IMG/VR virus record: IMGVR_UViG_2531839527_000011 | DNA: 19,093 bases | Direction: 5' to 3' (one strand) | DNA from: a virus | Lineage: Duplodnaviria; Heunggongvirae; Uroviricota; Caudoviricetes | Shown: positions 1-19,093 of the stretch, piece by piece | Position numbering within the stretch: position 1 is the first letter of the stretch | How the letters are laid out: each line of letters starts with the position of its first letter | Made by a program: the position numbers and the translations under genes | The notes under the pieces: generated by a model | Seen by the model: the letters and a program-made list of their open reading frames with translations, nothing else | Database searches by the model: none | What the model was told of the DNA's origin: nothing

Positions 1-1119
1 TCAAATAACCAACTTAACCCATTCCTGACCTCGAGTATCGTTATAGCGGTCGGTGGTTGCTTGGACTTTATGTCCTAGTAATGTTTTTGTATCGATACCC
101 TGTGCACGGTACAGCCGTTCTGATAGAGAACGTTGTTCATGAAATGTTGGCGGAGTTTTTCCTGCTGGTGGAATTATCCCAGCCAGCTCCCGTGCTTTGG
201 CAAAGTAGTCGCTCAGGTTGTCTTTACTCATCGGCTTTGGTTGTTTCTGGTGCCGACTATGGATTAGATATGGACTTAATATTCTGTCTCGGCACCCATC
301 AATAACTTCTTTTAACGTTATCCCAATGGCATCACAGCGTAGTGTAAGCGGTAACGCCAGACGCATTCCGGTTTTTCCCTGGGTGATATGTAAGTGTTCG
401 TTCCACACATCCGAAAAACGCATGTGGCAAATGTCATCACGGCGCTGACCAGTGACAATCGCAAGAAGCATTGCGTTACGGATAAAGTGTTTTTCAGGTG
501 TTGCGTTGTATATTTTTTGCCAGTCTTCCAGGGTGAGCCTGGCTCTGGTTACTTTAGGGATCGGTTTACGGGTAGCCTCCGGAGGATTCCATCCAGGAGG
601 AACTTCCCCTGCATGCTGTGCTTCTTTATAAATATCAACCCATAATCCGCGATTTACTCTCGCTGTACTGACCATGTCTTTATCCAGCCACTCATCCAGT
701 ATTAATGCAAAGTCTCTTACTTCCAGTTCTTTCAATGGGTGGTTTCCCAGACGGGAAACCAGATATGCAGCCATTCGAGTTTTTTCTTTGTGAGTTGTAG
801 CTGCAATATCTCCATTTTTCAGTCGCGTGTCCTGTATTTTCAGATATCGATCAACCCATGCCTTTAATCTGATACCCCGACGTTTTGTTGCTGACGGACT
901 TTCATCAATTTTGCGCATGAAATATTCAGCTTCTGCTGCAGCTATTCGCTGATTGGCTGTGGAAGCGATTTTTTCTTCCTTACCTTTGTCTGTTCCGAGT
1001 CCGTGAAATTTTCCAGTCACAGGGTTTTTATACTGGTAGTAAACCTTGCCAGTTCTGCGATCAAACTTTTCGTAAAGACCGGCTACGTCAGTGCTGTTTT
1101 TTCGTGGCCTCGGTGACAT
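1..1119 (-). CDS. int: Lambda-family tyrosine integrase (372 aa)
   Basis: Full ORF on minus strand with stop at window position 1-3. Translation aligns along its length with lambda Int as I recall it (e.g. AIVTGQRRDDICHMRFSD vs lambda AVVTGQRVGDLCEMKWSD; PPTFHEQRSLSERLY vs PTFHELRSLSARLY; C-terminal RGQEWVKLVI vs RGREWDKIEI). AAGGAG-like RBS upstream of the ATG at 1119. Confidence 0.9.
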   Translation of the reverse strand: MSPRPRKNSTDVAGLYEKFDRRTGKVYYQYKNPVTGKFHGLGTDKGKEEKIASTANQRIAAAEAEYFMRKIDESPSATKRRGIRLKAWVDRYLKIQDTRLKNGDIAATTHKEKTRMAAYLVSRLGNHPLKELEVRDFALILDEWLDKDMVSTARVNRGLWVDIYKEAQHAGEVPPGWNPPEATRKPIPKVTRARLTLEDWQKIYNATPEKHFIRNAMLLAIVTGQRRDDICHMRFSDVWNEHLHITQGKTGMRLALPLTLRCDAIGITLKEVIDGCRDRILSPYLIHSRHQKQPKPMSKDNLSDYFAKARELAGIIPPAGKTPPTFHEQRSLSERLYRAQGIDTKTLLGHKVQATTDRYNDTRGQEWVKLVI

Positions 1120-1357
1120 GAGTTAAAATCTCCTTCAGTGCATCATCATCGCCAGTATGAATTTCCGGCGCAATTCCCGTTTCACCAGGCCCAACAAATA
1201 CTGCTCGGCGATCTATCAGCCAACGCCCACGAATTTTTTGTGGTCTTGGAACGATGTATCCTAGTTTTCCGTATTTCACCAGGGTAGTGTTTGTTATTGG
1301 GAGACTGAACCGTTTTGGTTTCCATTCGTCGAGCGTTATCAGGTACTGTTCGCTCAT
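1088..1357 (-). CDS. xis: Excisionase (Xis-like), 89 aa from the internal ATG
   Basis: Immediately upstream of int and overlapping its start by about 30 nt, as in lambda. N-terminus YLITLDEW resembles lambda Xis YLTLQEW. GGAG 9 nt upstream of the ATG at 1357. Confidence 0.7.
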   Translation of the reverse strand: MSEQYLITLDEWKPKRFSLPITNTTLVKYGKLGYIVPRPQKIRGRWLIDRRAVFVGPGETGIAPEIHTGDDDALKEILTHVTEATKKQH

Positions 1358-1418
1358 GGCTATCACTCCGGAACGCGCCAGTTGCAGAATATCAACGATA
1401 ACTGGCGACGGTTGAACA

Positions 1419-2917
1419 TTAAAAATCAGCCTGATTCGGGATCAGTTTTTGCCAGATAGCTGAAACGTATTTTGCCTGGTGACGAGCGTCATCAAGTGCA
1501 TTATGGCGCTCACCTTCGAATGGAATAGCCGTTCTGGCATCGAAGTCTATGGCTTTCCCCAGCTCAACGATTGTGCGTACATCGCGATCGTTGTGTAACG
1601 CCACGGGCAGGGGATCCCCTGCCGTTCGTATGAACGGCGCAAAATCGTGTTGTCGAAGTTGGCTCCATTTCCCCAGACCTGAACAAAAAATTCACCGGAG
1701 TTTTCGTCGATAAATTCCCGCAATTGTAACAGTGCATCATCTAACGGGATTTCATCGGTCATAATGGCAGATTGCGCTTCGCGTGATTGCTTAAGCCACC
1801 ATTTAATGGTGTCCCGATCAATGACTCCGCCAGCAGTTTCCAGATCGATAGTCTTACTAAATTCCGGTCCCATATCTCCGGTTTGCGGATCGAAAAATAT
1901 TGCACCTATTGAGATAATCGGGGCATCGGGATTTTTTCCCATGGTTTCAAGGTCGATCATCAGATGAATCCCCGCTCTGCTGGTGGATGTGAGATTATGA
2001 TGACCGTTCGCCTTAATTAAGGGATCTGACGCCTCGCCAGTTTCACTATCGCTGGCATGATGCTGATTGCCGCCAGTGTTCTCCTTGTGCTGATGCGCAG
2101 TGCCTTCCATTTCCTCCGGATCATTTTCCTGAACTTCAGGCTGATTCTCTCCATCGAATATTTCCTGGTATGTTGCGTCCCCCATCACCGCACCACAATC
2201 AGGGCAGTTGCCGCCACCGCTCTGACCGCAGGCGGTGCAGATCTTTTCCGGTTCCTGTTGCACTACTGGTTCAGGTTGTTTCGTTTCTGGCTCGTTTTGT
2301 TGCGTATTTGGGCTGTTTTGTTCCGCTTTCTGGTCGTTCTGTTCCGTTTCTTGCTGGTTCTGGTTCACAGAATCGCGGGTTTCAATCCCCTTCACCCATT
2401 TCGGATCATTCGGGTCGCTAATCCCTTCAATAAATTCACCACGTGATGCAGCAAGCAACTTATCGGCGTCAGGCTGGCTGATATTGGCTGCCTGCATAAT
2501 TTTGTTTACTTCGTCAGCGGTAACTTTTACCGGTTCTGGCTGTGCGGTCGTGTCAGATGCACCAGTATTTTGTTGTGAACCTGAGCATGTACTGTTTTTG
2601 CGGGCGAAATATTCTTCTTTCGTGATTTCAGTAGCCCCGGCAGCCAGCGCCTTATCCAGACCAGAAAGTTTGTTTGCGCGACCGTATTTTTCGCCATCCT
2701 TGTCGGTGAAGAGGAAGTAGAACGGCCCCTCACGCTCTACAGATGGTTCGACTTCCACTTTGCATTCGGTTTTTTCGTTGTCCGGAATTGCCGTTTCCAC
2801 TGCATCAGTTTCTGGTACTGGCGACGAGAGAGTATCAGTTGCGCTCTGATTTGTTCCTTCATCTTCAAACACGCCCTTTGTAGTCAGGTATTCAGTAATG
2901 TATTTGTTCAGTGCCAC
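1419..2917 (-). pseudogene. DnaQ-like DEDDh 3'-5' exonuclease domain protein with a long low-complexity N-terminal region; exonuclease domain split across two frames
   Basis: ORF 1547..2917 carries Exo I-like (HLMIDLETMG) and Exo II-like (VWGNGANFDNTIL) motifs and ends WGKP*. Overlapping ORF 1419..1604 in another frame carries the Exo III-like motif HNALDDARHQAKYV. Adding one G to the G4 run (minus strand, plus coordinates 1557-1560) restores a continuous reading ...SLSWGKAIDFDARTAIPFEGERHNALDDARHQ.... Apparent GTG start at 2917. Confidence 0.6.
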
Positions 2918-3101
2918 AGGTCTTTGTGAATGTCGATCGGACGTTCACGACAAGGCCAAAAATAGTCTGGCGGTCGTAGCGAAGGGCATCAGGCTGTTTG
3001 CGCATTGATGCCGAGATACGCTTCCAGTCTTCGCGGTCGTTGTCGATAACTTCATTTTTTGCCCAGCGATGGATGCTGCCGTCAATGTTTCCGGCATCCA
3101 C
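2892..3101 (-). CDS. Small hypothetical ORF (69 aa), possibly a frameshift fragment of a neighbouring gene
   Basis: ORF in the six-frame track. It overlaps the end of ORF 3103..3885 by one base and the start of the exonuclease ORF by 26 nt. GTG start; no recognisable motif. Confidence 0.25.
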   Translation of the reverse strand: MDAGNIDGSIHRWAKNEVIDNDREDWKRISASMRKQPDALRYDRQTIFGLVVNVRSTFTKTCGTEQIHY

Positions 3102-3102
3102 A

Positions 3103-3885
3103 TCACCAGGCCAGAGAGCGTAGGCCAGTTCTCATCCAGTGTTTTCCATGTCTGCTTGTATTCGCGATGAATGGCAGCAATGACCGGGTTGATTTTTCCT
3201 GTTGAATTTTCAGTGTCTGTTGATTGGCTCTGGCGCGGGCGAGATCAACAACAGACGTGTATTTTCCGGTTTCCTTGCGTTCACCTTCGCGACGTTTTTT
3301 CCAGATGCGCATCTCTGCCTGAATTTCGGGCCATTTGGCACCAGGCTTACATTTATGCTTAACCCACCCGATGGCATGCAGCTTAAGCTCCGGATACATG
3401 GCGTTAACTTCTGGCATTTTCATCAACGCTTCAACGATATGTCCGTCGAATGTTGCCATGTCTTCCTGCAACAATTCCTGCGCGCTAATCACCATATCAA
3501 CGGTGATGTTTTCACATGTGTCGAACTTAACCATGACAGCGTTCTGTACTTCAGGGGCCAGCTTGTCAAAAGTGACGTTCATCGGATCTGATTCAGTCTC
3601 AACCGGGACAAAGGAAGCAGACTCCTCATCCCAGCGGTTTTCCTGCATATATTCAGCATCCCAGGAATCGAGGGCAGGGCGGGGTATACCGGGTTTATCC
3701 TCGCAAACAAGAAATTTATAAGCGCAGTCCTGAGCAGCCGGATAATGTTCCAGGAATTGCCAGTGAAATTTTGCGCGGGCGCGACGTTCATCACCAGCTT
3801 CAATGGCAGTGGCTACAGCGACGGCACCTTCTTCCTTTATTGCCTGTTCGTCCGGAATGGCGGCGCAAATAAAGACTTTACTCAT
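3103..3885 (-). CDS. Hypothetical early-left region protein (260 aa)
   Basis: Long minus-strand ORF co-oriented with the int-proximal early operon. No motif I can assign. C-terminal approximately 50 residues look low-complexity and may be out of frame. Confidence 0.5.
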   Translation of the reverse strand: MSKVFICAAIPDEQAIKEEGAVAVATAIEAGDERRARAKFHWQFLEHYPAAQDCAYKFLVCEDKPGIPRPALDSWDAEYMQENRWDEESASFVPVETESDPMNVTFDKLAPEVQNAVMVKFDTCENITVDMVISAQELLQEDMATFDGHIVEALMKMPEVNAMYPELKLHAIGWVKHKCKPGAKWPEIQAEMRIWKKRREGERKETGKYTSVVDLARARANQQTLKIQQEKSTRSLLPFIANTSRHGKHWMRTGLRSLAW

Positions 3886-3965
3886 TTTGTTTTAACCTCA
3901 TTACAGATTTAAGGATGAACAAATCCCTGCCATTGCTGGCATATAAAAATGAAACCGGATATTAA

Positions 3966-4169
3966 TTACGGTGCTGTTTTAAGTCCTGCCGGGATTTCGT
4001 TATTATCCTGGTGAATAACTTTATCGACCGGATAACAGTTACCGGGAATTTTCTGCTCCACTGCGGCAACCATGCATTCTTTCATTGAGCCGTATACGCC
4101 AGTAACCATGTCAACCGGTTCACCGGAAACAAGAAAAACCGTCAGAACAAGTGCAAATGTAGTATTCAT
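3966..4169 (-). CDS. Small protein with N-terminal hydrophobic/signal-like segment (YdfD-like), 67 aa
   Basis: MNTTFALVLTVFLVSGEPV... hydrophobic N-terminus. Start overlaps the dicB-like stop in an ATGA arrangement. Position immediately downstream of dicB matches the Qin prophage gene order as I recall it. Confidence 0.5.
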   Translation of the reverse strand: MNTTFALVLTVFLVSGEPVDMVTGVYGSMKECMVAAVEQKIPGNCYPVDKVIHQDNNEIPAGLKTAP

Positions 4170-4354
4170 TGCCAGCATCCTTTTTGCATCAGGCGTAAAC
4201 GGGCCAGCATTGAAACAATGCATATTTTATCCAATAGCTCCCGTTCTTGTTTCCTCTTGTTAATGGCATCTTCAGTAAATACTGGGTTACTGATAGTGAC
4301 ACCAATTTCAAAACAACCTTCAGACGTATTAACGTTTGGTAATAACGTTTTCAT
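4166..4354 (-). CDS. dicB: Cell-division inhibitor DicB-like protein (62 aa)
   Basis: Internal ATG at 4354 with GAGGG RBS 8 nt upstream gives a 62-aa product MKTLLPNVNTSEGCFEIGVTISNPVFTEDAINKRKQERELLDKICIVSMLARLRLMQKGCWQ. This matches my recollection of E. coli DicB in both length and sequence. A dicF-like sequence lies directly upstream. Confidence 0.7.
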   Translation of the reverse strand: MKTLLPNVNTSEGCFEIGVTISNPVFTEDAINKRKQERELLDKICIVSMLARLRLMQKGCWQ

Positions 4355-4523
4355 TATCGCACCCTCAACAATGAATTTTGTGATGCGGTGCCTGGTGCCT
4401 CCAGGTGACGTTAACCAGTTAACAATTAACGCCGGATACAGAGAACCCATCCATAACACTGTTTTTGGTTTTAACTGTTCCGCGTGCGCTCAGCCGCATT
4501 CACCGCATCACAAAATTCACTTT

Positions 4524-4582
4524 AAAAAGGGCAGCAGAGCAGTCACGGAGTAAAACTGATACCACCAAACGTCACCAGAAAA
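4524..4582 (-). ncRNA. dicF: DicF-like small RNA
   Basis: Minus-strand sequence TTTTCTGGTGACGTTTGGTGGTATCAGTTTTACTCCGTGACTGCTCTGCTGCCCTTTTT is near-identical to the DicF sRNA as I remember it, ends in a T-run, and sits just upstream of dicB as in Qin. The plus-strand ORF 4583..4819 begins immediately beyond the 5' end of this call and is treated as non-coding. Confidence 0.65.
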
Positions 4583-4916
4583 TTGATAACAGAGGGCGTT
4601 GCAGCGGGGTTGTCACTTAAGCGTATGGTCAACCTGGCAACCCGGTGTCTCAATGGGGGAGGAATAACCCCGCCATACTTACCGCCGCGCCATTTCGCGG
4701 AGTGCCACAACCGGAAGCGCACGGTCGAATTAAATTTAACGACACCGTACAGTGAGACGAACTTCGCCGTGCGCTTTCGCGTTATGCCCTGGCTTTTCAG
4801 GGATATATCCTTTCAGTAAACTGTCAGTACCGGATTCTTATCCGTGTCCGGCGCACGACCACACGTGGCAGCGTGTTGGTCTCCATTTTTAACCCAGAAC
4901 CTCAATGGAGGATAAA

Positions 4917-5126
4917 ATGCCAAACAAAAAAAGAAATCCGCTTATTGAAAAACAGATTGAATGCCTGGTAAATCAACTCAGGCAATCAGGGTTATTAAAA
5001 ACTCATTCAGAGTTGAGGCTCACAGAATCAGCATTCGACGATAAATTAAATAATGTCCTTTATAATGGCATTATTGATTTTAATCGTTCAGTTGGTCGCC
5101 TCGGCCCTGCTGGTGTTTCCTTATAA
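4917..5126 (+). CDS. Hypothetical small protein (69 aa), AT-rich, convergent on the dicB operon
   Basis: ATG at 4917 preceded by a strong RBS (GGAGG, 5-nt spacer). Its stop codon (5124-5126) directly abuts the stop of the convergent 212-aa gene (5127-5129). Confidence 0.4.
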   Translation: MPNKKRNPLIEKQIECLVNQLRQSGLLKTHSELRLTESAFDDKLNNVLYNGIIDFNRSVGRLGPAGVSL

Positions 5127-5765
5127 TTACCAGTCAATCCAGAGCGGACCGTGTTCAGCGTAAATATAACTGTACACATCCAGATTATATTTGTGGTCTG
5201 TTAAGAACAGGCCGCAAATACATGCCGAAGCTTCCAGGGCAGCGGCTCTGTTACTGAATAACCATGTGGCAACATTCCAGCGTTTTTCTGCATCCCAGTC
5301 TTTCTCAAGGCCTGATACCATGAAGAAACCGTTAGTGTTGCCATCAAATAATTCTGTTTCCAGATTTTTAAGCAATGCCTGATGGACTCTTGCCAGGTAT
5401 TCCGCCGGAATTTCGCCACGAATTCTGATGAGATTGTCATAAACAAACATGTTCCCCGCATATGGCGATTTTTCTTTCTTGTTTTTTAAACCAGCATCAT
5501 GAGCAAACTGATCAATTTCTTCTTCCGTTGGTTTCGTATTGATGTTTTGCGCTGTCGTTTCTGCAATTTTATTTGCCACACTATCTGAGTCGTGTTTATT
5601 TACAGACGCACAGAAATACAATCCGGTAAACGCATCGCGCACATTACGAGCCATATTATCAGTGTCTTTTTTCGTTACCGATTCCAATGCAAGTTCGTTC
5701 AGACGATGACGAAGTGTGTGTGCTGCAATCTCCTGGATTGAAGTAGGTAAATCTTTAAATTCCAT
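5127..5765 (-). CDS. Hypothetical protein of the dicB operon (212 aa from MEFKDL; ydfB/ydfC-position protein)
   Basis: Long minus-strand ORF directly downstream of the ydfA-like gene. GAGG RBS 6 nt upstream of the ATG at 5765. An alternative ATG at 5777 overlaps the upstream stop (ATGA). No catalytic motif recognised. Confidence 0.6.
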   Translation of the reverse strand: MEFKDLPTSIQEIAAHTLRHRLNELALESVTKKDTDNMARNVRDAFTGLYFCASVNKHDSDSVANKIAETTAQNINTKPTEEEIDQFAHDAGLKNKKEKSPYAGNMFVYDNLIRIRGEIPAEYLARVHQALLKNLETELFDGNTNGFFMVSGLEKDWDAEKRWNVATWLFSNRAAALEASACICGLFLTDHKYNLDVYSYIYAEHGPLWIDW

Positions 5766-5776
5766 CGTCAACCTCA

Positions 5777-5929
5777 TCAGTCAGAGTTTCTTGCTAACCA
5801 GCGATGCGCGCCAGCTTCGGTTTTAAACGTTTTGCTTTTGGTATACGTCATCGCGGTGAACGTGCCGTCCTGGTTGGGAAACACGCCGCACACCAGAGAT
5901 TCGTTGTTGCCAAGATCGATAGTATCCAT
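5777..5929 (-). CDS. YdfA-like small protein (DUF1391-like), 50 aa
   Basis: MDTIDLGNNESLVCGVFPNQDGTFTAMTYTKSKTFKTEAGAHRWLARNSD resembles my recollection of E. coli YdfA. GAGG RBS 7 nt upstream of the ATG at 5929. First gene of the leftward operon. Confidence 0.55.
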   Translation of the reverse strand: MDTIDLGNNESLVCGVFPNQDGTFTAMTYTKSKTFKTEAGAHRWLARNSD

Positions 5930-6221
5930 GTTGACCTCATTTCCCCTTAACGCCGGGGTAGCGGAACAAAAACCTGCTGCATAGTTATTAAAGTTGAACC
6001 CTGCCGTCATGTTCTTACGCCTCGGGCTGGCTACTTACCCCCTGACCACTGCCGGGTAACTCGAAGTATTGCCCTGCATTCTGTGGGGTGGAGTGAGGGA
6101 ATGAATGAGGTTTAGAAAAATGAACTTTACAGGTCAATGTTTTTTTATCAAAACATTTTAAGCAGGCAGCTGTTAAGCCATCACCACGATGGCATACAGT
6201 TAATCAAATAGATGAGGTTGG

Positions 6222-6860
6222 TTAAATATCTTGTTGAATTTTAAAGCATACGCCCAATATGCAAGATAGATCATCCAGCATAATTGAAGGGTAGCGAGGA
6301 TTCGTGGGGACTAAAAGAATATCCGGCCCTTCTATCTCCAGTTTACGAATGACAGGTGTTGTGGTCCCTTTGGGTAAGGCAAGGACAATATTTCCTGGTT
6401 GTACGGTTCGATCGGGATCAACAAAAACTGTTGAACCATTTGGGATGGAAACTCCCCCACCAGATGTTGACATACTGTCACTCTCTAGAACAACTGCAAA
6501 GGTATTGGCCGGGATTTCTCCGACAAGCTGCACACAAGAGGTTATTGAGGAATTTTTCATATAATCACTCCAGCTTGCTGCCTGCTGAAGTGATAGTAGC
6601 GGAACCGTTTTTATCGGCGGTAAAGATAGATCAAGCGAATCACCTGTATTTAACTCTCCTCCATTAAGAAGCCAATTTTCGTTTACTTTCAATATCTTTG
6701 CCAGTGAACTTATGTAACGCGAGGACGGCGCTCCTCCACCGTTCATCCATTGACTTACGGAGCCTTTTGATGCGCCAGTGGCATTGACAAGGTCTTTGCC
6801 TTTCAGGTTTAGCGCATGCATACGTTGGGTTATGCGTTCAGATATTGTTTGCTTGCTCAT
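6222..6860 (-). CDS. CI-like prophage repressor (N-terminal HTH, C-terminal S24/LexA-like autopeptidase domain), 212 aa
   Basis: N-terminal HTH-like region (LKGKDLVNATGASKGSVSQWMNG). C-terminal domain has a Ser in a DSMS context and a Lys in VIRKLE at the spacing expected for an S24 Ser-Lys dyad. Divergent from the Cro-like gene. No SD sequence upstream of the ATG, suggesting a leaderless mRNA. Confidence 0.85.
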   Translation of the reverse strand: MSKQTISERITQRMHALNLKGKDLVNATGASKGSVSQWMNGGGAPSSRYISSLAKILKVNENWLLNGGELNTGDSLDLSLPPIKTVPLLSLQQAASWSDYMKNSSITSCVQLVGEIPANTFAVVLESDSMSTSGGGVSIPNGSTVFVDPDRTVQPGNIVLALPKGTTTPVIRKLEIEGPDILLVPTNPRYPSIMLDDLSCILGVCFKIQQDI

Positions 6861-6951
6861 GTTTTGATTTTAAAACACAGATGGTTTTGTTTCTTGACTT
6901 TCTTTGGTTTTGATTATTAAACTTTTGGCGTTCAGTTTTATGGAGCGACTC
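6861..6951. promoter_or_regulatory. Immunity-region operator/promoter region between the CI-like and Cro-like genes
   Basis: Three GTTTTG(A/T)TT repeats at 6861, 6884 and 6907, 23 bp apart. TTGACT -35-like hexamer at 6893-6898 oriented toward cro. 8-bp palindrome TTTTAAAA at 6867-6874. Confidence 0.5.
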
Positions 6952-7182
6952 ATGAAAAAATCAGAAGTATTAGGCTATTTTGGCGGAGTTGTTAAAACAG
7001 CCGCAGTTCTAGGAACGTCAAAAACCACAGTCAGCATGTGGGGGGAAGAGGTTCCGTGGAAATGGGCGTTGCTAATTCAGGCAGTCACTGCCGGGGCGCT
7101 CAAATATGAGTTACACATACCGACGGTTGTCATTCCCGGTTCTGATCATAATCCGCCTTCTAACCAAGGGGGGGATTCATGA
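6952..7182 (+). CDS. Cro/YdaS-like small HTH regulator (76 aa)
   Basis: ATG at 6952 with GGAG RBS. Small size and position divergent from the repressor. HTH-like segment VVKTAAVLGTSKTTVSMW. Stop overlaps the next start (ATGA). Confidence 0.7.
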   Translation: MKKSEVLGYFGGVVKTAAVLGTSKTTVSMWGEEVPWKWALLIQAVTAGALKYELHIPTVVIPGSDHNPPSNQGGDS

Positions 7183-7604
7183 AAATCAAGCATGAACACA
7201 TCCGCATGGCGATGAATGCCTGGGCGCGTCCTGATGGCGAAAAAGTTCCAGCAGCTGGAATAACCCAGGCTTATTTTGAGTTGGGTATGACGTTCCCAGA
7301 ACTGTATGACGACAGCCATCCGGAAGCCCTGGCTCGCAATACCCAGAAAATTTTCCGCTGGATAGAGAAAGACACCCCTGATGCAGTTGAAAAAATTCAG
7401 GCGTTGTTACCAGCGATCGAAAAGGCAATGCCACCTTTGCTGGTGGCCAGAATGCGCAGCCACAGTTCAGCTTATTTTCGGGAGCTGGTGGAGACGCGGG
7501 AACGACTGGTGAGAGACGCTGATGATTTTGTCGCAGTGGCAATCGCCGGTTTCAATCAGATGAACCGTGGTGGCCCGGCAGGAAATGCTGTGGCAGTGCA
7601 TTGA
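7179..7604 (+). CDS. YdaT-family protein (CII-position regulator), 141 aa
   Basis: Translationally coupled to the Cro-like gene. N-terminus MKIKHEHI... matches the start of Rac YdaT-like proteins as I recall them. Confidence 0.55.
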   Translation: MKIKHEHIRMAMNAWARPDGEKVPAAGITQAYFELGMTFPELYDDSHPEALARNTQKIFRWIEKDTPDAVEKIQALLPAIEKAMPPLLVARMRSHSSAYFRELVETRERLVRDADDFVAVAIAGFNQMNRGGPAGNAVAVH

Positions 7605-7675
7605 GTGATAATAGCCATATCGAATCACTTCCGGCAACTCGTGAGTAAAAAGATTCGGTATCAGAAGAGGTGAGT

Positions 7676-15141: not shown

Positions 15142-15827
15142 ATAACCAGTATTTACAGTTTGTTCGTGAGCAACTCATGATTGCCACCGCCGATTTGAGT
15201 GGATCAACAAAAGGGCAGCTTGAAGCCTGGCAGGAGAATGCCATGTTCGATACAGGGCGTTACAGGCGAAAAAAAATCCGGTACCGCGATGAAGTGACTG
15301 GAAAAATGATAACGCGGGATAATCCACCAATCCCGGGAAAGCAATCGCTGGCGAAAGGTTCATCAATTGCCCTGGTCAGTCCGGTTGAGTTTTCGACATC
15401 ATCATGGCGACGCGCCGTTCTGTCTCTTGAAGAGCATCAGAAGGCGTGGGTGCTGTGGGTATACAGTGAAAATCCGAGTTGGGATTATCAGGTGGTCATT
15501 GCGAAATGGGCGTGGGATAAGTTTCAGGTGCATTTTGGCACCAGAAAAATTACAGGGAAAACGCTTGAGCGTCTGAAGAAATTAATCTGGCTGGCGGCGC
15601 AGGATGTCAGGGGGAGGATTACTGGGCGTGACGTCTACCAGCGACAGGAACTTGCCAGACTGTGTGGAGTTAAGCCTGACAACTGGAGCCATAATTATGC
15701 GAACTACTGGCGTGAGATGTGCGACATTTTTAAGAAACTCGATACAGAATCCTTGATTTGCACCGTGAAAATGAGATCGCAACAAAAAGCGACCTTTTCA
15801 CGACGAGATATTGCAAAAGTCAATTAA
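15138..15827 (+). CDS. Putative late-gene antiterminator Q (229 aa)
   Basis: Sits immediately after rusA and immediately before a promoter-plus-terminator unit, which is the canonical Q/PR'/tR' arrangement. The protein is not confidently matched by motif; the call is positional. Confidence 0.5.
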   Translation: MNNQYLQFVREQLMIATADLSGSTKGQLEAWQENAMFDTGRYRRKKIRYRDEVTGKMITRDNPPIPGKQSLAKGSSIALVSPVEFSTSSWRRAVLSLEEHQKAWVLWVYSENPSWDYQVVIAKWAWDKFQVHFGTRKITGKTLERLKKLIWLAAQDVRGRITGRDVYQRQELARLCGVKPDNWSHNYANYWREMCDIFKKLDTESLICTVKMRSQQKATFSRRDIAKVN

Positions 15828-15839
15828 ATCGCATACATT
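15811..15839 (+). promoter_or_regulatory. PR'-like late promoter (TTGCAA -17- TACATT)
   Basis: -35 TTGCAA (15811-15816), 17-bp spacer, -10 TACATT (15834-15839). Overlaps the end of the Q-like gene, as lambda PR' does. Confidence 0.45.
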
Positions 15840-15873
15840 TTATGTAAATGTGATATTTTGCCGTATAGTGTGT

Positions 15874-15898
15874 AAACCCGCTTAAATGCGGGTTTTTT
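15874..15898 (+). terminator. tR'-like intrinsic terminator about 35-50 nt downstream of the putative late promoter
   Basis: AAACCCGC-TTAAAT-GCGGGTTT followed by a T-run. Confidence 0.65.
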
Positions 15899-15971
15899 GC
15901 TTAACTCTGTGGACCTTTTTATCTGTAGTTGTAAGATATGGATATTCTTACAATTTAGGTCGGTGAGCTTA

Positions 15972-16736
15972 ATGGAAGAACAGCACGGTAATTACTTTAT
16001 AAAACGAATTCAGTTGATTGGAAGGGGTGCATTTGGCTTTGTTGAACACGTTAAGGTTTACAACCTCAACAAGGGTGAATGTGGGGATTATGCTAGAAAG
16101 GTTTTAGCCCCCGAAAAACCAGAGCTTTTGGCGCAAATAGAGCAGTTTAGAAGGCGTTTTAAAAGGGAGGTCGTGTATCAATCACATTGCGTACATAGCA
16201 ATATTGTTCCTATTTATTTGTGCGATTTGTTTGCCGAGAATCCATGGTTCATTATGGATAAAGCAGAATGTGATCTTGAGCACGAAATAACGAACAACCT
16301 TCTTACAACAGATCAAAAAATTTCAATAGTGAAAATGGTATTAGATGGTGTAGCTCACATCCATGCGAAAGGCTATTTACACAGAGATATAAAACCATTT
16401 AATGTCTTGCGATTTAGCGACGGAACATACAAGGTGTCTGATTTTGGTCTGGTAAAAGATACAAATCCCGAAGGGGATACCACTAAATTGACCGAGATCG
16501 GTACCCGTATGGGAAGTACAAGATATATGGCTCCCGAGATTTTATATAATGCCGAGTATTCAGTTAAGACTGATGTTTATGCGGTGGGGCGGTTAATTGA
16601 GGACTTAAATTTAGATGATAAAAAAATAAAGCCTATCATAGCGAAGTGTACCAGGATGGATAAAGATGATAGATATCAGACAATAGATGATGTGGCGTTT
16701 GATTTTGTGCATTCTTTTTTAAGGAGTGAGTCATGA
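15972..16736 (+). CDS. Hanks-type (eukaryotic-like) Ser/Thr protein kinase, catalytic domain only (254 aa)
   Basis: Gly-rich loop IGRGAFGFV, Lys in YARK, catalytic loop HRDIKPFN, DFG, and YMAPE activation-segment motif. AT-rich. Confidence 0.85.
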   Translation: MEEQHGNYFIKRIQLIGRGAFGFVEHVKVYNLNKGECGDYARKVLAPEKPELLAQIEQFRRRFKREVVYQSHCVHSNIVPIYLCDLFAENPWFIMDKAECDLEHEITNNLLTTDQKISIVKMVLDGVAHIHAKGYLHRDIKPFNVLRFSDGTYKVSDFGLVKDTNPEGDTTKLTEIGTRMGSTRYMAPEILYNAEYSVKTDVYAVGRLIEDLNLDDKKIKPIIAKCTRMDKDDRYQTIDDVAFDFVHSFLRSES

Positions 16737-17476
16737 TTCAGCTGATAGCGACTTCATCATTCTCGTATCCAAAAGAACCAGGTAGGGTCAACGAAGATTC
16801 ATTGCTTCCTCCCAAAATTGTAGGGGATGGCATCTTATTTGCCGTAGCTGATGGTGTAGGTTCATACACTGGTGCCAGTCAGGCTTCATCAATGGCAATT
16901 GCTGAACTTTCAGCATTGACAAGCTTATCTTTTGACACAGTTCCGGATGTATTTGATGAAGTTAAGCGAAAGGTTATGTCGTTAGCTGATGTTAATGATG
17001 AGTTCGATAAAGCTGCTACTACACTTACGTTTTGTTATGTTTGTGATAGCGGAATTATTATTGGTCATATTGGTGATTGTCGTTTGTATTGCATTGGAGA
17101 GAAGAAAGCATACCAATTGACGAAGGACGATACCAGGCATCAGATGCTAATTGATCAGAATATTTTTAAACCCAGAGATTTGAAGGATAAACCGGGCAAA
17201 AATATCTTAACGACGGCTATAGCCTCAAATGTTGATATGGAATACGACTGTGATTTTATCACATGGAAAGATTTACCTAGTATTAACGGGGTATATCATC
17301 TGTGTATCATGTCTGATGGGGTTCATAACGTTTGGGAAAAACGCCCCAGATTTACATCAAATACGATGAGTAATAGTCAGAAGTTTTCTAATGGCATTTT
17401 GCGTCGTATAGAGAGAGCCGGACCTGATGATGACTTTTCTTTAGTAAGTATAATGGTGCGTGTGACGTCAGATTAG
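16733..17476 (+). CDS. PP2C-family (PPM) Ser/Thr phosphatase (247 aa)
   Basis: NEDS, AVADGVGS, GHIGDCRLY and MSDGV motifs correspond to the PPM metal-binding motifs. AAGGAG RBS; ATGA start/stop overlap with the kinase. Confidence 0.8.
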   Translation: MIQLIATSSFSYPKEPGRVNEDSLLPPKIVGDGILFAVADGVGSYTGASQASSMAIAELSALTSLSFDTVPDVFDEVKRKVMSLADVNDEFDKAATTLTFCYVCDSGIIIGHIGDCRLYCIGEKKAYQLTKDDTRHQMLIDQNIFKPRDLKDKPGKNILTTAIASNVDMEYDCDFITWKDLPSINGVYHLCIMSDGVHNVWEKRPRFTSNTMSNSQKFSNGILRRIERAGPDDDFSLVSIMVRVTSD

Positions 17477-17548
17477 TTGTATAAACTCAGTAGGGAATGC
17501 TAATTTCACATACAACATAGTTAAAGAAAACTTAATTTTAATGTAAAA

Positions 17549-17574
17549 AGGCTGCCCTCAGGCGGTCTTTTTAT
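17549..17574 (+). terminator. Possible weak terminator hairpin after the kinase/phosphatase pair
   Basis: CTGCC-CTCA-GGCGG stem (one G-U pair) followed by TCTTTTT. Confidence 0.35.
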
Positions 17575-17695
17575 GCTCGAAAATTGATGCAGTACGTTAA
17601 ACGCGCTGGTGGTTGCGAATACCGGTCTTTCAGCTTGCTGGCTTTTTAGACAAGAGTTATTGGTATGTCACGTTAACCAGAAAAGGGAAAAAGAC

Positions 17696-17893
17696 ATGCT
17701 AAAACAGCAGGATATGACCGAAACCGCCAGAGTGGTGTTTAATGAATTAAGCGTCACCGAACCGGCGACCGTCGGGGAAATTGCGCAGAATACTTACCTT
17801 TCACGCGAACGCTGCCAGTTAATCCTGACCCAGCTTGTTATGGCGGGTCTGGCAGATTATCAGTTCGGTTGTTACAGACGCCTTCTGCAGTGA
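17696..17893 (+). CDS. Hypothetical small protein (65 aa), possible DNA-binding
   Basis: Internal ATG at 17696 with AAAGGGAAA RBS-like purine tract. No motif assigned. Confidence 0.4.
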   Translation: MLKQQDMTETARVVFNELSVTEPATVGEIAQNTYLSRERCQLILTQLVMAGLADYQFGCYRRLLQ

Positions 17894-18043
17894 AGGCTTT
17901 TTAATTTGTGGTAATGGGCGGCTGGTGGGTGTTAGCGGCACCTGCCAGCCATCTGCTCATGCGTTGGGGTCACAAGCAAACCTCAGGCCCATCTGCTTTG
18001 CGCAAAAGCAGTATGAGCCTATCAGAGAAGTGCTTATTGATCT

Positions 18044-19093
18044 ATGACTAATACTGTAAAAATATCCAGTTGTGAGTTGATCAACGCTGATTGCCTGAAA
18101 TTTATCCAGACCTTACCGGAAAACTCTGTCGATCTGATAGTCACAGACCCGCCATACTTTAAAGTGAAGCCCGAGGGCTGGGATAACCAGTGGGAGGGCG
18201 ACGATGATTACCTGAAATGGCTGGACCAGTGTCTGGCGCAGTTCTGGCGGGTACTGAAGCCTGCCGGAAGTCTTTACCTGTTCTGTGGTCATCGCCTGGC
18301 ATCTGACACCGAAATCATGATGCGTGAGCGCTTTAATGTGCTGAACCACATTATCTGGGCGAAGCCGTCCGGACGCTGGAACGGGTGCAATAAGGAAAGT
18401 CTGCGGGCGTATTTTCCGGCAACAGAGCGCATTCTGTTTGCAGAACATTATCAGGGACCGTATCGCCCGAAAGATGATGGCTATGTGGCACAGGGGCGCG
18501 AGCTAAAACAGCACGTCATGGCCCCGCTGATTTCTTACTTTCGTGATGCGCGTAAATCACTGGGAATAACGTCAAAACAGATAGCGGAAGCCACCGGAAA
18601 GAAAAACATGGCTTCGCACTGGTTTGGTACCAGTCAGTGGCAGTTACCGAACGAGGGTGATTACAACAAATTGCAGGCGTTGTTTGCGCGTGTTGCGGCA
18701 GAAAAACATCAGCGCGGGGAACTGGAAAAACCACACCACCAGCTGGTCAGCACATACAGTGAGCTGAACCGGCAGTATACGGAATTGCTGAGTGAATATA
18801 AAAATTTGCGGCGGTATTTCGGTGTGACGGCGCAGGTTCCGTACACCGATGTCTGGACGCATAAACCGGTGCAGTACTATCCAGGAAAACATCCGTGCGA
18901 AAAACCGGCAGAAATGCTGCAGCAGATAATCAACGCGAGCAGTCGTCCGGGAGACCTGGTTGCAGATTTTTTTATGGGTTCAGGTTCAACGGTAAAAGCG
19001 GCGATGGCACTGGGGCGTTGTGCGATTGGTGTTGAGCTGGAGACAGGACGTTTTGAACAGACAGTCAGGGAAGTTCAGGATTTAATCGTTTGA
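18044..19093 (+). CDS. DNA methyltransferase, beta-class amino-MTase (N6-adenine or N4-cytosine), 349 aa
   Basis: Motif IV DPPY (VTDPPYF) near the N-terminus and motif I FxGxG (DFFMGSGST) near the C-terminus. Complete ORF ending at the last base of the window. Confidence 0.85.
   Translation: MTNTVKISSCELINADCLKFIQTLPENSVDLIVTDPPYFKVKPEGWDNQWEGDDDYLKWLDQCLAQFWRVLKPAGSLYLFCGHRLASDTEIMMRERFNVLNHIIWAKPSGRWNGCNKESLRAYFPATERILFAEHYQGPYRPKDDGYVAQGRELKQHVMAPLISYFRDARKSLGITSKQIAEATGKKNMASHWFGTSQWQLPNEGDYNKLQALFARVAAEKHQRGELEKPHHQLVSTYSELNRQYTELLSEYKNLRRYFGVTAQVPYTDVWTHKPVQYYPGKHPCEKPAEMLQQIINASSRPGDLVADFFMGSGSTVKAAMALGRCAIGVELETGRFEQTVREVQDLIV

Follow-up and report, generated by a model that had tools for sequence, protein, structure and literature searches.

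The prophage 3'-5' exonuclease gene that appears in separate reading frames in the window (the whole 19,093-nt stretch of viral DNA analyzed here, IMG/VR record IMGVR_UViG_2531839527_000011) is very probably an artifact of draft assembly, namely a consensus of three collapsed prophage paralogues. The split is almost certainly an error in the deposited sequence and not a real biological feature. The whole gene occupies positions 1419-3885 of the minus strand and measures 2467 nt, compared with 2472 nt (823 aa) in its orthologues. Five single-base deletions divide the 823-aa gene into called ORFs of 260, 69, 456 and 61 aa, and all five coincide with, or lie beside, positions at which three intact copies of the gene in a clonally related genome disagree.

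Source of the sequence

The four fragment proteins were found on one contig only, APXN01000039.1 of assembly GCA_000356385.1, which belongs to the enterotoxigenic (ETEC) Escherichia coli strain BCE030_MS-09. The window ends 29 nt short of the end of the contig. The strain is listed as BCE030_MS_09 with accession APXN00000000, run SRR446831, sequence type ST2353 and origin Bangladesh (PMC5469772, Table S1), and it was sequenced on an Illumina HiSeq 2000 with 100-bp reads and assembled with Celera Assembler (PMC5469772, methods). BCE019_MS-13 (AQCZ) and BCE032_MS-12 (APXO) are sister assemblies with this sequence type and pipeline.

The split gene as deposited

The N-terminal piece is a 260-aa ORF (3103-3885, minus strand; ENB29394.1) that is native up to the first deletion and continues as an out-of-frame tail. 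A 69-aa ORF (2892-3101, minus strand; ENB29393.1), the single member of its protein cluster, lies between the second and fourth deletions. It is followed by the 456-aa ORF (1547-2917, minus strand), which carries a CxxC...CxxC motif together with Exo I (MIDLETMG, D-x-E; 1937-1960, minus strand) and Exo II (GNGANFDNTIL, NFD; 1640-1672, minus strand) and of which the last 13 residues are out of frame. The C-terminal piece of the gene is the 61-aa ORF (1419-1604, minus strand), and this contains Exo III (HNALDDARH, H-x4-D; 1479-1505, minus strand). The 456-aa and 61-aa ORFs overlap by 58 nt (1547-1604). The first-pass annotation of this DNA had placed Exo I and Exo II in one frame and Exo III in an overlapping frame, and this arrangement was borne out by the two minus-strand ORFs.

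The same annotation had located the lesion inside a GGGG run (1557-1560, minus strand) and had proposed that insertion of one G there would restore an intact domain. Such an insertion does fuse both frames without a stop codon, but it leaves 13 wrong residues: the repaired stretch reads TTIAMYAQSLSWG in place of DNDRDVRTIVELG, and orthologues have (Y/D)NDRDVRTIVELG here. The score of the isolated domain against Pfam model PF16473 was 203.1 bits following the GGGG repair and 229.4 bits following a repair guided by the orthologues. Alignment to orthologues places the missing base at 1594/1595, 35 nt upstream of the run in the sense of the gene, and the earlier frame reconstruction was thus wrong as to the position of the repair. 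The GGGG run itself is intact in the window and has the same length in all intact alleles.

When window positions 1301-4000 were aligned with the intact 503025 gene, identity was 99% with five one-base gaps, and alignment to E. coli E1739 reproduced all five. The deletions, all in the minus-strand gene, are given here with the bases found in the three paralogues of E1739 (described below). Deletion 1, at 3216/3217, falls where all three paralogues differ (T/A/C). Deletion 2 is at 3131/3132 (T/T/C). Deletion 3 lies within 2949-2951 (GT[T/C]CG; T/T/C at site 2950), its placement being ambiguous in a two-base stretch, and deletion 4 lies within 2919-2921 (GAC[T/C]CTG), with T/C/C in the paralogues at an adjacent or equivalent column (2920). 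The frameshift responsible for the split between the Exo motifs is at 1594/1595 (CGTTAC[T/G]ACAACG; G/T/T), where the base lost is the first of a TAC (Tyr) or GAC (Asp) codon that follows ...PWRY. The four deletions upstream of it in the same gene had been overlooked in the first-pass annotation.

Comparison with the clonal genome E1739

E1739 is the closest complete genome and a clonal relative of BCE030_MS-09. Its potC prophage aligned to the window over 12.5 kb at 99.6% identity, and within this alignment the 2.47-kb exonuclease gene accounted for every one of the five gaps and for 33 of the 43 mismatches; 37 of the 43 mismatches were at positions 1849-4056. No indels were present outside the gene in the other 10 kb of the 12.5 kb shared with E1739. 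Sequencing error throughout the window was ruled out as an explanation, all five gaps being in one gene of the 12.5 kb. The segment at 1419-4056 behaves as a collapsed repeat, and outside it the window is nearly identical to the E1739 potC prophage.

Three intact copies of the gene are present in E1739: copy A in the potC prophage, copy B in the ompW prophage and copy C in a Qin-like remnant at ydfJ/ynfA. On NZ_CM180506.1 the copies span 1219749-1222220 (A), 1365652-1368123 (B) and 1681783-1684239 (C), and they are mutually 95.7-96.8% identical. The three-copy state is that of E1739, the clonal relative; most relatives show only two locations for the gene. In copy C (region 6550-10240 of the extracted Qin-like remnant locus), an IS3 insertion has taken the place of the 5' end; this copy is annotated as a 2457-nt CDS. 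No further copy was found at the E1739 Rac (ttcA) site, where there is no prophage, or in the segment preceding the Qin-like prophage.

The three copies split 2:1 at 136 sites, and at 130 of these the window agrees with the majority. The six exceptions comprise two deletion sites (3131/2 and 1594/5), one site at 2243 and three sites at the very 3' end of the repeat, at which the window follows copy A. Sites with a different base in every copy number only two, and the deletion at 3216/7 (T/A/C) is at one of them. The three copies disagree at 143 of 2472 columns, and each of the five deletions coincides with such a column or adjoins one (P ~6.5e-7), two of the five being placed ambiguously between the discordant column and an invariant neighbor (the 2950 and 2920 sites). 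Four bases upstream of the gene (3915, 4009, 4010 and 4056) depart from copy A, and all four are B-type; downstream of it, where the copies are strongly diverged, the window is purely of type A.

Comparison with orthologous genes

A 671-nt query had matches in 4,089 of 5,426 complete E. coli genomes, and a match to the gene was present in 4,782 of the 5,426, often in multiple copies. Matching features are annotated as one CDS of 2472 nt (823 aa), 'exonuclease' or '3'-5' exonuclease'. The best 60 matches in complete genomes were all 2472 nt in length, and the 823-aa ORF was uninterrupted in 77 of 80 IMG/VR alleles. The two-ORF arrangement, for which the first-pass annotation had suggested a comparison with orthologous prophages, is therefore not conserved, the orthologues being single ORFs of 2472 nt. 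Intact 823-aa genes of PHROG 2082 include WP_001763154.1 (potC prophage of E1739) and WP_126125348.1 (strain 503025). In both E1739 and 503025 the intact gene shares the setting of the window gene: it adjoins xis and int, in the same prophage, which occupies the same place in the chromosome. The xis stretch at about 1150-1350 of the window is specific to this prophage. The window DNA is 98.5% identical to the intact gene; the window version differs in being five bases short and in following the majority of three paralogues, which corresponds to no one natural allele.

No allele more than 98.5% identical to the window gene was found in complete genomes. The deletion at 1594/1595 was present in none of 7,838 gene copies from the 5,426 complete genomes, and a search of IMG/VR for the deletion junction returned no match. 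None of 6,684 copies was identical to the window over a 226-nt 5' segment, because the window has a lone A/B-type base at 3796 amid a tract of C-type bases.

The window gene was additionally compared with 82 intact alleles, 80 of them from IMG/VR, which were aligned with MAFFT at fast settings. Relative to this set the window gene has no private substitutions and five private deletions. Of the alignment columns 23.5% are polymorphic, and every one of the five deletions falls on such a column (P = 7e-4). Ten IMG/VR alleles were then picked solely for matching all 33 non-A bases of the window, and all ten differ from allele A at each of the five gap sites (81 of 2472 columns discordant; P ~4e-8). 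The length of the GGGG run is constant in 82 of 82 alleles, with G at all four columns in at least 80. In an ungapped comparison with the IMG/VR alleles, the flanks of the gene diverge and misalign.

Contig context

The window follows the potC prophage to approximately position 12,390 and the right arm of the ompW prophage from approximately 12,309 to 19,093, the stretch at 12309-12390 being identical in both. Positions 12309-19093 are 99.9% identical to the E1739 ompW prophage, with 6 mismatches in 6.8 kb. The switch falls near hokD and is probably an assembly misjoin. The potC and ompW prophages are co-oriented, and recombination between them would remove ~146 kb of chromosome. A misjoin is the simpler reading because real recombination would delete this interval, which on the E. 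coli map holds essential genes.

Two other genes in the potC portion, a cro-like gene (~6952-7195) and a DUF4406 gene (~9206-9501), are annotated as frameshifted in E1739, and the DUF4406 gene is also split on the contig of the window, into calls of 43 and 57 aa. Unlike the exonuclease deletions, these frameshifts look inherited in the lineage, since the region aligns to E1739 without gaps. In the ompW portion, two adjacent plus-strand ORFs of 279 and 247 aa (15897-17476) correspond to the serine/threonine protein kinase and PP2C phosphatase of the E1739 ompW prophage, which are found at 39532-41036 of the extracted ompW-prophage locus.

Predicted function of the gene product

After repair, the 823-aa protein has an end-to-end match to PHROG 2082 ('exonuclease'). 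The Pfam domains YdfE_N and YdfE_C were detected on the N-terminal fragment, and a Rv2179c-like domain was likewise detected on the deposited fragments. Residues 642-813 form a complete Rv2179c-like domain (PF16473), matching model positions 2-177 of 177 at 225 bits when the full-length protein is searched and at 229.4 bits as the isolated domain, against a cut-off of 27. The repaired domain carries Exo I (D-x-E), Exo II (NFD) and Exo III (H-x4-D), which as deposited are spread over two frames. Judged by its sequence, the C-terminal module is a predicted DEDDh 3'-5' exonuclease of the Rv2179c-like type. The full model of the Rv2179c-like 3'-5' exoribonuclease domain, a member of the DEDDh/RNase T-like superfamily, is matched with all three Exo motifs, and what sets the present domain apart is that it forms the C-terminal part of a phage protein far larger than itself. 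A search of the Rv2179c literature found nothing relevant. A CxxC...CxxC motif (CTACGQSGGGNCPDCG; 2192-2239, minus strand) is a possible zinc ribbon and sits in a low-complexity linker rich in Q, E and N, ahead of the exonuclease domain.

The gene occupies a genomic position in lambdoid prophages equivalent to that of recE (exodeoxyribonuclease VIII) in the Rac prophage. Residues 246-626 of the protein are homologous to positions 271-603 (of 877) of the RecE model NF007259, which is a non-catalytic part of that protein; the nuclease domain of RecE is C-terminal. The C-terminal region of RecE is absent from the match, and the DEDDh 3'-5' exonuclease domain stands in its place. The protein scored 269 bits against NF007259, far below the cut-off of 1269 for RecE membership. 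From its predicted domain content, the exonuclease gene is distinct from recE. Its frequent misannotation as exonuclease VIII ('exodeoxyribonuclease VIII') is explained by the homology of the central part of the protein with RecE. The closest solved structure by sequence is PDB 8KEL/8KEN ('Exodeoxyribonuclease', 227 aa; E = 4e-7), which aligns from Exo I to Exo II and thus with the N-terminal half of the domain only, at low identity. This protein may be phage T4 DexA.

Origin of the deletions

By analogy with E1739, BCE030_MS-09 likely has three intact, ~96% identical copies of the gene, in the potC, ompW and ydfJ/ynfA prophages. Reads of all three copies would have been piled into one consensus that was put in the potC-prophage contig, with the majority base taken at nearly every copy-discordant site. 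At five such sites, the alternative bases probably ended up in different columns of the alignment, so that a gap was the commonest state and the base was lost; each spurious frameshift would then be a base dropped in consensus calling. The expectation is that in the living strain the potC copy is unbroken, a single ORF for the predicted DEDDh 3'-5' exonuclease. Four things are direct observations: the bases follow the majority, the deletions are located at discordant sites, the anomalies are limited to the repeat, and the deletions were seen nowhere else. They resemble the collapsed-repeat consensus errors of short-read drafts, in which a multicopy gene, as the exonuclease gene probably is in this strain, is represented by a majority consensus with indels at copy-discordant sites. 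In both cases the anomalies are limited to the repeated segment, accompanied here by a probable misjoin in the same contig; the comparison draws on the assembled sequence. A natural allele of central, ancestor-like position would also mimic a majority consensus. Such an allele is disfavored because it leaves the deletions at discordant sites unexplained and was unseen in more than 10,000 sampled copies.

The first-pass annotation had offered sequencing error at a homopolymer, genuine prophage decay and slippage-prone phase variation as explanations of the split. An error in the deposited sequence is indeed favored, but the site is discordant among paralogues and is not a homopolymer miscall.

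Decay, according to which the potC copy truly gained five single-base deletions, is improbable. Prophage genes often decay, the neighboring cro-like and DUF4406 genes are annotated as frameshifted in E1739, and the deletions are present in the deposited sequence. A gene decaying in this manner would nevertheless have acquired five private deletions and no private substitutions, with every deletion at a paralogue-discordant site (P ~6.5e-7) and with bases following the three-paralogue majority at 130 of 136 sites. No other, independent assembly contains the fragment proteins or the 1594/1595 junction, the clonal complete genomes have the gene intact, and the rest of the 12.5 kb shared with the clonal relative contains no indels.

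About as improbable is an in-vivo mosaic, in which gene conversion among the three paralogues was accompanied by faulty processing of heteroduplex mismatches that removed single bases. This process would likewise place deletions at discordant sites and produce a mosaic without private substitutions. We know of no repair pathway that makes 1-nt deletions specifically at mismatches, the lone switch at 3796 within a dense tract fits vote counting better than conversion tracts, and the same contig contains a probable potC/ompW misjoin. If true, the mosaic would amount to a mismatch-targeted route to pseudogenes for multicopy prophage genes.

Phase variation, with slippage in the G4 run at 1557-1560 toggling the exonuclease, can be given almost no credence. 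Its attraction is that one added G in the run brings the two frames together with no intervening stop codon; the missing base is nevertheless at 1594/1595, outside the run, and the length of the run is identical in 82 alleles. A four-base run is too short for a typical contingency locus. A repair at the run yields a protein with 13 wrong residues, at a cost of 26 bits in the domain-model score, and the four upstream frameshifts would still inactivate the gene. Programmed ribosomal frameshifting that joins the 456-aa and 61-aa ORFs in translation is equally remote: the ORFs do overlap by 58 nt and give a complete domain when combined, but the orthologues are single ORFs (77 of 80 IMG/VR alleles, and 2472 nt in each of the best 60 complete-genome matches), inspection of the sequence CGTTACACAACG revealed no slippery heptamer (X XXY YYZ), and the gene is broken at four other places.

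Implications

The split gene carries little biological weight. It is a very common prophage exonuclease that is normally intact, and there is no sign that it is regulated by frameshifting or subject to phase variation. What the probable consensus of collapsed paralogues offers is a caution. Multicopy prophage genes in short-read drafts can appear as a majority consensus with spurious single-base deletions, and such artifacts mimic pseudogenes or genes controlled by frameshifting. Pseudogene counts, pan-genome gene calls and claims of 'split genes' drawn from contigs of this kind need to be checked against reads or closed genomes.

Follow-up and report, generated by a model that had tools for sequence, protein, structure and literature searches.

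The region between positions 3966 and 6010 of the 19,093-nt viral contig analysed here (IMG/VR record IMGVR_UViG_2531839527_000011; hereafter the window) is, by homology, a dicBF (Qin-type) division-inhibition operon, of a known kind and ordinary for a prophage. It is very probably the early-left operon of a dicBF-type lambdoid prophage, in which the middle gene belongs to an unrelated two-gene cassette and is not the ancestor of the ydfB-ydfC pair of Escherichia coli K-12. The main outcome is a correction: the dicBF operon is genuine, and the idea of an enlarged ancestral gene at its centre, put forward in the first-pass annotation, should be dropped.

Identity of the operon

The ydfA-like gene, 212-aa ORF, DicF-like sRNA, DicB-like gene and ydfD-like gene named by the first-pass annotation all lie where it had placed them, on the minus strand and in that order. 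The promoter-proximal ydfA-like gene (5777-5929; 50 aa; Pfam DUF1391, E 1.9e-29) encodes a protein identical to K-12 YdfA at 45 of 50 residues, and its DNA aligns with K-12 at 93% identity over window positions 5967-5784 (blastn); an alternative ATG further upstream, at 6010, is a possible start. The 212-aa ORF (5127-5765; phrog_2151) would encode 216 aa if the ATG at 5777 were used. It had been taken for the only gene in its slot, but two genes were found there, the second being a plus-strand ORF of 69 aa (4917-5126; phrog_4274, PHROG E 9.1e-51). The DicF sRNA, including the stem and T-run of its intrinsic terminator, occupies 4529-4580 (minus strand), and dicB (4166-4354; 62 aa; Pfam DicB PF05358, E 2.3e-38) lies 3' of it on the same strand. 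The ydfD-like gene (3966-4169; 67 aa; Pfam DUF1482, E 7.5e-23) can be aligned with YdfD of K-12, a 'lysis protein' in the K-12 record, and overlaps the dicB stop by the same 4 nt as its K-12 counterpart. The window's matches to the ydfA, DicF, dicB and ydfD models are far above chance level, and DNA identity to K-12 on the two flanks of the cassette is 90-96%. Poor alignment to DicB and DicF had been named beforehand as the outcome that would speak against a Qin-type operon; in the alignment with K-12 Qin, DicB was identical at 59 of 62 residues and DicF at 51 of 53 positions. The assignment stands.

The K-12 Qin dicBF operon (ydfA-ydfB-ydfC-dicF-dicB-ydfD; Balasubramanian et al., 2016, PMC5069750; Ragunathan et al., 2023, PMC10448788) shares gene order, strand and overlaps with the window, which differs in carrying a 926-bp two-gene cassette in place of ydfB and ydfC, a lambda-CI-like repressor with an S24 domain where K-12 has the 135-aa DicA, and a cro-like gene unrelated to dicC. 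Other dicBF prophages (of O157:H7, other STEC and ETEC) carry the same cassette and show essentially no difference from the window. The lambda pL operon with kil (PMC3961180) is likewise early-left, governed by a CI-type repressor, and holds a division inhibitor amid small accessory genes; it has no sequence relation to the window, however, and Kil acts via ZipA and FtsZ, whereas DicB acts via MinC and DicF on ftsZ mRNA. No N-like gene was seen in the window between the promoter and ydfA.

Repressor, candidate promoter and operator

The repressor (6222-6860, minus strand; 212 aa; Pfam Peptidase_S24, E 2e-13; HTH_3, E 1.7e-4) is of CI type, lies upstream of the operon and shares its direction of transcription. 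Its sequence can be aligned with full-length lambda CI (3bdn, E 3.8e-10), whereas its resemblance to K-12 DicA is limited to the HTH domain (24 of 65 residues identical, or 37%). The product of the cro-like gene shows no similarity to DicC, and a DicA/DicC immunity pair was not found at this operon. A promoter scan gave a candidate leftward early promoter, TTGATA-16-TAAAGT (6151-6124, minus strand), which is overlapped by an operator-like palindrome, TGTTTTTTTATCAAAACA (6138-6155, minus strand). The window has exactly two copies of the pattern TGTTTT-N6-AAAACA, this one and a second at 6860-6877, between repressor and cro, against an expectation of 0.14 copies; two copies were reached in three of 200 shuffles. 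The annotation had set the operon under the repressor, and the position of that gene upstream, together with a promoter-like site overlapped by the recurring palindrome, makes control by the adjacent repressor via this palindrome plausible; what changes is the type of repressor, namely a lambda-CI-like HTH with S24 and not DicA.

The catalytic serine (ESDSM) and lysine (VIRKL) of the S24 dyad are kept. RecA-type self-cleavage of this repressor is at least possible. The position of the lambda Ala111-Gly112 cleavage site is occupied by Ala-Ala, and because Ala-Ala replaces Ala-Gly, SOS inducibility is uncertain. In K-12, DicA is relieved by the antirepressor Rem, without SOS induction, and the dicBF copy is reported as uninduced by SOS-inducing compounds (PMC10448788, PMC5069750). 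With dicF and dicB under a lambda-CI-type S24 repressor instead of DicA, the copy in the window may respond to DNA damage.

DicF, its leader and a model of expression

DicF matches the whole of the Rfam model RF00039, its 66.9 bits (E 4.8e-13) lying above the gathering score of 48, and the 260 nt surrounding it are 96% identical to K-12. The two differences from the 53-nt K-12 DicF are C-to-U changes, both within the terminator stem, where they give U-G and G-U pairs and a predicted stem energy of -11.1 kcal/mol, as opposed to -15.9 kcal/mol in K-12; they leave the predicted pairing with the ftsZ leader as it was (-39.5 vs -38.5). The same allele is present in 10 of the fetched loci.

Upstream, blastn homology to K-12 starts again at window position 4857, and the dicF leader (4581-4857, minus strand) is homologous to the untranslated region between K-12 ydfC and dicF. 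In K-12, DicF is processed from a 190-nt precursor, made by an RNase III cut some 137 nt 5' of DicF (PMC10448788); the equivalent place in the window is about position 4717. Leader sequence around the RNase III and RNase E sites known from K-12 is 96% conserved, and the segment 4708-4741 is found conserved in a Salmonella prophage locus (L003) as well. At the junction of cassette and leader, single-sequence folds predict two adjacent hairpins (4827-4881, minus strand). The first (4827-4856, GCCGGA...TCCGGC) is conserved in sequence, whereas the second (4857-4881), for which the evidence consists of these single-sequence folds, is conserved in position and not in sequence: the same first hairpin is preceded by four versions of the second with unrelated stems (window, inverted, K-12 and Salmonella types), and each version gives a two-hairpin fold with z-scores of -1.4 to -2.6. 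RNAalifold did not recover the second hairpin from this element, its unrelated stems being out of register in the MAFFT alignment. Neither hairpin matched an Rfam family at a relaxed threshold, and the Salmonella locus had no Rfam match whatever.

Taken with K-12 biology, these features suggest how the operon would work. In the lysogen, the lambda-CI-like repressor probably shuts the sigma-70 promoter near 6151-6124, with the operator lying over the -35 hexamer. Derepression would yield a single leftward transcript, with a predicted start near 6117, that runs from ydfA through the 212-aa gene, the opposite strand of the 69-aa gene and the dicF leader to dicF, dicB and ydfD. RNase III and RNase E would release DicF from the leader in the K-12 manner, and DicF would pair with the ribosome-binding site of ftsZ; transcription past the DicF terminator would supply DicB and YdfD, a lysis protein, and DicB, with MinC, would block Z-ring assembly. 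The DicF processing, DicB and YdfD steps are proposed because they are established in K-12 and the sequences are near-identical. The 212-aa protein would be made from the same early-left transcript, whereas the 69-aa gene would require a promoter of its own. As the large exonuclease gene of the prophage carries several single-base frameshifts, the prophage may be decaying and the operon could be silent.

The cassette proteins

The 212-aa protein (annotated in the nearest genome as RefSeq WP_000394554.1; 'Ybl81' in some records) matches phrog_2151 with E 4.8e-145, residues 1-212 aligning with profile positions 1-212 of 212. A helical module of about 55 aa at the N-terminus is joined by a linker to an alpha/beta domain at the C-terminus (about residues 97-212); the AF2 model has a pLDDT of 69, with the blocks of the C-domain mainly at 75-84. 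Its 153 homologues are of similar length, and those that are named all come from Escherichia or Salmonella. When its profile was run against 1.84 billion representative proteins, one full-length cluster was returned (plus partial and frameshifted copies), along with two distant relatives of the C-domain and many proteins that hold the N-module only. No match was found in Pfam, NCBIfam or PADLOC, nor in the PDB by sequence-profile search, and fold searches gave insignificant or generic matches only. The recurring top Foldseek match of the C-domain in PDB and BFVD is the Prp/YsxB (DUF464) fold (TM1457, S. aureus Prp and a phage 'cysteine protease'; E 3e-3 to 5e-3, TM below 0.46). A Prp-like cysteine protease was considered and rejected, as no Cys or His is conserved, C182 and H205 both being missing in the Salmonella clade. 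Literature searches with Ybl81, phrog_2151, the RefSeq accession and DUF1391 returned no report on function.

The 69-aa protein (RefSeq WP_001133036.1 in the annotation of the nearest genome) is hydrophilic; it has no match in Pfam, NCBIfam, PADLOC or the PDB, and no relatives in a scan of one genome per species. Its gene is convergent with the 212-aa gene, the two stop codons abutting, and has a strong Shine-Dalgarno sequence (GGAGGA, 4 nt upstream of the ATG). No convincing promoter was found for it: the sole scan match (4889-4918) runs into its start codon, and at the best other site (4794-4822) no more than 8 of 12 positions agree. The candidate transcription start of the gene lies near 4829. 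An anti-Shine-Dalgarno sequence (TCTCCAT, 4882-4888) was considered as a mask for its ribosome-binding site and was discarded, since RNAfold predicts no such pairing and shows the site unpaired in the centroid structure.

Linkage and modularity of the cassette genes

Across the loci compared, the 212-aa and 69-aa genes are inherited as a unit. The 69-aa gene adjoins a convergent C-domain gene in every one of 74 IMG/VR loci, with identical spacing in 71, and over these same loci the N-module ranges from 48 to 100% identity. A Salmonella prophage carries a homologous pair in a different phage background, with a different N-terminus, a C-domain that is 23-27% identical, and a 69-aa homologue that again converges on the C-domain gene and is identical at 36 of 70 codons including the stop (51%); there the two genes overlap by 53 nt. 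The 212-aa protein is, on the homologies found, modular: the N-module is common at this position and the C-terminal alpha/beta domain interchangeable. The N-module alone matches phrog_1363, 9419, 6937 and 33007 and occurs in dozens of representative proteins with other C-termini, and the other N-module variants found are each accompanied by a different convergent small ORF (PHROG families 34441, 10348 and 2605). At least three such N-module/small-gene pairs exist in E. coli prophages, and a fourth is possibly one of these in truncated form.

Our best guess, held with low confidence, is that the cassette is a non-enzymatic accessory (moron-type) pair, in which the 69-aa protein would be a partner or regulator of the C-domain, and that it serves phage-host or phage-phage conflict and not division control. 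Tight linkage of abutting genes could, however, be explained by physical proximity alone, and it is conceivable, if on the improbable side, that the two are unrelated neighbours, the 69-aa gene being an independent reverse moron expressed in the lysogen and the 212-aa gene an ordinary early gene, kept together for want of a recombination point between their abutting stops. Other reverse ORFs in the slot, such as the 106-aa ORF of the L022 type, speak for such an arrangement, as does the placement of mosaic junctions at the N-module and the hairpins and not between the two genes; yet the adjacency outlasts divergence of the C-domain to 23-27% and of the small protein to 51% identity, a new phage background and another N-terminus, and the overlap of the Salmonella genes likewise speaks against mere neighbours.

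The accessory pair might more specifically be a toxin/antidote or abortive-infection defence pair, one allele of a polymorphic locus with cognate small partners, and this we consider unlikely. The strict linkage in all 74 loci and across the E. coli/Salmonella divergence would fit, as would the distinct convergent small ORF of each other N-module variant and an early-left location, that region of lambdoid phages being a known home for exclusion and host-takeover genes. Polymorphic toxin/immunity cassettes offer an analogy, in architecture only, in that they share with the window a conserved N-module, swappable C-domains and an adjacent small gene; their small gene is, however, co-directional and downstream, whereas that of the window is convergent. 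Convergent genes are unusual among protein toxin-antitoxin pairs, and the 69-aa protein is hydrophilic, in contrast to type I toxins. Moreover, PADLOC returned no family at E<=1 for either protein, no toxin, immunity or secretion domains were detected in the cassette proteins, and no residues of active-site type are conserved in both C-domain clades, C182 and H205 being lost in that of Salmonella.

More broadly, the middle of the operon is a variable slot for conserved gene pairs. It is a tentative and rather doubtful proposal that the stretch from ydfA to the dicF leader is a polymorphic hotspot, with a shared N-module and swappable C-domains each locked to its own convergent small gene, which, if these were effector/partner systems, would constitute an undescribed family of phage conflict genes. 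DicB is known to protect the host against phages. Were the proposal true, effector/partner pairs (for exclusion, anti-defence or toxin/antidote functions) would lie within a phage-protective dicBF operon.

Origin of the cassette

The first-pass annotation had read the 212-aa ORF as an intact ancestral gene, of which K-12 ydfB (42 aa) and ydfC (72 aa) would be the broken remains. Position is the one point in its favour, the ORF lying between ydfA and dicF as ydfB and ydfC do in K-12, and the comparisons of sequence go against it. Against K-12 Qin, blastn aligned only window positions 5967-5784 (ydfA) and 4857-3900 (dicF leader to ydfD), and the intervening 926 bp (4858-5783) gave no match whatever to the 448-bp ydfB-ydfC segment of K-12. 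Likewise, tblastn in both directions between the cassette and ydfB/ydfC found no match at E<=10 within the corresponding regions, and hhalign of the 212-aa family profile with YdfB and YdfC gave probabilities of 0.1% and 0.3%, respectively. Both genes are absent from the whole window at the DNA and protein levels, and no YdfB- or YdfC-like protein was among the inspected sequences from the profile search of 1.84 billion representatives. A 42-aa match from that search (P0155) is not YdfB.

The coexistence of the supposed ancestor with its supposed remains is also at odds with that descent. One prophage locus (L015) has the order dicA, ydfA, ydfB, ydfC, 212-aa gene, reverse 69-aa gene, dicB, ydfD, so that ydfB, ydfC and the 212-aa gene stand intact side by side, and several further loci hold the cassette together with ydfB or ydfC. 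An ancestral 212-aa gene is thus very improbable, and the alignments indicate that the cassette is an unrelated accessory insert, which replaces ydfB and ydfC here and adjoins them in other prophages. In the 52 IMG/VR DicB loci for which ydfA and dicF could both be placed, the slot holds ydfB and ydfC in 18, ydfB with other content in 20, the N-module only in 10, the arrangement of the window in three and none of these in one. Given this variability in the viral-contig survey, ydfB and ydfC between ydfA and dicF are a feature of K-12 and not of the family; a published comparison had already noted one Qin-like strain without ydfB (PMC5069750).

One type of slot (L022) carries a reverse-oriented 106-aa ORF with long hydrophobic stretches, which is probably a membrane protein.

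Both cassette ORFs are, by their purifying pattern of substitution (dN/dS 0.2-0.37), real genes. The overall value for the 212-aa gene was 0.32-0.37, falling to about 0.2 in the C-domain, and that for the 69-aa gene was 0.25-0.27; in the latter gene, the differences between L003 and the window fall 28/19/50 by codon position. That either ORF is a chance reading frame has next to nothing to recommend it beyond their missing functional annotation, and is refuted by this substitution pattern, with dN/dS well under 1 for both and changes enriched at the third codon position, as well as opposed by the full-length PHROG matches of both, the strong Shine-Dalgarno sequence of the 69-aa ORF and the 153 homologues of similar length to the 212-aa ORF.

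Distribution

Published work places dicF in several prophage contexts with neighbours that are not conserved, and in four copies in EHEC (PMC5069750, PMC7873438). As near-identical copies of the operon exist in hundreds of sequenced E. coli genomes, O157:H7 included, this example adds little on dicBF itself. The region as such has matches in 4,764 E. coli genomes. Of 5,426 complete E. coli genomes, 566 (about a tenth) had the cassette at a coverage of >=80%; it is 98.8-100% identical in O157:H7, O121, O145, O103, O111 and ETEC genomes; both of its genes are entered as 'hypothetical protein' in those records. The closest relatives are prophages of ETEC strains, situated beside potC and potD.

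A Qin-type operon with a replaced middle segment

Five features follow one another on the minus strand of 3966-6010: a ydfA-like gene (5777-5929, or possibly starting from an upstream ATG at 6010; Pfam DUF1391, E 1.9e-29), a 212-aa ORF (5127-5765; phrog_2151), the small RNA DicF (4529-4580; full Rfam model, 66.9 bits where the gathering score is 48), dicB (4166-4354; Pfam DicB, E 2.3e-38) and a ydfD-like gene (3966-4169; Pfam DUF1482, E 7.5e-23). DicB is identical to its K-12 Qin counterpart at 59/62 residues and YdfA at 45/50, YdfD is alignable throughout, and the 260 nt surrounding dicF share 96% identity with K-12, DicF itself differing at 2/53 positions. These scores and identities confirm the operon of Qin dicB/dicF type proposed in the first-pass annotation, as the alignments of DicB and DicF (51/53) with K-12 Qin proved good rather than poor. 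Among the 5,426 complete E. coli genomes searched, 4,764 match part of the 2.3-kb region, 568 match all of it and 566 carry the cassette at 4858-5783; carriers include O157:H7, O121, O145, O103, O111 and ETEC (98.8-100% identity). In sequenced lambdoid phages, among them mEp460 and Tritos, dicB, dicF and ydfD accompany middle segments of the ydfB/ydfC type. As dicF is already on record from several prophage settings, where its neighbours are not conserved, and from EHEC in four copies (PMC5069750, PMC7873438), the operon is a further example of a well-known type; only the pairing and polymorphism of its middle cassette have not been described before.

The 212-aa ORF had been suggested as the possible intact ancestral form of ydfB and ydfC, which occupy the interval between ydfA and the dicF leader in K-12 Qin. 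That proposal can be discarded. Only 5967-5784 (ydfA) and 4857-3900 (dicF leader to ydfD) of the region align with K-12 by blastn, and the intervening 926 bp (4858-5783) yield no alignment with the 448-bp ydfB/ydfC segment. At E<=10, tblastn returned nothing relevant for the 212-aa protein against the K-12 locus, or for YdfB and YdfC against the whole window, and hhalign with the family alignment of the 212-aa protein gave probabilities of 0.1% against YdfB and 0.3% against YdfC. Decisively, a viral contig (L015) encodes a DicA-type repressor, ydfA, ydfB, ydfC, the 212-aa gene, the reverse 69-aa gene, dicB and ydfD, in that order; as ydfB, ydfC and the 212-aa gene coexist there, none can be the unbroken form of the others. 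On sequence comparison, the 212-aa gene is a replacement of ydfB/ydfC, not their ancestor.

A convergent gene pair conserved across phage contexts

The cassette also contains a convergent 69-aa gene on the plus strand (4917-5126), with GGAGGA 4 nt before its ATG and a stop codon that directly abuts that of the 212-aa gene. In ETEC strain E1433, whose genome is the nearest (99.8% identity across 3900-6200), RefSeq annotates a plus-strand hypothetical protein within this segment. Both proteins have full-length PHROG matches (phrog_2151, E 4.8e-145, and phrog_4274, E 9.1e-51, respectively), and comparison with diverged copies yields pairwise dN/dS values of 0.32-0.37 over the 212-aa gene, about 0.2 within its C-terminal alpha/beta domain (C-domain), and 0.25-0.27 over the 69-aa gene. 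Judged by these signatures, both are real genes.

Of the 74 IMG/VR loci found to encode the 69-aa protein, every one has the C-domain encoded convergently beside it, at unchanged spacing in 71, while the N-terminal 56 aa range from 48 to 100% identity and the presence of ydfB, ydfC, dicF and dicB varies among the same loci. A profile search of 1.84 billion representative proteins recovered two distant C-domain relatives, both Salmonella prophage proteins, with a different N-terminus and, in some, an inserted XRE HTH domain. The C-domain of one, P0154, is 23-27% identical to that of the window, and on its contig a 69-aa ORF converges on the 3' end of the P0154 gene with a 53-nt overlap. This ORF shares 36/70 codons with the window's, including the stop (51%), with differences by codon position of 28/19/50. 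In Salmonella the pair follows int, a repressor and a Cox-like gene, and precedes exonucleases; this homologous convergent arrangement therefore indicates that the pair has been kept across large divergence and in a different phage context.

Modularity and the variable slot

Residues 1 to ~56 of the 212-aa protein (MEFKDLP...NVRDAFTGLY; the N-module) also match phrog_1363, 9419, 6937 and 33007, and occur in dozens of representative proteins of 40-200 aa with unrelated C-termini; many E. coli genomes match the 212-aa gene only in its 5' part. Further forward and convergent pairs occupy the slot between ydfA and the dicF leader: 121 aa (phrog_33007) with 66 aa (phrog_34441) in nine fetched loci, 135 aa with 77 aa (phrog_10348) in seven, and 201 aa (phrog_1363) with 63 aa (phrog_2605) in one, the 135-aa protein being perhaps a truncated form of the 201-aa type. 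Another slot type combines ydfB with a reverse 106-aa ORF (3176-3496, minus strand, in viral contig L022), which lies antisense to a long ydfB-extended ORF and is present in about 20 of 80 DicB loci. The 106-aa product matches nothing in PHROG or Pfam, and its long hydrophobic stretches suggest that it is probably a membrane protein. Both ydfA and dicF could be located in 52 IMG/VR DicB loci; of these, 18 have ydfB and ydfC in the slot, 20 have ydfB with another occupant, 10 have the N-module alone, three share the window's arrangement and one has none of these. The slot is therefore a variable site.

In a prophage clade with a 69-aa gene 81-84% identical to that of the window (L015 3540-3905, and L143-L158), dicB is often present and dicF was not found, either by Rfam at gathering score in L015 or by blastn-short in L143-L158. 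Such loci may represent dicB operons from which dicF has been lost.

Predicted function of the cassette proteins

Neither cassette protein has a match in Pfam, NCBIfam or PADLOC, or in a sequence search of the PDB, and we found no paper on the 212-aa family. The best AF2 model of the 212-aa protein (pLDDT 69; C-domain blocks mostly 75-84) comprises four N-terminal helices followed by a beta-beta-alpha-beta-beta-alpha-beta domain. Top Foldseek matches in PDB and BFVD are Prp/YsxB-type "cysteine protease" proteins, at E 3e-3 to 5e-3 and TM 0.23-0.46. Because C182 and H205 are absent from the Salmonella clade, a Prp-type enzyme is unlikely. Residues invariant in both clades, among them an FDGxxNG motif, are mostly hydrophobic, Gly, Pro or aromatic, and a binding or oligomerization domain is more likely. 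As a working guess, we infer an accessory pair in which the 69-aa protein would be a partner or regulator of the C-domain.

Operon control, the DicF allele and leader hairpins

The repressor encoded upstream of the operon (6222-6860; 212 aa) combines an HTH_3 with a Peptidase_S24 domain, aligns with full-length lambda CI and retains the catalytic Ser and Lys, with Ala-Ala in place of the lambda Ala-Gly self-cleavage site; likeness to DicA is limited to the HTH domain. The divergent, P22-Cro-like gene (6904-7182) shows no relation to DicC. The palindrome TGTTTT-N6-AAAACA (6138-6155) overlaps a promoter-like site (TTGATA-16-TAAAGT, 6151-6124) and recurs between repressor and cro (6860-6877; two matches observed versus 0.14 expected). 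Control of the operon by the neighbouring repressor is thus plausible, as inferred from these sites. In K-12, DicA represses the operon, the antirepressor Rem lifts that repression, and there is no SOS induction (PMC10448788, PMC5069750). The leader around the K-12 RNase III/RNase E sites is conserved in the window. Both repressor and Cro-like gene are intact here. The annotation of the E1433 prophage, which is otherwise 99.6% identical, marks cro as frameshifted and gives the repressor as a LexA-family protein of 112 aa.

Both differences in DicF are C-to-U changes in the terminator stem, converting two adjacent G-C pairs into U-G and G-U wobble pairs and reducing predicted stability to -11.1 from -15.9 kcal/mol in K-12; pairing with the ftsZ leader is predicted to be unaffected (-39.5 versus -38.5 kcal/mol). 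Ten of the loci examined share this allele, some of them being parts of one contig that overlap each other. On these folding energies, the weaker terminator might raise read-through into dicB. In the untranslated interval separating DicF from dicB, an Rfam match to STnc100, an sRNA of gammaproteobacteria (4377-4517, minus strand; 39.2 bits, E 5e-7), lies below the gathering score of 47.

Two adjacent hairpins mark the junction of slot and dicF leader (4827-4881; ~5083-5140 in the K-12 locus, L001; ~6830-6890 in the Salmonella prophage locus, L003). Hairpin 1 (GCCGGA..TCCGGC) is conserved at 24/27 positions between E. coli and Salmonella, where the adjoining 69-aa gene DNA is only 54% identical; hairpin 2 keeps its position with four unrelated stem sequences, one an inversion of another. 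The element has no Rfam match, and could serve in RNA processing or antitermination, or mark a recombination boundary. Downstream of the homologous pair and partly conserved leader in the Salmonella enterica prophage is a terminator hairpin, TTTTGGCGGTAAAGGAAGACCGCATTTTTT (L003 7129-7158), whose 5' arm has TTTGGCGGTA in common with the DicF terminator stem. Rfam detects no DicF at this hairpin, which may be part of a DicF-like sRNA with a different body.

Other features of the window

Five single-base deletions, four of which remove an A, split a large 3'-5' exonuclease gene (1422-3885, minus strand; 823 aa with an Rv2179c-like domain in E1433) into three reading frames, suggesting either prophage decay or homopolymer sequencing errors. 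Two different Q-type late antiterminator genes within 19 kb (9876-10412 and 15132-15827; PF06530 and PF06323) suggest a composite or recombinant prophage. After the first, a reverse pair of genes on the minus strand (10418-10897 and 10913-11827) is a possible exclusion or defence module; its products are a 159-aa protein, for which PADLOC gives a weak RexB-like match (E 1.5e-3), and a 304-aa DUF6731 protein. A hok/sok type I toxin-antitoxin locus lies at 12107-12281 (Rfam sok, 108.7 bits), with hokD annotated at the corresponding position in E1433. Beside it, a segment without counterpart in the otherwise collinear E1433 prophage (12520-13346), bearing a Fic/DOC family gene (12836-13330), appears to be an insertion. 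Just past the second Q gene, a eukaryotic-type Ser/Thr protein kinase gene (15897-16736) matches the PADLOC PD-T4-6, mad6 and Stk2 models (E 1e-28 to 3e-40), and likely encodes a prophage-borne defence kinase.

Follow-up and report, generated by a model that had tools for sequence, protein, structure and literature searches.

The stretch of Caudoviricetes DNA considered here (IMG/VR record IMGVR_UViG_2531839527_000011, 19,093 nt; referred to below as the window) contains two places at which a plus-strand gene and a minus-strand gene run towards each other and end on adjacent or almost adjacent bases. The initial annotation had proposed that convergent transcription of such accessory-looking genes could be a mutual-repression arrangement. 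Why genes should be packed end to end with nothing to stop transcription between them, and whether they silence each other, is the question that this locus raises. We favour, at roughly two chances in three, the explanation that both pairs result from accessory cassettes set backwards inside long early operons that need read-through, with stage-specific expression.

Gene content, Rfam matches and the annotation of an identical prophage identify the window as a Qin/Rac-like lambdoid (lambda-like) prophage of E. coli. Positions 4500-11900 are 100% identical to a prophage adjoining potC in several human ETEC strains, and the gene names used here were partly taken from the RefSeq annotation of the identical stretch and its flanks in one copy of that prophage (L001). 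According to this annotation, the minus strand encodes integrase, excisionase, a RecE-type exonuclease, DUF1482 and dicB, followed by two hypothetical genes, a DUF1391 gene and a LexA-family repressor. The plus strand encodes cro, ydaT, a replication organiser, DUF977, DUF4406, DUF4752 and a Q-family antiterminator, after which two minus-strand genes are found and then hokD and nin-type genes. The cI-like repressor is expected to silence the early operons in the lysogen. The cro and DUF4406 genes are frameshifted and exo carries five 1-nt deletions. Because the prophage looks defective, expression today may differ from the ancestral design. The features that matter for the argument are collected in Table 1.

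Table 1. Position, strand and supporting evidence of the features discussed in the text.
Feature	Position	Strand	Evidence or remark
dicB, cell-division inhibitor gene	4166-4354	-	RefSeq annotation of the identical L001 stretch; past DicF in the operon
DicF sRNA	4529-4580	-	Rfam RF00039, 66.9 bits; downstream of junction 1, same leftward operon
Mosaic cassette 1 (ORF69 and ORF212)	4858-5783		BLAST break points against phages Tritos and 640R1
ORF69, small protein gene (69 aa)	4917-5126	+	Antisense to the early-left operon, in the 'sieB slot'
Junction 1	5124-5129	both	Stops back to back, TAA/TTA; also in copies L004, L006, L008, L014 and L016
ORF212, operon-sense gene	5127-5765	-	Conserved N-terminal domain of ~55 aa (MEFKDLP...) and variable C-terminal part
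DUF1391 (ydfA/ydaF-like) gene, first gene of the early-left operon	5777-5929	-	Pfam PF07151, E 1.9e-29
cI-like LexA-family repressor (HTH and S24 peptidase)	6222-6860	-	Pfam Peptidase_S24 and HTH_3; PHROG 4, transcriptional repressor
Low-GC island	9878-12089		33-38% GC vs ~50% in the flanks; composition profile and break points; carries Q, rexB-like and rexA-like genes
Q-family antiterminator gene (PF06530)	9888-10412	+	Pfam E 2.6e-30, residues 62-168; extra N-terminus of ~60 aa
RexB-like small polytopic membrane protein gene (159 aa), second gene of the module	10418-10897	-
RexA-like gene (DUF6731), first gene of the module	10913-11827	-
sok RNA/hokD toxin locus	12107-12431	+	Rfam RF01794, 108.7 bits (sok 12107-12281), and annotation; next rightward unit past the reverse module
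Second Q antiterminator	15132-15827	+	PF06323, Pfam E 5.2e-84; usual position of the late-gene regulator, before the late region

First of all we considered the geometry of the two junctions. In pair 1 the stop codons are adjacent, as had been claimed: the TAA of the plus-strand ORF occupies 5124-5126, and the stop of the minus-strand ORF is the reverse complement of the TTA at 5127-5129, which gives a gap of 0. Only the start assigned to the minus-strand gene, at 5777, had to be corrected, since the conserved start is the ATG at 5765, preceded at 7 nt by a GAGG Shine-Dalgarno sequence. In pair 2 the gap is of 5 nt, as also described, the TAG of the Q-family gene (10410-10412) and the stop of the minus-strand ORF (10418-10420) being separated by ATATA. 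The zero-gap junction of pair 1 is retained in copies at dS 0.37-0.64, one of which lies in a Salmonella element of another type, and its TGG TAA/TTA CAA form is found in E. coli variants of 75-83% identity as well as in this Salmonella integrative element. For pair 2, the counterpart in a Klebsiella prophage has an 8-nt overlap at 73% nucleotide identity. Judged from these copies, the conservation of both junctions exceeds chance.

The absence of a convincing intrinsic terminator from either junction, on either strand, was likewise borne out by a pattern scan and by folding. The scan returned 10 terminator-like sites in 9 kb, vs 9.6 expected by chance. The two that lie near the junctions (+5101-5113 and -10503-10481) are weak and within coding sequence, and the T-rich tail of the first is absent from an 81%-identical copy (L004). 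When 100 nt were folded over each junction, no hairpin followed by a U-run was detected across it on either strand. Junction 1 folds into a stem of 5-7 bp (CTGGT/ACCAG) without a U-tract, and the fold at junction 2 has a z of about 0. The possibility that the stem of junction 1 is a bidirectional terminator was rejected because it lacks a U-tract on both strands and derives from conserved C-terminal codons. A hairpin with a U-run does occur some 85 nt ahead of the stop of the rexB-like gene, within its coding sequence, in the three enterobacterial copies, and it could end some transcripts before junction 2. In the Rahnella copy, in which the rexB-like gene faces no gene, a hairpin and UCUUUUU are found past its stop. 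Among the other cassettes that occupy the site of pair 1, a hairpin with a U-tract is possible only for the partner gene of type B. Read-through in the absence of a terminator would necessarily produce overlapping antisense 3' ends, as the initial annotation had anticipated.

Both pairs are part of horizontally exchanged cassettes, in agreement with their previous description as accessory modules. The block that carries ORF69 and ORF212 is exchanged for ydfB/ydfC-type genes in the related phages Tritos and 640R1. Of 5426 complete E. coli genomes, 597 (about 11%) carry it, O157:H7 among them. In a Salmonella integrative element whose repressor is of the Mu type, an ORF212 homologue likewise follows the early genes and ORF69 faces it. 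The slot in which it lies, between DUF1391 and DicF/dicB, holds at least seven cassette types. Each of them consists of an operon-sense gene, with the same N-terminus of about 55 aa and a differing C-terminus, and of an unrelated convergent small ORF; these convergent partners have good Shine-Dalgarno sequences. The 3' gaps measured over seven types are 0, -12, -44, -23, -23, -32 and +78 nt, the 3' ends abutting or overlapping in all types except the last one. In addition, a predicted plus-strand ORF of phage 640R1 overlaps ydfC by 36 nt. The partners of four types have a common start region, CTCAATGGAGGATAAAATG, and diverge after it, and the partner type switches together with the C-terminal type of the operon-sense gene. 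When the partner ORFs of the remaining cassette types were scanned against Pfam, only sub-threshold zinc-ribbon hints appeared. A search with the N-terminal domain against 1.8 billion representatives yielded 34 clusters. In 32 of these the total length is 51-201 aa, with the domain at the N-terminus in all but one, and the remaining two are long proteins with internal matches. The variable cassettes of this slot follow a fixed design, are common in pathogenic E. coli and are wholly uncharacterised.

Pair 2 belongs to the low-GC island, which is inserted between a conserved left flank and hok/sok. The same flanks hold other cargo in most E. coli, and the full island was found in 19 of 5426 E. 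coli genomes; in phage Tritos this slot carries reverse cargo at a gap of 237 nt from its neighbour. Residues 62-168 of the Q-family protein are 32-60% identical to phage Q proteins. Its gene lies outside the canonical position of the late regulator, and past it come the reverse module, hok/sok, Fic, DUF968, rusA and the second Q. It is probably not the active late regulator of this prophage, because that second Q occupies 15132-15827. In a Klebsiella variicola prophage the reversed module has DUF968-Q on one side, with an overlap into Q, and the holin/lysozyme genes on the other. Because window positions 10065-11828, from inside Q to the start codon of DUF6731, match the whole Klebsiella block, the C-terminal two-thirds of Q and the rexB-like and rexA-like genes must have moved as one piece. 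The modules of Rahnella, Photobacterium and Marinobacterium lack Q. For this reason we rejected Q as a third component of the module and regard it as a neighbour; in this respect the earlier view of pair 2 needs revision.

The cargo of pair 2 was then compared with the exclusion genes of lambda. The fold of the DUF6731 protein was classified as that of RexA, and the order of the DUF6731 gene followed by a gene for a polytopic membrane protein of 149-167 aa is kept in five taxa. The unit occurs in Klebsiella, Rahnella, Photobacterium and Marinobacterium, both in prophages and in other islands. However, the DUF6731 protein does not belong to the RexA sequence family: Pfam gave DUF6731 alone, BLASTP against lambda RexA an E of 5.9, and the phmmer matches in PDB did not include RexA. 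For the 159-aa protein, PADLOC gave a weak RexB match (E 0.0015, residues 14-83), and hhalign of the membrane-protein alignment against lambda RexB pointed to the same region with a probability of 2.5%. BLASTP detected no similarity of this protein to lambda RexB. In Pfam it had no match at E 0.01 or better and, up to E 10, it matched unrelated membrane families weakly, RexB not being among them. On the strength of fold and architecture we regard the module as Rex-like, while placing it outside the RexA/RexB sequence families. Fold and gene order suggest a phage-exclusion system that the lysogen would express. No literature was returned for DUF6731, the RefSeq protein accessions or 'Ybl81'. 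This family without literature now becomes interpretable as having the RexA fold and a RexB-like partner, and Rex-type exclusion modules are thereby extended to Klebsiella, Rahnella, Vibrionaceae and others, as well as to a different position in the phage genome.

The explanation that we favour starts from the two backbone operons. The leftward one would be transcribed from a putative promoter beside the cI-like repressor gene and would run through DUF1391, ORF212, the antisense of ORF69, DicF, dicB, DUF1482, exo, xis and int. With this operon repressed in the lysogen, ORF69 would be made from its own signals, as its position suggests. The rightward early operon would pass through the replication genes, the Q-family gene and the antisense strand of the rexAB-like module to hok, rusA and the second Q. 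In both cases a terminator on the backbone strand would be missing because it would cut off essential downstream genes. At 5127 on the minus strand there would be none because DicF, dicB, exo, xis and int lie downstream, and at 10413 on the plus strand none because rightward transcription must reach hok, rusA and the second Q. No spacer would then be left, and the reverse genes would themselves lack an intrinsic terminator. Rho acting on untranslated C-rich antisense RNA, or collision of polymerases, probably ends the reverse transcripts. The C/G ratio of the backbone read-through RNA is 0.44-1.17 in the first ~200 nt past the junctions, vs 1.0-2.0 past ORF69 and 1.4-2.7 past the rexB-like gene for the reverse read-through RNA. 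Since C equals or exceeds G in the reverse RNA, Rho would be favoured on the reverse transcripts and not on those of the backbone. After induction, head-on collisions would add interference and antisense effects. As the backbone promoter is presumed to be silent in the lysogen and to become active on induction, the relation between the paired genes would be asymmetric and stage-specific. The antisense effects would be a by-product, perhaps exploited, and not a dedicated mutual-repression switch. Both loci offer clean natural test cases for the action of Rho and of polymerase collisions at convergent genes without a spacer.

Alternatively, the absence of terminators might itself have been selected, the paired genes repressing each other through convergent transcription and antisense 3' ends in a dedicated bistable or mutual-repression device. 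In E. coli, antisense promoters placed at gene ends are known to cause repression that grows in proportion to promoter strength, except where a bidirectional terminator lies in between (PMC4731013). Such a device would also agree with the tight or overlapping 3' ends of at least seven unrelated cassette types in the slot of pair 1 and of pair 2 in two hosts, with a zero-gap junction kept through a dS of about 0.4-0.6, and with a promoter-like site (10/12) at 10435-10406 on the minus strand, which would fire antisense into Q. Nevertheless, compaction together with the need for read-through accounts for the same data. Moreover, the repressor control of the backbone operons would leave little transcription to repress in the lysogen and would make the effect one-sided after induction, Q does not accompany the Rex-like module consistently, and the 3' ends do not abut in every case, as evidenced by the 237-nt gap in Tritos and the 78-nt gap of one cassette type. 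A dedicated device of this kind seems unlikely to us, and we infer that exclusivity between lysogeny and induction is more likely than mutual repression by convergent transcription.

In the slot of pair 1 the two genes could also be a cognate pair, ORF212 and the corresponding genes of the other cassette types being effectors made on induction, and ORF69 and the other convergent partners their constitutive antidotes. A conserved N-terminus joined to a variable C-terminus, a partner type that follows the C-terminal type, the start region common to the partners of four types, which diverge after it, and the joint transfer of both genes into a Salmonella element of another type are all compatible with this. 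Yet physical overlap alone would give the same co-variation. ORF69 is frameshifted in one copy (L010), internally deleted in another (L011) and affected by an A7-to-A6 slip in four IMG/VR contigs, ORF212 being intact in all of them; the importance of ORF69 is for this reason uncertain. Neither ORF matches anything in Pfam, PADLOC, NCBIfam or the PDB sequences, no toxin, immunity or defence profile fits either protein, and the structure model of ORF212 is of low confidence and has no informative fold match. ORF212 was also considered as an N-like antiterminator and rejected, as it has neither an arginine-rich motif nor a match. We regard cognate effector-antidote pairs as rather improbable. The same must be said of the broader and equally speculative idea that the slot is a new polymorphic two-gene system, in which C-terminal variants (about 30) made on induction would each have a convergent partner made in the lysogen, with 3'-overlapping convergent transcription as the exclusivity device. 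If this were true, ORF69/ORF212, carried by about 11% of the complete E. coli genomes, would count among the alleles of such an effector/antidote or exclusion system of Qin/Rac-like prophages.

The initial annotation had itself pointed out that one member of each pair might be a spurious ORF. On examination, the four look real. ORF212 has 153 homologues, down to ~64% identity, and a dN/dS of 0.32, and the Q-family, 159-aa and DUF6731 proteins likewise have diverged full-length relatives. ORF69 has a GGAGG Shine-Dalgarno sequence ahead of its ATG at 4917 and a full-length match to PHROG 4274, and it falls into 36 protein clusters from E. coli, E. albertii and Salmonella, its length and stop being unchanged in E. 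coli and Salmonella. Six pairwise comparisons among four copies from three main lineages gave a dN/dS of 0.15-0.26 for ORF69 in five cases and of 0 in the remaining one (L004 vs L014, with 9 synonymous and 0 non-synonymous differences), whereas the frames other than its own give values >1 in four of five. It is true that ORF69 is short, without a domain match and without a tblastn match in 50,697 phage records, and that no good sigma-70 promoter was predicted upstream of it, the sole 9/12 match nearby having its -10 over the start codon and a weak 8/12 candidate lying at 4794-4822; still, selection in its own frame, the kept length and stop and the strong Shine-Dalgarno sequence make a spurious ORF hardly credible.

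Several known systems show how far this layout is shared. In lambda, sieB (plus strand, 34482-35036) abuts N (minus strand, 35037-35438) with 0 nt between them, and it does so in the same slot as ORF69. In the Rac prophage of K-12, sieB on the plus strand overlaps the DUF1391 gene ydaF on the minus strand by 4 nt, and the KilS sRNA and kilR come next; this sRNA and this FtsZ inhibitor parallel DicF and dicB past DUF1391 in the window. As in the sieB-type arrangement, the reverse gene of pair 1 lies past the first early-left gene(s) and before a division-inhibitor gene, and the 3' ends abut without a terminator. Unlike in lambda and Rac, an extra operon-sense gene, ORF212, is intercalated between DUF1391 and the reverse gene. 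The analogy between ORF69 and sieB is purely one of position, because ORF69 has no hydrophobic or membrane segment, no hit to a PHROG with a function and no similarity to SieB, a membrane protein of ~160-190 aa.

The leftward operon also resembles the dicBF operon of Qin. There, ydfA-ydfB-ydfC-DicF-dicB-ydfD are transcribed from a repressor-controlled promoter, as a single polycistronic transcript that RNase E processes and from which DicF is cut out (PMC5069750). The DUF1391/ydfA-like first gene, DicF, dicB and DUF1482 have the same order and strand in the window, and they equally adjoin a repressor. Unlike in Qin, ORF212 and ORF69 take the place of ydfB/ydfC, the repressor is a cI-like protein of the LexA family and not DicA, and no reverse gene is annotated in the slot of ORF69 in K-12 Qin.

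With regard to pair 2, the module differs from lambda RexA/RexB in the sequence family of its first protein and in its location, since it does not adjoin cI: it is reversed within the nin/Q region, 3.5 kb from the repressor gene. In the Q region of lambda, morons adjoin Q and an antisense-Q promoter, paQ, is present. Here too an accessory unit adjoins Q and its transcription would run antisense into Q; unlike with paQ, the antisense RNA would originate by read-through of a complete reverse operon. Pore-forming colicin operons carry their immunity gene on the opposite strand, and pair 1 is like them in having a small convergent gene between a putative inducible effector gene and the downstream genes of a read-through operon, as well as polymorphic C-terminal parts; there is no similarity in sequence or fold. 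Considering the gene order, the arrangement is already known from lambda and Rac and is an ordinary lambdoid layout, not one specific to this locus. The finding is a normal feature of lambdoid prophages and points to no new regulatory principle; the novelty with respect to these systems lies in what the cassettes carry, namely a module with the RexA fold from a DUF family that has no annotation and, in pair 1, a single allele of a variable cassette family that is widespread.

The small gene of cassette 1, ORF69, carries a run of seven adenines near its 5' end. In four of the approximately 27 IMG/VR contigs with the ORF69 cassette (L040, L044, L048, and L053) this run is A6 instead of A7, and as consequence ORF69 is frameshifted in them. 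The difference could reflect either a slippage-prone on/off variation or a homopolymer sequencing error. In the prophages L011/L013 and L054 (IMG/VR), only a remnant of ORF69 is found and a different reverse-oriented ORF, with CxxC...CxxC motifs, is present, which is a further antisense insertion in the same operon. This ORF encodes at most 211 aa, or 172 aa when counted from the first ATG; in the IMG/VR copies, its longest form measures 211–252 aa. Finally, in the cassette type of the IMG/VR loci L105/L106, the convergent partner, separated by a gap of 78 nt, is a protein of 148 aa with hydrophobic segments. This partner gave no match in Pfam and, by its type, comes closer to a SieB-like membrane protein than any other partner.

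Comparison with the ETEC strain E1739, which is 99% identical in other respects, revealed five single-base deletions in the RecE-type exonuclease gene, as a result of which a single gene of 2472 nt is now in fragments. Frameshifts are also annotated in cro and DUF4406, within the identical stretch. The prophage is probably defective, unless the assembly contains homopolymer errors.

Coordinates of the features (window positions unless another locus is named).
Feature	Position	Remark
A7 run of ORF69	4926-4932	codons 4-6
ORF with CxxC...CxxC motifs	L011/L013 3799-4434; L054	reverse-oriented, between ORF212 homologue and dicB
Exonuclease gene deletions	1595, 2920, 2950, 3132, 3217	comparison with E1739
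Repeated segments (~46 nt)	7800-7845 and 8070-8115	replication-organiser (O-like) gene
GC hairpin	9856-9880	immediately upstream of Q-family start
Candidate promoter	10435-10406(-)	exactly on junction 2
Hairpin and U-rich run	10460-10534(-)	inside rexB-like gene, ~85 nt upstream of stop
Palindrome	11940-11975	upstream of RexA-like gene
Fic/DOC protein	12836-13330	accessory cargo
Ser/Thr kinase, eukaryote-type	15897-16736	accessory cargo, directly 3' of second Q
PP2C phosphatase	16733-17476	accessory cargo, next after Ser/Thr kinase
DNA methylase	18044-19093	accessory cargo

The nin/late-regulatory region contains additional accessory genes, and the repeated segments of the O-like gene are probably origin iterons. 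At the conserved left border of the cargo slot lies a strong GC hairpin whose loop is GAAA (GCCGCCC GAAA GGGCGGT; 61-nt fold, −17.4 kcal/mol, z −2.2). No U-tract was found 3' of this hairpin; it could serve as a boxB-like element or as a processing site, or else mark a recombination boundary.

The hairpin inside the rexB-like gene and the U-rich run following it are common to the three enterobacterial copies (10460-10534 here, and the L020 and L022 equivalents); the copies of Photobacterium and Marinobacterium lack them. The stem of the hairpin is CCCAA..TTGGG, and CCCAG..CTGGG in Rahnella, which represents one compensatory change at synonymous sites. The palindrome GTTACCATGGTAAC, close to which a partial repeat (TTACCAACGC...GTTACCATGG) lies, could be an operator for the promoter of the Rex-like module. 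The candidate promoter at junction 2 (ATAACA-18-TATAAT, 10/12 match) may be a chance match, since the surrounding DNA is AT-rich; its predicted direction is antisense into the Q-family gene, and this putative element would recall lambda paQ.

What the first reader, a model, noticed from the sequence alone, without database searches (positions are those of the whole stretch)
15811..17476. Ser/Thr kinase and PP2C phosphatase pair inserted directly downstream of Q and PR'/tR', the Stx-type moron position
A complete Hanks kinase catalytic domain and a PPM phosphatase are translationally coupled (ATGA overlap) and AT-rich. They begin about 75 nt after a promoter-plus-terminator unit that looks like PR'/tR', which would place them under Q-dependent late antitermination, as Shiga toxin genes are in Stx phages. 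Kinase/phosphatase pairs occur in some anti-phage systems (for example TerY-P-type systems), and a prophage-encoded kinase in phage 933W has been reported to exclude other phages, but no TerY/vWA partner or sensor domain is present here. This may be a minimal kinase-phosphatase exclusion or host-takeover module.
Basis: partly seen in the sequence, partly recalled or inferred. Interest (0 to 1): 0.8.

Follow-up and report, generated by a model that had tools for sequence, protein, structure and literature searches.

The report
Mobile prophage kinase–phosphatase gene pair
An E. coli lambda-like prophage carries, right after its late-gene switch, a two-gene cassette for a protein kinase and the phosphatase that reverses it; the same pair is widespread in phages of related bacteria, has not been studied, and most likely protects the host cell from other phages.

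Summary
A 254-aa Hanks-type Ser/Thr kinase (15972-16736) and a 247-aa PP2C phosphatase (16733-17476) overlap by ATGA. They lie in a ~1.7-kb low-GC insert just after a Q82-family antiterminator gene, its conserved late promoter/pause region and a terminator. That terminator corresponds to the only tR' of sister prophages that lack the insert.

All catalytic residues are invariant across homologues. dN/dS is 0.03-0.12, and both AlphaFold models are confident.

The post-Q position is not intrinsic to the pair. In all 90 related loci examined the kinase sits directly upstream of the PP2C. These loci fall into 36 clusters across Gammaproteobacteria. The pair is found after all three Q families, after the lysis genes, in cI repressor operons (the rexAB/933W stk slot), and in non-phage islands, one of them next to Gabija.

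It is therefore a self-contained accessory cassette (a "moron"). [quoted passage not shown] It is not a member of KKP or TerY-P. Its kinase is a remote relative of 933W Stk. I found no paper on it. Moderately interesting: a new variant of a known kind.

The parts
15138..15827 (+). Q antiterminator gene, Q82 family (context, not cargo)
   Evidence: PF06323 E 5e-84. phrog_304 E 1e-102. RefSeq annotates it as 'bacteriophage antitermination protein Q'. PF06323 is the Q82 family (PMC9388147).
15811..15862 (+). Inferred late promoter PR'. It has a -35 TTGCAA at 15811-15816, a 17-bp spacer and a -10 TACATT at 15834-15839, with an inferred start near 15846. The conserved block ATGTGATATTTTGCC (15848-15862) holds a -10-like GATATT, the likely sigma-dependent pause/Q-loading element.
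   Evidence: These positions are invariant in alignments of 6 and 8 Q82-type phages from E. coli, Cronobacter, Enterobacter and Hafnia. The motif occurs once at every Q82-type Q end among the fetched loci. The assignment is an inference; the consensus scan did not call it.
15874..15898 (+). Terminator t1, the typical tR' of Q82-type phages: AAACCCGC/TTAAAT/GCGGGTTT plus T-run
   Evidence: Found by the scan and folded. Homologous hairpins occupy the same place in Flotzy, phiES15, L092, L119 and L120.
15864..17544 (+). Approximate extent of the low-GC segment that is absent from sister prophages
   Evidence: The E. coli 98218 and O145 RM12522 prophages have the same RusA-Q-small gene-methylase order without it. 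Homology breaks after 15863 and resumes near 17545. GC is 0.37-0.40.
15929..15953 (+). Perfect 8-bp inverted repeat TTGTAAGA-N9-TCTTACAA in the kinase leader; role unknown
   Evidence: Seen in the sequence and folded (z -1.65 for the whole 76-nt leader, not significant). The 96% allele keeps pairing only as a G-U wobble.
15972..16736 (+). Hanks-type Ser/Thr protein kinase, 254 aa: catalytic domain only, with no sensor, transmembrane or partner-binding domain
   Evidence: Pkinase E 2e-33. phrog_2361 E 2e-98. G17/G19/G22, K43, E66, HRD137-139, K141, N144, DFG157-159, D201 and R234 are invariant; E189 is invariant in 25 sequences and nearly invariant (>=90%) in 32. AF2 pLDDT 89, TM about 0.7 to PknB/Stk1. 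dN/dS 0.03-0.04.
16733..17476 (+). PP2C (PPM) Ser/Thr phosphatase, 247 aa; its start overlaps the kinase stop (ATGA)
   Evidence: PP2C_2 E 2e-14. Stp1_PP2C E 1e-26, below that model's curated cut-off. D22, D40-G41, D195-G196 and D233-D234 are invariant. AF2 pLDDT 91, TM 0.75-0.79 to Stp1/PstP/tPphA. dN/dS 0.09-0.12.
17548..17574 (+). Terminator t2 after the pair: AAGGCTGCC/CTCA/GGCGGTCTT plus TTTAT. It corresponds to the single tR' of the insert-free sister prophages.
   Evidence: Fold gives dG -21.2 kcal/mol, z -5.3. It aligns with the tR' hairpin of 98218/O145. It is retained in the 96% allele, and a similar hairpin occurs in L119.

Best explanation
The pair is a self-contained, horizontally mobile two-gene accessory cassette (a 'moron') of temperate phages. 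It encodes an active, sensor-less Hanks kinase and its cognate PP2C phosphatase.

In this prophage the cassette sits between two terminators, immediately downstream of the constitutive late promoter PR'. It would therefore be transcribed at a low level by leak-through of tR' in the lysogen. It would be transcribed strongly, as the first late genes, once Q modifies RNA polymerase.

- The co-translated phosphatase keeps the kinase off, probably by dephosphorylating the activation loop around the near-invariant T174 as well as the kinase's substrates.
- A protein of an incoming, competing phage tips the balance, either by inhibiting the phosphatase or by activating the kinase.
- Unchecked phosphorylation of host or phage proteins then aborts the infection.

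Shown here: gene structure, intact catalytic machinery, purifying selection, strict pairing, mobility, insertion boundaries and terminators.
Inferred: promoter use, toxicity, the trigger and the anti-phage role.
For: (1) The pair is strictly conserved.
- In 90 of 90 loci the kinase is directly upstream of the PP2C on the same strand. Ten loci were found through the kinase and 80 through the PP2C.
- The start/stop overlap is 4 nt in 62 loci, 8 nt in 14 and 1 nt in 4.
- No third gene is conserved. The commonest neighbour family occurs in only 8 of 108 flanking ORFs.

(2) It moves as a unit between classic moron slots (36 clusters).
- After Q of all three Q families: Q82 (window, L119, L003, L120), Qlambda (L007, L165) and Q21 (L096).
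- After Rz and before terminase: L002, L092, L132, L136, L176, L145.
- Immediately downstream of, and co-oriented with, a CI-type repressor. No terminator lies between them and one lies right after the PP2C (L126, L131, L139, L151; S24-only proteins in L124, L125). From my own knowledge this is the lysogen-expressed rexAB slot of lambda. It is also the operon that carries stk in 933W-type phages.

(3) Non-phage copies sit in variable islands with defence-like neighbours.
- Gabija (GajA and GajB) lies 1.4 kb away in P. koreensis.
- A NACHT NTPase and SymE are neighbours in Xanthomonas.
- Transposases and a PNP-type effector-like gene are neighbours in P. putida.

(4) Loss is asymmetric, as expected if the kinase is the harmful partner.
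- Among the 50 E. coli genomes with the cassette, two independent frameshifts hit the kinase alone, in 6 genomes.
- None hits the PP2C alone.

(5) There are precedents.
- The prophage KKP module is a kinase/PP2C toxin-antitoxin system that defends against lytic phages when a phage protein inhibits the phosphatase (PMC11341870).
- 933W Stk excludes HK97 (PMC3681748) and falls in the same PHROG 2361 as this kinase.
Against: - There are no functional data of any kind: no toxicity, no phosphatase rescue, no phage phenotype.
- In this window I found no convincing own promoter, so expression in the lysogen rests on assumed leak-through of t1.
- About a third of the clusters sit inside late operons (post-Q, post-Rz). 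That would equally suit a lytic-cycle function.
- PADLOC gives only generic kinase-level hits and nothing meaningful for the PP2C (E 0.0074, no stretch passing).
- The defence-neighbour evidence is three loci. The NACHT gene has no PADLOC hit and the PNP-type gene only a weak one (E 5e-9).
- The loss asymmetry rests on two events.
Confidence: 0.45

Rival explanations
1. Lytic-cycle host takeover. The pair is a true late (or delayed) phage function. The kinase phosphorylates host transcription, translation or RNA-decay proteins to favour virion production, as the T7 gp0.7 kinase does. The phosphatase limits or times that activity, or erases host phospho-signals.
For: - Here, and in about 13 of 36 clusters, the pair lies inside the Q-dependent late operon: post-Q or post-Rz, with no terminator between Rz and the kinase.
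- No own promoter was detected in the leader.
- The T7 gp0.7 comparison is from my own knowledge.
Against: - The same cassette sits in cI operons, which would be expressed in the lysogen.
- It also sits in non-phage chromosomal islands.
- It is dispensable: sister prophages with the same backbone lack it, and only 50 of 5426 E. coli genomes carry it.
- Its own terminator marks it as an autonomous unit.
Confidence: 0.2
2. Lysogeny or host-physiology control. The kinase/phosphatase balance sets the phosphorylation state of a host regulator, for example an H-NS-family silencer as in KKP. That would tune prophage induction, or the induction of co-resident prophages, or change host fitness or virulence (lysogenic conversion).
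For: - KKP controls Pf prophage induction through MvaU phosphorylation (PMC11341870).
- The cassette occupies slots typical of lysogenic-conversion genes.
- It is frequent in ETEC, EAEC and other pathogenic isolates that carry several prophages.
Against: - No regulator-binding or sensor domain is present.
- There is no conserved link to any particular host target or phage type.
- Distribution across very different hosts (Enterobacterales, Pasteurellaceae, Vibrio, Pseudomonas, Xanthomonas, Acinetobacter) argues for a generic target.
- This reading is compatible with, rather than exclusive of, the defence reading.
Confidence: 0.2
3. Counter-defence. The phosphatase reverses phosphorylation laid down by host kinase-based immunity (Stk2-, KKP- or TerY-P-like systems), or the kinase inactivates a defence protein. 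The carrier phage is protected during its own lytic growth.
For: The pair is placed at the very start of the late transcript here. Kinase-based defence systems exist in the same hosts (PMC11341870).
Against: - This does not explain the copies in cI operons or next to Gabija in chromosomes.
- It does not explain why kinase and phosphatase are always kept together.
- There is no precedent in the papers I read.
Confidence: 0.07
4. Decaying passenger genes with no current function.
For: The host prophage is defective in some strains, for example E24377A, which lacks most structural genes. A few copies carry frameshifts or IS elements.
Against: - dN/dS is 0.03-0.12.
- All catalytic residues are invariant across homologues of 40-75% identity.
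- 43 of 50 E. coli copies are intact.
Confidence: 0.03

Closest known systems
933W Stk (prophage-encoded kinase that excludes phage HK97)
   Same: - A prophage-encoded eukaryote-like kinase of lambdoid E. coli phages.
- It falls in the same PHROG family, phrog_2361 (window kinase E 2e-98, 24B Stk E 3e-142).
- In four to six homologue clusters the pair occupies the same cI-operon slot as stk.
   Different: - Identity is only 26% over about 200 residues.
- Stk is 348 aa with a C-terminal extension and has HFD in place of HRD.
- Stk has no partner phosphatase in the operon.
- It is reported as a tyrosine kinase (PMC3681748). The window kinase has the Ser/Thr-type HRDxKxxN loop (motif interpretation from my own knowledge).
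KKP (kinase-kinase-phosphatase) prophage module, Guo et al. 2024, PMC11341870
   Same: A prophage-borne Hanks kinase plus a PF13672 PP2C phosphatase acting as one unit. The published logic, with the kinase as toxin, the phosphatase as antitoxin and a phage protein inhibiting the phosphatase, is the model I adopt.
   Different: - KKP has three genes and two kinases, which carry C-terminal CSD and FHA domains. Its genes are 900-1300 bp and it is found in P2, P4, Mu-like and Pf prophages.
- Here there is one 254-aa kinase with no extra domain, in the order kinase then PP2C, in lambdoid phages.
Bacterial eSTK/eSTP pairs (PknB/PstP, Stk1/Stp1, StkP/PhpP)
   Same: These are the closest solved structures and profiles for both proteins. 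They are also adjacent, co-transcribed kinase/PP2C genes.
   Different: - The housekeeping kinases carry transmembrane and PASTA sensor domains; the cassette kinase has none.
- From my own knowledge, they are core chromosomal genes, usually with the phosphatase gene first.
- The cassette is accessory, mobile and minimal.
TerY-P (TerY/vWA + PP2C + kinase; Gao et al. 2020) and the E. coli yegI-pphC-yegL locus
   Same: A kinase and a PP2C in one candidate defence locus.
   Different: - No vWA/TerY gene is present in the window or next to any homologue.
- YegI and PphC show no significant similarity to the window proteins.
- The TerY-P definition is from my own knowledge.
PD-T4-6 / MADS Mad6 / Stk2 (PADLOC kinase models)
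   Same: The kinase domain matches these models at E 1e-28 to 1e-39.
   Different: - Matches cover only the generic catalytic core, and their scores (96-135 bits) are in the same range as the Pfam Pkinase score (116 bits).
- PADLOC's PD-T4-6 models also call a kinase present in every S. thermophilus genome analysed, whose N-terminal domain matches S. aureus PknB (4eqm) (PMC11514479). They are therefore not diagnostic.

Membership tests
Hanks-type (eukaryote-like) Ser/Thr protein kinase, PF00069 | Gly-rich loop GxGxxG, the VAIK Lys and the alphaC Glu | tested here: met
   G17, G19, G22, K43 and E66 are invariant in 25 and in 32 homologues.
Hanks-type (eukaryote-like) Ser/Thr protein kinase, PF00069 | Catalytic loop HRDxKxxN (Ser/Thr type), DFG, APE, and the subdomain IX Asp and XI Arg | tested here: met
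   H137-R138-D139, K141, N144, D157-F158-G159, D201 and R234 are invariant in both alignments. E189 is invariant in 25 sequences and nearly invariant (>=90%) in 32.
Hanks-type (eukaryote-like) Ser/Thr protein kinase, PF00069 | Bilobal kinase fold | tested here: met
   AF2 pLDDT 89.2 and pTM 0.86; only the activation loop (162-178) is disordered. Foldseek TM is about 0.7 to PknB, Stk1 and BTK.
Hanks-type (eukaryote-like) Ser/Thr protein kinase, PF00069 | Phosphotransfer activity and residue specificity | not testable with these tools
   Needs purified protein or phosphoproteomics.
PPM/PP2C phosphatase, PF13672/PF00481 | Metal-binding acidic residues of motifs 1, 2, 8 and 11 | tested here: met
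   D22, D40-G41, D195-G196 and D233-D234 are invariant in 10 and in 32 homologues.
PPM/PP2C phosphatase, PF13672/PF00481 | PPM beta-sandwich fold | tested here: met
   AF2 pLDDT 91.4. TM is 0.75-0.79 to Stp1, PstP and tPphA, and about 0.72 to PppA.
KKP module (PMC11341870) | Three-gene unit: a PP2C plus two kinases | tested here: not met
   There is one kinase only. The flanking genes are Q and a 65-aa wHTH protein that is also present in insert-free phages.
KKP module (PMC11341870) | A PfkA-like kinase fused to a cold-shock domain and a PfkB-like kinase fused to an FHA domain | tested here: not met
   Pfam finds only Pkinase/PK_Tyr_Ser-Thr in the 254-aa protein. All 120 listed homologues are 217-284 aa, and the only extra precomputed Pfam entries are PF17667 and PF03109 on one protein each, neither CSD (PF00313) nor FHA (PF00498).
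KKP module (PMC11341870) | The kinase is toxic, the phosphatase neutralises it, and the unit defends against lytic phages | not testable with these tools
   Only an indirect hint: two kinase-only frameshift events against no PP2C-only loss.
TerY-P | A TerY-like vWA protein encoded with the PP2C and the kinase | tested here: not met
   No vWA domain was found in the window ORFs scanned or among the 25 commonest Pfam families of 215 neighbour ORFs of homologues.
933W Stk family (phrog_2361) | Sequence membership in the same phage protein family | tested here: met
   Both match phrog_2361 as their best PHROG. Pairwise identity is only 26%.
933W Stk family (phrog_2361) | A stand-alone kinase in the cI/PRM operon, activated by an infecting phage | tested here: not met
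   Here the kinase is always paired with a PP2C. In this window it is post-Q, not in the cI operon (cI-like gene at 6222-6860). Activation by an infecting phage is not testable.
Lambdoid PR'/tR' late-control region, Q82 type | A promoter overlapping the Q 3' end, a conserved -10-like pause/Q-loading block in the early transcribed region, then an intrinsic terminator | tested here: met
   Conserved elements are seen in 8 Q82-type phages and a terminator follows.

The most novel reading that the evidence does not exclude
A minimal two-gene phospho-switch, one bare Hanks kinase plus one PP2C with no sensor domain and no third partner, is a widespread and so far uncharacterised anti-phage/toxin-antitoxin system of Gammaproteobacterial prophages.

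It would be distinct from KKP, TerY-P and Stk2. Its kinase would be the ancestor or sister of 933W Stk, which on this view is a derived form that lost the phosphatase.

In Q82-type phages the cassette is wedged between two tR' terminators. Its dose would then be set by leak-through in the lysogen and jump at induction, which would protect the induced cell from competitors and satellites.
Probability: 0.35. Interest if true: 0.65.

Novelty: new variant of a known kind. Interest (0 to 1): 0.5.

Why it matters
Kinase-based immunity in bacteria is known from only a handful of systems: 933W Stk, staphylococcal Stk2, KKP, and the kinases of BREX and MADS.

This cassette is smaller than any of them. 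It occurs across many Gammaproteobacterial genera and in about 1% of complete E. coli genomes, including ETEC and EAEC strains. It is easy to clone at about 1.7 kb.

If it is a defence or toxin-antitoxin module, it would give:
- a minimal model for how a sensor-less kinase/phosphatase pair detects infection;
- a way to explain the origin of 933W Stk;
- a new entry for defence-annotation tools, which at present either miss it or would mislabel it through generic kinase models.

If it instead acts in the phage's own lytic cycle, it would be a lambdoid counterpart of the T7 kinase.

Tried and rejected
- Megablast of the cassette against 50,697 phage records found nothing. Only protein-level relatives exist there.
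- The genome-contig scan with the kinase alignment was swamped by generic kinase motifs (HRDxKPxN, SDFGL).
- PADLOC gave generic kinase hits and only a non-significant PP2C hit (E 0.0074). It gave no hits for the NACHT neighbour or for the other window ORFs tested, and only a weak effector-model hit (E 5e-9) for the PNP-type gene.
- The sigma-70 consensus scan found no promoter at PR' or in the kinase leader. Manual inspection of the leader found only poorly spaced hexamers that are not conserved in L119. I do not claim an own promoter.
- The inverted repeat at 15929-15953 is not significantly more stable than shuffled sequence when the whole leader is folded (z -1.65). It is left unexplained.
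- I considered whether the pair is a paralogue of the E. coli core yegI/pphC locus. It is not.
- Literature searches for the protein accessions, for lambdoid moron kinases and for phiES15 found no study of this pair. The phage 82 PR' sequence could not be retrieved from the papers read.
- Upstream leaders of distant homologues do not align beyond the ribosome-binding site.
Full report
**What is in the sequence**

The window is a lambdoid E. coli prophage. It is 100% identical over the region of interest to several ETEC genomes and 99.9% identical to E24377A, where the prophage is inserted between potC and potB.

On the + strand the gene order is as follows:
- DUF968 (13648-14769)
- RusA (14782-15141)
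- a Q antiterminator (15138-15827; PF06323, E 5e-84)
- a 254-aa protein kinase (ATG 15972, stop 16736; Pkinase, E 2e-33)
- a 247-aa PP2C phosphatase (ATG 16733, stop 17476; PP2C_2, E 2e-14)
- a 65-aa winged-helix protein (17696-17893; phrog_331)
- an N6/N4 DNA methyltransferase (18044 onwards)

The kinase stop and the phosphatase start overlap as ATGA. GC falls to 0.37-0.40 between about 15800 and 17600, against about 0.50 on either side. A terminator-like hairpin lies at 15874-15898.

**The late-control region**

PF06323 is the Q82 family of antiterminators (PMC9388147). The consensus scan does not call a promoter after Q.

I aligned the Q 3' end and downstream DNA of 6, and then 8, Q82-type phages from E. 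coli, Cronobacter, Enterobacter and Hafnia. The alignments show the following:
- an invariant TTGCAA (15811-15816);
- a 17-bp spacer;
- a -10 hexamer (TACATT, 15834-15839) in which only the A at position 2 and the T at position 6 are invariant;
- a conserved block ATnTGATATnTTGCC (15848-15862), about 2-16 nt after the inferred start;
- in most of the phages, an AAACCCGC...GCGGGTTTTTT hairpin.

This is the anatomy expected of a PR' with a sigma-dependent pause and Q-loading element followed by tR'. In phage 82 the Q-binding and pause elements form a unit that can be displaced downstream of the promoter (PMC4914094). The assignment is comparative inference, not a demonstrated start site.

**The insert and its second terminator**

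Prophages in E. coli 98218 and O145 RM12522 have the same RusA-Q-small gene-methylase backbone (87-89% identity) but no kinase or phosphatase.

Homology with the window breaks just after 15863. It resumes near 17545, at a strong hairpin (AAGGCTGCC-CTCA-GGCGGTCTT plus T-run, 17548-17574; dG -21.2 kcal/mol, z -5.3). This hairpin is the counterpart of the only tR' of those phages.

The cassette is therefore bracketed by two terminators. The upstream one is of the allele type seen in Flotzy, L119 and L120. The downstream one is of the allele type seen in the insert-free relatives. A pig ETEC prophage carries unrelated cargo (a 714-bp pseudogene) in the same slot.

**Are the enzymes real and functional?**

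The kinase family consists of compact proteins of about 250 aa, found across Gammaproteobacteria. In alignments of 25 and 32 members (40-75% identity to the window protein) nearly every canonical Hanks residue is invariant:
- G17, G19 and G22
- K43
- E66
- H137-R138-D139, K141 and N144
- D157-F158-G159
- D201
- R234

E189 is invariant in the 25-sequence alignment and nearly invariant (at least 90%) in the 32-sequence one.

The catalytic loop is of the Ser/Thr type. The PP2C family is equally widespread. It keeps the metal-binding residues D22, D40-G41, D195-G196 and D233-D234.

| Measure | Kinase | PP2C |
|---|---|---|
| AlphaFold mean pLDDT | 89 (only the activation loop, 162-178, is disordered) | 91 |
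| Closest solved folds | PknB, Stk1 and other kinase domains, TM about 0.7 | Stp1, PstP, tPphA (TM 0.75-0.79); PppA about 0.72 |
| dN/dS against the 96% and 94%/82% alleles | 0.03-0.04 | 0.09-0.12 |

Both genes are under strong purifying selection.

**The pair is a mobile two-gene unit**

I collected 10 loci through the kinase and 80 viral contigs through the PP2C.
- In all 90 loci the kinase lies immediately upstream of the PP2C on the same strand.
- The genes overlap by 4 nt in 62 loci, by 8 nt in 14 and by 1 nt in 4.
- The loci fall into 36 clusters at 90% PP2C identity.
- No third gene is conserved. The commonest Pfam family among 108 upstream ORFs occurs 8 times.

The positions of the cassette are as follows.

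| Position | Loci |
|---|---|
| After Q82-family Q | window type, L119 (Cronobacter), phiES15, L120 (Hafnia) |
| After Qlambda-family Q | L007 (Yersinia pseudotuberculosis), L165 |
| After Q21-family Q | L096 |
| After Rz/Rz1, before terminase | Flotzy, L092 (Enterobacter hormaechei), L132, L136, L176, L145 |
| Directly downstream of, and co-oriented with, a CI-type repressor, with a divergent Cro-like gene | L126, L131, L139, L151; S24-only proteins in L124 and L125 |
| After an N-like gene | L146 |
| In the early region near int (Haemophilus) | L094 |
| Beside a PM2-like element (Vibrio) | L011 |
| In non-phage islands | P. putida (transposases and a PNP-type gene); Xanthomonas (NACHT NTPase and SymE); P. 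koreensis (1.4 kb from GajA/GajB of Gabija) |

A terminator-like hairpin lies within 120 nt after the PP2C in 25 of 36 clusters. Only 10% of random windows in the same loci contain one (P about 2e-17). No terminator lies between cI and the kinase (0 of 6) or between Rz and the kinase (0 of 6). One lies between Q and the kinase in 6 of 7 clusters by my scan, and in the seventh by eye.

This is the architecture of an autonomous accessory cassette that drops into whichever transcription unit is at hand. The cI-operon copies occupy what I know as the rexAB slot of lambda. It is also the operon that carries stk in 933W-type phages.

**Distribution and decay in E. coli**

The cassette is present in 50 of 5426 complete genomes. 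It is always chromosomal and always follows a Q gene in the copies I inspected. There are two alleles: 20 genomes at 99% identity or more, and 30 at about 96%.
- 43 copies are intact.
- A 10-bp deletion truncates the kinase in strain 510016.
- A 1-bp deletion truncates the kinase in five genomes.
- In both of these cases the PP2C is intact.
- One IS-riddled copy has lost both genes.

Kinase-only loss without PP2C-only loss is what a toxin/antitoxin relationship predicts. Two events are too few to weigh heavily.

**How it most likely works**

The anatomy fits a self-contained phospho-switch. It consists of a bare kinase with a disordered activation loop that carries the near-invariant T174. A phosphatase is made from the same message in fixed stoichiometry.

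Three things point the same way:
- the lysogen-expressed positions in other phages;
- the defence-type neighbours in chromosomes;
- the published behaviour of KKP, in which the kinases are the toxin, the PP2C is the antitoxin and a phage protein inhibits the PP2C (PMC11341870), and of 933W Stk, which excludes HK97 (PMC3681748).

I therefore favour a toxin-antitoxin-like superinfection-exclusion or abortive-infection module, with confidence of about 0.45.

In this prophage, transcription would come from PR'. It would be leak-through of t1 in the lysogen and full read-through of t1 and t2 after Q acts. I found no conserved promoter of its own in the leader.

The rivals are set out in the Rival explanations section:
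- a lytic-cycle host-takeover function, suggested by the late-operon copies;
- KKP-like control of lysogeny or host physiology;
- counter-defence;
- decay, which the selection data contradict.

**Comparison with known systems**

- **KKP.** The pair works like KKP on paper but is not a member. It has one kinase rather than two, no CSD or FHA domain, and sits in different phage types.
- **TerY-P.** It is not TerY-P, because there is no vWA partner. It is also unrelated to E. coli YegI/PphC.
- **PADLOC kinase models.** Matches to PD-T4-6, Mad6 and Stk2 score in the same range as the generic Pkinase domain. The PD-T4-6 models also call a PknB-like kinase present in every S. thermophilus genome analysed (PMC11514479).
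- **933W Stk.** This is the nearest characterised relative of the kinase. It is in the same PHROG 2361. However, identity is 26%, Stk has HFD instead of HRD, it is longer, and it has no phosphatase.

I found no paper on this two-gene cassette. RefSeq and PHROGs annotate the proteins generically.

**Verdict**

The finding is real, well delimited and biologically coherent. The 'Stx-type, Q-dependent' framing describes this one insertion, not the module.

I rate it a new variant of a known kind (prophage kinase-phosphatase modules), with function untested. Interest is 0.5. It would not astonish a specialist after KKP. It is widespread, minimal, uncharacterised and immediately testable.

Noticed in passing
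window 9876-10412 (+): A second antiterminator-like gene of a different family (PF06530, Q21 family, E 3e-30; 178 aa) sits in the middle of the early-right region, about 5 kb upstream of the Q82-type Q. The genes that follow it are on the opposite strand, so it may be a mosaic remnant or a second late switch.
   Followed up: no
window 10418-10897 (-) and 10913-11827 (-): A convergent two-gene pair lies on the minus strand between the Q21-like gene and hok/sok. It consists of a 304-aa DUF6731 protein and a 159-aa protein with no Pfam hit. Neither has a PADLOC hit. It looks like another accessory cassette of unknown function.
   Followed up: partly
window 12836-13330 (+): A Fic/DOC-family protein (PF02661, E 7e-12; 164 aa) is preceded by a small ORF (12599-12826). 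This may be a Doc/Phd-type toxin-antitoxin pair or a Fic effector. It is absent from the otherwise similar prophages of E24377A and 503025, which carry other cargo or IS1203 at that place.
   Followed up: no
window 12107-12431 (+) and 4529-4580 (-): Rfam finds a sok antitoxin RNA (108.7 bits) overlapping a 70-aa hok-like ORF (12219-12431). It also finds DicF sRNA (66.9 bits) in the region where related prophages carry dicB. These are ordinary for Qin/Rac-like lambdoid prophages.
   Followed up: no
L006 2771-3484 (E. coli ETEC4077 prophage): The same slot between the PR' pause block and the downstream terminator holds an unrelated 714-bp gene with an internal stop. This suggests the PR' leader is a recurrent insertion or recombination hotspot flanked by terminator alleles.
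   Followed up: partly
window 15929-15953 (+): A perfect 8-bp inverted repeat TTGTAAGA-N9-TCTTACAA lies in the kinase leader and overlaps a TACAAT hexamer. The 96% allele changes both arms (G to T and C to G), which keeps only a G-U pair in RNA. It may be an operator, an RNA hairpin or chance.
   Followed up: partly
phrog_5650 (PHROGs profile), seen with window 16733-17473: The PP2C matches positions 273-520 of a 565-position profile. Some members of that PHROG may therefore be kinase-PP2C fusions or carry a long N-terminal extension.
   Followed up: no
L179 2254-2541 (E. coli 118UI) and other ~96% allele copies: In the 96% allele the small wHTH gene is missing and the methyltransferase is truncated at its N-terminus directly after the cassette's terminator. 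The right-hand junction of the cassette therefore differs between the two E. coli alleles.
   Followed up: no
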